Shown piece after piece: positions 1 through 48,425 of a DNA stretch of 48,425 nt. The notes under the pieces are model-generated. The model saw nothing but the letters and a program-made list of their open reading frames with translations. It was not told where the DNA came from and ran no database searches. Numbering within the stretch: the stretch's first letter is position 1; each line of letters begins with the position of its first letter. The position numbers and the translations under genes are program-made. This DNA comes from Geminicoccaceae bacterium (lineage in GTDB: Bacteria > Pseudomonadota > Alphaproteobacteria > Geminicoccales > Geminicoccaceae). Location of the stretch: positions 1-48,425 of the forward strand of contig JAABSG010000001.1 of assembly GCA_011390475.1 (NCBI GenBank). The letters run 5' to 3'.

Positions 1-66
1 CATCGGTTCAGCCTTCCCGGATCAAACGTTCATTCTTGCAGATCTGCGCTCAGACGATCGCCCGAA

Positions 67-1107
67 TCAGACGGTAGCAACGTCGGCCTCGAGCAGGATG
101 TCGGTCCAGAGCTCGGAGGGATCGGGCTCCGGGCTGTCCTGGGCGAAACGAGCGGCCTCGTTGACGATGTCGCGAACTTCCTTGTCCATCGACTTCAGGG
201 CGTCGGCGTCGCTGAGCTTGGCCTCGAGGATCTTGGCCCGGAGGTTTTCGATCGGGTCGCGCTGCTCGCGGTATTCCTGCAGCTCTTCCTTTTTCCGGTA
301 CTTGGCCGGGTCCGACATCGAGTGGCCGCGATAGCGGTAGGTCATGGCCTCGAGGATGAAGGGACCGTTGCCGTCGCGGACGTATTGGACGACTTCCTTG
401 GCCTTTTCGTGGACGGCGGTGACGTCCATGCCGTCGACCTGCTCGCCGGGGATGCCGTAGGCAGCACCGCGCTCGCAGAGGTTCGGGCCCGCCGACGCGC
501 GCGCCTGCGAGGTGCCCATGCCGTAGCGGTTGTTCTCGATGACGTAGATGACCGGCAGCTTCCACAAGGCCGCCATGTTGAAGCTCTCGTAGACCTGGCC
601 TTGGTTGACCGCGCCATCGCCCATGTAGGCCGTGCAGAGGCCGCCGTCCTCGCGGTATTTGTGGGCGAAGGCGATGCCGGTGCCGAGCGGCACCTGGGCA
701 CCCACGATGCCGTGTCCGCCATAGAACCGTTTGTCCTTGGCGAACATGTGCATCGAGCCGCCCTTGCCCTTGGAGTAGCCGGTGATCCGGCCGGTGAGCT
801 CGGCCATGACCTTGCGCGGCTCCATGCCGGTGACCAGCATGTGGCCATGGTCACGATAGGCGGTGATCACCGAATCCTTGTCACCGAGCGCGTGCTGGAT
901 GCCGACGGCGACCGCTTCCTGGCCGATATAGAGGTGACAGAAGCCGCCGATCAGGCCCATGCCATAGAGCTGGCCGGCCTTTTCCTCGAAGCGGCGGATC
1001 ATCAGCATCTCGCGGAAGAAGTCGAGCCACTGATCGTTGGCCGCGGCCGACGCCTTCTTGGCAGTCCGGCGGGCCGGCGCTTTGCTACCGGTTTTGGTCG
1101 CGTTCAT
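67..1107 (-). CDS. pdhA: pyruvate dehydrogenase E1 component, alpha subunit
   Basis: 346-aa ORF. K/A-rich N-terminal tail, then LDFFREMLMIRRFEEKAGQLYGMGLIGGFCHLYIGQEAV and the TPP-binding region YMGDGAVNQGQVYES, typical of alphaproteobacterial PdhA. A reverse-strand ATG at 3..1 preceded by GGAAGG suggests pdhB begins at the window edge. Confidence 0.95.
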   Translation of the reverse strand: MNATKTGSKAPARRTAKKASAAANDQWLDFFREMLMIRRFEEKAGQLYGMGLIGGFCHLYIGQEAVAVGIQHALGDKDSVITAYRDHGHMLVTGMEPRKVMAELTGRITGYSKGKGGSMHMFAKDKRFYGGHGIVGAQVPLGTGIAFAHKYREDGGLCTAYMGDGAVNQGQVYESFNMAALWKLPVIYVIENNRYGMGTSQARASAGPNLCERGAAYGIPGEQVDGMDVTAVHEKAKEVVQYVRDGNGPFILEAMTYRYRGHSMSDPAKYRKKEELQEYREQRDPIENLRAKILEAKLSDADALKSMDKEVRDIVNEAARFAQDSPEPDPSELWTDILLEADVATV

Positions 1108-1247
1108 GAGTCGGCGGCCCTCCCCTCGAGGTTTCTGGTCTCGCGTATTGGCCTGACTATAGCCGAGAAAATCCGCAGTGCCAGCCGGTCGCGGCGCATG
1201 AGGGTCATGCGCGAGCGCGGTGACGCCCTACGATCTCGGTGGCGCGG

Positions 1248-1592
1248 CTAATCGGTGGCCCCGCTCGATGGTCGGGGATCGAGAATGACGACCTCGTTCT
1301 CGTAAACGAAGCCGAGCTCGTAGAGTGTTTCCTCGAGCAGATCGATCGCGATGCCGCCGTCCCCCAGCGCCTCGACCCGCTCCTCGAGCCATTGCCGCTC
1401 GCTGCGGATCTCTTTCAGCTCCAAGCGCTTGATCTCGAGCTCGTGGTTGCGGTCGACCCAGGCGAAGAGACCGCGGCTGCCGTGGACGGAATGATAGCCG
1501 AAGTAGGCCAGGGTGAGCACCAGAATGACGCCGAGCCAGTGCCGGCCGGCCTCGCGTTTGAGGCGGTAGAGCCGATAGCCGAGCGCATCCAA
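1248..1592 (-). CDS. ftsB: septum formation initiator family protein (FtsB/DivIC-like)
   Basis: One TM segment (WLGVILVLTLAYFGYHSV) followed by a coiled coil (ELEIKRLELKEIRSERQWLEERVEAL). Conserved eno-ftsB-pdhA synteny. Start uncertain: TTG at 1592, or TTG at 1616 forming a TTGA overlap with the eno stop. The 162-aa track ORF overlaps eno and is too long. Confidence 0.8.
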   Translation of the reverse strand: MDALGYRLYRLKREAGRHWLGVILVLTLAYFGYHSVHGSRGLFAWVDRNHELEIKRLELKEIRSERQWLEERVEALGDGGIAIDLLEETLYELGFVYENEVVILDPRPSSGATD

Positions 1593-1612
1593 TGAAGCGG
1601 TCCCGCTGTGGA

Positions 1613-2908
<1,296 letters not shown>

Positions 2909-3748
2909 TTAGTGACCGGCCAATGGCCGCGTCTTGGCGAGGTGGTCGAAGGCCATCAGGTCTTCGAGCAATCGGCCGAGCTTGTCGAGCGGAACCATGT
3001 TGGGGCCATCGCTCATCGCATTGTCGGGGTCGTCGTGAGTCTCGATGAAAACGGCGGCGACGCCGATCGAGACGGCGGCGCGCGCCAGGACCGGGACGTA
3101 TTCGCGCTGGCCACCGCTCTTGCCGCCGAGGCCGCCCGGCTGCTGGACCGAGTGGGTGGCATCGAAGACCACGGGCCAGCCGGTGGCGGCCAGTTGCGGC
3201 AGCGCCCGCATGTCGGAAACCAGCGTGTTGTAGCCGAAGGAGGCGCCGCGCTCGGTCACCAGCACCCGCTTCGCGCCGAATTCCTCGAGCTTCGCGGTCA
3301 CGTTGGCCATGTCCCAGGGTGCCAGGAACTGGCCCTTCTTGACGTTGACCACGGCCCCGGTCGCGGCCGCCGCCCGCAGGAGATCGGTCTGGCGGCAGAG
3401 AAAGGCCGGGATCTGCAGGATGTCGACGACCTCGGCCACCGGGCCGCACTGGCCGCTTTCGTGGATGTCGGTGAGGACGGGGCAGCCGAAGCGCTCCTTG
3501 ACCTCGCCGAGAATGGCCACGCCTTCGCTGAGGCCGACGCCCCGGGCACTGCCGGCGCTGGTGCGGTTGGCCTTGTCGAACGAGCTCTTGAAGACGAAGG
3601 GCAGACCGAGCCCGCTGGTCAGCGCCACGAGGCGCTCGGCCATCATCAAGGCGTGCTCGCGACTTTCGATGGCACAAGGTCCGGCGATCAGCACCATCGG
3701 GCGGTCCTGCGCGAAGACGACCGGGCCGACCTCGACTTGGTGGGGCAT
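2909..3748 (-). CDS. kdsA: 3-deoxy-8-phosphooctulonate synthase
   Basis: 279 aa. [22 protein letters not shown] and [13 protein letters not shown] are typical of KdsA. Confidence 0.93.
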
Positions 3749-3760
3749 GCGCTCTTGTCC

Positions 3761-5392
<1,632 letters not shown>

Positions 5393-5501
5393 GAAAGTCT
5401 ATCCATGCTCACGAGCGGAAGGGCAAGTCCGAAAGCTGGCCGTGCGGCAGCGGACTCGCCGATCGTGACCGACGTGCCCGGAACTCTTTACCCTGCCGAC
5501 A

Positions 5502-5849
5502 TCAGTCGGCGAGCGGTGCGGATGGTGCCGCGGGCTCGGCTGGTGCGGCGGGTGCGGCCGGCGCTTGCAGCGGGACGGTGTCGAACGGATTAGGCCCATC
5601 GAGGATCGAGGTCGGACCGCGGCTGCCGCTCGCCAGGATCGCCAGGAGCAGGCTCATCACCATGAAGGCGGCGGCCAGGATCGCGGTCGTCCGGGTCAAC
5701 AGGTTGGCGGTGCCGCGGCCGCTCATCATGCCGCCCATGGTGGTGCCGCCGAGGCCGCCCAGGGCGCCGCCCTCGCTGCGCTGCAGGAGCACGACGCCGA
5801 CCAGGGCTAGGGCGATGAGGAGATGAACGACGAGGAGGATGGTTGTCAT
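5502..5849 (-). CDS. secG: preprotein translocase subunit SecG
   Basis: ATG at 5849 gives 115 aa: MTTILLVVHLLIALALVGVVLLQRSEGGALGG..., a second TM segment, and a Pro/Ala-rich tail. Conserved secG-pyrG synteny. The upstream part of the 222-aa track ORF overlaps tpiA and is not credible. Confidence 0.9.
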   Translation of the reverse strand: MTTILLVVHLLIALALVGVVLLQRSEGGALGGLGGTTMGGMMSGRGTANLLTRTTAILAAAFMVMSLLLAILASGSRGPTSILDGPNPFDTVPLQAPAAPAAPAEPAAPSAPLAD

Positions 5850-5880
5850 GGGTCCTATCTCAGGTGGCGAGAGGGGGGAT

Positions 5881-6633
5881 TCAAGCCCCGCCGCCGGCCG
5901 TGTAGATGCTCCAGAAGCTGTCGGCATCGAGGCTCGCCCCGCCGACCAGGGCACCGTCGACATCGGCCATCGCCATGATGTCGGCGGCGTTCTCGGCCTT
6001 GACCGAGCCGCCGTAGAGCAGCGCCACATCGGCGCCGCCGGCGACCCGCTCGACCAGCAGCGCCCGCAGCAGGGTGTGGGTCTCCTTGATCTCCTCCTGG
6101 CTCGGCGTCCGACCGGTGCCGATCGCCCAGACGGGTTCGTAGGCCACCACCAGGTTCTCGGCGGTCCCACCGTCAGGCAGGCTGCCGTCGAGCTGGCGGG
6201 TCAGGACGGCATCGCGCTCGCCGGCCAGGTACTCGCCCTCGGTCTCGCCGATGCAGAGCACGACCAACAGGCCCTGCGCGAGGGCCGCCTCGGCCTTGGC
6301 CTTGACCAGCGCGTCGTCCTCGCCCAACCCGTGCCGCCGCTCGGAATGGCCGACGATCACCGCCTTTGCTCCGACATCGGCCAGCATCGCGGCACTGATC
6401 GAGCCCGTAAAGGCGCCGCTCTCGGCCTCGTGACAATCCTGGCCACCGACCAGGATCCGGCTCGCACTCAACCGCTGCGCCACTGGGCCCACCAGGGTTG
6501 CCGGCGGGAACACGCCGAGCGTGCCGCTGGGATGCGCGGCGCGCGCGGCCAGTCGGCCGACCAGCGCCAGGGCATCGGCCTTCAGGCCGTTCATCTTCCA
6601 ATTGCCGAGCACCACCGGCCGTGCCAGGGGCAT
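5881..6633 (-). CDS. tpiA: triose-phosphate isomerase
   Basis: 250 aa. VLGNWKMNG, AFTGSISAAMLADVGAKAVIVGHSERR, VAYEPVWAIGTG and LYGGSV are TIM motifs. Confidence 0.96.
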   Translation of the reverse strand: MPLARPVVLGNWKMNGLKADALALVGRLAARAAHPSGTLGVFPPATLVGPVAQRLSASRILVGGQDCHEAESGAFTGSISAAMLADVGAKAVIVGHSERRHGLGEDDALVKAKAEAALAQGLLVVLCIGETEGEYLAGERDAVLTRQLDGSLPDGGTAENLVVAYEPVWAIGTGRTPSQEEIKETHTLLRALLVERVAGGADVALLYGGSVKAENAADIMAMADVDGALVGGASLDADSFWSIYTAGGGA

Positions 6634-6851
6634 CGCATACCTCGTCAGGATGTCATGGATGTCTCGATCTCGTCGGCGCGGCCCTTAACACATCCGTTTC
6701 ACGCTGTCCAAGGTGACGGCAGGACGCGGCTGCCGGGCGTTGGCGATTGCGGTTCGCTGCCGGAGTCCATAGGTATAGGCGAGGTGTGTGCCTGCCACGC
6801 CCCGGGTCGATTTCGCGACCCGTCCCTCCGTTTCCCGATAAAGGGCCCGAC

Positions 6852-8741
6852 ATGCTCGATGCCATGCGCAAGCGCGCCAGTAGCTGGTTCGTCCGTGCGC
6901 TTTTGTTGGTCCTGATCGCGAGCTTTGCCGTCTGGGGCATCGGCGATCTCTTCCTCGGCCGGCAAGACACCCAGATCGCTGCCACGGTGGGCGATATCGA
7001 GGTGCCGCTCAGGGAGGTCGACCGGGCGTTCGAGAACGATCGACAGGCGCTGCAGGAGCAGTTCGGCACGACCATCACCCGCGAGCAGGCGGCATCGATG
7101 GGCCTTTTGAACCGGGCGCTGCAGAACGTCGTGGCGCGCGCCATGGTCGACCAGCATCGCCGCGACCTGGGGCTCGGGGTGTCGGATGCCGAGGTCGCGG
7201 CCGCCATTCGCCAGGACCCGTTCTTCCAGTCGGCGGGCTCGTTCGACCGGTTTCGCTTCGAAGGGTTCCTTCGCTCGGCCGGCCTGAGCGAGGCCCAGTT
7301 CGTCGAGTCGATGCGCCGCGACATCGGCCGCAATCGCGTCCTCGATACCTTCTCGGGTCTGGTCGAGGCCCCGGCTCCCTTGACCGAGCGGCTGGGCGCC
7401 TATCGCGGCGAGCGCCGGGCGGCCACCCTGCTGGTCGTGCCGCGTGCCGAAATGCCGGTGGGCGAGCCCGACGAGGCCGCCCTTCGGGCTTTGCTGGAGG
7501 AGGAGGCCCAGCGCTTCACGGCACCGGAGTTTCGCGATGTGAGCCTGGTGACGCTCACGACCGACGACATTCTGGACGAGATCGAGATCGACGAGACGCG
7601 GCTGCGGAGCGAGTACGATGCCAGGCGCGACTTTTACACCCGAGACGAGCGGCGCCGGGTCGGCCAACTCCTGGCGAGCGATCGGGCGGTCGTCGAGGCG
7701 GCGCGCGCAGCCCTCGACGAGGGGGCGGTCTTTGCCGATCTCGCGAGCGAGATGGCCGCTGACGGGCTCGCCTATTCGACCCTGGGGCCGACCACTTCAG
7801 CCGACCTGCCGCCCGAGTTCGCCGAAGTGATCTTCGCTCTCGACGAGGGCGAGGTCAGCCAGCCCGTGGAAAGTCTCTTCGGCTGGCATCTCTTTCGGGT
7901 GATCGCGATCGAGCCCGAGGCCGTGCAGCCCTTCGAAGCTGTCCGGGACGACATTCACCGCGACCTGGCGTTGGATCTGGCGATCGACCAGCTGCCGCAA
8001 TTGGCAGCCGGGCTCGATGACGGCATCGCCGCGGGCGAGAGCCTGGAAGACGCAGCAGCCGCTGTCGGGCTCGAGGTGACGGAGCTCGACGCAGTCGATG
8101 CGCAGGGCCGTGGCCCAAACGGGCAGCTCCTGCGCGACGGGCCGTCGGCCGATATTCTGGCCGCTATTTTCAGTGCGCCGGTAGGCGAGACCTCGCTCCT
8201 CGAGGAAACGCCCGCCGGCCAATTCTACATCTTTCGCGTCAATGACGTGCAGGAACCGGTGCTGCAGCCGCTCGAGGCCGTGCGCGACGAGGTTGCCGAG
8301 CTCTGGCGGGCGCGCGAGCAGGATCGGGCAGCCGCCGCGCGAGCCCTGCGCATCATGGCGGATGCCCGGGCCGGGCGAACGCTCGAGGCGATCGCGGCCG
8401 AACTCGCTGGCGAGGTCCTTCTGCGGACGACCGAGCCCGTGACCCGGCGTGCCAGCGGCGCTGAAGTCGGACTCACGCCCGAAGCCGTGGCGGCCATGTT
8501 CCGGACGCGCGTCGGCGAACTCGCTCGCGAGCCCGTGGCGACCTCGGAGGGCCAGGCGATCTTGCGCACCGATCGGGTGATCGTGCCGGACGCGGCCGAG
8601 ACTGCGGCGATCGCGGAGCAGGTCCAGGCGGCGATGCGCAACGACCTCTTGGTGCAGTACGAAAACGCCTTGCGCAATCGCTACCCGGTCGAGGTCAACA
8701 ACGCCGCGATCGCGACGCTGTTCCCGGCCGACGCCTTCTGA
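6852..8741 (+). CDS. ppiD: periplasmic chaperone / peptidylprolyl isomerase, PpiD-like (SurA N-terminal domain protein)
   Basis: ATG at 6852 gives MLDAMRKRASSWFVRALLLVLIASFAVWGIGDLF, the N-terminal anchor typical of PpiD. About 629 aa. Divergent from tpiA, as in many Alphaproteobacteria. Confidence 0.8.
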   Translation: MLDAMRKRASSWFVRALLLVLIASFAVWGIGDLFLGRQDTQIAATVGDIEVPLREVDRAFENDRQALQEQFGTTITREQAASMGLLNRALQNVVARAMVDQHRRDLGLGVSDAEVAAAIRQDPFFQSAGSFDRFRFEGFLRSAGLSEAQFVESMRRDIGRNRVLDTFSGLVEAPAPLTERLGAYRGERRAATLLVVPRAEMPVGEPDEAALRALLEEEAQRFTAPEFRDVSLVTLTTDDILDEIEIDETRLRSEYDARRDFYTRDERRRVGQLLASDRAVVEAARAALDEGAVFADLASEMAADGLAYSTLGPTTSADLPPEFAEVIFALDEGEVSQPVESLFGWHLFRVIAIEPEAVQPFEAVRDDIHRDLALDLAIDQLPQLAAGLDDGIAAGESLEDAAAAVGLEVTELDAVDAQGRGPNGQLLRDGPSADILAAIFSAPVGETSLLEETPAGQFYIFRVNDVQEPVLQPLEAVRDEVAELWRAREQDRAAAARALRIMADARAGRTLEAIAAELAGEVLLRTTEPVTRRASGAEVGLTPEAVAAMFRTRVGELAREPVATSEGQAILRTDRVIVPDAAETAAIAEQVQAAMRNDLLVQYENALRNRYPVEVNNAAIATLFPADAF

Positions 8742-8786
8742 TTGGGCGTAGCGCCGGCCGAGAGGTTTTCTAGAGCAGGCGGGCGC

Positions 8787-11456
8787 TCAGCGTGGCGCAG
8801 GTCGGGGACGGCCCGGCCATTCGGCGAAGAGCAGATTCTGCAGCCGCTCGAGCCGCGCCTGGGCGGTGGTCAGCTCGGCGTCGAGGTCCTTGATCCGCTC
8901 GAGCGCGACCACGAGCTCGGCATCGCTCATCGTCTCTCGACCGGTCACCGCGGCCGGGGGTGACGAGTTTACCCCGACACTGCTTTCCGGTGCGGTCTCC
9001 GGGCCCTCGAATCCGATTTCGGGGCCGAGCTCGGCGGCGAGCCGTGCGGTGGCCGCGAGTTCTTCCTCGAGCGCGGCGATCCGTTCGTTGGCTGCCCGCA
9101 GGGCCGCGGTCGCCGCCCCTTCGCTACCGTCGCCATTGCCGCCCGAAACCGTGGCCGCGGCCGGGCTGTCGTCGGCCTCGCGCTGCTGATTGACGGCGAC
9201 CAGCGACTCGTTCTGCCGCTCGAGCGCGGCAATCTCGGCTTCCAGCCCCTCGATCGTGCTGCGCAACCCGGCCAGTTCGGTAGCGTGCGCGGCGTTTTGC
9301 GCCTCCAGCGCATCGTTGGTCGCCTTGGTCAGGGTGGCCATGTCTTGGCGCAGCTCGGCGATCTCCGCCTCTGCCGTCGCGCTCGCGGCGAGGGCCGCAT
9401 CGCGCTCGGCGGCAATCGCGGCATCGCCCCGCGCCGCCCGTTCGGCCAGCCGCGTGGCATCGGTCGCGAGTCGGGTTGCCGCGTCCGCGGCAGCCTCGGC
9501 GGCGGCGAGCTCGGCCTCCAGCTCCTTGGTGCGGCTTTCCAGCGCTGTGAGCGCCGCCGCCGTCACTTCGGCACCGAGACCACCGGCGCCCCCCACATCC
9601 TCGGGCGAGCGCTCGGCCATGGCGGCGAGCTCGTCCGCTAGCCTCGCCCGCTCGGCCAGGGCCGTGGTCAGCGCCACCTGGTCGGCGGCACGGGCCGAGG
9701 TGAGCCGGGCGAGCTCCAGCTCCAACTCGACCACCACGTCGTCTGCCGCACTCGCGGCATTGGCGAGGCTGTCGCGTTCGGCCTCGAGGGCATCGCGCTC
9801 GGCCACGAGGCTGTCGCGGTCGGTACGGGCCATGGCGTCGCCGCTGGCGAGCCGGCCTTCGAGCACTTCGAGGCTGGCTTGCGCGCTGGCAGCGGCCGCT
9901 GCCAGCTGATCGCGTTCGCGGGCGAGCTCGGCCTCGCGCGCCGCGAATTGGGCCTGCAGCTCGGCCACGGTCGCCTGGGTGGCGCCCGCGGCCGCAGCGA
10001 GCTCGTCGCGCTCGGCTTGCAGAACGGCGAGGTTCGCTTGCGCTGTCTCGGCCGCCGCGGCCAGGCGGTCCCGCTCCGCGACGAGCTCGGCTTCGCGCGC
10101 GGTGGACTGGGCCTCGAGCTCGGCCAGGGTCGTCTCGATAGCGCTGGCCCGTGCTGCCAGCGCGTCGCGCTCGGCGGCCAGTTCGTCACGCTCGACCATG
10201 AGGCTGTCGCGCTCGGCCGCGAGTTCGCTGCTGGCGCTCTCGGCAGCGGCCACGGCCGCCCTCAGGGTGCCGATCTCGGCGGCCAGGCTGTCCTCGGCGG
10301 CCCGCGCGGTCAGGGCCTCCTCGGCGAGCCGATCACGCTCGGCCTCTAGGGTCTGGGCGCGCTCGACGGCTTGGGCGCGGGCGGTCTCGATGTCGCGCAC
10401 GGCAACGGCCAGGGTGTCGCGCTCGACCAGCAGGATCTCGCGCTCGGCCAGGCTGGCGGCGAGCTCACGATCGATGCCCTGGAGTTGATCCTGCAGCGCG
10501 GCGGCCTCGACGGCGCGGTCGTCGGCCTCGGCGAGGCGGGCGAGGAGGTCGTCGCGGGCCAAGGTCGCCATGGTCTGGACCTCGTCGAGCTCGCTCTCGA
10601 GGCCCTCGAGTTGCTCTTCGAGCGCCGCGTTCTCCGCGGCCAACGTGTCCCGCTCGGCAGCCAGCCGGGCAAACCGCTCGGCGACCTCGGGGTCGTCGGC
10701 GGCGAGCAGGGCCTCGCTACCTTCCGCCGCACGGTCGGTCTCCAGCTCGATGACCCGCGCCAGGGCACGATCGAGTTGGGCTCGCGCACCATCGCGTTCG
10801 CGCTCGACCAGGCGCAGCTCCATGCCGAGCGACGCGAGCTCGCCGGGGCCCACCGTCTCCAGCGTGGCGCGGGGCTGGCCGGTCTCGTCGATCAGCCCGT
10901 CGACATCCCCGGTCATCCCGAGCTCGTCCTCGAGCACGGCGATCCGCGACTGGCCGAGGGCGAGCAGGGACTCTGCCTGCCGCCGGCCCTCCTCGGCGTT
11001 CTCCAGCTCGAGCCGCAGCGCCTCGAGCTCGCGTTCGGCCCGTTCGGCGGCCGCAGCACGCGCGGCCGTCGCATCGGCGAGTTCGGCGCGCAGCGCCGTG
11101 AGCTCGGCCCGCCAGGGCTCGGCATCGCCGGCCGGCTCGCGCGCAACCGTCAGTGCATCACCTGGCCCGACCACCGCCGGGGTTCCGCCCTCGCCAGCCA
11201 CCGGCAGCCCACCGGCCTCCAGCGCGGCCAAGCGTGCGCCCTGTTCCTCGTACAGTCGATAACCGTAGTAACCGGCGGCCAACAGGCCGAGGCTCACCAG
11301 GACGCTCAGGGTGAAGCCCGAGGCCAGAAGAATTTGCTTGCCGCGGCTCAATGAAACGATTCGACCGCCGCCGGGGCCACGTTCGTAGAACTGCCGGTCG
11401 ACGAACAACTCGCTCCAGCGCCGCCGGCCCCGCGGTCGCTCGTCCGCCATGCCCAC
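8787..11456 (-). CDS. large membrane-anchored coiled-coil protein, function unknown
   Basis: 889-aa ORF (GTG at 11456, or ATG at 11450 with GGAGAG upstream). Basic N-terminus, one TM segment (ILLASGFTLSVLVSLGLLAAGYYGY), then about 800 aa of A/E/R/L-rich heptad-like sequence with recurring ERDxL units and near-duplicated modules. No recognisable catalytic domain. Confidence 0.75.
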   Translation of the reverse strand: MGMADERPRGRRRWSELFVDRQFYERGPGGGRIVSLSRGKQILLASGFTLSVLVSLGLLAAGYYGYRLYEEQGARLAALEAGGLPVAGEGGTPAVVGPGDALTVAREPAGDAEPWRAELTALRAELADATAARAAAAERAERELEALRLELENAEEGRRQAESLLALGQSRIAVLEDELGMTGDVDGLIDETGQPRATLETVGPGELASLGMELRLVERERDGARAQLDRALARVIELETDRAAEGSEALLAADDPEVAERFARLAAERDTLAAENAALEEQLEGLESELDEVQTMATLARDDLLARLAEADDRAVEAAALQDQLQGIDRELAASLAEREILLVERDTLAVAVRDIETARAQAVERAQTLEAERDRLAEEALTARAAEDSLAAEIGTLRAAVAAAESASSELAAERDSLMVERDELAAERDALAARASAIETTLAELEAQSTAREAELVAERDRLAAAAETAQANLAVLQAERDELAAAAGATQATVAELQAQFAAREAELARERDQLAAAAASAQASLEVLEGRLASGDAMARTDRDSLVAERDALEAERDSLANAASAADDVVVELELELARLTSARAADQVALTTALAERARLADELAAMAERSPEDVGGAGGLGAEVTAAALTALESRTKELEAELAAAEAAADAATRLATDATRLAERAARGDAAIAAERDAALAASATAEAEIAELRQDMATLTKATNDALEAQNAAHATELAGLRSTIEGLEAEIAALERQNESLVAVNQQREADDSPAAATVSGGNGDGSEGAATAALRAANERIAALEEELAATARLAAELGPEIGFEGPETAPESSVGVNSSPPAAVTGRETMSDAELVVALERIKDLDAELTTAQARLERLQNLLFAEWPGRPRPAPR

Positions 11457-11689
11457 CTACTCTCCGTCATGTTAGCCCAGCTGCAATGGTGGCCAGCCGG
11501 AGGCTGCGAGGAAGCCGGCTGCTGATCGGCGACAACGCGCGAGAACAAGCCGACAACGGCGCCGCACCACGGCAGCCGGAGGAAAGTGCAAGAACGCCGG
11601 GCCGACGTCCAATGGATTCACGAACGAGCGGCCAATTATCAACCCATGATTGAGACGAGGGCCGAAAGTCCTCTTGTCGTGCTGCCGGC

Positions 11690-12721
11690 TCAGGCCTGGG
11701 TGCCGACGAACTGGCTCGGGGTCAGGGCCTCGAGGGCCGGAGAAACGACCGTCGCCTCGCGGCTGGCGCCGCATTGGCGCAGCAATCGGGCGAGCAAGGC
11801 GTGGCTTGCGCCGTGCGTGGTCAACTCGACCATCGGCAGGCCGCCGAGCAGCGCCAAGGCGCCCAGCGCCAAGAGGTTGGCGTGGCGGGCAGGCTCGTCG
11901 GCAAAGCGCAGCCCGCCCGGGTTCCGTGGTCCGGAGTCGTCCAGGATCAGCGTGTTCTCGAGCGAGACGCCACGCATCAGCCCGCGTTCCTGGGCGGCTT
12001 CGAGAGCAGCCGTGGTCAGCGGCTGCCGGGCAGCGGCGAGTTCGTGGCGCAGCGCCTCGGGGGAGAGTGCTACGGCGTGCCGGGCGGGGCCGAAGGCGCC
12101 TTCGGGTGTTGCGCCGATGTCGGTCACCAGCCGACCCTGGCTCGCCGGGCCGATGCGGGCGGCGAGCGCGCCGCGGCAAAGGGCGATCGCCGTGGGCATG
12201 GGGCAGGGCCGGCGCGGTGCGGTCTGGCGCGTCGCACCGGCGCATTCGATGAGGAAGACGAAGGGTTGGGCGCTGCCGTCCATGGCCGGCAGCTCCGGAC
12301 CACTCACCTCGATCAGGGCGTTGTCGATGCCCGTCATGGCCAGCGCCGCGGTGACGTGCTCGACACCGACGATCCTGGTGCCGTCGCCATCGGCGAGGAT
12401 CAGGGCGTGGTCGGCGATGATCAGGTGTTCGGGACAGGCCAGCAAAGTGGCGCTGCCCGGGCGATCGCTGCGCTTGAAGCGGACGCCGCTACCGGCCGGG
12501 GCCGGCTGCAGGGTCAGGCCGACGCGCACGCCGGAATGGCGGCCGACGCCGACGCAGCTGATGGCGTGCGCGAGCGTCCGCTGGGCCGTGCCGGCGTCGA
12601 TCCCGGTTGTCCGGGTTTCAGCGGCCGCCCCAGCGTCAGCCTCGCGCCGGTTGCTGGCGGCCTCGCGCGCGCCGCCGCCAGCAGTGGCTGCCAACGTCAA
12701 CGGTGAACTCGTATCGTGCAT
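11690..12721 (-). CDS. lpxC: UDP-3-O-acyl-N-acetylglucosamine deacetylase homolog (LpxC-like, divergent C-terminal half)
   Basis: ATG at 12721 (GGAG 9 nt upstream) gives 343 aa. The N-terminal half matches LpxC (QRTL, GVGRHSG, QPAPAGSGVRFKR, GVEHVTAALAMTGIDN, PAMDGSAQPF). Canonical position downstream of ftsZ. C-terminal catalytic motifs are altered; see findings. Confidence 0.8.
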   Translation of the reverse strand: MHDTSSPLTLAATAGGGAREAASNRREADAGAAAETRTTGIDAGTAQRTLAHAISCVGVGRHSGVRVGLTLQPAPAGSGVRFKRSDRPGSATLLACPEHLIIADHALILADGDGTRIVGVEHVTAALAMTGIDNALIEVSGPELPAMDGSAQPFVFLIECAGATRQTAPRRPCPMPTAIALCRGALAARIGPASQGRLVTDIGATPEGAFGPARHAVALSPEALRHELAAARQPLTTAALEAAQERGLMRGVSLENTLILDDSGPRNPGGLRFADEPARHANLLALGALALLGGLPMVELTTHGASHALLARLLRQCGASREATVVSPALEALTPSQFVGTQA

Positions 12722-12844
12722 AGCGCCCGCTCCTGATGCCTTTGGCGAGGCGGCACGTTTCGTGCCGCGGCCGATCGTCAGCGGTGCCTGTCCCCAGTAC
12801 CTTTTTCGCAACGCAGCCTGGCGCCGTCGCTGGGCACCATCTGG

Positions 12845-12899
12845 CGAAAAAAGGTTGGTTTCCCCGCCTCCGGTTTTCATACCATCGAACGGGGAAACC
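12845..12899 (-). terminator. candidate intrinsic terminator or attenuator between ftsZ and lpxC
   Basis: On the minus strand, a perfect 10-bp inverted repeat GGTTTCCCCG...CGGGGAAACC (12857-12866 / 12890-12899) with a 23-nt loop, followed by AACCTTTTTTCG. The loop is large, so the call is tentative. Confidence 0.35.
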
Positions 12900-12963
12900 A
12901 AAAAGTGCTTTTTTACTGCCTGTTAGGAGAAGACTTAAAACCAGCCTCTCAACAGAATTGGTT

Positions 12964-14529
12964 TTAGCTGTCGACGCGTTCCTTGCGCAAGAAAGCGGGG
13001 ATGTCGCCGAGCTCATCCTGGCCGGGCGTAGCGTTTCGGCCACGCTCGCTGCCCGCTTGGGGCGCATGCTGCTGCGGCTGGGCGGGCCCGTCGTCGGCCA
13101 TGGCCGGCTCGCGGCGCATTTGCGGCTGCATCGGACGCTCGTACTCGGCATCGCCGCCACCGGCGCCCAGACCGTGCGTGCGGGCAAAGCCGCGCATCCG
13201 CTGGAAGATGCCGAGCCCGCTCTGCCGCTCCTCGGCTTGCTGGCCGCGCGGCACCGCATAGCCGGTGGCAGCACCCTGCGCCCCTTGCGCCGGATCGCCC
13301 CGGTAGCCGGTGGTCTCGGCTGGCGGCGGGACGAAGTGCGGGTATTGGCCCTGACCGGCCTCGGCCGGTGCCCCTTGCCGCCCGTCGGTCGCGGCCCGGA
13401 GATGCAGGGTCGGGTTGGCCTCCGCTGCCTTGGCCGCCGGCTTTTGCACCTGCGGGTAGGGTTGCGGGCGATGCGCGGTGTGCGGGAACCAGCCGCCGGC
13501 CTGGGCCGGTTGGGTCTCGCTCCCGGCGGCTTCCGCCGCCGCTGCCTGACGCGAGCGCTCGGCCTGGGTCTCGATACCCGTCGCGACCACGGAGACGCGC
13601 AGGCCACCCTGGATCGATTCGTCGTAGGTCGAGCCGAAGATGATGTTGGCCTCGGGGTCGACCTCCTCGCGGATGCGGTTGGCGGCGGCGTCGATCTCGA
13701 AGAGGGTGATGTCGGAGCCGCCGGTGATGTTGATCAGCACGCCGCGGGCGCCGCGCATCGAGACCTCGTCGAGCAGCGGGTTGGAGATCGCGGCCTCGGC
13801 GGCGTCGATCGCCCGCCGTTCGCCCTCGGCCTCACCGGTGCCCATCATCGCCTTGCCCATCTCGGACATGACGGTCCTGATATCGGCGAAGTCGAGATTG
13901 ATCATGCCGGGCATGACCATGAGGTCGGTCACACCACGGACACCCATGTGCAGCACCTGATCGGCCATCTGGAAGGCCTCGGCGAAGGTGGTGCGCTCGT
14001 TGGCCAGGCGGAAGAGGTTCTGGTTGGGGATGACGATCAGCGTGTCGACGAAGCTCTGCAGCTCGGTCAGGCCGCCCTCGGCGAGGCGCATGCGGTGGGC
14101 GCCTTCGAAGTGGAAGGGCTTGGTCACGACGCCGACGGTGAGGATCCCCATGTCGCGCACGGCCCGCGCGATGACGGGGGCGGCGCCGGTGCCGGTGCCG
14201 CCGCCCATGCCGGCGGTGATGAAGACCATGTTCGAGCCCTGCAGGAGATCGAGGATCTCGTCGAGGCTCTCTTCGGCCGAGGCACGGCCGACTTCCGGTC
14301 TCGCCCCCGCGCCCAAGCCGTGGGTGATGGCGTTGCCGAGCTGGATCTTGCGATCGGTCAGGCAGTTGGCCAGAGCCTGCGCATCGGTGTTGCAGGCGAC
14401 GAACTCGACCCCTTCGAGGTGCGAGGTGATCATGTTGTTGACGGCATTGCCGCCGGCGCCACCGACGCCCACGACCGAGATTCGGGGCTTCATTTCATGC
14501 GTGACGGGCATGCTCAGGCTGATCGTCAT
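12964..14529 (-). CDS. ftsZ: cell division protein FtsZ
   Basis: 521 aa. [20 protein letters not shown] and [13 protein letters not shown] tubulin signature, a long disordered linker, and the conserved C-terminal peptide DIPAFLRK. Confidence 0.98.
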
Positions 14530-14657
14530 GGTATTCTCCTCTTTTTTGTGCGGGGCGACCGATTTTTCGGTTCGTGACCCGCGGGCAGTGACCGTTTCCC
14601 TGGGCAGGGGGGCGGCCGGAAAAGGGTTGGTCAGATTACCGTGCTCGCGGCCACTGT

Positions 14658-16034
14658 TCAGCTCACGAAGTTCTGCTTGAGCCAGTGGCCGAGGCGGGCG
14701 AGGCCTGTGGTCAGTGCGGGCACCTCCGTCGATTGTTTCCAGCTCAAGCCGCCGTCGCGGCCGGTGACCAGCACCAGCCCGCCGGCGGCGGCACTACAAC
14801 AGGGTTGGTCCTCGAGGCCGGTCCGGCCACGCACGGCGCCCGGCCGGCCGATCCGCGCCTTGAGGCCGAAAATCTCCTCGGCGAGTTCCTCGAGACCTTC
14901 GATCTGCGCCGCCCCGCCGGTGAGCACCATGCTGCGCGGCGGCTTGGCCTTGACCAGGTCCCACTCGTCCTCGAGCCGGGCCTGGATCAGGGTCAGGGTC
15001 TCCTCGACCCGGGCACGGATGATCTCGGTCAGCCGGGTGCGCGGCACTTCGCCGGTCGGCTGCTCGACATGGTCGCCGATAATCGGCACCTCGATCCGCA
15101 CATTGTCGTCGCAGGCGCGGCAGAGCACGCCGCCATATAGGTTCTTCAGTCGCTCGGCGAAGGCCCGGCTGGTCGATAGGCAATAGGCGAGGTCGCGGGT
15201 GACGTGCTCGCCGCCATAGGGCACCTGGGCCAGATGGCAGAGCGCCCCGCCGCTGAACAAGCCGAGACTGGTGGTGCCACCGCCGAGCTCGAGCAGCAGC
15301 ACGCCGCGGCGCATCTCGTCCACCGTCAGGCAGCCGATCCCGGCAGCATAGGTGGCGTTGGTCAGCTCCATGACGTCGAGATGGCAGCGCTCGAGGCAGG
15401 CGGTGAGATTGCGCAGTGCCGGCCGGGCCACGCTGAGCACGAGGGCGGTGAAATCGAGGGTCTGCGCGGCGAGCCCGCGCGGGTCGGCGAGCGCGTCCCT
15501 GCCGTCCGGGCGCATCTCCACGGGCAGGATGTGGAGAATCTCGCGCTCGCTGCCGAGGACCGAGGCGCGCACCGATTCCAGTGCCCGGTCGATGTCGTCG
15601 TCGTCGATCACCCGCCCGCCGATATGGCACTCGATGGTGACGAGCCCGGCCGACGGCCGGCCACCGGACCAGGAAACCGCGATCTCGCGCAGTGTCTCCC
15701 CCGCGGCTTCCTCGGCCTCGTTCAAGACCGCGAGCATCGAGGCCTCGGCCGCTTCGGCGTCGATCACCTCGCCGGCCTGAAAGCCCTCGGCCGCCTGGTA
15801 GCCGCGGCCGAGCAGGACGAAACCCTCGTCGCCTCGCGTGCGAACAATGTAGCAGCAGAGCTTGGAGCTGCCGATGTCGAGCAAGCCGAAGGGCGCGTTC
15901 TTGTGCGGCCGGCGGTGATTGGTCAGCAGTCGCTGCCAGATCATCTCGTGGGTGGCCGCCAGCGGTGCCGGCGTCATTTGGCCCGGTAGCGTCTGGGGCA
16001 TCGTCTGGATCGAGGTGGCATCGGGTATCATCAT
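14658..16034 (-). CDS. ftsA: cell division protein FtsA
   Basis: 458 aa. Actin-like fold motifs [14 protein letters not shown] and [15 protein letters not shown] overlap with the ftsQ stop. The N-terminal 50 aa may be over-called; an alternative Met lies at residue 31. Confidence 0.93.
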
Positions 16035-16942
16035 GTGCGCTGGCCCGGGCGGAGGGATGCGGTCGGTCGGCCGGCGGGATTCAAGACCTCGTCGGAGAGG
16101 CGGACGATCACCCGGTCGTCGAGCCTGAGGTCGACGGCCTCGACGGCGCGGGTCAAGAGCGACTGCTCGCCGTGCAGCCGAGCGAGGCGGTGCCAGGCGG
16201 CGGCGGCATCACGTTCCGGCAGGCGGATCTCGATGCGCCCGTCGATGAAGACGTTCCAGCGTCGACTGTCGATCCGTTCGGCCCCGGTCACCAGGCGAAC
16301 GAGGCTCGGCTCGCCGCCGACCAGTCTGAGCAGGTCGGCAGCCGCGGCCGGCGCGTCGGCGCCGCTCAGGATCGGTAAATGGCGGTAGGGCGAGACGGCG
16401 CTGACCTGGATGATGTCGCCCTGGTCACTCACCAAGGCGGGCCCGCTGGCCGGCAGGTCCGATGTCAGATGCCCCACATTGGGTTGCCCCACATTGGGTT
16501 GCCAGAGCGCGATCGGGCGGTGTTCGACGAGCGTGGTTCGAAGGCGGTCGGGGAACTGCCGTGTGACGGTGGCTTCGCGAACCCATGGCAGACTCTGGAG
16601 GCGTTGCTGAATGGCGGCAATATCAACCGCCAGTATATTTTGTCCATAGTAAGGTTCTAGGATTCGATAGATTTCGCCGGCACTGGTGCGCTGCCGTCCT
16701 TCGCTGAAAATATCGCGGATCTGCATGCCGAGCTGGTCGGTGGTGGCGACCAGCTGATCCATCGCCGCGAACCGGGCACGCTCGGTGAGCCCCGTCGACT
16801 TGGCGATGTGGAGGCTGGCCCCGAGCAGGCTCAGGGTCGCCACGATCAGCAGTCCGTAAAGCGCGGGCGCCCGCCAGCGCGGCGGCGGCGGGCGGCGCAG
16901 CGCGTGGCGGGTCCGATAGGCGAGCCGCCTTACTTGTCGCAT
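16031..16942 (-). CDS. ftsQ: cell division protein FtsQ
   Basis: ATG at 16942 gives 303 aa: basic N-terminus, a TM segment (LYGLLIVATLSLLGASL), then a POTRA/FtsQ region (LQSLPWVREATVTRQFPDRLRTTLVEHRPIALW). Overlaps the ddl stop by 13 nt. The rest of the 661-aa track ORF is ddl read in another frame. Confidence 0.9.
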   Translation of the reverse strand: MRQVRRLAYRTRHALRRPPPPRWRAPALYGLLIVATLSLLGASLHIAKSTGLTERARFAAMDQLVATTDQLGMQIRDIFSEGRQRTSAGEIYRILEPYYGQNILAVDIAAIQQRLQSLPWVREATVTRQFPDRLRTTLVEHRPIALWQPNVGQPNVGHLTSDLPASGPALVSDQGDIIQVSAVSPYRHLPILSGADAPAAAADLLRLVGGEPSLVRLVTGAERIDSRRWNVFIDGRIEIRLPERDAAAAWHRLARLHGEQSLLTRAVEAVDLRLDDRVIVRLSDEVLNPAGRPTASLRPGQRT

Positions 16943-17847
16943 CGCGCCCCCTCGACGAGCCGGACCACGAGATCGGCAAACGCGATGCCGCAATGCTTGG
17001 CTTGCTCGGGCACCAGCGACATCGGCGTCATGCCGGGCTGCGTGTTGACCTCGAGCAGCACGAGCCCGTCCATGCCGCCCTTGGGGTCGAAGCGGAAGTC
17101 CGAACGGCTGACGCCGCGGCAGCCGAGCACCCAATGGGCGCGAAGGGCCCAGTCGCAGACCTTGTCGAAGACCGGTCGCGGCAGCGGGGCCGGCACGATG
17201 TGCTCGGCGAAGCCTTCTGTGTACTTGGCCCCGTAATCGTAGAAGCGGCCTTTTTTCGGCCGGATCTCGGTCACGGTGAGCGCCTGCTCGCCGAGGACCG
17301 TGGCGGTGAGCTCGTGGCCCGGAATGTAGCGCTCGACCAGAAAGCGGGCCTCGGGTGCGATGTCGGTGCGCTTGGTCAGCGCCGAGATGTCGCCGGTCTT
17401 GGCGACCAGCACGTTGACCGAGGAGCCTTCGGCCGCGGGCTTGACGACGAAAGGCGGCTCCATCGGCGGCGGGCCGTCCTGGAGATCCTCGAACTCGATC
17501 TCGAAGCCTTCGGGGCAGACGAGGCCGGCGCTGCGGAAGAGCCGCATCGCCATGGGCTTGTCCATGGCGAGTGCCGAGGCCAACACACCCGAGTGGGTGT
17601 AGGGAATGGCCATGAGGTCCAGCAGGCCCTGGACCCGCCCGTCCTCGCCGTAGCGGCCATGCAGCGCGTTGAAGACGACGTCGGGCTTCACCTCGGCCAG
17701 GCGAGCGGCGAGGTCGCGACCGACGTCGATCTTGGTGACGCGGTAGCCTTTTTCCTCCAGGGCGGCGGCGCAATTTTCGCCCGAGACGAGCGAGACGTCG
17801 CGCTCCGCGGAAAGGCCGCCCATCAGGACGGCAACGTGGGATTTCAT
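16930..17847 (-). CDS. ddl: D-alanine--D-alanine ligase
   Basis: ATG at 17847 gives 305 aa: [41 protein letters not shown] and LLEVNTQPGMT. ATGA overlap with the murB stop. Confidence 0.95.
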   Translation of the reverse strand: MKSHVAVLMGGLSAERDVSLVSGENCAAALEEKGYRVTKIDVGRDLAARLAEVKPDVVFNALHGRYGEDGRVQGLLDLMAIPYTHSGVLASALAMDKPMAMRLFRSAGLVCPEGFEIEFEDLQDGPPPMEPPFVVKPAAEGSSVNVLVAKTGDISALTKRTDIAPEARFLVERYIPGHELTATVLGEQALTVTEIRPKKGRFYDYGAKYTEGFAEHIVPAPLPRPVFDKVCDWALRAHWVLGCRGVSRSDFRFDPKGGMDGLVLLEVNTQPGMTPMSLVPEQAKHCGIAFADLVVRLVEGARCDK

Positions 17848-18782
17848 GAAGGCACTCCATTGGTATCGGACAGGCCGGACGCTGCCGTCGCCGTCTCGGG
17901 GGCGGGGGCGGCTTTGCCCAGGCGCTTGATTTCCCATTCGAGGCGAATGCCGCTCTGAGCCAAGACACGAGCCCGCACGGTCTCACCGAGCGCCTCGAGG
18001 TCGGCGGCCGTGGCACTGCCTGTGTTGATGAGAAAGTTGCAGTGCTTATCGGAGACCATGGCCGCCCCTCGGGTCAACCCCCGGCAGCCGGCCAGATCGA
18101 TCAATTGCCATGCCCGGTGGCCCGGGGGATTCTTGAAGGTGCTGCCGCCGGTAGCGACCCGGAGCGGCTGGGCGGCCTCGCGCTCGGCCTTGATCGCTTC
18201 CATGCGGGCCTTGATGGCGGCGGGATCGCCGTGTTCGAGGGCGAAGGCGGCGCGGACCACGATCCAGTCCTCGGGCAGCGCGGAGTGGCGGTAGGCGAAA
18301 CCCAGCTCGGCATTGGTCAGCCGGTGCAGGGTCCCCTTGCGGTCGAGGGCCTCGGCCCAGATCAGCCGTTCCCGCGTCTCGCCGCCGAAGGCGCCGGCGT
18401 TCATCCGCACGGCGCCGCCGATGGTGCCGGGGATGCCGATCATGAACTCGATGCCCGAGAGCCCGGCACGCTCGGCCACTTGGGCCACCCGCTGATCGAG
18501 GGCGCCGGCCCCGGCGACGATCGTGGTCCCCTCGACCTCGACCTTGGCCAAGGGCCCGCCGAAGCGGACGACCACGCCTGCGATGCCGCCGTCGCGGATC
18601 AGCATGTTCGAGGCGACACCCATCGGCAGGACGGGCACGTCCGCTGGCGTCGCTGCCAGGAAGGCTGCCAGGTCCTCGACGTCGGCCGGCTGGAACAGGC
18701 GTTCGGCCGGGCCGCCGACCCTGAACCAGGCCAGAGGGGCGAGCGGGACGTTCTGGCGGAGGTTGCCGCGGGTTTCGCTCAT
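17844..18782 (-). CDS. murB: UDP-N-acetylenolpyruvoylglucosamine reductase
   Basis: ATG at 18782 gives 312 aa: [35 protein letters not shown] and [14 protein letters not shown] overlap with the murC stop. Confidence 0.94.
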
Positions 18783-20236
18783 GCGCCGGCACCTCCGGCC
18801 CTGGCGGCGCGCAGCATGTCCGGAAGCGCGTTGGCCCACTGGGTGATGGTGCCGGCACCGAGGCAGACGACGAGGTCGCCCGGCTTTGCGATCTCGACGA
18901 TCTTGCCGGGCAGATCGTCCGGCCCCTCGATCGCGAGGGCGGTCCGTTGGCCGTGGCGGGTCAGGCCCTCGACCAGGGCATCGCGGTCGATACCGGGGAT
19001 CGGGGCTTCGCCGGCGGCGTAGACCGGCGCCACGAGAACCACATCGGCGTCCGCAAAGCAGGTACAGAAGGCCTCGAACAGGTCCTGGAGACGGCTGTAG
19101 CGGTGCGGCTGGACGACGGCGATGACGCGGCCCTGGCTCACCTGCCGGGCGGTCTCGAGCACGGCCCTGATCTCGACCGGGTGGTGGCCGTAATCGTCGA
19201 CGATGGTGATACCGCCCACTTCGCCCGTGACGGTGAAGCGGCGCTTGACCCCGCCGAGGCCGGCAAGCGCCGCGCGGACGACGTTCTCGGTCATCCCCAG
19301 TTCGTCGGCGATGGCGATGGCGGCCAAGGCATTCTGGACGTTGTGGTGGCCGGGCAGCGCCAGGGTGAAGTCGACGAAGCGGCGGGTTTCGCCGGTTGCG
19401 GTATCGCGGATGAAGACGTCGAAGCGCGAGCCCTTGGCGTCCGAGACCGGCTCGGTGGCGCGGATGTCGGCCTGCGGATTGAAGCCGTAGGTGCGGACCC
19501 GACGGTCGGTGATCCGGCCGACCAGGGCCTGGACCTCGGGGTGGTCGATGCAGAGGATGGCCACGCCATAGAAGGGCAGCCGCTCGACGAAGTCCTGGTA
19601 TGCCGCCTTGACCCGCTCGAAATCGCCCCAGAACTCCATGTGCTCGGGGTCGATATTGGTGACGATGCCGATGGTCGCGGGCAGGCGCAGGAAGCTGCCG
19701 TCGCTCTCGTCGGCCTCGACCACCATCCAGTCGCCCTCGCCGAGCCTCGCATTGGTGCCGTAGGCGTTGATGATGCCGCCGTTGATCACGGTGGGCTCGA
19801 GCCCGGCGGCATCGAAGAGGCCGGCGACGATGGCCGTGGTCGTGGTCTTGCCGTGGGTGCCGGCGACCGCGACCGAGGGGTGCAGGCGCATGATCTCGCC
19901 CAGCATGTCGGCGCGCCGCACGATCGGCAGCCGGCGGCGCCGCGCTTCCTCGAGCTCGGGATTGTCGGGCTTGATAGCGGTCGAGACGACGAGGACACGG
20001 GCCTCGCCCAGGTTCTCGGGCGCATGGCCGACGGCGATCGTCATGCCCTTGGCGCGCAGCCTCTGCACGTTGGCGTTGTCGCTGACATCCGAGCCCTGCA
20101 CCGTATAGCCCATGCCGAGCAGGATTTCGGCGATGCCGCTCATGCCGATGCCGCCGATGCCGACGAAGTGGATGGCACCCGTATCCAGTGGCTGGACGCG
20201 CAGGCTGCGCGCGGTCGCGTTGGCCACCGGGCTCAT
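18779..20236 (-). CDS. murC: UDP-N-acetylmuramate--L-alanine ligase
   Basis: ATG at 20236 gives 485 aa: [38 protein letters not shown] and DDYGHHP. ATGA overlap with the murG stop. Confidence 0.95.
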
Positions 20237-21378
20237 TGCACGGCCTCCGGCGTGGTCGAGGCCGCTTCGCGGCCGACCCGCGCCTGTTCCGGCAGCAGGG
20301 CGAGAACGGCATCGGCCAGCCTGGCCGCGGCGTCGCTCTGGTAGTGGGCGCGGGCGACGGTCGCCATGGCCTGGAGCCGGGACGGGTCGGTCATCAGAGC
20401 CTCGAGCTCTTGCAGCAGTGTCGCCGCATCGAAGTCGGGCTGAAGAATGCGCACACAACCGCCGGCCGCGGCCAGGGCTTCGGCATTGGCGCGCTGGTGG
20501 TCGTCGGCCGCGGCGGCGTAGGGAACCAGGATCGAAGGCCGGCCCATGGCCATGATCTCGGTCAGGCTCGAGGCGCCGGCGCGGCTGACCAGGAGATGCG
20601 CCTGGGCGAGCTGGGTCGGCATGTCCTTGAAGAAGGCGGTGACCTCGGCGTCGATCCCGTCGGTCGTGTAGCGCTCGCAGACCCGGGTCAGGTCCTCGGG
20701 CCGGCATTGCTGCTGGATGCGCAAGCGCCGGCGCAAGCCTTCCGGCAGGCGGGCCACGGCCTCGGGCACCACGTCGCTGAAGATCCTGGCACCCTGGCTG
20801 CCGCCGATGACGAGGAGACGAAAAGCCTCGGCGGCGGCAGGCGCGGTGAAGGCGGCCGCGTCCAGGCGAAAGCCCGGGCGGACGGGATTGCCGGTGACGA
20901 TCAGGGCCGGCCCGTGTCGCGGCACATGGCTCGTCCCCTCGAAACTGAGGGCGACGGTCCGGGCAAAGCGGGCGAGCAGGCGGTTGGCGCGGCCGAAGAC
21001 GGCGTTCTGTTCATGGAGCAGCAGCGGCCGGCCGGTGCACCACGCGGCGAGGCCGGCCGGCACGGAGGCGTAGCCGCCGAAGCAGGCGGTGGCCCGGGGG
21101 GCCAGCCGGCGCATCAGGCCCAGCGATTGCACCGTACCGCGCAAGAGGGCGAGAATGCCGGCGAGCTTGGCCTTCAGACCGCCGGTGGGGCTGCCGGCGC
21201 TGATCACGTGGCGGTCGATGTCGTCGGGCAGGTAGCGGGCACCGCGATCGTCGGTGACGACGGCCACTGGCTCGCCGCGCTCGAGCAGGCTGCGGGCCAG
21301 CGCCAAGGCCGGGAACATGTGGCCGCCAGTGCCGCCGGCGGCGATCAGGATCGGGCCCGAGGCGGTTGCTGCGGTCAT
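20233..21378 (-). CDS. murG: undecaprenyldiphospho-muramoylpentapeptide beta-N-acetylglucosaminyltransferase
   Basis: ATG at 21378 gives 381 aa: [19 protein letters not shown] and [13 protein letters not shown] overlap with the ftsW stop. Confidence 0.94.
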
Positions 21379-22487
21379 GGAATGGGCTCCAGCCGGGCGC
21401 CGCGGCGGGTCAGCGCCAGGAGCATGCCCATGGTGATCGCGACGGCCAGCAGCGAAGAGCCGCCGTAGGAGATGAAGGGCAGGGTCATGCCTTTGGTGGG
21501 AACGAGATTGACGTTGACCGCCATGTTGACCAGCGCCTGCAGGCCGAACTGGGCGATCAGCCCGGTGGCGGCCAATTGGACGAAGCGGTTGGGGTTGAGT
21601 TGCAGCCGCCAGAGGGCGCGCAGCACGAGCCAGGCGAAGATGGCGACGATCACGAGGCAGGCGATGATGCCGAACTCCTCGGCGACGGTGGCGAAGACGA
21701 AATCGGAATGAGCCTCGGGCAGCCGGAATTTGACGACACCTTCGCCAGGGCCGCGGCCGAACAGGCCGCCGGATTTGACCGCGCTCAGGGCACGCTCGAC
21801 CTGGTAGATCTCGGCCGCGGGGTCGAGGAAGCCGTCGATCCGGTCGCGCACGTGCGGCAGCAGCGTGTAGGCGCTCCACAGCCCGCCGACGCCGACGGCA
21901 GCCAGGAGGATGATCGGCAGCCAACCGAGGCCGGCGACGAACAGCTGGGCCGCGAAGAAGCTCGCCACCACGGCCGCCATGCCGAGATCGGGCTGCAGCA
22001 GTAGCACGGCCATCGTGCCGCCGACGAGAATCAGCGACAGCGGCAGGCCCTTCAGACCGGGTTTGCTCGCGAGCAGCCAGGCGACGACCACGGCGAGGCC
22101 GGGCTTGAGAAATTCCGACGGCTGCAGCTGTTGGCCGCCGATGAAGAGCCAGCGGGTGGCGCCCTTGATTTCGGGAGCGAAGAAGAGGGTGGCGATGGTC
22201 AGGCCGGCGGCGGCGGCGAAGAGCATGGTGGCGAGCCGGAGCACGCCCCTCGGCGCGAGGAGCGAGACGGCGAACAGGCAGAGTGCCGCCGGGACCAGGA
22301 CGAGGAAATGGCGGATGACGAAATGCATGCCATCGAGGCGGAGATTACGGGCAATGGGTGGGCTCGACGCCAGGACCATGATCGCCCCCATCAGCACCAG
22401 GATGCCGATGCCGACGAGGAGAAGGCGGTCGACGGTCCACCACCATTGACCCAAAAGCGAGCGATCGGTGCGGGCGAAGGCGCTCAT
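21375..22487 (-). CDS. ftsW: peptidoglycan glycosyltransferase / lipid II flippase FtsW (SEDS family)
   Basis: 370 aa, polytopic. LQPSEFLKP, PDLGMA, HSDFVFA and MTLPFISYGGSS are SEDS motifs. Confidence 0.94.
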   Translation of the reverse strand: MSAFARTDRSLLGQWWWTVDRLLLVGIGILVLMGAIMVLASSPPIARNLRLDGMHFVIRHFLVLVPAALCLFAVSLLAPRGVLRLATMLFAAAAGLTIATLFFAPEIKGATRWLFIGGQQLQPSEFLKPGLAVVVAWLLASKPGLKGLPLSLILVGGTMAVLLLQPDLGMAAVVASFFAAQLFVAGLGWLPIILLAAVGVGGLWSAYTLLPHVRDRIDGFLDPAAEIYQVERALSAVKSGGLFGRGPGEGVVKFRLPEAHSDFVFATVAEEFGIIACLVIVAIFAWLVLRALWRLQLNPNRFVQLAATGLIAQFGLQALVNMAVNVNLVPTKGMTLPFISYGGSSLLAVAITMGMLLALTRRGARLEPIP

Positions 22488-23863
22488 CCGGCGAGCTCCT
22501 TGGCCGCGAGCTCCCGGGCGGCGAGTTCGCGGGCGAGGGCGGCGAACGCATCGCCCCTGGCTTCGTAGTTGGCGAACTGGTCGAAAGAGGCGCAGGCGGG
22601 GGCGAGGAGAACGACGGGTGCTGTGGTTTGGCTGATGCGGGCGGCAGCGAAGGCGGCCGGGACGGCGCGCTCCAGTGTTTCGGCACTCTCGACCGGTAGG
22701 GTCTCGGGCAGGGTCGCCGCGATCTCGCTGGCTGCCTCGCCGATCAGCCAGGCGCCGCGGACGGCGGCGAGGTGGGGCAAGAGGGCGGCGAAACCGCCGG
22801 GCTTGGGCTTGCCACCGGCAATCCAGAAGATGTCGGCGAAGCTAGAGAGGCTCGGGATCGCGGCTTCGGGGTTGGTGGCCTTGCTGTCGTCGACGAAGCG
22901 GACCCGACCGGTGCTGGCCACGGTCGCCATGCGGTGCGGCAGGCTCTGGAAGGTGGAAAAGCCGCGGACGGCATCGGCAGCCGGCACGTTCAGGGCACGG
23001 AGCACGGCGTAGCTCGCTGCCGCGTTCTGGCGGTTGTGGCGGCCTTCGAGGCTCGGGATTCCGGCGAGATCGGCCACGGTGCACGGGGTGTCGCCGGTGG
23101 CGTCGACGAGTTCGGTGCCTCTTGCGTAGACGCCGCGCTCGGGCTCGCTCGCCGCACTGATGCGGATGATGCGACGGCCCCTGGCTTCGAGGTCGTCGGC
23201 GATGGACTCGGAGGGGGCGTCGTCGACGCCGACGACGGCGATGCCGTCTTCGGGCTGCAGGGTGAAGAGCCGGCGCTTGGCCTCGATATAGGCGTCGAAA
23301 GTGCCGTGGCGGTCGAGGTGGTCGGGGGTGATGTTGAGCAACACGGCCACGCGTGGGGCGATCCGGGTCGCCAGATCGAGCTGGTAGGAGGAGAGCTCGA
23401 GAACGAACGTCCGGCCGGGAGCGCCGAGGTCGAGGTCGAGGACGGGCTTGCCGATATTGCCACCCATCAGCGCGTCGCGGCCGCATGCCACCAGGAGGTG
23501 GTGGATCAGCGCCGTGGTGGTCGATTTGCCGTTGGTGCCGGTGATGCCGATGACGGTGCGGCCGGCCAAGCGCTCGGCGAAGAGATCGATGTCGCTGGTG
23601 AGCTCGATGCCATGGCGGCTCGCGGCCTCGATCACCGGGTGCGGGGCCGGGTGATGGAGCGGCACGCCGGGGCTGACGACCAGCGCATCGAGGGTCCGGA
23701 CATCGTCGAGCGTGCCCTTGCTGCCGCCGGCTTCGACCGCCTCGGCCAAGGTGATGGCGTTGTCGTCGAAGACGCGGCAGTCCTGGCCCTGGGCGAGGGC
23801 GTCCCGCAACACTGCCATGCCGCTTCTGGCCATGCCGAGGATACCGATTCGCTCTCTCGTCAT
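22484..23863 (-). CDS. murD: UDP-N-acetylmuramoyl-L-alanine--D-glutamate ligase
   Basis: 459 aa. GITGTNGKSTTT and position in the dcw order. ATGA overlap with the ftsW start. Confidence 0.93.
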   Translation of the reverse strand: MTRERIGILGMARSGMAVLRDALAQGQDCRVFDDNAITLAEAVEAGGSKGTLDDVRTLDALVVSPGVPLHHPAPHPVIEAASRHGIELTSDIDLFAERLAGRTVIGITGTNGKSTTTALIHHLLVACGRDALMGGNIGKPVLDLDLGAPGRTFVLELSSYQLDLATRIAPRVAVLLNITPDHLDRHGTFDAYIEAKRRLFTLQPEDGIAVVGVDDAPSESIADDLEARGRRIIRISAASEPERGVYARGTELVDATGDTPCTVADLAGIPSLEGRHNRQNAAASYAVLRALNVPAADAVRGFSTFQSLPHRMATVASTGRVRFVDDSKATNPEAAIPSLSSFADIFWIAGGKPKPGGFAALLPHLAAVRGAWLIGEAASEIAATLPETLPVESAETLERAVPAAFAAARISQTTAPVVLLAPACASFDQFANYEARGDAFAALARELAARELAAKELAG

Positions 23864-23870
23864 CCTACCC

Positions 23871-24959
23871 TCACCGCAGCTTCAAGGTCGACAGGCCGAT
23901 CAGCGCCAGGATGGTGGCGATGATCCAAAAGCGGATGACGATGGTAGGTTCCTGCCAGCCTTTCTTCTCGAAGTGGTGGTGGAGGGGCGCCATGCGGAAG
24001 ACGCGCTTGCCGGTGAGCTTGAAGGAGGCGACCTGGACGATCACCGAGACGGCCTCGAGGACGAAGAGGCCGCCGATGACCGCCAGGACCAGTTCGTGCT
24101 TGGCGGCAACGGCGACGGTGCCCAGGGCCCCGCCCGTGGCGAGCGAGCCCGTATCGCCCATGAAGACCATGGCGGGTGGCGCGTTGAACCACAAGAAGCC
24201 GAGCGAGGCGCCGACCATGGCGGCGCAGAAGACGGCGAGCTCGCCGGTGCCCGGGACGAAAGGGATGCCCAGGTAATTCGAAAAGATCGCGTTGCCGACG
24301 AGATAGGCGATGAAGGCGAAGCAGCCGGCGGCGATCATCACCGGCACGATGGCGAGGCCATCGAGGCCGTCGGTGAGGTTCACGGCATTCGACGCGCCGA
24401 CGATGACGAAGACGACGAAAACCGGGAAGAGCAGGCCCAAGGGGACGAGGAGGTCCTTGAAGAAGGGCATGGCGAGCGAGGTCGAGAGCGGAGCCGGCGT
24501 GAAGCTCATCAGGGCGATCGCCGCCGCCAGTGAAATGATGCCCTGCAAGAGCAGCTTGTAGCGGCCGGAGAGGCCGGACGAGCTGCGCTGGGTCAGCTTC
24601 ATCAGGTCGTCGGCGAAGCCGATGCCACCGAAGCCGAGGGTGACGATGAGGACCACCCAGACATAGCCGTTGCTGAGGTCGGCCCAGAGCAGGGTGGAGA
24701 TGGCAATCGCGATGAGAATCAGGACACCGCCCATGGTGGGCGTGCCCTTCTTGGTCAGAAGGTGCGATTCCGGGCCGTCCTCGCGGATCGGCTGGCCTTC
24801 GCGCTGCTTCTTCTTCAGCCAGCGAATGACCGAGGGGCCGAGCACGAAGCAGATGACGAGCGCGGTCATCACCGCGCCGCCGCTCCTGAAGGTGATGTAG
24901 CGGAAGACGTTGAAGAGCGTGAACTGGTCGGCCAGCGGGACGAGGAGGTGGTAGAGCAT
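23871..24959 (-). CDS. mraY: phospho-N-acetylmuramoyl-pentapeptide transferase
   Basis: ATG at 24959 gives 362 aa: [51 protein letters not shown] and APLHHHFE. Confidence 0.96.
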
Positions 24960-24963
24960 CGCT

Positions 24964-26397
24964 TCAGCCCTCCGCCGTGACGGTGGAGGGCGCTTCGAGC
25001 GCTTCGATGACGTGGCGCATGGCGCTGCCGAGCGAGCCCTTGACCAGGACGACGTCGCCGGCCGCCAACGCCAGGGCGACCTCGGGGGCCAGGCGCCGGC
25101 TGTCCTCGGCCCAGGCGCCCTTTTGCGCCTCGGGCAGCACGTCGTGCAGATGGCGCATCGAGGGGCCGCTGGTGAAGACAAGGTCGACGGCGGCTTCGGC
25201 CAAGGGCTGGGCCAGGCCGGCGTGGAGGGACGGTCCGGTGTCGCCCAGTTCCAGCATGTCGCCGAGGACGGCGATCTTGCGGCCGGGCTGACGGCCGAGC
25301 ACGTCGATGGCGGCCGCCATCGAGGCTGGATTGGCGTTGTAGCTTTCGTCGAGGAGGCGGATGGTCCCCGTCCCCCAGGCGATTTCGCGCATCGCGCCCC
25401 TGCCGGCGACGGGGCGGATACCGGCCAGGCGCTCGGCCGCGCGGTCGAGATCGAGGCCGAGGTGATAGGCAGTCGCCAGGACGGCGAGGCCGTTCATCGC
25501 CCAGTGCCGGCCGGGGGCTGCCAGATGCAGCCTGAGCTTGCGCCCGGCGATGGCGATCTCGACCCGGCTGCCGTCGGCTTCACTGGTGAGGTGATCGAGG
25601 CGGATGTCGGCGTCGGTGGATGCACCGAAGGTGACGATCTCGGCAGCGTAGCGTTGGGCTGCCTGTCGCAGGCGGTCGCTATGCAGGGTCTCGGCGTTGA
25701 TCACGGCGATGCCACCCGGCTCCAGGCCCTCGAAAATCTCGGCCTTGGCGTCGGCGATTCCGGCCGTGTCCTTGAAAAACGCCAGATGCGCCGGGGCCAC
25801 GGCGGTGATCAAGGCGATGTGCGGCCGGGCGATGCGGGTCAGAGCGCTGATTTCGCCCGCGTGATTCATGCCGATCTCGCTGACCGCGAAGGCAGTTTCG
25901 GGCGGCAGGTTGGCCAGGGTCAAGGGAACGCCCCAGTGATTGTTGTAGCTCGCCCGGCTGGCGTGGCAGGTGGCGAAGCCGAGCAGCACCTGCCGCAGCA
26001 TCTCCTTTGTACTGGTCTTGCCGACGCTGCCGGTGACGGCGATCACCTTGGCGCTCGACCGATTGCGGCCGAAGCGGCCGAGGCCCTCGAGCGCGGCCTG
26101 GGTGTCGTCGACGATCAAGAGCGGCGCGTCCTCGTCGACGTCGTCGGGGCGGCGGGTGACGACGGCGGCGGCGGCCCCGCGCGCCAGGGCGTCCTGGACG
26201 AAGGCGTGGCCGTCGCGATTGGGGCCGTCCAAGGCGACGAAGAGTTCGCCCGGCTGCAGCGTGCGGCTGTCGATCGCAACGCCCGTGGCCTTCCAGTCGC
26301 GGCGGCTGCGGCCGCTGGTTGCGGCCGCGGCGTCGACCGCCTGCCAGAGCGGCGCCACGTTGCCGTTGGCCGGGCCCCTTGCGACATCGGCCATCAT
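24964..26397 (-). CDS. murF: UDP-N-acetylmuramoyl-tripeptide--D-alanyl-D-alanine ligase
   Basis: ATG at 26397 gives 477 aa: [38 protein letters not shown] and [12 protein letters not shown] overlap with the murE stop. Confidence 0.94.
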
Positions 26398-27914
26398 GCC
26401 GCGTCCTCGAGAGCTGCCAGCGCCGCCTTGATCTCGCTCGCATCGTCGAAAGGCAGGGTCTCGTCGCCGACGATCTGGCCGACCTCGTGGCCCTTGCCGG
26501 CGACGACCAGCACGTCGCCTGGCTCGAGGGCGGCAAAGGCGGCGCGGATCGCCGCCGCCCGATCGCCGATCTCGATCACCTTGGCGGCATCGCGGCCGAG
26601 CGGCTCGAGGATCTCGTAGCGGATCGCGGCCGGGTCCTCGTTCCTCGGGTTGTCGTCGGTGACGAAGACCAGATCGGCCAGTTCCGCGGCGAGCTTGCCC
26701 ATCAGCGGGCGCTTGCCCTTGTCGCGATTGCCGCCGCAGCCGAAAACCACGACGAGCCGGCCCTTGGTGTGCGGGCGCAGCGCCTCCAAGGCCTTGGCCA
26801 GCGCGTCGGGGGTGTGGGCGTAGTCGACGAAGGCCGGGGCACCCTTGGGGTGGCGGGCCACGAGCTGCATCCGGCCGGGCGCACCCCGGAGTTCCGCCAG
26901 GGCCTCGAGCACCAGGTCGAGAGGAGCGCCGCCGGCCACCGCCAAGCCCACGGCGGCCAGGACGTTGTGCGCCTGAAAGGCACCGACCAGGCCGGAGCGG
27001 AAGCGGTGGCGCTTGCCCATGGCCTCGATCTCGAGGATCTGGCCGGTAAGTTCCGGCCGGCGGTCGAGGAGGCGAAGCTGCCGGGCGCCAGCGCCGAAAT
27101 CGACCACTTCGGCACCGCGGCTCCGAGCGATCTCGGCCAGCCGCGAAAACTCCGGGCTGTCGGCGTTGAGCACGGCCGTGCCGCCCGGGGCCAGGCACTC
27201 GCTGAACAGACGCGCCTTGGCCGCGAGGTAGGCCTCGAAGCTGCCGTGATAGTCGTAGTGGTCGCGGCTGATATTGGAGAAGGCGGCAGCCTGGATGGTC
27301 AGGCCGGAAAGCCGCTCCTGGTCGAGGCCGTGGCTCGAGGCCTCGACGACGAGGTGGTCGACCCCGCTCTTGGCGAGCTCGGCTGCGAGGCGGTGCAGGG
27401 TGATGGCATCGGGCGTGGTGAGCGAGCTCTTCGGCCAGCGGCCGGCGCTCTCGAGGCCGAGCGTGCCGAGGCTGGCGGCGCGGATGCCGAGCCGATCCCA
27501 GATCTGCCGGGTGAAGCTGGCGATCGAGGTCTTGCCGTTGGTGCCGGTGACGGCCGCGACGAAGGCCGGCTGGCTGCCGAAGAAGGATGCTGCGAGCCGG
27601 GCCAGGCGGCGGCGCGGGTTGGCGTCGATGATCACCGGGACGAGCTGGGCATAAGCCTCGGCGTTGGGGCTGCCGAGGACGGCCACGGCACCCTTTTTCA
27701 GCGCCTCGGGAATGAAGATGTGGCCGTCGGCCTGGGTCCCGGAGAGGGCGGCGAAAAGCTGGCCCGGCTCGACGCTGCGGCTGTCGGAGGCGATGCCCTT
27801 GATGGTCACGTCCTGCAGGTTGAGGACGCGCGGCGGGTTGCCGTCCGTTGCCGCCGGACGGGTGCCTTCGGGGAAGCGCCTGGCTTCCTCAGCGAGTAAG
27901 GCTGGCAGCCGCAA
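26394..27914 (-). CDS. murE: UDP-N-acetylmuramoyl-L-alanyl-D-glutamate--2,6-diaminopimelate ligase
   Basis: 506 aa. DSRSVEPGQLFAALSGTQADGH, VTGTNGKTS, DYAHTPDAL and GCGGNRDKGKRPLMG. The first codon of the ORF is TTG at 27914, overlapping the ftsI 3' end by 26 nt, so the start is not certain. Confidence 0.93.
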   Translation of the reverse strand: MRLPALLAEEARRFPEGTRPAATDGNPPRVLNLQDVTIKGIASDSRSVEPGQLFAALSGTQADGHIFIPEALKKGAVAVLGSPNAEAYAQLVPVIIDANPRRRLARLAASFFGSQPAFVAAVTGTNGKTSIASFTRQIWDRLGIRAASLGTLGLESAGRWPKSSLTTPDAITLHRLAAELAKSGVDHLVVEASSHGLDQERLSGLTIQAAAFSNISRDHYDYHGSFEAYLAAKARLFSECLAPGGTAVLNADSPEFSRLAEIARSRGAEVVDFGAGARQLRLLDRRPELTGQILEIEAMGKRHRFRSGLVGAFQAHNVLAAVGLAVAGGAPLDLVLEALAELRGAPGRMQLVARHPKGAPAFVDYAHTPDALAKALEALRPHTKGRLVVVFGCGGNRDKGKRPLMGKLAAELADLVFVTDDNPRNEDPAAIRYEILEPLGRDAAKVIEIGDRAAAIRAAFAALEPGDVLVVAGKGHEVGQIVGDETLPFDDASEIKAALAALEDAA

Positions 27915-29625
27915 AGCCGTCCTCCATCCGTCGCGTGCGGCCGTTCATGACCGGCATGACCTGCAGCCGGTCGGTGAAGGCGGCCTCGATCTCGGGCGAT
28001 TTCTTGGGCACGCCGAGGAGCGGGCCGGCCTGGGCGATGATCCGGGAGACCACGGGTGCCGCGGTCCAGCCGCCGGTGCGAAAGCCATAAGTCTCGGCGT
28101 CGCCCTTGGGCTCGTCGAGCACCGAAAGGACAGCATAGCGCGGAGTGTCGGCGGGAAAGACGCCGATGAAGGAGGAGATGACGGCCCTGCCGTCGTAGCC
28201 GCGGCGACTACCGGTGGGCTTGTCGGCAGTGCCGGTCTTGCCGCCGACCATGTAGCCCTGAACGCCGCCATTCGCCCCGGTGCCGCGCTCGACGGTCAGC
28301 CACATCAGCCAGCGCAGGTCCTTGATCGTGCGTTCGGAGACGACGGTCGGCGCTTGCTCCAGGATCGTCGGCAACGTCTCGGGATCACGGCGGAGAAAGG
28401 TTGCGGGCAGGCGCTTGCCGTCACCGACCAGCGCCGCCACTGCCTCGGTGAACTGCAAGGGCGAGACGGAGATGCCGTGGCCGTAGGAGACGGTGGCCGC
28501 GACGATGTCGGGCCAACGCTCCTGGACGAGTGGCTGGGTGGTCTCCGGGATCTCGAGCTGCGGCCGGCTGAAGAGTCCCAGATGGTCGAGAAAGGGCTTT
28601 TGCGCCTCGGTGCCGCCGGCGGCGAAGGTCATCTTCACCGTGCCGATATTGGAGGAGTAGGCGAAGACCTCGGGTACGGAGAGCCAGCGTTGGTGGCCGC
28701 GGAAGTCGCGGATGCTGTGGCGGCCGATACGCAGGGATTCCGAGGCATCGAAGCGGTCGTAGATGGAGACGTCGCCACTCTCGAGCGCCATCGCGGCGCT
28801 GACCACCTTGAACAGCGAGCCGAGTTCGTAGACGTCGCCGGTGCAACGATTGCGGCGCGCCTCGGGCGGCGCCCGTTCGGCGCGGTTGGGGTCGTAGTCG
28901 GGCAGGCTGACGAGGGCCAGGACCTCGCGGGTCTCGACGTCGAGAACAATGGTGCAAGCGCCCTCGGCCGAGAATCGATCGACACCGGCCTTGGTCGCCG
29001 CATGCGCGATGCGCTGAACACGGCGGTCGAGCGAGAGGGCGAGATCGGGCTTGCCCAAGGCAGCGCCACCCTGGAGCGCGGCGTCGAGGCCGTACTCGAT
29101 TCCGGCGAGTCCCTGGTTGTCGATCCCGACGAAGCCGAGAACGTGGGCCGCTTCCCGACCGCGCGGATAGACCCGCCGCTCGCCGAGCTGGAAGCCGATA
29201 CCGGGCAGGCCGAGCTCGAGGACGGCGGCCTGCTCGGCCGGCGAGATCTGCCGTTTGACCCAGGCAAAGCGACCGCCCCGGGCGAAGCGGGCGTTGAGCT
29301 CGGCGGCATTCACCCCGTCGAGGACCCGGGCCAGGGCGATGGCCGCGGTCTCGGGGTCGTTCATGAGAAGCGGATCGCCGATGACCGAGAGGGTGACGAT
29401 GTTGCTCGCCAAGAGCTCGCCGTGGCGGTCGTGGATGGCGGCACGACGCAGCTCGACGCCGTCCTCGGTTTGGCTCGGGCCGGCGGTGACGGTGCGCTGG
29501 CCGGCGGTGGCCATGTCGACGAGACGCAGGCCGATACTCATGAACGCCAGGACGAAGCAGAGGGCGAGCAGCCTGAGCCGCACGGCACCGATGCCGTTCA
29601 TGCGCTGCTTGTCGTGCTCGCTCAC
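27889..29625 (-). CDS. ftsI: peptidoglycan D,D-transpeptidase FtsI (PBP3)
   Basis: 578 aa. N-terminal TM segment, then the transpeptidase SxxK motif region (GSLFKVV), SSN and KTGTA motifs. Confidence 0.94.
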   Translation of the reverse strand: MSEHDKQRMNGIGAVRLRLLALCFVLAFMSIGLRLVDMATAGQRTVTAGPSQTEDGVELRRAAIHDRHGELLASNIVTLSVIGDPLLMNDPETAAIALARVLDGVNAAELNARFARGGRFAWVKRQISPAEQAAVLELGLPGIGFQLGERRVYPRGREAAHVLGFVGIDNQGLAGIEYGLDAALQGGAALGKPDLALSLDRRVQRIAHAATKAGVDRFSAEGACTIVLDVETREVLALVSLPDYDPNRAERAPPEARRNRCTGDVYELGSLFKVVSAAMALESGDVSIYDRFDASESLRIGRHSIRDFRGHQRWLSVPEVFAYSSNIGTVKMTFAAGGTEAQKPFLDHLGLFSRPQLEIPETTQPLVQERWPDIVAATVSYGHGISVSPLQFTEAVAALVGDGKRLPATFLRRDPETLPTILEQAPTVVSERTIKDLRWLMWLTVERGTGANGGVQGYMVGGKTGTADKPTGSRRGYDGRAVISSFIGVFPADTPRYAVLSVLDEPKGDAETYGFRTGGWTAAPVVSRIIAQAGPLLGVPKKSPEIEAAFTDRLQVMPVMNGRTRRMEDGFAAASLTR

Positions 29626-29645
29626 CGCCGGTCACCCATCATCCG

Positions 29646-30056
29646 TCACCAGCCCTGGCCAAGAGGATCGGTGCGTCCGCTCAGGCTGGGCAAGGCAAAA
29701 GCCGTCACCGGCTTGACCCGAAACTCCAAGAGATCGCCTTCCGGCAGCTCGGCCTGGCGCGGCTGGCGGGCGAGCTGCAGCAGGCGGTAGTCGCCGATCT
29801 GCCGGGCCTCGACGACCCGCTCGAGGGTCGCCGGCGCCATGCCCAACGCCCGCGCCTGGGCGGCCAAGCGATCGGCCCGGGCGAGGTGCGCCCAGTCCGC
29901 TTCGAGCGTCCTCAGCCGCCAGCGCTCGGCCTCGATCTCCTGTTCGATCCGGGAGATCTCGCCCTCGGCGGCGACCACCGCGTACTTCACGTTGAAGAGG
30001 CTGGTGGCGGCGAGGATGATCAGGATGATGAGGATCGGGACGTAGCGCTGGATCAT
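29646..30056 (-). CDS. ftsL: cell division protein FtsL (alphaproteobacterial type)
   Basis: 136 aa. N-terminal TM segment (VPILIILIILAATSLF) plus a coiled coil. Located between rsmH and ftsI. ATGA overlap with the rsmH stop. Confidence 0.85.
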   Translation of the reverse strand: MIQRYVPILIILIILAATSLFNVKYAVVAAEGEISRIEQEIEAERWRLRTLEADWAHLARADRLAAQARALGMAPATLERVVEARQIGDYRLLQLARQPRQAELPEGDLLEFRVKPVTAFALPSLSGRTDPLGQGW

Positions 30057-31030
30057 GCAGCAAACCTCCAGGCCGGAACCGGGTTCGCGTCTCCTGCCCC
30101 TGCCTGATCCTCGTCGTCGGCCAGCCGGACGGCGGCGCGCAGCCGGGCCGAGCGCGCCCGCGGGTTGCGCGCCACCTCGGCATCGCCGGGCTTGATCACC
30201 TTGCGCTCGAGCCAGCGAAGCTTGGGCCGGGCCGTGGCCACCAACGGCAGGTGCCGGGACGGCTTCGCGCGGCGTTCGCTCAAGTCGTCGATGAAGCGCT
30301 TGATCCGCCGATCCTCGAGGCTGTGGAAGGCGACGAGCACCAGGCGGCCGCCGGGACGCAGGAGGTCCGGTGCGGCAACGAGCAGGCGATCGATCTCGCC
30401 GAGCTCGTCGTTGACGGCGATCCTGAGCGCCTGGAACACCTGCGTCGCGGGCGTGCGGCCGGGCTTTACCCGGCGTTTGGTCGCAGCGATCAGGCTCGCG
30501 AGGTCGGCGGTCGTCGTGATCGGCCGCAGCGCCCGCCGTGCCACGATGGCCCGGGCAATGCGTCCGGCCTCCGGCTCCTCGCCGAGGCTGAAGAAGAGCC
30601 GTGCCAGCTCGCGCTCGTCCAGTCGGTCGACGAGCTCGGCCGCGGTCTCGCCCGTGGCGCCCATGCGCATGTCGAGCGGCCCCTCGGCCTGAAAAGAGAA
30701 GCCGCGCTCGGGCTCGTCGAGCTGAAAGGAGGAGACCCCGAGATCGGCGACCAGGCCGTCGACGGCCGCAACGCCGATGCCGGCGAGATGCGCCTCGAGC
30801 TCACCGAAAGCGCCCTCGAGCATGGTGAAGCGCGGTTCTTCGGCGGCGAGTGCGCGACCACGAGCGACGGCCGCCGGATCTCGGTCGAGGCCGATCACCC
30901 GACAGTCGGCGGCAGCGAGGATGGCCCGGCTGTAGCCGCCACCGCCGAATGTGACGTCGACCAAGAGGTCGCCCGCGGCCGGGGCCAGCGCGCTCAGCAT
31001 CGCCTCGAGGAGGACGGGGGCATGGCTCAT
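30053..31030 (-). CDS. rsmH: 16S rRNA (cytosine1402-N4)-methyltransferase
   Basis: ATG at 31030 gives 325 aa: HAPVLLEAMLSAL, DVTFGGGGYSRAIL, DLGVSSFQLD and VAFHSLEDRRIKRF. Confidence 0.95.
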   Translation of the reverse strand: MSHAPVLLEAMLSALAPAAGDLLVDVTFGGGGYSRAILAAADCRVIGLDRDPAAVARGRALAAEEPRFTMLEGAFGELEAHLAGIGVAAVDGLVADLGVSSFQLDEPERGFSFQAEGPLDMRMGATGETAAELVDRLDERELARLFFSLGEEPEAGRIARAIVARRALRPITTTADLASLIAATKRRVKPGRTPATQVFQALRIAVNDELGEIDRLLVAAPDLLRPGGRLVLVAFHSLEDRRIKRFIDDLSERRAKPSRHLPLVATARPKLRWLERKVIKPGDAEVARNPRARSARLRAAVRLADDEDQAGAGDANPVPAWRFAA

Positions 31031-31294
31031 CGACCGCCCTCGACGGGCCGAGACGCGATGCTTGCGATCGCCGCGCAAACGGTCCACAAGCCCGCGTCGT
31101 GGTCGTGGCGCGGCCGCATCGCCGATGCCCGTCCGATCGCCGCTGCGCGTCCGCACGTCAGCATCGCGCTGGCTGCCCTCGAACAGCGAGAATTCGGCTC
31201 AGTCCTGTCAATAAACCTGCTGCCCATCAGCTTTCGCCATCCCACTTCGGCCCAAGCCGCGCCTATCTCACCGCCGAGCGATCTCGGAAAATTT

Positions 31295-31331
31295 ATTCTA
31301 CCAAAACGCGAATATTGATAGCAAGTGTCAA
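31295..31331 (-). promoter_or_regulatory. candidate sigma70-type promoter(s) for the dcw operon
   Basis: Minus strand reads TTGACACTTGCTATCAATATTCGCGTTTTGGTAGAAT. TTGCTA-18 nt-TAGAAT and TTGATC-17 nt-AATATT are both possible. Located in the only AT-rich stretch of the window, about 265 nt upstream of rsmH. Confidence 0.3.
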
Positions 31332-31548
31332 ATGATCAAAACATGAGATAAAGCGCGAGGGGTAGCTGGTCGATCATTTGAAACTACTCGGCTTTGACTT
31401 GCACTCGGATCACATTCTTTGACCGCTCAGGTTGCACAACCCTACCCGCCGCTTCTCCCAGGGTCAAGGTCGGGTGTCTCAGATGCAACGACAAAGAGTT
31501 ATCGTAACTTACTGAAACAAGTTGGCATTAGCGTGTCAAGAATAATTC

Positions 31549-31557
31549 TGTGGATAA
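31549..31557 (-). promoter_or_regulatory. perfect consensus DnaA box (TTATCCACA)
   Basis: Forward strand reads TGTGGATAA at 31549-31557, which is TTATCCACA on the minus strand. It lies 9 nt upstream of a minus-strand TTGACA hexamer. Confidence 0.6.
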
Positions 31558-31580
31558 GTGCCGCAAAACCCGTCGCAAAC

Positions 31581-31589
31581 TGTGGATAA
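31581..31589 (-). promoter_or_regulatory. perfect consensus DnaA box (TTATCCACA)
   Basis: Forward strand reads TGTGGATAA at 31581-31589. Same orientation as the first box, 32 bp away. Both are embedded in cTGTGGATAA. Confidence 0.6.
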
Positions 31590-31597
31590 ACCAGGGA

Positions 31598-31627
31598 CGG
31601 AAACGCCGTGGGACAATGCCACGGGCG
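31598..31627 (-). terminator. weak hairpin downstream of rnpB
   Basis: Minus strand reads CGCCCGTGG-cattgtc-CCACGGCG followed only by TTTCC. The U-tract is poor. Confidence 0.25.
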
Positions 31628-31664
31628 CTCACTGATGGCCAGGGCCCGAATGAGCCGCGAAGGC

Positions 31665-32086
<422 letters not shown>

Positions 32087-32091
32087 GACGG

Positions 32092-32790
32092 TCATGTAGG
32101 CCGGGCGTCGCCCTGGCACAAGCGGGCGACGGCGGCGATCAGGCCCATGGTCTCGGGATCGAGCCGGCCATCGACCCGGGCCTGGCGCCAATGCCGCTGG
32201 AAGGCGGCGACGATTTGCGTCGGCTGGGTGTTCGGCAAATCGAAGCGGTAGCCGATACCGGCGAGCCGCGCGTAGGCCGTGGCGGGGTCGACGGCGGTCG
32301 GCGTGGCGGTCGGTGGCCAGATGCCGAGGCCGTGCCCGGCGAGTTCGGCCCAGGGAAAGAGCTCGCCCGGGTCGGTCTTGCGCGCTGGTGCCACATCGCT
32401 GTGACCGATGACGGCGTCGGCCGGCAATGCATGGCGGTCGACGATGGCACCGGCGAGGTCGATCAGGGCCGTGATCTGCGGTTGTGGGAAGGCGCGATAG
32501 CCCCACTCGTGGCCCGGATTGACGAGTTCGATGCCGATCGAGTGGCCGTTGACGTCGTCGATCGCGCGCCAGGCGGATACCCCGGCATGCCAGGCCCGCC
32601 GGGTCTCGGGAACGAGAGTCAGGATCGTGCCGTCCTCGTCGATGACGTAATGTGCGCTGACCTTGGCCGCGGGGTCAGAGAGGCGGGCAATGGCCGCGGC
32701 AGCGGTGGCCATGCCGGTGTAATGGAGGATGAGCAGCGAGGGCTCTGTCGCCTCGGGCCGCGCATCGTGGTTGGGCGAGGCAGCCGGCAG
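32092..32790 (-). CDS. N-acetylmuramoyl-L-alanine amidase (AmpD/amidase_2 family) with C-terminal peptidoglycan-binding domain
   Basis: SPNHDAR, LLILHYTGM, AHYVIDEDG, RAWHAGVSAW, SIGIELVN and IGHSDVAPARKTDPGELFPW, plus a C-terminal PG_binding-like AFQRHWRQARVDGRLDPET. The start codon is unresolved: there is no in-frame ATG, GTG or TTG between the asd stop and the catalytic LHYTG. The 5' coordinate given is an in-frame CTG. Confidence 0.8.
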   Translation of the reverse strand: MPAASPNHDARPEATEPSLLILHYTGMATAAAAIARLSDPAAKVSAHYVIDEDGTILTLVPETRRAWHAGVSAWRAIDDVNGHSIGIELVNPGHEWGYRAFPQPQITALIDLAGAIVDRHALPADAVIGHSDVAPARKTDPGELFPWAELAGHGLGIWPPTATPTAVDPATAYARLAGIGYRFDLPNTQPTQIVAAFQRHWRQARVDGRLDPETMGLIAAVARLCQGDARPT

Positions 32791-32843
32791 CGGCGGCGTC
32801 GCGCATGCGCTGTCCCCGAGTGACGTCGGCTCGGTGGGTGGCC

Positions 32844-33860
32844 TCAGATGTAGCCTTCCTCGATCAGCGCCTGGGCGATCTGCACGGTGTTGAGTGCTGC
32901 ACCCTTCCGCAGATTGTCCGCCACCACCCATAGCTGCAGGCCGTGCGGCACCGTCGTGTCCTGGCGAATGCGCGAGACGAAGGTGGCGTGATCGCCCACA
33001 CAGTCGATTTGCGTGACGTACTCGTCGTCCTCGGGGCGATCGACGACCAGGATGCCGCTGAACTCGTGCAGGGCGGCCCGCGCGTCCTCTGGGTCGAGGG
33101 CTTCCTCGAACTCGACGTTGAGGGCCAGGGCATGGCCGACGAAGACAGGGACGCGCACACAGGTGGCGGCGACCTCGATTTCCGGGTCGAGGATCTTCTT
33201 GGTCTCGACCATCATCTTCCACTCTTCCTTGGTCGACCCGTCTTCCATGAAGCTGTCGATCCGGGGGATGCAGTTGAAGGCGATCTGCTTGGTGAAGACC
33301 GAAGGCTCCCTCTTGGCGTTCATATAGATCGACTTGGTCTGCTCGAAGAGCTCGTCCATGGCTTCCTGACCAGCACCACTCACCGACTGGTAGGTCGAGA
33401 CGACCACCCGGCGGATGCGGGCGATGTCGTGGAGCGGCTTGAGGGCCATCACCATCTGGATGGTCGAGCAGTTGGGATTGGCGATGATGTTCTTCGCCCT
33501 GAAACCCTCGAGCGCCTCGGGATTGACTTCGGGGACGACCAGCGGGACATCCGGGTCCATGCGGAACTGCGAGGTGTTGTCGATGACGATGCAGCCGGCG
33601 GCGGCGGCCCTTGGCGCCTGGACGGCCGAGATGGCGGCACCCGGCGAGAAGAGGCCGAGATCCACGCCCTCGAAGTCGAAAGTGGCGAGGTCCTTGACCT
33701 TCAGGCGCTTGTCGTCGCCGTACGAGACTTCCTTGCCGACCGAGCGTTCCGACGCCAAGGCGATGACCTCGTCCGCCGGAAAGCGCAGCTCCTCGAGGAT
33801 GTTGAGTATCTCTTGGCCGACGGCGCCGGTGGCGCCGGCAACGGCAACGCGATAGCCCAT
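32844..33860 (-). CDS. asd: aspartate-semialdehyde dehydrogenase
   Basis: 338 aa. VAVAGATGAVGQEIL, NPNCSTIQMVMAL and VSTYQSVSGAG. Confidence 0.96.
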   Translation of the reverse strand: MGYRVAVAGATGAVGQEILNILEELRFPADEVIALASERSVGKEVSYGDDKRLKVKDLATFDFEGVDLGLFSPGAAISAVQAPRAAAAGCIVIDNTSQFRMDPDVPLVVPEVNPEALEGFRAKNIIANPNCSTIQMVMALKPLHDIARIRRVVVSTYQSVSGAGQEAMDELFEQTKSIYMNAKREPSVFTKQIAFNCIPRIDSFMEDGSTKEEWKMMVETKKILDPEIEVAATCVRVPVFVGHALALNVEFEEALDPEDARAALHEFSGILVVDRPEDDEYVTQIDCVGDHATFVSRIRQDTTVPHGLQLWVVADNLRKGAALNTVQIAQALIEEGYI

Positions 33861-33878
33861 GGGGTCGATTCCTGGTGT

Positions 33879-34991
33879 TCAGCCGAGCGAGGCGTCGAGG
33901 ATATCGAGGACGGCCTGACCCATGGCCGTGGTCGAGACCTCGCGCATGCCCGGCTGCATGATGTCGGGGGTACGGTAGCCCTGGTCGAGGACGCTGGCGA
34001 TGGCTTTCTCCAGCCGATCCGCCTCCAGGCCGAGGTCGAACGAGTAGCGCAGCGTCATGGCGAAGCTGAGCAGCATGGCCAAGGGATTGGCCTTGCCTTG
34101 CCCGGCGATGTCCGGCGCCGAGCCGTGTACCGGCTCGTAGAGCGCCTTCCTGCGGCCGGCCTGGTCGGGGGCACCGAGTGATGCCGAGGGCAGCATGCCG
34201 AGCGAACCGGTCAGCATGGCCGCGGCGTCCGAGAGCAGGTCGCCGAAGAGGTTGTCGGTGACGATCACGTCGAACTGCTTGGGCCGGCGGACGAGCTGCA
34301 TGGCGCAGTTGTCGGCGTACATGTGGGCGAGTTCGACGTCCTGGAATGCCTCGGCGTGGAGCTTGGTCACCTCTTCCCGCCAGAGGACTCCCGTGTGCAT
34401 CACGTTGGCCTTCTCGACCGAGGTGACGTGGTTGCGGCGCTTCTTGGCCAGCTCGAAGCCCACTGCCGCGATCCGGCGAATCTCCGGGGTCGTGTAGACC
34501 TGGGTATCGACCGCGCGCTTCGTGCCGTCCGGCAGTGTCTCGATGCCGCGCGGCTCGCCGAAATAGACGCCGCCGGTGAGCTCGCGGAGGATCAGGATGT
34601 CGAGGCCCTCGACCAGCTCTTTCTTCAGCGAGCTGGCCTCGGCGAGCGCCGGGAAGACCATGGCGGGGCGGAGATTGGCGAAGAGGTCCAATTCCTTCCT
34701 GAGCTGCAGGAGGCCCTGCTCGGGCTTCAGGTGGAAGGGGTTGGCGTCGTATTGCGGGCCGCCCACGGCACCGAAGACCACCGCGTCCGCCGCCTTGGCG
34801 AGGCCCAGCGTGCTCTCGGCCAAGGGCAGGCCGTGCGCGTCGAGGGCGGACCCACCGACGAGATCGCGCTCGCATTCGAACTTCATGCCCTGCCGATCGC
34901 CGAGCCAGCCGATCACCCGCTCGACCTCGCCCATCACCTCGGGGCCGATGCCGTCGCCGGGCAGGAGCAGAAGATTGCCGACCTGATTCAT
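33879..34991 (-). CDS. leuB: 3-isopropylmalate dehydrogenase
   Basis: 370 aa. [31 protein letters not shown] and [14 protein letters not shown]. Confidence 0.96.
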
Positions 34992-35019
34992 CTGAAACCT
35001 ACGTCGAAAAAAGGAAAGG

Positions 35020-35646
35020 TCAGGCGGCAGTGCCGGCGTAGAGCCAGGACTGGCCGGCCTTCTGCTTCGCCTCGAAACCGTCGATCGCCTCGGCCTTGAC
35101 CATGGTGAGGCCGATATCGTCGAGGCCGTTCAGGAGACAGTGCTTGCTGAACGCATCCACGTCGAAATGGATCGGCTCGTTGCCGGTCGGACGCTGGATG
35201 GTCTGGCTCTCGAGATCGACGGTGAAGGGCCGGCCATCGGCGTTCTCGGCCTCCTTCATCAGCAGCTCGACCGTCTCCTTCGGCAGCACGATCGGCAAGA
35301 TGCCGTTCTTGAAGCAGTTATTGAAGAAGATGTCGGCGAAAGAGGGGGCGATCACGCAGCGGATGCCGAAATCCAAGAGCGCCCAGGGCGCGTGCTCGCG
35401 TGACGAGCCGCAGCCGAAATTGTCGCCGGCGATGAGGATTTCGGCCTTCCGGTAGGGCTCTTTGTTCAAGACGAAGTCGGGCTGCTCCCGGCCCGCCTGG
35501 TCGTAGCGCATCTCGTCGAAGAGATTCTGACCCAGCCCGGTCCGCTTGATCGTCTTCAGGAACTGCTTGGGGATGATCATGTCGGTGTCGACATTGATCA
35601 TCGGCAAGGGGGCGGCGATCCCGGTCAGGGTATTGAAGGCTTGCAT
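35020..35646 (-). CDS. leuD: 3-isopropylmalate dehydratase small subunit
   Basis: ATG at 35646 gives 208 aa: [31 protein letters not shown] and [14 protein letters not shown]. Confidence 0.95.
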
Positions 35647-35706
35647 GGGTGGAATCCGTGGCAAAACGCTGTGGCCGTCGTCATAGGCGGTTGAGCCGTT
35701 CGGAGC

Positions 35707-35738
35707 AAGAAGATGGCGGGGAGACGGTGGATGCCCCC
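35707..35738 (+). repeat. short intergenic repeat, copy F (AAGAAGATGGCGGG... family)
   Basis: AAGAAGATGGCGGGGAGACGGTGGATGCCCCC. Shares the AAGAAGATGGCGGG head and C-rich tail with copies at 36701 and 36741. Confidence 0.5.
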
Positions 35739-35747
35739 AGGGTTCGT

Positions 35748-35779
35748 GAAAAAGACGACGGGGAGGCGCTGCCTCACCG
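35748..35779 (-). terminator. candidate intrinsic terminator downstream of the channel gene
   Basis: Minus strand reads GGTGAGGC-agc-GCCTCCCC followed by GTCGTCTTTTTCAC, about 55 nt after the channel stop codon. Confidence 0.5.
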
Positions 35780-35831
35780 TCGGCCCCTCCGGTACTTTGT
35801 GGTGGTGGAAGCGTGGGGGGCGTCGTTCGAC

Positions 35832-36647
35832 CTATTCGCGCCTGACGTCGCGGAGCTCTTCGCGGAGCAGCGCGATCTCCTGGCGGAGGGCTTCGATCTC
35901 GGAGGCGCCGGCGACTTCGCTTTCCGGGGCCTCGGCTTCCTGGCCGATGAAGAAGGTGGCGAGGCTGGCGGTGATGTAGCCGAAGACGGCGAGACCGTAG
36001 ACCGAGAGCAGGAGGGTGAGCATGCGGCCCTCGGGCGATTCGGGCCAGAAATCGGAGCCCACCGTAGCGATCAGCATGGCCGTCCACCAGAGCGCATCGG
36101 CATAGCCGGTAAAGCCACCACCGACCTCGGTCGCAGGCTCGAAGGTCATCATCCCGGCGGCACCCAGGACAATGACCATCGCCGTGGTCAAGAGCACATA
36201 GCCGAGGCCGCGCCGGTCGAAGCTCCGGCGCAAAGCGTTGATGCCGCGATTGGCCGTGCCGACGATGCGCACCAGACGCAGCCCGCGGGCCAGGCGCAAG
36301 AAGCGTAGCGCATTGAGAAAGCGGAGCGCGGGGGCGGCCAAGGCCACGATGGTGACGACGTTGTTGCGCAAGAACCGTGGCTTGCGCGGCGCGAGGCTGA
36401 AGCGCAGCAGGAACTCGGCGATGAAGACGATCCAGATGGCCGTGCCGAAGAACTGGAAGATGCCGGACGTGGTCCAGACCAGCTCGACCAGCACCAGCAC
36501 CAGCCAAATCAGGGAGAGCACGATCATCGGCGCCTCCAGCCATGCCTCGAGCTGCTGCAGCGTCAGCCACCGCTCCCGCTCCGCCTCCGGCTCGTCCGAT
36601 CCGCTCTCGTCACGATCCCGCATTCGTCCCTCCCCCCGCATCGTCAC
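35832..36647 (-). CDS. voltage-sensor-containing ion transport protein (Kv-like, non-canonical pore)
   Basis: 271 aa. S4-like [15 protein letters not shown]. Pore helix plus filter [22 protein letters not shown]6, then a C-terminal coiled coil [17 protein letters not shown]. Confidence 0.8.
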
Positions 36648-36700
36648 GTCGATCGACTACCAAAGCCCGGAGTGGCAGGCTTGGTTGCCGAGTGGAAGGG

Positions 36701-36780
36701 AAGAAGATGGCGGGCAGGCTGGCCTCCCCCCAAGTGAAAACGAAGATGGCGGGCAGGCTTGCCTCCCCGCCGGCCTCCCC
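36701..36780 (+). repeat. two tandem copies of the intergenic repeat (copies B and C)
   Basis: GAAGATGGCGGGCAGGCTGGCCTCCCC (36703-36729) and GAAGATGGCGGGCAGGCTTGCCTCCCC (36742-36768) are 26/27 identical with a 39-nt period. An extra GGCCTCCCC lies at 36772-36780. The repeats sit in the divergent spacer between the channel gene and the GFA gene. Confidence 0.85.
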
Positions 36781-36891
36781 GAAACTTTGCAGTGGTGCGG
36801 GTGGGCGCGAGGGTGGTCGAAAGGGAACTCGTGCCCCAAAGACTGTTCCCCCGACCCATTAGCGGAATGGCTGTATATGAGGAGACACAGC

Positions 36892-37284
36892 ATGGACCGG
36901 TTTACCGGCGGTTGCCTGTGCGGCAACGTCCGACTCGTCGCGTCGGGCCTTCCCTACCGGGTCGGCATTTGCCACTGCCTGGACTGTCGCAAGCATCATG
37001 GCGCCTTCTTTTATGCCGCGGCAGTGTTCCCACAGGATGCGGTGACGATCGAAGGCGAGACGCGCGACTGGGCCGGACGGCATTTCTGTCCGCGCTGCGG
37101 CTCGTCCGTTTTTGCCGAGAGCACCGACGAAATCGAAGTGCACCTCGGCTCCCTGGACGCCCCCGACCAACTGATTCCGACCTACGAAAGCTGGACCGTC
37201 CGTCGCGAATCCTGGCTGCCGCCATTTCCGCTCACGAAACGCTACGACCGCGATCGTGACGACACGGGCCGCTTCGCGGGGTAG
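36892..37284 (+). CDS. GFA family protein (glutathione-dependent formaldehyde-activating / CENP-V-like Zn-binding domain)
   Basis: ATG at 36892 (GAGGAG upstream) gives 130 aa: GGCLCGNVR, CHCLDCRKHHGA and CPRCGS cysteine pattern. Confidence 0.85.
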   Translation: MDRFTGGCLCGNVRLVASGLPYRVGICHCLDCRKHHGAFFYAAAVFPQDAVTIEGETRDWAGRHFCPRCGSSVFAESTDEIEVHLGSLDAPDQLIPTYESWTVRRESWLPPFPLTKRYDRDRDDTGRFAG

Positions 37285-37313
37285 GTCGCGCGAACGGTGC
37301 GAAGGCCTAGGGT

Positions 37314-37354
37314 AAGAAGAAGCGCAGGGAGGCTCGCCTCCCTGCGATCTTCCC
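37314..37354. terminator. strong hairpin between convergent GFA and VOC genes (repeat-family copy E); probable bidirectional terminator
   Basis: CGCAGGGAGGC-tc-GCCTCCCTGCG is a perfect 11-bp stem (37323-37346), flanked by GAAGAAG and ATCTTCC. Confidence 0.55.
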
Positions 37355-37379
37355 TGGCGGCCGCGAGGCCGCTTCCGGC

Positions 37380-37769
37380 TCAGACCTGGTTCGAGACTTC
37401 GATGAGGTTGCCGTCGGGGTCGCGGAAGTAGAGGGAGGTCAGGCGGCCGGTGGCGCCGGTTTTGGGGGTTGGGCCTTCGAGGACGGGGAAGCCGAGCTCG
37501 GTCATGCGCCGGGCGACTTCGTTTATCGGGGTGTCGGTCAGGAAGCAGAGGTCGGCCGAGCCTGGAGTCGGGTGGGTGGCTTTCGGCTCGAATTCGTGGC
37601 CTTTGCGGTGAATGTTGATTTTTTGGCTGCCGAAGCCGAGGGCTTCACGGGTTTGGCCGTCAGGGGTCGTGAAGGTGGTCCAGGTCATGGCGAGGCCCGC
37701 TTCGTAGAACCGTCTCGTGGATTCGGGGTCGGTGATGGTGAGGACGAGGTGGTCGAGGGATTTGATCAT
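37380..37769 (-). CDS. VOC family protein (glyoxalase/bleomycin resistance/dioxygenase superfamily)
   Basis: ATG at 37769 (GGAAGAAAG upstream) gives 129 aa: LDHLVLTITD, QKINIHRKGHEFEPKATHPTPGSADLCF and YFRDPDGNLIEVS. Confidence 0.85.
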   Translation of the reverse strand: MIKSLDHLVLTITDPESTRRFYEAGLAMTWTTFTTPDGQTREALGFGSQKINIHRKGHEFEPKATHPTPGSADLCFLTDTPINEVARRMTELGFPVLEGPTPKTGATGRLTSLYFRDPDGNLIEVSNQV

Positions 37770-38100
37770 CTTTCTTCCATGCAGCGGACGATGTCGTCGT
37801 CCAGGCCCGGGTGGTGGCCCATTTCGTGGGGTCACGATTTCGAAGACGACCTCGTCGAGGGAGCAGTCGCGTCCGGCCCATTCCATGACGACAGGCATGC
37901 GGAAGAGGCAGATCATTTCGGGCTCGGAGGGGGCGAGAGCGGCCTGGCGTTCAGCGATGGGGACGGCCTGGGAGGGGCTGGAGAGTTCGGACAGGTACAA
38001 CTCCCGACGCCCTACTGGTATTTTGGTAGCGGCGCGCCGGCGTTGATCGTCGTTCGACACTGAGCACCACGCGTAGCCCTGCCACCTGCGCAAGGTGACG

Positions 38101-38156
38101 GTGGGGCGTGGGGAGGTGTCGCCTCCCCACATCTTCTTGTTTTTATTGGCTTTTTT
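38101..38156 (+). repeat. repeat-family copy A: hairpin plus T-rich tail, oriented as a plus-strand terminator
   Basis: GTGGGGAGG-tgtcg-CCTCCCCAC (38108-38130) followed by ATCTTCTTGTTTTTATTGGCTTTTTT. Lies immediately after the mcd stop but in the opposite orientation. Confidence 0.5.
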
Positions 38157-39828
38157 AGCTTTCCAGCAGCCGCCTGGCGATGACCTGGGCCTGGATCTCG
38201 GCGGCGCCTTCGAAGATGTTGAGGATGCGGGCGTCGCAGAGCACGCGGCTGATCGGATACTCGATCGCGTAGCCGTTGCCACCGTGGATCTGGAGCGCGT
38301 TGTCGGCGGTGGCCCAGGCGACTTGGGCGGCAAGCAGTTTGGCGAGGCCGGCCTCCAGGTCGCAGCGCCGCTCGGCGTCCTTTTCGCGGGCCGAGAAGAG
38401 GGTGAGCTGGCGGGCGATCTGCACCTCGACCGCCATCCAGGCGAGCTTGCCGGAAACACGGGGGAAGGCCGTGAGCGGCTTTTTGAACTGGATGCGGTCC
38501 TTGGCGTAGGCGAGGCCGAGCTCGAGGGCGTTTCTGGCCACGCCGACGGCGCGGGCGGCGGTCTGGATCCGCGCCCCTTCGAAGGTGGCCATGAGCTGCT
38601 TGAAGCCTTGGCCTTCGACGCCGCCCAGGAGATTGTCGCCGGCGACCCTGAAGCCATCGAAGCCCAGGGTGTATTCCTTCATGCCGCGATAACCCAGGAC
38701 CTCGATTTCGCCGCCGCTGAGGCCGTCGACCGGGAAGGGATCGGCGTCGGTGCCGCGGGGTTTTTCCGCGAGCAGCATGGAGAGGCCCTTGTAGCCGGCC
38801 TCCTCGGGGCGGGTGCGGCAGAGCACGGTCATGAGATCGGCTCGGGCGGCGTGGGTGATCCAGGTCTTGGCGCCGGTGATCGTCCAGCCGTCCGCATCGC
38901 GGACCGCCCGGGTTTTCAGGGACGCCAGGTCTGAGCCGGTGTCGGGTTCGGTGAAGACGGCTGTCGGGATGATCTCGCCGGACGCGACCTTCGGCAGGAA
39001 GCGCTCTTGCTGCTCGGCGGTGCCGCCGAGGCGGATCAGCTCGCCCGCGATTTCCGAGCGGGTGGAGAGCGAGCCCACGCCGATATAGCCGCGGGAGAGT
39101 TCCTCGGTCACGACGCACATCGCCACCTTGCCCAGGCCGAGGCCGCCGAATTCTTCGGGCAGGGTCAGGCCGAACACGCCGAGCTCGGCCAGTTCCTCGA
39201 TCAGCGGCAGCGGAATGAGCTCGTCGCGCTCGTGCCAGCCATGGGCGTGGGGGATCACCTTGTCGTCGCTGAAGCGTTGGAACTGTTCCCTGATCATGTC
39301 CAGGGTTTCGTCGCCGAGCGCCCACTGGCCGAAATCGCCCTCGTCGATGAGCTCGGCGATGCGGGCGCGGGTCACTGCCGTATTGCCGCCTTGAATGAGC
39401 GAGCGGACGGCGGGGTCGCTGGTGAAGGCCTGGATGGCGGCCTCACCCAGATAGAGATCGCGGGGGCGCACGACCTCGACCTGGCTCATCGGGATGCCGC
39501 CCTGGATGCGCGCCAGATACTCGCCGAAGGCGGCCTCGAGCATCAGCCGTTCGAGCTCACCGAGGCTGCCCTCGCCGTCCAGCCGTTCGGCCCAGCCGCG
39601 CATCTGGCGCAGGGCCTGACGGTAGACCTCGAGCCAGGCGAGGCCGTGCGCCGCGAACTGCTCCTGGTCGAGCAGGGCTGCATCGATGCGGCCGGTGGGG
39701 GCGACGACGCGGCGGACGGCGTCCTTGGCCGCATCGAACAGCTGGTCGGTGGCCGCGAGGGCGGCCGCCGTCTGCGTCCAGATATCGCCCGAGGGCGCGG
39801 TCTCGACGGTTGATAGGGCGATGGCCAA
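38155..39828 (-). CDS. mcd: (2S)-methylsuccinyl-CoA dehydrogenase (acyl-CoA dehydrogenase with about 170-aa N-terminal extension)
   Basis: 557 aa. The acyl-CoA dehydrogenase core (TEPDTGSDLASLKT, GAKTWITHA, QIHGGNGYAIEYPISR) is preceded by the long N-terminal extension characteristic of Mcd. Sits directly downstream of ccr. TTG start 3 nt after the ccr stop, with GGAGGA upstream. Confidence 0.8.
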   Translation of the reverse strand: MAIALSTVETAPSGDIWTQTAAALAATDQLFDAAKDAVRRVVAPTGRIDAALLDQEQFAAHGLAWLEVYRQALRQMRGWAERLDGEGSLGELERLMLEAAFGEYLARIQGGIPMSQVEVVRPRDLYLGEAAIQAFTSDPAVRSLIQGGNTAVTRARIAELIDEGDFGQWALGDETLDMIREQFQRFSDDKVIPHAHGWHERDELIPLPLIEELAELGVFGLTLPEEFGGLGLGKVAMCVVTEELSRGYIGVGSLSTRSEIAGELIRLGGTAEQQERFLPKVASGEIIPTAVFTEPDTGSDLASLKTRAVRDADGWTITGAKTWITHAARADLMTVLCRTRPEEAGYKGLSMLLAEKPRGTDADPFPVDGLSGGEIEVLGYRGMKEYTLGFDGFRVAGDNLLGGVEGQGFKQLMATFEGARIQTAARAVGVARNALELGLAYAKDRIQFKKPLTAFPRVSGKLAWMAVEVQIARQLTLFSAREKDAERRCDLEAGLAKLLAAQVAWATADNALQIHGGNGYAIEYPISRVLCDARILNIFEGAAEIQAQVIARRLLES

Positions 39829-39831
39829 GGC

Positions 39832-41133
39832 TCAGTCCTCCACCGCTTCCTCGAAGGTGCGCATGCCGGGGCGCTTCGCACTGACCAGCACCGCCATGTT
39901 GCCGGGCTTGTGCTGGTTCTTGAGCATCTTCATGTGGGCGCGGGGAATGTCGGCCCAGCTGAAGACCTCGGACATGCAGGGGTCGACCTGGCGGTCGAGG
40001 ACAAACTTGTTCGCCGCCGAGGCCTGTTTCAAGTTGGCGAAGTGGCTGCCCTGCAGGCGCTTTTGCCGCATCCAGAGGTAGCGGGCGTCGACGGTGAGCT
40101 TGTAGCCGGTGGTGCCGGCACAGATCACCACCATGCCGCCCCGCTTGCAGACCAGGGCGGAGACCGGGAACGTCGAAGCACCCGGGTGCTCGAAGACCAT
40201 GTCGACGTCGTTGCCCTTGCCGGTGATGTCCCAGATCGCCTTGCCGAACTTGCGCGCTTCCTTGACCCAGGCGTTGTAGGCCTCGGTGTCCATGGGATCG
40301 GGCATCTCGCCCCAGCAATTGAAGTCCTTGCGGTTGATCGCCCCCTTGGCCCCGAGCGACAGCACGAACTCGCGCTTGTCCTCCTCGGAGATCACGGCAA
40401 TCGCATTGGCGCCCGAGGCCGCGATCATCTGGATCGCCATGGACCCCAGGCCGCCGGCCCCGCCCCAGACCAGGACGTTGTCGCCGGGCTTGAGGATGTG
40501 CGGCTGGTGACCGAAGAGCATGCGATAGGCGGTGGCCAGGACCAGCGTGTAGCAGGCAGCCTCTTCCCAGGTCAGATGCTTCGGCCGAGGCATCAGCTGG
40601 CGGCTCTGCACCTTGCAGAACTGAGCGAAGGAGCCGTCGGTGGTCTCGTAGCCCCAGATGCGCTGGGAGGGCGAGTTCATCGGATCGCCGCCGTTGCACT
40701 CCTCGTCGTCACCGTCGTCCTGGTTGCAGTGGATGACGACCTCGTCGCCGACCTTCCAGCGCTTGACCTTCGAGCCCACGGCCCAGACGATGCCGGCCGC
40801 ATCGGAGCCCGCCACGTGGTAGGGTTGCTTGTGGACGTCCATGGGCGAGAGCGGGACGCCCAAGGCGGCCCAGACGCCATTATAGTTGACGCCCGCCGCC
40901 ATCACCAGGACCAGCACCTCGTCGTCGCCGATCGCGGGCGTCGGGACCACCTCTTCCAGCATCGAGGTCAGGGGCTCGCCGTGGCGCTCTTTTCTGATGG
41001 CCCAGGCGTACATATTGGCCGGCACGTGGCCCAAGGGCGGGATCTCGCCCACGTCGTAGAGGTCCTTGACGGGGCCGGTGGGGGTCGGCGTCGTCTCCGG
41101 CTTCATCGGAATGACCTGGGCTGTGGACGTCAT
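39832..41133 (-). CDS. ccr: crotonyl-CoA carboxylase/reductase
   Basis: From ATG at 41133, 433 aa: KDLYDVGEIPPLGHVPANMYAWAIRKERHGEP, VMAAGVNYNGVWA, VIHCNQDDGDDEECNGGDPM, GYETTDGSFAQF and HKPGNMAVLV match Ccr closely. The ORF stays open for a further 134 codons upstream; see the HTH feature and findings. Confidence 0.93.
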   Translation of the reverse strand: MTSTAQVIPMKPETTPTPTGPVKDLYDVGEIPPLGHVPANMYAWAIRKERHGEPLTSMLEEVVPTPAIGDDEVLVLVMAAGVNYNGVWAALGVPLSPMDVHKQPYHVAGSDAAGIVWAVGSKVKRWKVGDEVVIHCNQDDGDDEECNGGDPMNSPSQRIWGYETTDGSFAQFCKVQSRQLMPRPKHLTWEEAACYTLVLATAYRMLFGHQPHILKPGDNVLVWGGAGGLGSMAIQMIAASGANAIAVISEEDKREFVLSLGAKGAINRKDFNCWGEMPDPMDTEAYNAWVKEARKFGKAIWDITGKGNDVDMVFEHPGASTFPVSALVCKRGGMVVICAGTTGYKLTVDARYLWMRQKRLQGSHFANLKQASAANKFVLDRQVDPCMSEVFSWADIPRAHMKMLKNQHKPGNMAVLVSAKRPGMRTFEEAVED

Positions 41134-41454
41134 GGCGGCGACTTTCTCTTTAACGGGTGACGATTGGGCGGCTGACGGTTGCATCTCGTGGCGGGCGGTG
41201 GCCTGTGGCAGCGGCCGGCCATGGGTGCCGGTGGCGAGGGATTCGAAGAACTCGACGGGCGAGAGGTCGATGCCCTCCCGCCTCGCGATGGCGAGCAGCT
41301 CTTCTTGGCGCTTGGCCGGGATGGCACCACGACGGACCCAGCCACTGACAGCGGTCTGCCAGATGCCCAAGAGCTCGGCGACGCGTTGCTGCGAGCCGAA
41401 CTTCTTGATGATGGTCTCGACTTTGTTCGGCTGCACGGCGGAGGTCTGCGGCAT
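41134..41454 (-). CDS. Cro/YdaS-like helix-turn-helix segment, in frame with ccr and lacking its own stop codon
   Basis: ATG at 41454: MPQTSAVQPNKVETIIKKFGSQQRVAELLGIWQTAVSGWVRRGAIPAKRQEELLAIARREGIDLSPVEFF. GC3-rich codon usage runs through ...ARHEM. The last 16 codons before the ccr ATG are GC3-poor. No stop codon separates this segment from ccr. Confidence 0.6.
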
Positions 41455-41524
41455 GGCATTTTGGTCCGTTGCTCTTGCCGGGCTCTCGAGGTGGGCCCGG
41501 TCGGCTCCCGGTGTTGAACATTTG

Positions 41525-41566
41525 CTGCGATGCAAGACAAGTGTTGGAGCGCTTGCTGCATCGCAG
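41525..41566. promoter_or_regulatory. inverted repeat in the ccr-ecm divergent spacer
   Basis: CTGCGATGCAAG-N15-CTTGC(TGC)ATCGCAG. The 12-bp arms are interrupted by a 3-nt insertion in the right arm. Confidence 0.3.
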
Positions 41567-41576
41567 TAGGCTGCTT

Positions 41577-41606
41577 TTGACAGCCATCGATGTCAACACC
41601 ATAAAT
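41577..41606 (+). promoter_or_regulatory. candidate ecm promoter overlapping a 20-bp near-palindrome
   Basis: TTGACA (41577-41582), 18-nt spacer, ATAAAT (41601-41606). TTGACAGCCATCGATGTCAA is palindromic at 8 of 10 pairs and places TTGACA on both strands. Confidence 0.4.
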
Positions 41607-41710
41607 GCTTTGACGGCGGCGCAGCAAGAATGTTAGCGCACGACGCACCGGATTGCGTGCCCTTTCGGCGGCTAGCAATGTGTTGAAGCAACAGAGAAGA
41701 GGTGTTGGAG

Positions 41711-43711
41711 ATGGTCATGAGTGGTGCTGCCAACACTTTACGTGATAAGCCCTGGCTGTTTCGGACCTATGCCGGGCACAGCTCGGCCGCGGCCTCGAAC
41801 ACGCTCTTTCGCACCAATCTGGAGCGCGGCCAGACCGGGCTTTCGGTGGCCTTCGATCTGCCGACGCAGACCGGCTACGACAGCGACCACGCTCTGGCTA
41901 AAGGCGAGGTCGGCAAGGTCGGGGTGCCCGTTACCTCGCTCGACGACATGGAAGTGCTGTTCCGGGACATCCCGTTGGAGCGCATGAACACCTCGATGAC
42001 AATCAACGCCACCGCGCCCTGGCTGCTGGCGCTCTATATTGCCGCGGCCGAGCGGCAGGGTGTGGATCGCAAGGTGCTGCAGGGCACGGTGCAGAACGAC
42101 ATCATCAAGGAGTATTTGAGCCGCGGCACGTACATCTTCCCCCCTGCCCCATCGCTCCGCCTGATCGCCGATGTGGTGGCCTTCACGTATAAAGAAGTGC
42201 CGAAGTGGAATCCGACCAACGTCTGCTCCTACCATCTGCAGGAGGCGGGTGCGACGCCGGTGCAGGAGCTGGCTTATGCGCTGGCCACGGCCATTGCCGT
42301 GCTCGATGCGATCAAGGCGGGCGGGCAGGTGCCGGACGAGGACTTTCCGACCGTGGTCGGGCGGATCAGCTTTTTCGTCAATGCCGGCATCAAGTTCGTG
42401 ACCGAGCTCGCCAAGATGCGGGCCTTCGTCGATCTCTGGGACGCCATCGCCCGTGACCGCTACGGGGTCGAGGACGAAAAGCTCCGGCGCTTTCGCTACG
42501 GCGTGCAGGTGAATTCGCTGGGCCTCACCGAGCAGCAGCCGGAGAACAACGTCTATCGCATTCTCTTGGAGACCCTGGCCGTCACGCTCTCGAAAAAGGC
42601 CCGCGCCCGGGCCGTGCAACTTCCCGCCTGGAACGAGGCCCTGGGGCTGCCGCGACCGTGGGATCAGCAATGGTCGTTGCGCTTGCAGCAGATCCTGGCG
42701 CTCGAGACGGACCTGCTCGAGTACGGCGACATCTTCGACGGCAGCCATGTCATGGATGCCAAGGTCGAGGCGTTGAAGGCTGAGGCTACGGCCGAGCTCG
42801 CGCGGATCGATGCGCTGGGCGGGGCCCTCGCCGCGGTCGACTCCGGCTACATGAAGAGCCGGCTTGTCGAGAGCAGTGCGCTGCGCGTGCAAGCGATCGC
42901 GTCCGGGGCGCAGAAGGTCGTGGGGGTCAATTGCTACACCGAGACCGCCCCCTCGCCGCTCACCACGGGCGAGGATGGCGGGTTCATGACGGTCGATCCC
43001 AAGGCGGAGGCGGAGCAGATCGAGCGGCTCCAGGCGCACCGGGCGCGGCGCGACGGGGCTGCGGCAGCAGCGGCCCTTGTCGAACTCGAGGCCGCGGCCA
43101 GGGAAAGCCGCAACGTCATGCCGGCCTCGATATCTTGCGCCCATGCCGGGGTCACCACGGGCGAATGGGCCGAGACGCTGCGCCGCGTGTTCGGCGAGTA
43201 TCGCGCCCCCACCGGCATTGCCGGAGCCGACACCAAGGGTGACGACGACGCTTTGGCGCCGGTGCGCGCCAAGGTCGATGCGCTGGCGGCGGCAACGGGC
43301 CGGCGGCTGAAGATCCTGGTCGGCAAGCCCGGGCTCGACGGGCATTCCAACGGGGCCGAGCAGATCGCGGTCGCGGCCAGGGATTCCGGCATGGAGGTGG
43401 TCTACGAGGGTATCCGGCTGTCACCGGCCCGGATCGTCGGCACGGCGCTCGAGGAGGCGGTGCACGTGGTCGGGCTCTCGATCCTCTCGGGCTCGCATCT
43501 GCCCTTGGTCAAGGAGGTGCTGGAGCGCATGCGCCAGACCGGCATCGGCGACATCCCGGTCGTCGTCGGCGGCATCATCCCGCCCGACGACAAACAGGCG
43601 CTCTTGGCCATGGGCGTCGCCCGCGTCTACACGCCCAAGGACTTCGCGATCGCTCGGATCATGGACGACATCGCGGACATCGTGACGGCGGCCGAGAGCA
43701 AGGCTGCTTAA
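41711..43711 (+). CDS. ecm: ethylmalonyl-CoA mutase (B12-dependent acyl-CoA mutase family, fused catalytic and B12-binding domains)
   Basis: About 666 aa. KPWLFRTYAGHSSA, GLSVAFDLPTQTGYDSDH, MTINATAPWLLALYIAAAERQG and the C-terminal B12 domain GKPGLDGHSNGAEQIA. Divergent from ccr, as with meaA/ecm in Rhodobacter. The start could be GTG 41702, ATG 41711 or ATG 41717. Confidence 0.88.
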   Translation: MVMSGAANTLRDKPWLFRTYAGHSSAAASNTLFRTNLERGQTGLSVAFDLPTQTGYDSDHALAKGEVGKVGVPVTSLDDMEVLFRDIPLERMNTSMTINATAPWLLALYIAAAERQGVDRKVLQGTVQNDIIKEYLSRGTYIFPPAPSLRLIADVVAFTYKEVPKWNPTNVCSYHLQEAGATPVQELAYALATAIAVLDAIKAGGQVPDEDFPTVVGRISFFVNAGIKFVTELAKMRAFVDLWDAIARDRYGVEDEKLRRFRYGVQVNSLGLTEQQPENNVYRILLETLAVTLSKKARARAVQLPAWNEALGLPRPWDQQWSLRLQQILALETDLLEYGDIFDGSHVMDAKVEALKAEATAELARIDALGGALAAVDSGYMKSRLVESSALRVQAIASGAQKVVGVNCYTETAPSPLTTGEDGGFMTVDPKAEAEQIERLQAHRARRDGAAAAAALVELEAAARESRNVMPASISCAHAGVTTGEWAETLRRVFGEYRAPTGIAGADTKGDDDALAPVRAKVDALAAATGRRLKILVGKPGLDGHSNGAEQIAVAARDSGMEVVYEGIRLSPARIVGTALEEAVHVVGLSILSGSHLPLVKEVLERMRQTGIGDIPVVVGGIIPPDDKQALLAMGVARVYTPKDFAIARIMDDIADIVTAAESKAA

Positions 43712-43720
43712 GGGAAGGAT

Positions 43721-43743
43721 GCGGGGGAAATGATTTCCCCCGC
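43721..43743 (+). terminator. perfect hairpin immediately after the ecm stop
   Basis: GCGGGGGAAA-tga-TTTCCCCCGC is a 10-bp stem, but no U-tract follows. Confidence 0.35.
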
Positions 43744-43780
43744 GCCCCCTCGAGACTTTGCGCCGGCGCCAAAAAAGACG

Positions 43781-43825
43781 TTGGGGTGTGGGGAAGAACA
43801 TCTTCTCCACTCTTAACTTATTGCC
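43781..43825 (+). terminator. repeat-family copy D: hairpin plus T-rich tail downstream of ecm
   Basis: GTGGGGAAGA-aca-TCTTCTCCAC (one mismatch) followed by TCTTAACTTATTGCC. Shares GTTGGGGTGTGGGGAAG, CATCTTCT and TTATTGSC with copy A at 38101. Confidence 0.45.
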
Positions 43826-43862
43826 AAACCGGCCGGTTCCGGCTTATCAGTGAGGGTGCGGG

Positions 43863-43937
43863 GCGGGCGTAGTTCAGAGGTAGAACGTCAGCTTCCCAAG
43901 CTGAATGTCGTGGGTTCGATTCCCATCGCCCGCTCCA
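43863..43937 (+). tRNA. tRNA-Gly (anticodon CCC)
   Basis: Cloverleaf: acceptor GCGGGCG/CGCCCGC, D arm GTTC-AGAGGTA-GAAC, anticodon arm TCAGC-TTCCCAA-GCTGA, T arm GTGGG-TTCGATT-CCCAT, discriminator T, and an encoded CCA. Confidence 0.93.
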
Positions 43938-43955
43938 GCGTCTCCGCTCTCCACA

Positions 43956-44972
43956 TCAGTAGTAAGTGCGTGCGTCGATCGGTGTTTCGTCGATGCGATG
44001 GGTGATCTCGGCCAGGAGCGCTTGTTCGGCGCGGTTGCAGCGGGCGGCCGGGTTGGCGACGACGTGAACGTCGATGGCCGGGGGGTCGTCGTAGGGCGGC
44101 AGGCGCCAGAGCTGACCGTCCTCGACGTCGCGGCGGACGACGTGAATTGGCAACGGGCCGATGCCGAGGCCGGCGATGATCAGCCGGCGGACTTCTTCGA
44201 GATGCGGTGAGGTGGCGACCACCCGGTCCTCGAGCCCGAGCGACGCGCGCAGGATGGCCACCGGGCGAAGCGCGTCGTGCATCTGGTCGGTGACGAAGGA
44301 GACCGAGGCCTCGCCGGCGAGGTCTCTGGCCTCGACGCCGGTACGGCCGAAGAACTCGTGGCCCGGGCCGCAGAAGAGGCCAAAAAACTCGCGGTAGAGT
44401 CTTCGGTAGTCGAGCTTCGGGCTCTTCTCGTGGACGAGGCAGACGGCAAAGCTGCTGCGCCGGGCCAGCACGCTCTCGATCGCATAGCGGCTGCTCATGA
44501 CGTCGATCGAGAGCGTCGCCTTGGGGTGGCGACTGTGGAAGGCGGCGAGGGCGGCATCGAAGAGCGGGCAGACGACGTGGCTCGCCATGGCGATCCGCAC
44601 ATGGCCCTGCACCTCCTCCTTGATCTCGCGCATGGCCGTGTCGAGGCGGAGGATGGCCCCTTGGATGTCGACTGCCTCACGGTAGAGCTCGTGGCCGGCT
44701 TCGGTCAGCGCGAAACGGCCGGGGCCGCGGTCGAGCAGGCGGCGGCCGAGCCGGGCTTCGAGGCGCTTGAGGGCATTCGAGACGGTCGGCTGCTTGAGCC
44801 GGAGCCGTTCGGCGGCGGCGGTGACGCTCTCGGCCTCGGCCAAGGCGATGAAGGTGCGGAGCAGGTTCCAGTCGAGCTCGCGGGCGAGCCGCTCGGCCCG
44901 GTCGGTGGGCGCGGGCTCGGGGCGTGGCACGGTGTCGAGGGCGGGCTCGGGCGGTCTGGCCATGGTCACCAT
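43956..44972 (-). CDS. LysR family transcriptional regulator
   Basis: 338 aa. HTH LDWNLLRTFIALAEAESVTAAAERLRLKQPTVSNALKRLEARLG followed by a LysR substrate-binding domain. Divergent from the ABC transporter operon. Confidence 0.9.
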   Translation of the reverse strand: MVTMARPPEPALDTVPRPEPAPTDRAERLARELDWNLLRTFIALAEAESVTAAAERLRLKQPTVSNALKRLEARLGRRLLDRGPGRFALTEAGHELYREAVDIQGAILRLDTAMREIKEEVQGHVRIAMASHVVCPLFDAALAAFHSRHPKATLSIDVMSSRYAIESVLARRSSFAVCLVHEKSPKLDYRRLYREFFGLFCGPGHEFFGRTGVEARDLAGEASVSFVTDQMHDALRPVAILRASLGLEDRVVATSPHLEEVRRLIIAGLGIGPLPIHVVRRDVEDGQLWRLPPYDDPPAIDVHVVANPAARCNRAEQALLAEITHRIDETPIDARTYY

Positions 44973-44999
44973 TCTTTCAGGCTATAACTGCCATTCCAA

Positions 45000-45014
45000 T
45001 CATCTATTTGATGA
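45000..45014. promoter_or_regulatory. small dyad in the LysR/ABC divergent spacer (possible LysR-type site)
   Basis: TCATC-TATTT-GATGA, with 5-bp arms. This is a weak, generic signal. Confidence 0.15.
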
Positions 45015-45066
45015 ATGCCCCGAGCACCGGCACAGTCGCCGCCATTGCAACAGCGAGGTGTTGCCC

Positions 45067-45933
45067 ATGTCGGTCGAGGCGCGCGAACGGCGACAGCCCT
45101 GGATTTTGCTGTCGCCGGCTCTGACCGCGATCACGCTGCTCCTGTTCATTCCGCTTTTGTTCATCGTGGTCTACTCGTTCTGGCTGAGGACGGCGGTGGG
45201 CGGTGTGGAGGTCACCTTCTCGACGCAGAACTGGCAGCAGGCGCTGACCGACCCGTTCTATCGCTACATCCTCTTCGCCACGCTCAGGATCGCCTTCGTC
45301 ACCACCATCTTCTGTGCGGTCTTGGGCTATCCGGCCGCCTATTTCATCGCCCGGGCCCGGGGCAACCGGACGATTTTGCTGCTCCTGCTAATGCTGCCGT
45401 TCTGGATCAGCTACATCATCCGGACGATGTCCTGGATCAACATCCTGGGCGTTTCGGGGGCCTTGAACACGGTCATGCTGTCGCTCGGCATCGTCGATGA
45501 ACCCGTGCAGATGCTCTACAACGAGGCCACGGTGATCCTCGGGCTGGTTCACTTCCTGCTGCCGTTCATGGTGTTGAACGTCTATGTCAGCGTCGAGGGG
45601 ATCGATCGCAGCCTCGAGGACGCCGCCTGCTCCCTCGGCGCCACGCGCTTTCAAGCGTTTCGCGAGGTGACCCTGCCGCTATCCTTGCCGGGACTCGCCG
45701 CTGGCGGGCTCTTGTGCTTCGTCCTCGCGGCCGGGACCTACATCACGCCCTTGATCCTGGGCGGACCCCGGGATGCGATGTTCGCCAATCTCGTCTTCGA
45801 GGCGATCATCACCCAGCTCAACTGGCCGATGGGCTCCGCCCTCTCACTCTTGCTGCTGCTCGTCTTGGGTGCCGTGGTCGCGGTCTACAATCACTTCATG
45901 GGCATGAGCCAGCTCTCCCGGGGGCTCGCCTGA
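45067..45933 (+). CDS. ABC transporter permease (PotB-like, spermidine/putrescine type)
   Basis: ATG at 45067 gives 288 aa with 6 TM segments and the EAA-type loop LEDAACSLGATRFQAFREVTLPLSLPG. Confidence 0.9.
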   Translation: MSVEARERRQPWILLSPALTAITLLLFIPLLFIVVYSFWLRTAVGGVEVTFSTQNWQQALTDPFYRYILFATLRIAFVTTIFCAVLGYPAAYFIARARGNRTILLLLLMLPFWISYIIRTMSWINILGVSGALNTVMLSLGIVDEPVQMLYNEATVILGLVHFLLPFMVLNVYVSVEGIDRSLEDAACSLGATRFQAFREVTLPLSLPGLAAGGLLCFVLAAGTYITPLILGGPRDAMFANLVFEAIITQLNWPMGSALSLLLLLVLGAVVAVYNHFMGMSQLSRGLA

Positions 45934-46736
45934 TGCGGCACTTCTTGCCCAGCGGCTGGAGCTTGATCAGGGCCTATGCGATCCTGGTCTACGTCTTCAT
46001 GTTCCTGCCGGTCGTCGTGGTCGTGCTCTTGAGCTTCAATGCCAGTCAGTTCGGTTCGTTTCCGATGACCGGGCTGTCGCTGCGCTGGTTCGAGGCGCTC
46101 TGGCAGAACGAGGCGGTGCTCCGGGCGTTCCGCACCTCGTTCCTCCTGGGCACGCTCACCGCCATCATCTCGACTACCTTGGGCGTGCTCGCCAGCCTCG
46201 CCATGGTTCGCTACCAAGTTCCGGGCCGCAACCTGATCGCGGTCGTCCTCATCGCGCCCATCCTCATTCCCGAGGTGGTGCTGGCGGTGGCGCTCCTGCT
46301 CTTCTTGCAGGTGCTGGGCATTCCCAAGAGCTTTTTCTTGCTGTTGATGGGCCACGTCATTTTCACCCTGCCCTTCGTCATCCTGGTGGTCCAGGCGCGG
46401 CTGGTCGGGATCCGCCGTGAGTACGAGGAGGCGGCGTTGAGCCTCGGGGCCTCGCCGCGGCAGACGTTTTTCGCCGTCACGCTGCCGCTTTTGGCACCGG
46501 CCATCTTCGCGGGTATGCTCTTTGCCTTCACCATCTCGTTCGACGACATCACCGGCACGCTTTTCTGGAAGCCGGGCGGGGTGGAAACGGTGCCGACCCA
46601 GATCTTCGCCATGCTGCGTCATTCGATCAGCCCGGAGATCAACGCCTTGGGCACGGTGATGATCGTGCTGACGGTCGGCGTGCCGCTCTTGGGTGCGGCC
46701 ATTGCCCGGCGCATGGCCATGAAGCGCGGCGGTTGA
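45933..46736 (+). CDS. ABC transporter permease (PotC-like)
   Basis: ATG at 45933, sharing 1 nt with the previous gene's TGA stop codon (TGATG), gives 267 aa with the EAA loop YEEAALSLGASPRQTFFAVTLPLLAP. Confidence 0.9.
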   Translation: MRHFLPSGWSLIRAYAILVYVFMFLPVVVVVLLSFNASQFGSFPMTGLSLRWFEALWQNEAVLRAFRTSFLLGTLTAIISTTLGVLASLAMVRYQVPGRNLIAVVLIAPILIPEVVLAVALLLFLQVLGIPKSFFLLLMGHVIFTLPFVILVVQARLVGIRREYEEAALSLGASPRQTFFAVTLPLLAPAIFAGMLFAFTISFDDITGTLFWKPGGVETVPTQIFAMLRHSISPEINALGTVMIVLTVGVPLLGAAIARRMAMKRGG

Positions 46737-46771
46737 GCCGCACGAATCGAAACAGGCAAGGGAGACGCCTA

Positions 46772-47914
46772 ATGGACACTACACGACGATACGAGAGACT
46801 TCGCGAGCGCTATTTGAACGGCGGGCTCGAGCGGCGGCAGTTCCTGGGCTTGATCGGGGCGGCTGGCCTCGCCTCGGGACTGCACACGCCCTTCGCACGG
46901 CTCGCCAGGGCGCAGGATGTGACCCAAGTGCGCTTCGATGGCTGGGGCGGCGTGGTCTCCGAGGCTTTTCGCCAGCATGCGTTCGACCCCTATACCGAGG
47001 CCACCGGGATCACCGTGGTCGACGGCACGTTCGGTGGCGCCGACGAATACCTCGCCAATGTCCGGGCCAGCCAACCCGGTGCGTTCAACATCGCCCACCT
47101 TTCCGGCGTCTTCGACTATGCGCGCTGGCACAATCTCGAGCTGACGACGGAGCTGAACGAAGACAACATCCCGAATATGGAGTTCCTGATCCCGAAGCTC
47201 GTGAACGTCTTTCGCGAGATCACGGACGGAACGCTGAGTGCGGTGCCCTACAATTACGGCACCACCGGGCTCGCCTACAACCGCGCCCATATCTCGGACG
47301 AGGAGATGCGCGAGAAGGGGGCCAGGATCCTGATCGACGATGCCTATGCCGGCAAGATCGGCGGCTGGGGCGAGTGGCGCACGCGGATCTGGATGGCGGC
47401 ATTGGCGACCGATCAGGACCCCAACGACATCCAGGACATGGAGGCCGTCTGGGACGCCATCCGCCAGCATCGTGATCTGGCGCTCAAATATTGGGGCTCC
47501 GGGGCCGAGCTGATGAGCCTGCTCGCCGAGGAGGAGATCTACGTCACCGAGGGCTGGTCCGGGCGGATCTATGCGCTGCAGGAGCAGGGTCACGACATCG
47601 GCTACTACGACCCGCCGAACGGTTTCGGCTGGCAGGAATGCCTCTTCGTGATCAAGGGCTCGCCCATGGAGGCGTGCGAGGAGCTCTTGAACTTCATGCT
47701 CGCACCCGAGACCTCGATCGCCGTTGCCGAGGGGCAGAACTACCCGCCGGCGCTCGATCCGCAGAAGGTCGATCTGGGCGAGAAGATCCCGACCCTGCCG
47801 GCCTTCGATCCGAGCGGCACGCTCGACGGCCTGACCTTCGCCCAGCCGGCCTATTGGAATGGCAACGAGCAGGAATGGTCGGAGACCTTCAGCCGCGTCC
47901 AGCGCGGCTTCTGA
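46772..47914 (+). CDS. ABC transporter substrate-binding protein (PotD/PotF-like) with Tat-type signal
   Basis: ATG at 46772 (GGGAG upstream) gives 380 aa. The twin-arginine motif RRQFLGLIGAAGLASG is followed by a periplasmic binding fold. An alternative TTG at 46733 is less likely. Confidence 0.85.
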   Translation: MDTTRRYERLRERYLNGGLERRQFLGLIGAAGLASGLHTPFARLARAQDVTQVRFDGWGGVVSEAFRQHAFDPYTEATGITVVDGTFGGADEYLANVRASQPGAFNIAHLSGVFDYARWHNLELTTELNEDNIPNMEFLIPKLVNVFREITDGTLSAVPYNYGTTGLAYNRAHISDEEMREKGARILIDDAYAGKIGGWGEWRTRIWMAALATDQDPNDIQDMEAVWDAIRQHRDLALKYWGSGAELMSLLAEEEIYVTEGWSGRIYALQEQGHDIGYYDPPNGFGWQECLFVIKGSPMEACEELLNFMLAPETSIAVAEGQNYPPALDPQKVDLGEKIPTLPAFDPSGTLDGLTFAQPAYWNGNEQEWSETFSRVQRGF

Positions 47915-47986
47915 GCCGGTTTCGCCAGCCCGGGCGCCTCGCTGTCGCGAGCGGGGCGCCCGTCTTTCCGACTGGAGCGCTGATCC

Positions 47987-48425
47987 TTGAGCACACCTGC
48001 TGTCGAGCTCGTCGATGTCGCCAAGTCGTTCGGCAGCTTCAAGGCTGTCGAGCCCATGTCGCTCAGCATCCCCGAGGGCGGTTTCGTCACGCTTCTCGGG
48101 CCATCCGGCTGCGGCAAGACGACGACGCTTCGGATGATCGCGGGGCTGCTCGATCCGACGGCGGGCGAGATCCGGATCAAGGGCCGGCTGATCAACGACG
48201 TGCCGATCCACAAGCGCAATCTCGGGCTCGTCTTTCAGAACTACGCGCTCTTTCCGCACAAGACGGTCTTCGACAATGTCGCTTTCGGGCTACGCTATCG
48301 CAGTGTCGCCAAGCCCGAGATCGAGCGGCGGGTGACGTCGGCGCTCGAACTCGTGCAGCTGCCGCAGATGGCCGAGCGCTACCCCAAGGAGCTCTCGGGC
48401 GGCCAGCAGCAGCGGGTCGCCCTGG
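47987..48425 (+). CDS. ABC transporter ATP-binding protein (PotA-like), 3'-truncated by the window edge
   Basis: TTG at 47987 is the first start after an in-frame TGA, with GGAG upstream. Walker A LLGPSGCGKTT, Q-loop LVFQNYALFPH and signature LSGGQQQRVAL. Not listed in the ORF track because it runs off the window. Confidence 0.9.
   Translation, partial: MSTPAVELVDVAKSFGSFKAVEPMSLSIPEGGFVTLLGPSGCGKTTTLRMIAGLLDPTAGEIRIKGRLINDVPIHKRNLGLVFQNYALFPHKTVFDNVAFGLRYRSVAKPEIERRVTSALELVQLPQMAERYPKELSGGQQQRVAL

Follow-up and report, generated by a model that had tools for sequence, protein, structure and literature searches.

The committed step of lipid A synthesis is carried out by LpxC (UDP-3-O-acyl-N-acetylglucosamine deacetylase, EC 3.5.1.108), an enzyme which almost no Gram-negative can do without and which is a major target of antibiotics. 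Recently it was also found to form regulatory complexes with MurA and LapB. For K239, F192, G193, G210 and the other substrate positions (E. coli numbering is used for LpxC residues unless stated otherwise) the structural roles given in the published literature on LpxC are adopted. FzlA of Caulobacter, a GST-fold pseudoenzyme which binds FtsZ, is an alphaproteobacterial case of an enzyme fold that has lost catalysis and been retained for a role in the cell envelope or in division.

In Pseudomonas MurA binds LpxC, and a conserved LpxC surface couples the synthesis of peptidoglycan and LPS; a catalytically dead MurA still does the regulatory job in this complex (PMC9995270). The direct MurA-LpxC complex was shown for a Magnetospirillum pair, too, and is predicted for a subset of the Rhodospirillales (Hummels et al. 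2023, PMC9995270). Furthermore, orphan 'lpxC2' paralogs exist in monoderm Bacillota and are discussed as remnants or as proteins with another function (PMC11448272). Literature searches for a pseudo-, inactive or paralogous LpxC gave no description of such a protein in Proteobacteria.

The gene reported here lies on a contig (JAABSG010000001.1, assembly GCA_011390475.1) of a Geminicoccaceae bacterium. The window, i.e. the whole stretch of DNA that was analysed, comprises 48,425 nucleotides. A preliminary description had placed an LpxC homolog with missing catalytic and zinc-ligand residues at the canonical ftsZ-lpxC position and kdsA in the same window. Both genes are present as described, kdsA being intact:

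2909..3748, minus strand: kdsA, encoding Kdo-8-phosphate synthase (425 bits with NF003543, whose cut-off is 242)
11690..12721, minus strand: coding sequence of the putative pseudoenzyme, 343 amino acids plus the stop codon at 11690-11692 (from the list of open reading frames)
12730..12734, minus strand: Shine-Dalgarno-like AGGAG, 8 nucleotides 5' of the ATG at 12721 (read from the sequence)
12964..14529, minus strand: ftsZ (TIGR00065, 407 bits), immediately upstream of the lpxC-like gene, marking the ancestral lpxC position

The order ddl-ftsQ-ftsA-ftsZ-lpxC is found in the window, in the other loci of its clade and in most of the canonical alphaproteobacterial loci examined, so that the gene occupies the ancestral position in the dcw cluster. 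Because canonical lpxC is likewise adjacent to ftsZ in most alphaproteobacterial loci, the gene is regarded as the ortholog and not as an extra copy. It is the only LpxC homolog within the 48-kb window, and murA is not encoded there. The GC3 of the coding sequence (0.81) is typical for coding DNA of the window. With PF03331 the protein aligns at positions 1-265 of the 268-position profile (197 bits, E 4.7e-58), and its homology to the LpxC family extends over the full length (E about 1e-37 for LpxC chains of the PDB in HMMER), with 34% identity to both E. coli and P. aeruginosa LpxC. However, the NCBI equivalog model TIGR00325 gives a score of 177.4, which is below the cut-off of 187.25 set for proteins of the same function.

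Alignments with HMMER and MAFFT bear out the loss of catalytic and zinc-ligand residues. Compared to E. coli LpxC, the window protein carries the substitutions T191Q, F192P, G193L, G210V, K239A, D242L and D246A; E78, H79, H238 and H265 are retained. The positions concerned are as follows (residue numbers of the window protein first):

12356..12361, minus strand: E121-H122, corresponding to E78 (general base) and H79 (zinc ligand), both kept
12017..12025, minus strand: Q233-P234-L235 in place of T191-F192-G193 (catalytic Thr, substrate loop) in HMMER and MAFFT alignments
11966..11968, minus strand: V252, replacing G210 of Insert II (hydrophobic acyl-chain passage)
11858..11884, minus strand: H280-A281-N-L-L284-A-L-G-A288, replacing HKxxDxxxD; H238 is kept, K239 is changed to A, D242 to L and D246 to A
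11801..11803, minus strand: H307, corresponding to H265 (general acid or oxyanion stabilisation), kept in this protein

The preliminary description rested on an alignment made by hand, which turned out to be in register, since MAFFT with E. coli LpxC and HMMER with P. aeruginosa LpxC agree with each other. MAFFT pairs E78 with E121, H79 with H122, H238 with H280 and H265 with H307, and the replacements are T191 by Q233, F192 by P234, K239 by A281, D242 by L284 and D246 by A288. In the HMMER alignment with the PDB chains of P. aeruginosa LpxC, 'elaaarqplt' stands opposite 'evsRARTFGF', 'rfadeparhanllalgal' opposite 'RYEDEFVKHKILDAIGDL' and 'gashal' opposite 'KSGHAL'. Neither alignment restores Asp and Lys at the HKxxD positions. 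Nor does any other reading frame restore this motif, as had been stated before: H[KR]xxDxxG[DE] is absent from every frame of the window. Thus, of the zinc triad H79/H238/D242 the window protein has a leucine at the third position; of the catalytic set, E78 is kept, D246 as partner of H265 is changed to Ala and T191 to Gln; and the substrate-binding and acyl-passage positions are altered by K239A, F192P, G193L and G210V. C63, T76, F161, Q171 and W282 are further positions replaced in comparison to canonical LpxC.

The fold, on the other hand, is predicted to be intact, and the chain can be divided into three parts:

12590..12721, minus strand: residues 1-44, a low-complexity N-terminal extension with predicted disorder, the length of which varies in the clade
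11753..12589, minus strand: complete two-domain LpxC fold, residues 45-323, as modelled by AlphaFold2 and compared with Foldseek
11693..11752, minus strand: predicted disordered C-terminal tail, residues 324-343, ending in ...GTQA (pLDDT below 50)

The AlphaFold2 model has a mean pLDDT of 87.2, with 93-98 per 10-residue block over residues 51-320 and values above 95 in the core; its TM to canonical LpxC is about 0.87. In Foldseek it matches the E. coli and P. aeruginosa structures with E about 1e-32, a target-normalised TM of 0.85-0.91 and an rmsd of 1.8-2.3 Å over about 279 columns; the target-normalised TM to Aquifex LpxC is 0.94. Both domains, including Insert I and Insert II, are present in the model. 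Canonical LpxC begins at the QRTL motif. In front of it, the window protein possesses the additional disordered extension of about 44 amino acids, with a pLDDT mostly below 50 over residues 1-33. An N-terminus of the type MH[DE]T is common to much of the clade and is followed, as in the MHDT-type start seen in the alignment, by a linker of variable length. Besides the fold and the location downstream of ftsZ, the window protein shares with the canonical enzymes of E. coli and P. aeruginosa E78, H238, H19, the MDGSA motif and the disordered C-terminal tail; it differs from them in the leucine at D242, and H79 and H265, which it retains, are not conserved in its clade. The tail ends with xQA or xPA in most clade members, and a similar small non-polar xxA is found in many canonical alphaproteobacterial LpxCs. 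By analogy with the C-terminus of E. coli LpxC, it may serve as a degradation signal.

The substitutions are not confined to the window. As the preliminary description had proposed to check, close relatives were compared, and the same losses are present in about 36 sequence clusters (clustered at 90% identity), at identities of 54-100%. These genes occur in six GTDB species representatives, all of them MAGs labelled Geminicoccaceae, Rhodospirillales or Alphaproteobacteria, and in a tree of FtsA, FtsZ and Ddl the carriers, uncultured MAGs related to Geminicoccaceae, are monophyletic. Besides the MAG of the window, the gene is carried by GCA_964402505.1 (CAYOCP01), CAYMTA01, CAYWSB01, CAZNWE01, SLRI01 and CAVOZQ01, the last with a long-read contig of 474 kb. 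At 50% identity the clade is a single well-separated cluster (522 bits versus 296 for the next match). D242 is always replaced by a hydrophobic residue (L/V/M) in the clade, several members have Q/L/N/Y at H79, some have Y/P/F/C at H265, and D246 is A/S/G. F161 and Q171 vary as well, and the former active-site positions rank among the most variable of the clade. Invariant are E78, H238 and H19, H238 being the only invariant position of the zinc triad, together with clade-specific residues including N282, H215 and R61.

Canonical LpxC presents the opposite picture. Among 72 alphaproteobacterial sequences D242, D246 and T191 are conserved in 100%, K239 in 99%, F192 in 97%, G193 in 92%, and F161 and Q171 in at least 90% each. 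At G210, 97% of the canonical sequences have Gly, while 33 of 34 clade members have Val. Across the representatives of 74 other alphaproteobacterial species T191, H238, D242, D246 and H265 are invariant with a single exception (T191G in L008), and position 239 carries Lys in 72 and Arg in two; the tabulated residues are all unchanged in 72 of these 74, the other two having single conservative substitutions. Judged by these alignments, the zinc site of the clade is gone, with a hydrophobic residue at D242 and a dispensable H79; the H265-D246 pair, the oxyanion residue Thr191, K239, F192 and the glycines of the acyl passage are lost or free to vary. The second domain has its own strongly conserved sequence: identity in domain II is 67-70% inside the clade compared to 31-38% with canonical LpxC, and long motifs such as PELPAMDGSAQPFVFLIECAG and DEPARHANLLAL are invariant.

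Partly eroded LpxC homologs linked to ftsZ exist in neighbouring Geminicoccaceae-type lineages (P0038/L008, P0037/L081, P0113/L083, P0042, P0069, P0128 and P0131). They belong to the same family, have the same position and have lost T191, F192 and K239, some of them also D246, H265 or E78/H79. L083 carries E78G/H79R/K239A/H265A and L081 E78D/K239A/D246A/H265A, and L008 is eroded only in part. Unlike the window protein, all of these named homologs retain the zinc ligand D242, and their sets of substitutions differ. Since the partly eroded lineages adjoin lineages with canonical LpxC in the housekeeping-gene tree, the erosions look independent. The clade of the window is the most extreme among the eroded ftsZ-linked LpxCs.

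Neither frameshifts nor premature stops break the reading frame in the window, the six GTDB species or the metagenome assemblies, and two metagenome runs contain the gene with identical substitutions and neither indels nor stops, which does not resemble a pseudogene. Its dN/dS is 0.20-0.34 for the closer pairs, compared to 0.09-0.21 for ftsA, ddl and pyrG in the same pairs, although these Nei-Gojobori values are crude because synonymous sites are partly saturated and GC3-biased. The dN is three to four times that of ftsA, ddl and pyrG. Hence the gene is conserved across species (about 36 clusters) under purifying selection, with a weaker constraint than its neighbours. The central region had been described as unusually rich in Ala, Arg and Pro, and indeed residues 160-245 contain 25.6% A, 10.5% R, 10.5% P and 0% K; canonical alphaproteobacterial LpxCs contain 10.5% A, 3.8% P and 3.2% K on average. 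The weaker constraint together with this drift in composition would also fit a slow path to loss.

The position, the intactness in independent metagenomes, the dN/dS of 0.2-0.34 and the complete modelled fold argue for a selected non-catalytic derivative of LpxC, in which essential residues are lost from an otherwise intact fold. We infer that the window protein cannot be a zinc-dependent UDP-3-O-acyl-GlcNAc deacetylase. Probably, the positional ortholog of lpxC has turned into a selected non-catalytic pseudoenzyme that is kept for another job, presumably a regulatory or protein-binding one. Of the two readings offered in the preliminary description, that of a pseudo-LpxC therefore stands, supported by clade-wide losses, the complete modelled fold and purifying selection. 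A non-catalytic job would keep the protein under selection; the most likely one would be a retained protein-protein contact of LpxC, by which the protein would act as regulator or decoy in coordinating envelope synthesis. MurA is a candidate partner, and so is a protease or adaptor that would recognise the retained disordered C-terminal tail; a division protein may be conceived as well. In the MurA-LpxC system the regulated LpxC is itself an active enzyme, and the complex serves as a model of what an inactive LpxC might still do. The comparison with FzlA is limited in that the folds are unrelated and the tie of the window protein to FtsZ consists of gene adjacency only. The 'lpxC2' paralogs of Bacillota resemble the window gene as LpxC homologs in organisms for which it is doubtful whether the lipid A pathway works, but they are located outside the main LPS cluster and belong to another phylum, while the gene of the window is the ancestral ortholog beside ftsZ in a diderm alphaproteobacterium.

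If the window protein is a pseudoenzyme, the deacetylation step of lipid A would be done by some other protein of the genome. Among 5.8 billion database proteins, the canonical LpxCs closest to the window protein reach no more than 47% identity. Those looked at in detail (P0039, P0051, P0274 and the P0288/L079 group) proved to be orthologs from other lineages, again linked to ftsZ, which gives no support to a recent duplicate. Starting from the canonical LpxC of the sister lineage, a further search revealed no canonical out-paralog group of the size of the clade. A distant or horizontally acquired active lpxC copy elsewhere in the genome is possible. The lpxC on a megaplasmid of Tistrella mobilis was considered as a second copy within the family and rejected, being the canonical ftsZ-linked gene on a chromid. 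In the fetched loci, tblastn with the E. coli queries LpxA, FabZ, LpxD and KdsB gave no match.

Only tentatively can it be entertained that canonical LpxC is wholly absent from these bacteria, and that they either combine a lipid A-free outer membrane with a moonlighting LpxC or make lipid A with a deacetylase unrelated to LpxC. In that case the independent erosions in neighbouring lineages would suggest that the Geminicoccaceae as a family have altered the building or the regulation of their outer membrane. The Sphingomonadales offer a precedent of alphaproteobacteria which do not make lipid A, and a lipid A-free clade would be the second such alphaproteobacterial lineage. The more specific reading that the lineage lacks lipid A and any other deacetylase, the gene being a remnant that is on the way to being lost or kept only for moonlighting, is unlikely. 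It would account for the eroded catalytic site, the faster evolution in comparison to the neighbours and the drifted composition, and it would agree with the independent erosion of ftsZ-linked lpxC in related lineages (L083, L081 and partly L008) and with the lack of a close canonical paralog among the proteins searched. Moreover, lipid A is dispensable in an alphaproteobacterium, namely in Caulobacter lacking fur and possessing anionic sphingolipids (PMC9393093). However, kdsA is intact, 85-87% identical in the clade loci and has a dN/dS of 0.17-0.29, a finding that is difficult to account for if no Kdo acceptor, for instance lipid A, exists. This indicates that Kdo, and probably the LPS core, is still made. 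In addition, bamD is present in the clade loci L006 and L088; it speaks for an outer membrane only and not for LPS, but intact kdsA and bamD together indicate that an outer membrane is present and that LPS is probably produced. Finally, an open reading frame that is intact in at least 36 diverged clusters, with a dN/dS of 0.2-0.34 and long invariant motifs, is not simply decaying.

An unusual active-site solution, the other reading of the preliminary description, is very unlikely. According to it, the protein would still act as the cell's lipid A deacetylase, or as some other hydrolase, by means of a site rebuilt from E78, H238 and H19 plus N282, H215 and R61. The invariance of these residues makes a different chemistry at the old site conceivable, the intact kdsA means that some deacetylase is probably needed, and no close canonical paralog was found in the protein database. 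Against this, two of the three zinc ligands are unconserved (D242 always L/V/M, H79 Q/L/N/Y), D246 is A/S/G, and H265, retained in the window protein like H79, is Y/P/F/C in some members; the variation of H79 and H265 inside the clade argues against a rewired metal site. Likewise, changes have affected the substrate loop, the pocket and the acyl tunnel, where some of the new residues are bulkier (G193L, G210V) and F161 and Q171 are free to change, the former active-site positions are among the most variable ones, and the score falls below the curated equivalog threshold of TIGR00325.

An artefact, whether from errors in sequencing or assembly, from a chimeric MAG contig, or from a normal lpxC that was misaligned or read in a shifted frame, is refuted for practical purposes: although the window is one MAG contig, several metagenomes independently assemble the same sequence with one or two substitutions and no indels, dozens of related sequences (ENA, JGI, NCBI, Logan) carry the same changes, two independent alignment methods (HMMER, MAFFT) agree, and no alternative frame restores the motif.

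If catalysis is lost in the whole clade and the gene is yet kept at its ancestral locus, a second selected function of LpxC is implied, an idea that fits the regulatory complexes with MurA and LapB. The clade would then serve as a natural separation-of-function variant for finding this second role, and it raises the question of how these bacteria perform the deacetylation step or dispense with it. Because the gene is annotated as LpxC at the Pfam level, reconstructions of the pathway would wrongly score lipid A synthesis as complete.

Concerning the surroundings of the gene, a scan of its flanks for promoters and terminators gave nothing above chance. A gene for an 889-amino-acid coiled-coil protein just downstream was considered as a partner co-acquired with the altered LpxC; a search with the N-terminus of this protein returned no homologs. 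Co-acquisition was rejected because the related lineage L091 has the coiled-coil gene beside a canonical LpxC. In a metatranscriptome, where carry-over of DNA is possible, one contig of 262 nucleotides (12467-12728) covers the 5' end of the lpxC-like gene at a depth of 3.6, compared to 12-39 for ftsZ.

Measured against the LpxC superfamily, the protein encoded next to ftsZ is a member by sequence, fold and gene position; measured against canonical LpxC, it falls short: metal triad, catalytic residues and substrate pocket depart from the defining features, and the equivalog score lies below the curated cut-off. Annotation as UDP-3-O-acyl-GlcNAc deacetylase is inappropriate.

11690-12721, minus strand: lpxC-like coding sequence with ATG start, AGGAG 8 nt upstream, 343 aa

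The Pfam profile PF03331 matches the protein at 197 bits and across essentially its entire length; the TIGR00325 score of 177.4 bits is slightly below the curated same-function threshold of 187.25 (NCBI). The gene is located directly downstream of ftsZ, as already described; the order there is ddl-ftsQ-ftsA-ftsZ. No second LpxC homolog was found within the 48-kb window. The preliminary description relied on an alignment by hand, and its register was recovered in two independent alignments, one with HMMER against the LpxC chains of P. aeruginosa and E. coli (PDB) and one with MAFFT comprising E. coli LpxC and 120 homologs. Both place the retained residues E78, H79, H238 and H265 (E. coli numbering) at E121, H122, H280 and H307 of the window protein and confirm the replacements T191 to Q, F192 to P, K239 to A, the zinc ligand D242 to L and D246 to A. 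Further losses which had not been listed are G193 to L, G210 to V, C63 to A and T76 to G as well as those of W282, F161 and Q171. The reported enrichment of Ala, Arg and Pro in the central region is real, and an HKxxD-type motif is indeed absent from every frame of the window.

The substitutions are shared by close relatives. A database search revealed about 36 clusters with 54-100 % identity to the window protein, and the core losses are common to all of them (K239 to A/G/M, D242 to L/V/M, D246 to A/S/G and T191 to Q/R/H/L/Y). Beyond these clusters the identity falls abruptly to 47 % or less, mostly with canonical sequences; in a library of 1.84 billion representatives clustered at 50 % identity, a single cluster (522 bits) accounts for the whole clade, and the following match scores 296 bits. 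All members stem from MAGs of uncultured bacteria with the labels Geminicoccaceae, Rhodospirillales or Alphaproteobacteria, and their genomes form one group in a tree of FtsA, FtsZ and Ddl. The order ddl-ftsQ-ftsA-ftsZ-lpxC-like is kept in the clade, and the same slot is occupied by a canonical lpxC in nearly all other alphaproteobacterial loci compared; therefore, the gene is the ortholog of lpxC and not an added paralog.

In contrast, outside the clade (74 of the 80 GTDB species-representative genomes from which the lpxC gene was compared) H238, D242, D246 and H265 are unchanged in all 74, T191 likewise except for T191G in the locus L008, and position 239 holds Lys in 72 genomes and Arg in two. 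Within the clade several members carry Q, L, N or Y instead of H79, H265 is replaced by Y, P, F or C, and position 242 is hydrophobic throughout, so that no zinc triad is conserved. An unusual active-site solution, which the preliminary description had considered besides a pseudo-LpxC, is thus unlikely, mainly because the catalytic residues remaining in the window protein are not conserved among its relatives. An artefact can be excluded, since the window sequence was assembled independently in several metagenomes (sediment, lake, ice) and the best two DNA runs show one substitution each inside the gene and no indels. In the same metagenome data the depth rises to 1198 over the conserved GTPase part of ftsZ (13700-14360) from a baseline of about 64, likely due to contigs of related organisms mapping to this region, and depth in the window should be read with caution there.

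No member seen has an interrupted reading frame. Nei-Gojobori dN/dS values of 0.20-0.34 (closer pairs) are clearly below 1 and above those of ftsA, ddl, pyrG and kdsA (about 0.1-0.2); the estimates are crude, given the GC3 bias and partial saturation of synonymous sites. dN is three to four times that of the neighbouring genes. Long stretches are invariant within the clade, e.g. PELPAMDGSAQPFVFLIECAG, RGLMRGVS and DEPARHANLLAL. Domain II, comprising the formerly catalytic helix and Insert II, has 31-38 % identity to canonical LpxC and 67-70 % within the clade, a pattern which indicates a new constraint and not free drift. The AlphaFold2 model shows a confident and complete LpxC fold (core pLDDT >95) with disorder confined to the N-terminal extension of 44 aa and the final 20 residues, and Foldseek places it on E. 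coli and P. aeruginosa LpxC with a TM score of about 0.87 and an rmsd of about 2 Å. A metatranscriptome contig of 262 nt over the 5' end, at about 1/10 to 1/3 of the ftsZ depth, hints at expression.

The protein thus combines the LpxC fold with a remodelled substrate pocket and tunnel, has no conserved metal site and is under selection. The clade-wide losses, the complete predicted fold and the selection support the pseudo-LpxC interpretation, and we infer a pseudoenzyme in which some non-catalytic property of LpxC is preserved. Protein binding is the best-documented property of this kind. MurA and LpxC are known to form a direct complex in Pseudomonas, Legionella and a Magnetospirillum species; for a subset of Rhodospirillales the predicted interaction scores are high, and the regulatory role of MurA survives its catalytic death (PMC9995270). 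E. coli LpxC is bound by LapB and degraded by FtsH via its C-terminal tail. The clade proteins retain a C-terminal tail which is disordered and closes with small residues (xQA or xPA); many canonical LpxCs of alphaproteobacteria have similar xxA tails. These contacts and the retained tail make a putative regulator or decoy in the control of envelope synthesis the leading mechanism. No catalytically inactive LpxC from Proteobacteria turned up in full-text literature searches, and the closest case in print is the orphan lpxC2 paralog of monoderm Bacillota (PMC11448272).

The kdsA gene noted beforehand (2909-3748) is intact and under strong constraint, and clade loci also contain bamD. An outer membrane is therefore present and Kdo is produced, which speaks for LPS synthesis in the clade. 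No close canonical paralog was found in a database of 5.8 billion proteins. Canonical sequences there reach an identity of 47 % at most, and those of the closest ones that were examined all proved to be ftsZ-linked genes of other lineages. Three further ftsZ-linked LpxC homologs of Geminicoccaceae type carry different substitution sets: E78G/H79R/K239A/H265A and deletions in L083 (P0113, 10001-10837), E78D/K239A/D246A/H265A in L081 (P0037, 363-1259), and a partial erosion, T191G/F192H/K239R, in L008 (P0038, 6710-7510). Because these loci stand beside canonical-LpxC lineages in the housekeeping-gene tree, the ftsZ-linked LpxC appears to have eroded several times independently, which suggests that some trait of the family makes LpxC catalysis dispensable. 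Candidates are a second copy of distant kinship, another deacetylase or an envelope that can dispense with lipid A, the last of which is possible in Caulobacter (PMC9393093). That the clade genomes are devoid of any canonical LpxC is less likely than not; complete MAGs proving to lack it would sharply raise the value of the finding.

Directly downstream of the lpxC-like gene lies a fast-evolving gene (dN/dS 0.4-0.8):

8787-11456, minus strand: 889-aa coiled-coil protein

No Pfam domain matches its product, in which an N-terminal segment resembling a membrane anchor is accompanied by a very long Ala/Glu/Arg/Leu coiled coil. The gene is present in every clade locus that extends far enough downstream (L001-L004, L006 and L088); in L091, where it lies at 11055-12770, it adjoins a canonical lpxC and is thus not confined to loci with the dead LpxC. 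Contigs from metagenomes contain joints skipping 210, 211, 1001 and 1023 nt inside it, which could be length variants or repeat assembly collapse.

Elsewhere in the window, an ethylmalonyl-CoA-pathway-like gene set (38155-43711) and an ion-transport gene between leuB and these acyl-CoA genes were observed:

35832-36647, minus strand: 271-aa protein with voltage-gated-type ion-transport domains (PF00520 and PF07885), no NCBIfam match
38155-39828: acyl-CoA dehydrogenase with an N-terminal extension of about 170 aa
39832-41535: crotonyl-CoA carboxylase/reductase
41702-43711: methylmalonyl-CoA-mutase-family protein, possibly ethylmalonyl-CoA mutase

In the longest ORF (putative start) the carboxylase/reductase bears a 'carph-isopro' domain (residues 39-92) before its catalytic part. 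Among the compared loci, Tistrella mobilis KA081020-065 (L090) has its division and cell-wall cluster with ddl, ftsA, ftsZ and canonical lpxC at 235519-266364 of NC_017958.1, a 1.13 Mb replicon catalogued as a plasmid; carrying such essential genes, it is a chromid.

Follow-up and report, generated by a model that had tools for sequence, protein, structure and literature searches.

A family-wide fusion of a Cro-type helix-turn-helix domain to crotonyl-CoA carboxylase/reductase in Geminicoccaceae, with a candidate operator in its own promoter region

The locus lies in a window of 48,425 nucleotides, the whole stretch of Geminicoccaceae DNA that we analysed (contig JAABSG010000001.1). On the minus strand, a reading frame runs without a stop from 41535 down to the TGA at 39832-39834, and reading of the ORF revealed no in-frame stop between the ATG at 41454 and the ATG at 41133. 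Translation from the former yields a protein of 540 aa (39832..41454, minus strand) comprising, from N to C terminus, a Cro-type helix-turn-helix (HTH), a linker of about 55 aa modelled with low confidence, and a full crotonyl-CoA carboxylase/reductase (Ccr); translation from the latter would give a Ccr of canonical length, 433 aa. A preliminary description made from the DNA letters had claimed that an HTH frame reads into Ccr with no stop, and this is confirmed. In the public collection, the protein called on this contig is likewise the 540-aa form. The GTG at 41436 is an alternative start, the counterpart of the ATG used by most relatives.

The gene lies among others of related metabolism. 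An acyl-CoA dehydrogenase of 557 aa with an N-terminal extension (38155..39828, minus strand) begins 4 nt past the ccr stop; it is likely a methylsuccinyl-CoA dehydrogenase (mcd), and the two genes are probably co-transcribed. On the opposite side, and divergently oriented, lies ecm (41702..43711, plus strand), which by its methylmalonyl-CoA mutase family domains encodes a B12-dependent acyl-CoA mutase, ethylmalonyl-CoA mutase-like. The divergent ecm/ccr synteny is retained in all fused loci. A LysR gene is found beyond ecm, and no TetR gene adjoins ccr.

The N-terminal module (residues ~10-70; 41245..41427, minus strand) belongs to the Cro-type all-alpha HTH domains. Residues 1-107 match Pfam PF14549 P22_Cro with 35.2 bits (GA 30.2), PF15943 YdaS_toxin with 31.6 bits (GA 30) and, over the entire model (1-54 of 54), the NCBIfam "carph-isopro domain" NF046037 with 65 bits (cutoff 38). 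The preliminary description would have fallen had this upstream segment matched no DNA-binding model; curated Cro-type models were instead matched above their cutoffs. AlphaFold2 (AF2) confidently predicted four helices, at residues 11-19, 22-29, 33-42 and 47-60 (pLDDT 82-93); together with a further helix at 67-70 (pLDDT 83-90 over the five) they make an all-alpha Cro fold, and the domain ends in GIDLSPVEFF. The top Foldseek matches (3bd1, 5w8y, 6on0, 2hin and 1rzs; probability 0.89-1.00, TM 0.51-0.69) had weak E-values, at least 0.009, as expected for a domain of only 60 residues. The closest structures are the Cro proteins of Xfaso-1, N15 and P22, including a complex of N15 Cro with its operator, and the model superposes on 3bd1 with an RMSD of 1.4 Å over 49 columns. 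The predicted recognition helix, IWQTAVSGWVRRG, hardly varies across the family and is part of about 28 invariant HTH columns in an alignment of 50 sequences. Purifying selection on the HTH is as strong as on the enzyme.

The catalytic body (residues 125-540; 39835..41082, minus strand) is assigned to Ccr. Residues 108-540 reach 621.1 bits against the equivalog model TIGR01751 (cutoff 378.55; model positions 3-397 of 398), and the two-domain architecture of medium-chain dehydrogenases/reductases is present (Pfam ADH_N, 63.6 bits; ADH_zinc_N, 66.1 bits). When numbered as the 433-aa part, the protein aligns from its residue 18 with the Methylobacterium extorquens enzyme (PDB 4gi2; 760 bits, E 4.5e-228; residues 18-432 versus 12-425). 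Given this high similarity, the residues of the CO2 pocket and of catalysis are likely to be conserved. A degenerate Ccr serving as a mere sensor domain is ruled out by the equivalog score and the match to 4gi2.

Between the two modules lies a low-complexity linker (residues 71-124; 41083..41244, minus strand), probably disordered; AF2 assigns pLDDT below 50 over residues 72-144. In the family the linker measures 40-80 residues and varies both in length and in sequence, and part of the family has in common a GTHG motif within it. On its own, an open frame says little for a fusion here, since the GC content of the window is 67.8% and, in 11 of 15 relatives, the linker is free of stops in the +2 frame as well (frame 0 is stop-free in 15/15). 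In the fused frame the GC content of the linker at the three codon positions is 0.77/0.64/0.83, with GC3 above both GC1 and GC2. The HTH and Ccr stand in a common frame in every clean relative despite the many linker lengths: among 45 fused proteins we counted 25 distinct HTH-to-Ccr distances, all of them frame-keeping. By this comparison, frame preservation exceeds chance, and a fortuitous open frame in GC-rich DNA is ruled out. We infer that a DNA-binding and a catalytic domain are translated in one polypeptide.

The fusion extends well beyond the window. More than 115 protein clusters (90% identity) drawn from JGI, ENA, NCBI and Logan, 519-565 aa long, carry the combination PF14549 P22_Cro+ADH_N+ADH_zinc_N. 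The fusion is intact in three Geminicoccaceae isolates, Benzoatithermus flavus (L013), Arboricoccus pini (L016) and Marinivivus vitaminiproducens (L090), the last of these a complete genome, and the HTH is absent from 59/59 non-Geminicoccaceae ccr loci examined. On this sampling, HTH-Ccr is a family-wide trait of Geminicoccaceae. We found no description of it in the literature on Ccr with HTH, on the carph-isopro domain or on crotonyl-CoA/EMC in Geminicoccaceae.

The divergent ecm / HTH-ccr control region (41455..41701) is marked by copies of CAACAC/GTGTTG, five of which lie at 41511-16, 41541-46, 41594-99, 41680-85 and 41702-07. Six of the 20 CAACAC sites of the window fall within 41511-41731, with 0.12 expected per 300 nt, and they form the sole cluster in the window. 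The repeats are found in 15/15 fused loci, with 53 copies in 15 relatives versus 2.7 expected (~20-fold enrichment), and two or more copies occur in 0/59 ccr loci lacking the HTH. In most of the family they build a 17-bp palindrome, GTGTTGAC-N-GTCAACAC (in full, GTGTTGACAGTCAACAC), which spans a TTGAC box of the ecm-ccr promoter region and is likewise missing from the 59 loci that lack the HTH. With up to three mismatches, the palindrome is present at a fixed position in 13/21 loci (shuffle frequency 0.001); with up to two, it has 10 matches in 839 kb, all at the ecm-ccr position. The left half, GTGTTGAC (41592..41599, minus strand), is conserved in the window and includes a -35-like TTGAC(A) box facing HTH-ccr. 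The right half is missing in the subclade to which the window belongs (the window and L001-L005), where most of the CAACAC copies left stand in direct orientation. Direct repeats are unusual for a Cro-type dimer. The preliminary description had singled out palindromes at 41525-41606: these proved partly lineage-specific, and what stands of them is the conserved CAACAC repeats and the TTGAC half-palindrome at 41592-41599.

A second conserved element, TTTGACGGC (CGTCAAAGCATTT block on the other strand; 41609..41617, plus strand), is found in 14/15 aligned intergenic regions and resembles a -35 box facing ecm, which makes it a putative ecm promoter element. A strict sigma-70 consensus scan of the control region of the window found no promoter, and the -35-like assignments were thus made by eye. 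Rfam gave no match above noise in the leader, which speaks against a known RNA element there, for instance a B12 riboswitch controlling ecm. A leader hairpin specific to the window was discarded, with a z of only -2.3 and no conservation in relatives.

The reading that we consider likely is that HTH-Ccr is a real two-module protein, in which a domesticated phage Cro domain binds the promoter region of its own gene and autoregulates ccr-mcd and ecm. The conserved Cro domain and the matching palindrome in its own promoter together suggest that the enzyme probably regulates the genes of its pathway too. The HTH would bind the CAACAC/GTGTTG repeats between ecm and HTH-ccr-mcd, which in most of the family form the palindrome over the -35-like TTGAC box; in this way Ccr would control the operon that encodes it, repression being the simplest mode, with the divergent ecm as a probable second target. 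Since Ccr is tetrameric in solved structures, the enzyme body would provide the oligomerisation on which small Cro proteins otherwise depend for binding two-fold or repeated sites. The candidate motif could also belong to another regulator or, as it includes the -35-like TTGAC, be plain promoter sequence, and its co-occurrence with the HTH is phylogenetically non-independent, as it comes from one clade.

Several other readings must be weighed against autoregulation by HTH-Ccr. One holds that the regulator and ccr are separate genes, and that the open frame results from an indel or a recent loss of a stop codon. Nine of the 26 HTH-bearing loci examined are split, and the fused architecture is found in 17 clean loci; the HTH is out of frame with ccr in L014, L015 and L017 (3/17 genome loci), proteins consisting of the HTH alone (83-135 aa; 74-88% identity) are found on long contigs, and in L082 the HTH ORF terminates in an ATGA overlap with ccr. 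However, 9/9 split versions sit on contigs that also have frameshifts in ecm, ccr or acd; all these contigs come from "contig_N"-type assemblies, presumably long-read, except the JGI locus L086, which is equally fragmented. Short-read MAGs, isolates and the complete genome are all fused, the frame is preserved over all 25 linker lengths, and the lineage of L082 has an intact fused twin (P0230). Sequencing error and separate genes are thus rejected, and we regard this reading as extremely improbable. Relatives with a separate, stop-terminated regulator gene, which would have spoken against the preliminary description, were encountered only on the frameshifted contigs. Its suggestion of a regulator that lost its stop codon fails as a recent lesion or pseudogene, given the conservation across the family, and holds good solely as a remote event, the joining of a Cro-like gene to ccr in the Geminicoccaceae ancestor.

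A reading that we rate only slightly short of even is that the ORF gives two products, a main 433-aa Ccr from the ATG at 41133 and a minor regulatory isoform of 540 aa, maybe assembled in mixed tetramers. The preliminary description had already listed two products by internal initiation; the present reading refines autoregulation by HTH-Ccr rather than excluding it. The internal ATG (41133-41131, minus strand) stands at the canonical Ccr start and forms, with the purine-rich tract AAAGAGAAAG upstream (41151-41142), a possible secondary initiation site (41131..41152). The codon-atypical junction pointed out in the preliminary description was recovered as a fall of GC3 from 0.85-0.95 to 0.65-0.70 over ~41205-41145, just ahead of this ATG, a pattern resembling that of intergenic DNA or an RBS. 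In 35/45 fused proteins a Met directly precedes the conserved SAQVIPL motif amid the hypervariable linker, CAAGGA-N11-ATG (an AAGGA-like tract) is conserved in L006, L007, L008, L010, L012 and L013, and one NCBI annotation (P0290) takes the short start. The persistence of Met at the old Ccr start suggests that the short form matters, and thus that the fusion may be the minor species. The pattern is not universal, though: the linker has no Met in 5/45 proteins, and L001, L004, L009 and L016 lack any ATG, GTG or TTG in the stretch that separates the HTH from the Ccr core, so that Ccr can there be produced only as a fusion. The Shine-Dalgarno (SD) interaction is weak at both candidate starts of the window (dG -2.9 at ATG 41133), the internal ATGs, with values from -2.9 to -5.6 kcal/mol, do no better than random in-frame ccr positions (mean -4.05), and the conserved Met might be a leftover of the old start. 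Here and in most relatives, a short form of Ccr without the HTH may be produced as well, and mixed tetramers would result. It is improbable, in our view, that in a real fusion the N-terminal module does not bind DNA, serving protein-protein interaction or localisation, or that it is freed by proteolysis of the linker as a Cro-like regulator in a 1:1 ratio with Ccr. Related Cro-like N-terminal modules are fused to YjeF_N, P63C and Mitofilin/Mic60-like membrane proteins, which points to uses of the module outside classic repressors; the long disordered linker carries the partly conserved GTHG motif, and the subclade of the window is without the full palindrome. Against this, the predicted recognition helix is almost invariant, the nearest matches in sequence and in fold are DNA-binding Cro proteins, and the specific repeated motif and the palindrome accompany the HTH precisely in the promoter region of its own gene; nothing favours a protease site, as release by cleavage would require.

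A long isoform of the trigger-enzyme type, as envisaged in the preliminary description, is best supported: the fusion is conserved across the family, purifying selection on the HTH is strong, some species have no internal start, and a candidate operator co-occurs. More speculatively, occupancy by crotonyl-CoA or NADPH might modulate DNA binding as in trigger enzymes. In its most elaborate form, which we hold to be tentative and rather unlikely, HTH-Ccr would be a flux-sensing trigger enzyme derived from a prophage Cro: up to four tethered Cro domains per tetramer would bind the palindrome and the CAACAC repeats, and would be released or rearranged when crotonyl-CoA and NADPH are engaged, so that pathway expression follows the supply of substrate. 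The relative amounts of the long and short isoforms, set by the internal start, would tune the number of DNA-binding arms. In the AF2 model of the full fusion, no contact between the two modules is confident; its Ccr part is poor (mean pLDDT 55) because of a shallow alignment, and the model is uninformative on such contacts.

If autoregulation by HTH-Ccr is true, it adds a new case in which an enzyme itself regulates its pathway, and central carbon metabolism would have acquired a phage Cro module. Ccr, the hallmark of the ethylmalonyl-CoA pathway, is among the fastest known CO2-fixing enzymes, and is widely used in synthetic CO2-fixation cycles. HTH-Ccr would also offer a compact and testable system, comprising a single protein, a single 17-bp palindrome and isolates in culture, in which to study the scaffolding of a minimal HTH by an oligomeric enzyme. 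HTH-Ccr proteins are currently named only "crotonyl-CoA carboxylase/reductase", with start sites chosen inconsistently, and error-prone long-read assemblies cut the gene into a spurious "XRE regulator" and Ccr.

Canonical Ccr, as in M. extorquens and Rhodobacter sphaeroides, has ~430 aa and is devoid of a DNA-binding domain. The enzyme body of the fusion resembles it, matching 4gi2 over its full length and being clustered with ecm and an mcd-like gene, whereas Geminicoccaceae Ccr carries the N-terminal HTH. In M. extorquens, ccr is under the control of the TetR-type CcrR, in contrast to the present locus with no TetR gene beside ccr. Among trigger enzymes, the DNA-binding module of PutA is a ribbon-helix-helix and that of BirA a winged HTH, whereas that of HTH-Ccr is a phage Cro-type all-alpha HTH, and its enzyme is a carboxylase of the medium-chain dehydrogenase/reductase type that acts in central carbon assimilation. 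Such bifunctional enzyme-repressors include PutA, BirA, NadR and the archaeal RbkR (PMC5397151). As with trigger enzymes, HTH-Ccr has a candidate operator at the promoter of genes from its own pathway; unlike their compact interface, its modules are held on a long disordered tether.

The comparison with phage Cro proteins is equally two-sided. No homologue was found by tblastn in 50,697 records of sequenced phages, and a PHROGs search with the HTH returned generic repressor families only. Stand-alone relatives of 65-95 aa do occur in prophages, at the cro position opposite HTH_3+Peptidase_S24 (CI/LexA-type) repressors. Their recognition helix reads CRQSVIAGW versus IWQTAVSGW in the Ccr fusion, and an operator common to both is ruled out, as the cI-cro regions of the prophages bear other repeats. 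These relatives are small free proteins at the cro position of an immunity region, and the window module is not, which makes it a Cro-family domain and not a phage Cro gene. Like the Cro of P22, N15 and Xylella Xfaso-1, the Geminicoccaceae module scores above the family cutoffs and has a four- to five-helix fold; unlike them, it is not a free protein of 60-80 aa but is joined covalently to a metabolic enzyme, and in the window it lies outside any prophage, in a metabolic gene cluster.

The minus-strand frame of the crotonyl-CoA carboxylase/reductase gene (ccr; enzyme Ccr, of the ethylmalonyl-CoA, or EMC, pathway) stays open between 41535 and its terminating TGA (39832-39834), and encodes a 540-aa product from ATG 41454 (39832-41454) or a 433-aa Ccr of canonical length from ATG 41133. 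As the preliminary description had it, a helix-turn-helix (HTH) module lies in frame with Ccr, and there is no stop codon between the two ATGs. Residues 1-107 also matched DNA-binding models above curated cutoffs: Pfam P22_Cro (35.2, cutoff 30.2), YdaS_toxin (31.6, cutoff 30) and NCBIfam NF046037 'carph-isopro domain' (65, cutoff 38, whole model covered). The remainder scored 621 bits against TIGR01751 (cutoff 378), and 760 bits in an alignment to 4gi2, the structure of Methylobacterium extorquens Ccr, that begins at residue 18 of the 433-aa part; judged by sequence, the remainder is an unambiguous Ccr and an intact enzyme. The public protein call on this contig is the 540-aa form. The atypical codons reported near the junction are also present, with GC3 falling to 0.65-0.70 over about 41205-41145. 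Because GC content in the window is 67.8%, an open frame alone means little, and a comparative test was required.

We scanned genomes, one per species, with the 540-aa protein as query and obtained 80 ccr loci. The HTH is present in 17, from Geminicoccaceae MAGs, Benzoatithermus flavus, Arboricoccus pini and unclassified Alphaproteobacteria MAGs, and forms a single uninterrupted frame with Ccr in 14 of these; the three exceptions (L014, L015, L017) have frameshifts also within ecm (the divergent ethylmalonyl-CoA mutase-like gene), ccr or the acyl-CoA dehydrogenase gene that follows it. The architecture P22_Cro+ADH_N+ADH_zinc_N was found in more than 115 protein clusters (90% identity, 519-565 aa; sources JGI, ENA, NCBI and Logan), among them ones from Marinivivus vitaminiproducens, whose genome is complete, and from two hot-spring MAGs, HR39 and HR40. 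Marinivivus, Benzoatithermus and Arboricoccus, all three named isolates, are Geminicoccaceae. In three additional loci, including that of the complete Marinivivus genome, the fusion is intact beside the same divergent ecm. Across 45 fused proteins the HTH-to-Ccr distance takes 25 different values, with the frame kept in all, and GC by codon position in the linker follows the fused frame (GC3 0.83 > GC1 0.77 > GC2 0.64). About 28 HTH columns are invariant over 50 sequences (71-93% identical overall), including the entire predicted recognition helix WQTAVSGWxRRG. By these alignments, the HTH is conserved to the same degree as the enzyme and is under selection. AlphaFold2 (AF2) models it confidently as four helices (pLDDT 82-93), and the linker (72-144, pLDDT below 50) is predicted to be a disordered tether. 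Many of the fused proteins, but not all, have a short motif after the HTH, (A/D)-T/G-G-T-H/D-G-(R)-P (window about 41224-41244); the aligned stand-alone Cro relatives did not show it, and it may serve for docking or as a hinge.

HTH-only short proteins are found on long contigs. In all six cases inspected (L081-L086), ecm, ccr or acd, the acyl-CoA dehydrogenase gene, is broken on the same contig, and the cleanest, L082, has an intact fused twin (P0230) from the same lineage. The broken neighbours, the twin and the frame kept over 25 distances lead us to reject a sequencing artefact or separate genes. Given the fused relatives, the broken split contigs and the frame-keeping linkers, we also reject the earlier proposal of a regulator gene that lost its stop codon, which stands only as an ancient fusion event. 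On comparative grounds the HTH-Ccr fusion is real and family-wide, and gene splitting is a systematic annotation artefact in linkers rich in G/C homopolymers. The split-gene assemblies (L014, L015, L017, L081-L086) seem error-prone, their contig names suggesting long reads. In them the gene appears as a truncated Ccr and a spurious 'XRE/Cro regulator' of 83-135 aa, and several of the spurious HTH-only ORFs terminate, after ...RAPP, on the TGA within the ATGA of ccr. Start-site annotation is inconsistent as well: at least one annotation, that of the NCBI Geminicoccaceae protein P0290, leaves out the HTH and gives Ccr 432 aa, versus the >115 clusters with it. In databases the fused proteins are named plainly 'crotonyl-CoA carboxylase/reductase', with no mention of a DNA-binding domain in any source name seen.

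The preliminary description also raised two products by internal initiation. A second product without the HTH is plausible in many lineages, including that of the window, since a Met directly precedes the conserved SAQVIPL motif in 35 of 45 proteins while the rest of the linker is hypervariable, CAAGGA-N11-ATG is kept in one subclade, and AAAGAGAAAG lies ahead of ATG 41133. It is not universal, however: no ATG, GTG or TTG was found between HTH and Ccr core in L001, L004, L009 and L016 (A. pini), so that Ccr is translatable there only as the fusion; 5/45 fused proteins have no linker Met, and computed Shine-Dalgarno (SD) strength at internal starts is no better than background.

The control region is flanked by ecm (41702-43711, plus strand) on one side and by ccr and an mcd-like gene on the other. 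The latter encodes a 557-aa acyl-CoA dehydrogenase (38155-39828, minus strand, starting 4 nt after the ccr stop) with a ~170-aa N-terminal extension ahead of its ACAD domains, which we take to be as expected of methylsuccinyl-CoA dehydrogenase; this extended protein adjoining ccr supports an EMC operon ccr-mcd with ecm divergent. Within 300 nt upstream of 15 fused genes, CAACAC/GTGTTG occurs 53 times versus 2.7 expected, and in all 15; among 59 HTH-less ccr loci, the count is zero in 51, one in 8 and never higher. The window holds 20 copies in 48 kb, six of them at 41511-41731, the only cluster. Most of the fused family have two copies arranged as a 17-bp palindrome, GTGTTGAC-N-GTCAACAC, which includes a -35-like TTGAC(A) and whose position ahead of the start codon is fixed, at about 55-65 nt. 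Allowing up to 3 mismatches, it occurs in 13 of 21 loci (frequency in shuffles 0.001); allowing up to 2, it occurs at 10 loci in 839 kb searched, always at the fixed upstream spot. The window's subclade (WIN, the window's locus, and L001-L005) retains the left half only (41592-41599), with additional copies of CAACAC downstream. Another block, CGTCAAAGCATTT, is conserved too and has a -35-like TTGACG facing ecm; a strict consensus scan of the control region called no promoter. The repeats and palindrome are a candidate operator specific to HTH-bearing genomes, the fused loci being one clade, and part of the conservation may be promoter sequence. The HTH-ccr leader also contains a perfect 10-nt inverted repeat (41525-41534 / 41557-41566; CTGCGATGCA / TGCATCGCAG) around one CAACAC copy; its predicted RNA hairpin has -25.5 kcal/mol (z -2.3), and the closest relative, L002, does not conserve the repeat.

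By sequence and fold, the closest solved structures to the HTH belong to phage Cro proteins of the all-alpha class, namely Xylella Xfaso-1 Cro (3bd1), N15 Cro (also in complex with its operator) and P22 Cro. An exhaustive search returned 567 relatives, mostly stand-alone proteins of 65-100 aa that align to the module end to end, C-terminal GIxLxPxDFF included. Both stand-alone relatives whose context we inspected lie in prophage regions, divergent from an HTH_3+Peptidase_S24 (CI/LexA-type) repressor, the classic cro position. The end-to-end matches and cro-position relatives indicate that Ccr has acquired a whole protein of the Cro family as its N-terminal module. At the stand-alone loci L087, L088 and L089, prophage cro genes lie opposite such repressors, with GapR, GcrA, RusA and MT-A70 genes downstream; their cI-cro intergenic regions carry TTGACAATATCGCG...GCGCTAA promoter-like blocks and repeats of their own that differ from CAACAC. 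The module seems prone to fusion. It is N-terminal on alphaproteobacterial Mitofilin/Mic60-like proteins of 485-616 aa (P0097, P0111, P0113, P0124; 34-42% identity to the window's HTH; motif FGGIRPMAxKLGVPVTTVQGWKKRGAIP), an unexpected place for a DNA-binding-type domain, and likewise on a YjeF_N enzyme of NAD(P)HX epimerase type (P0026) and on phage proteins with a P63C domain (P0034, P0055, P0131); in P0019 and P0029, 5-8 Cro-like HTHs are arrayed in tandem.

We infer a regulatory function, in which HTH-Ccr would bind the candidate sites and regulate ccr-mcd and ecm. As the palindrome overlaps a -35-like box, the simplest assumption would be repression. A LysR-family regulator gene just beyond ecm and convergent with it (43956-44972, minus strand) is another candidate regulator of the cluster, in place of HTH-Ccr or alongside it. 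Solved Ccr structures are tetramers, so in HTH-Ccr the enzyme body would supply the oligomerisation needed by small Cro proteins, and long flexible tethers would also tolerate both direct and inverted site arrangements. Our literature search found no paper on a Cro-type HTH joined to Ccr, and cultured isolates that carry the fusion make it experimentally tractable. Bifunctional enzyme-regulators are already known; more speculatively, DNA binding by HTH-Ccr might be modulated by substrate or cofactor state, on the model of PutA, BirA and NadR.
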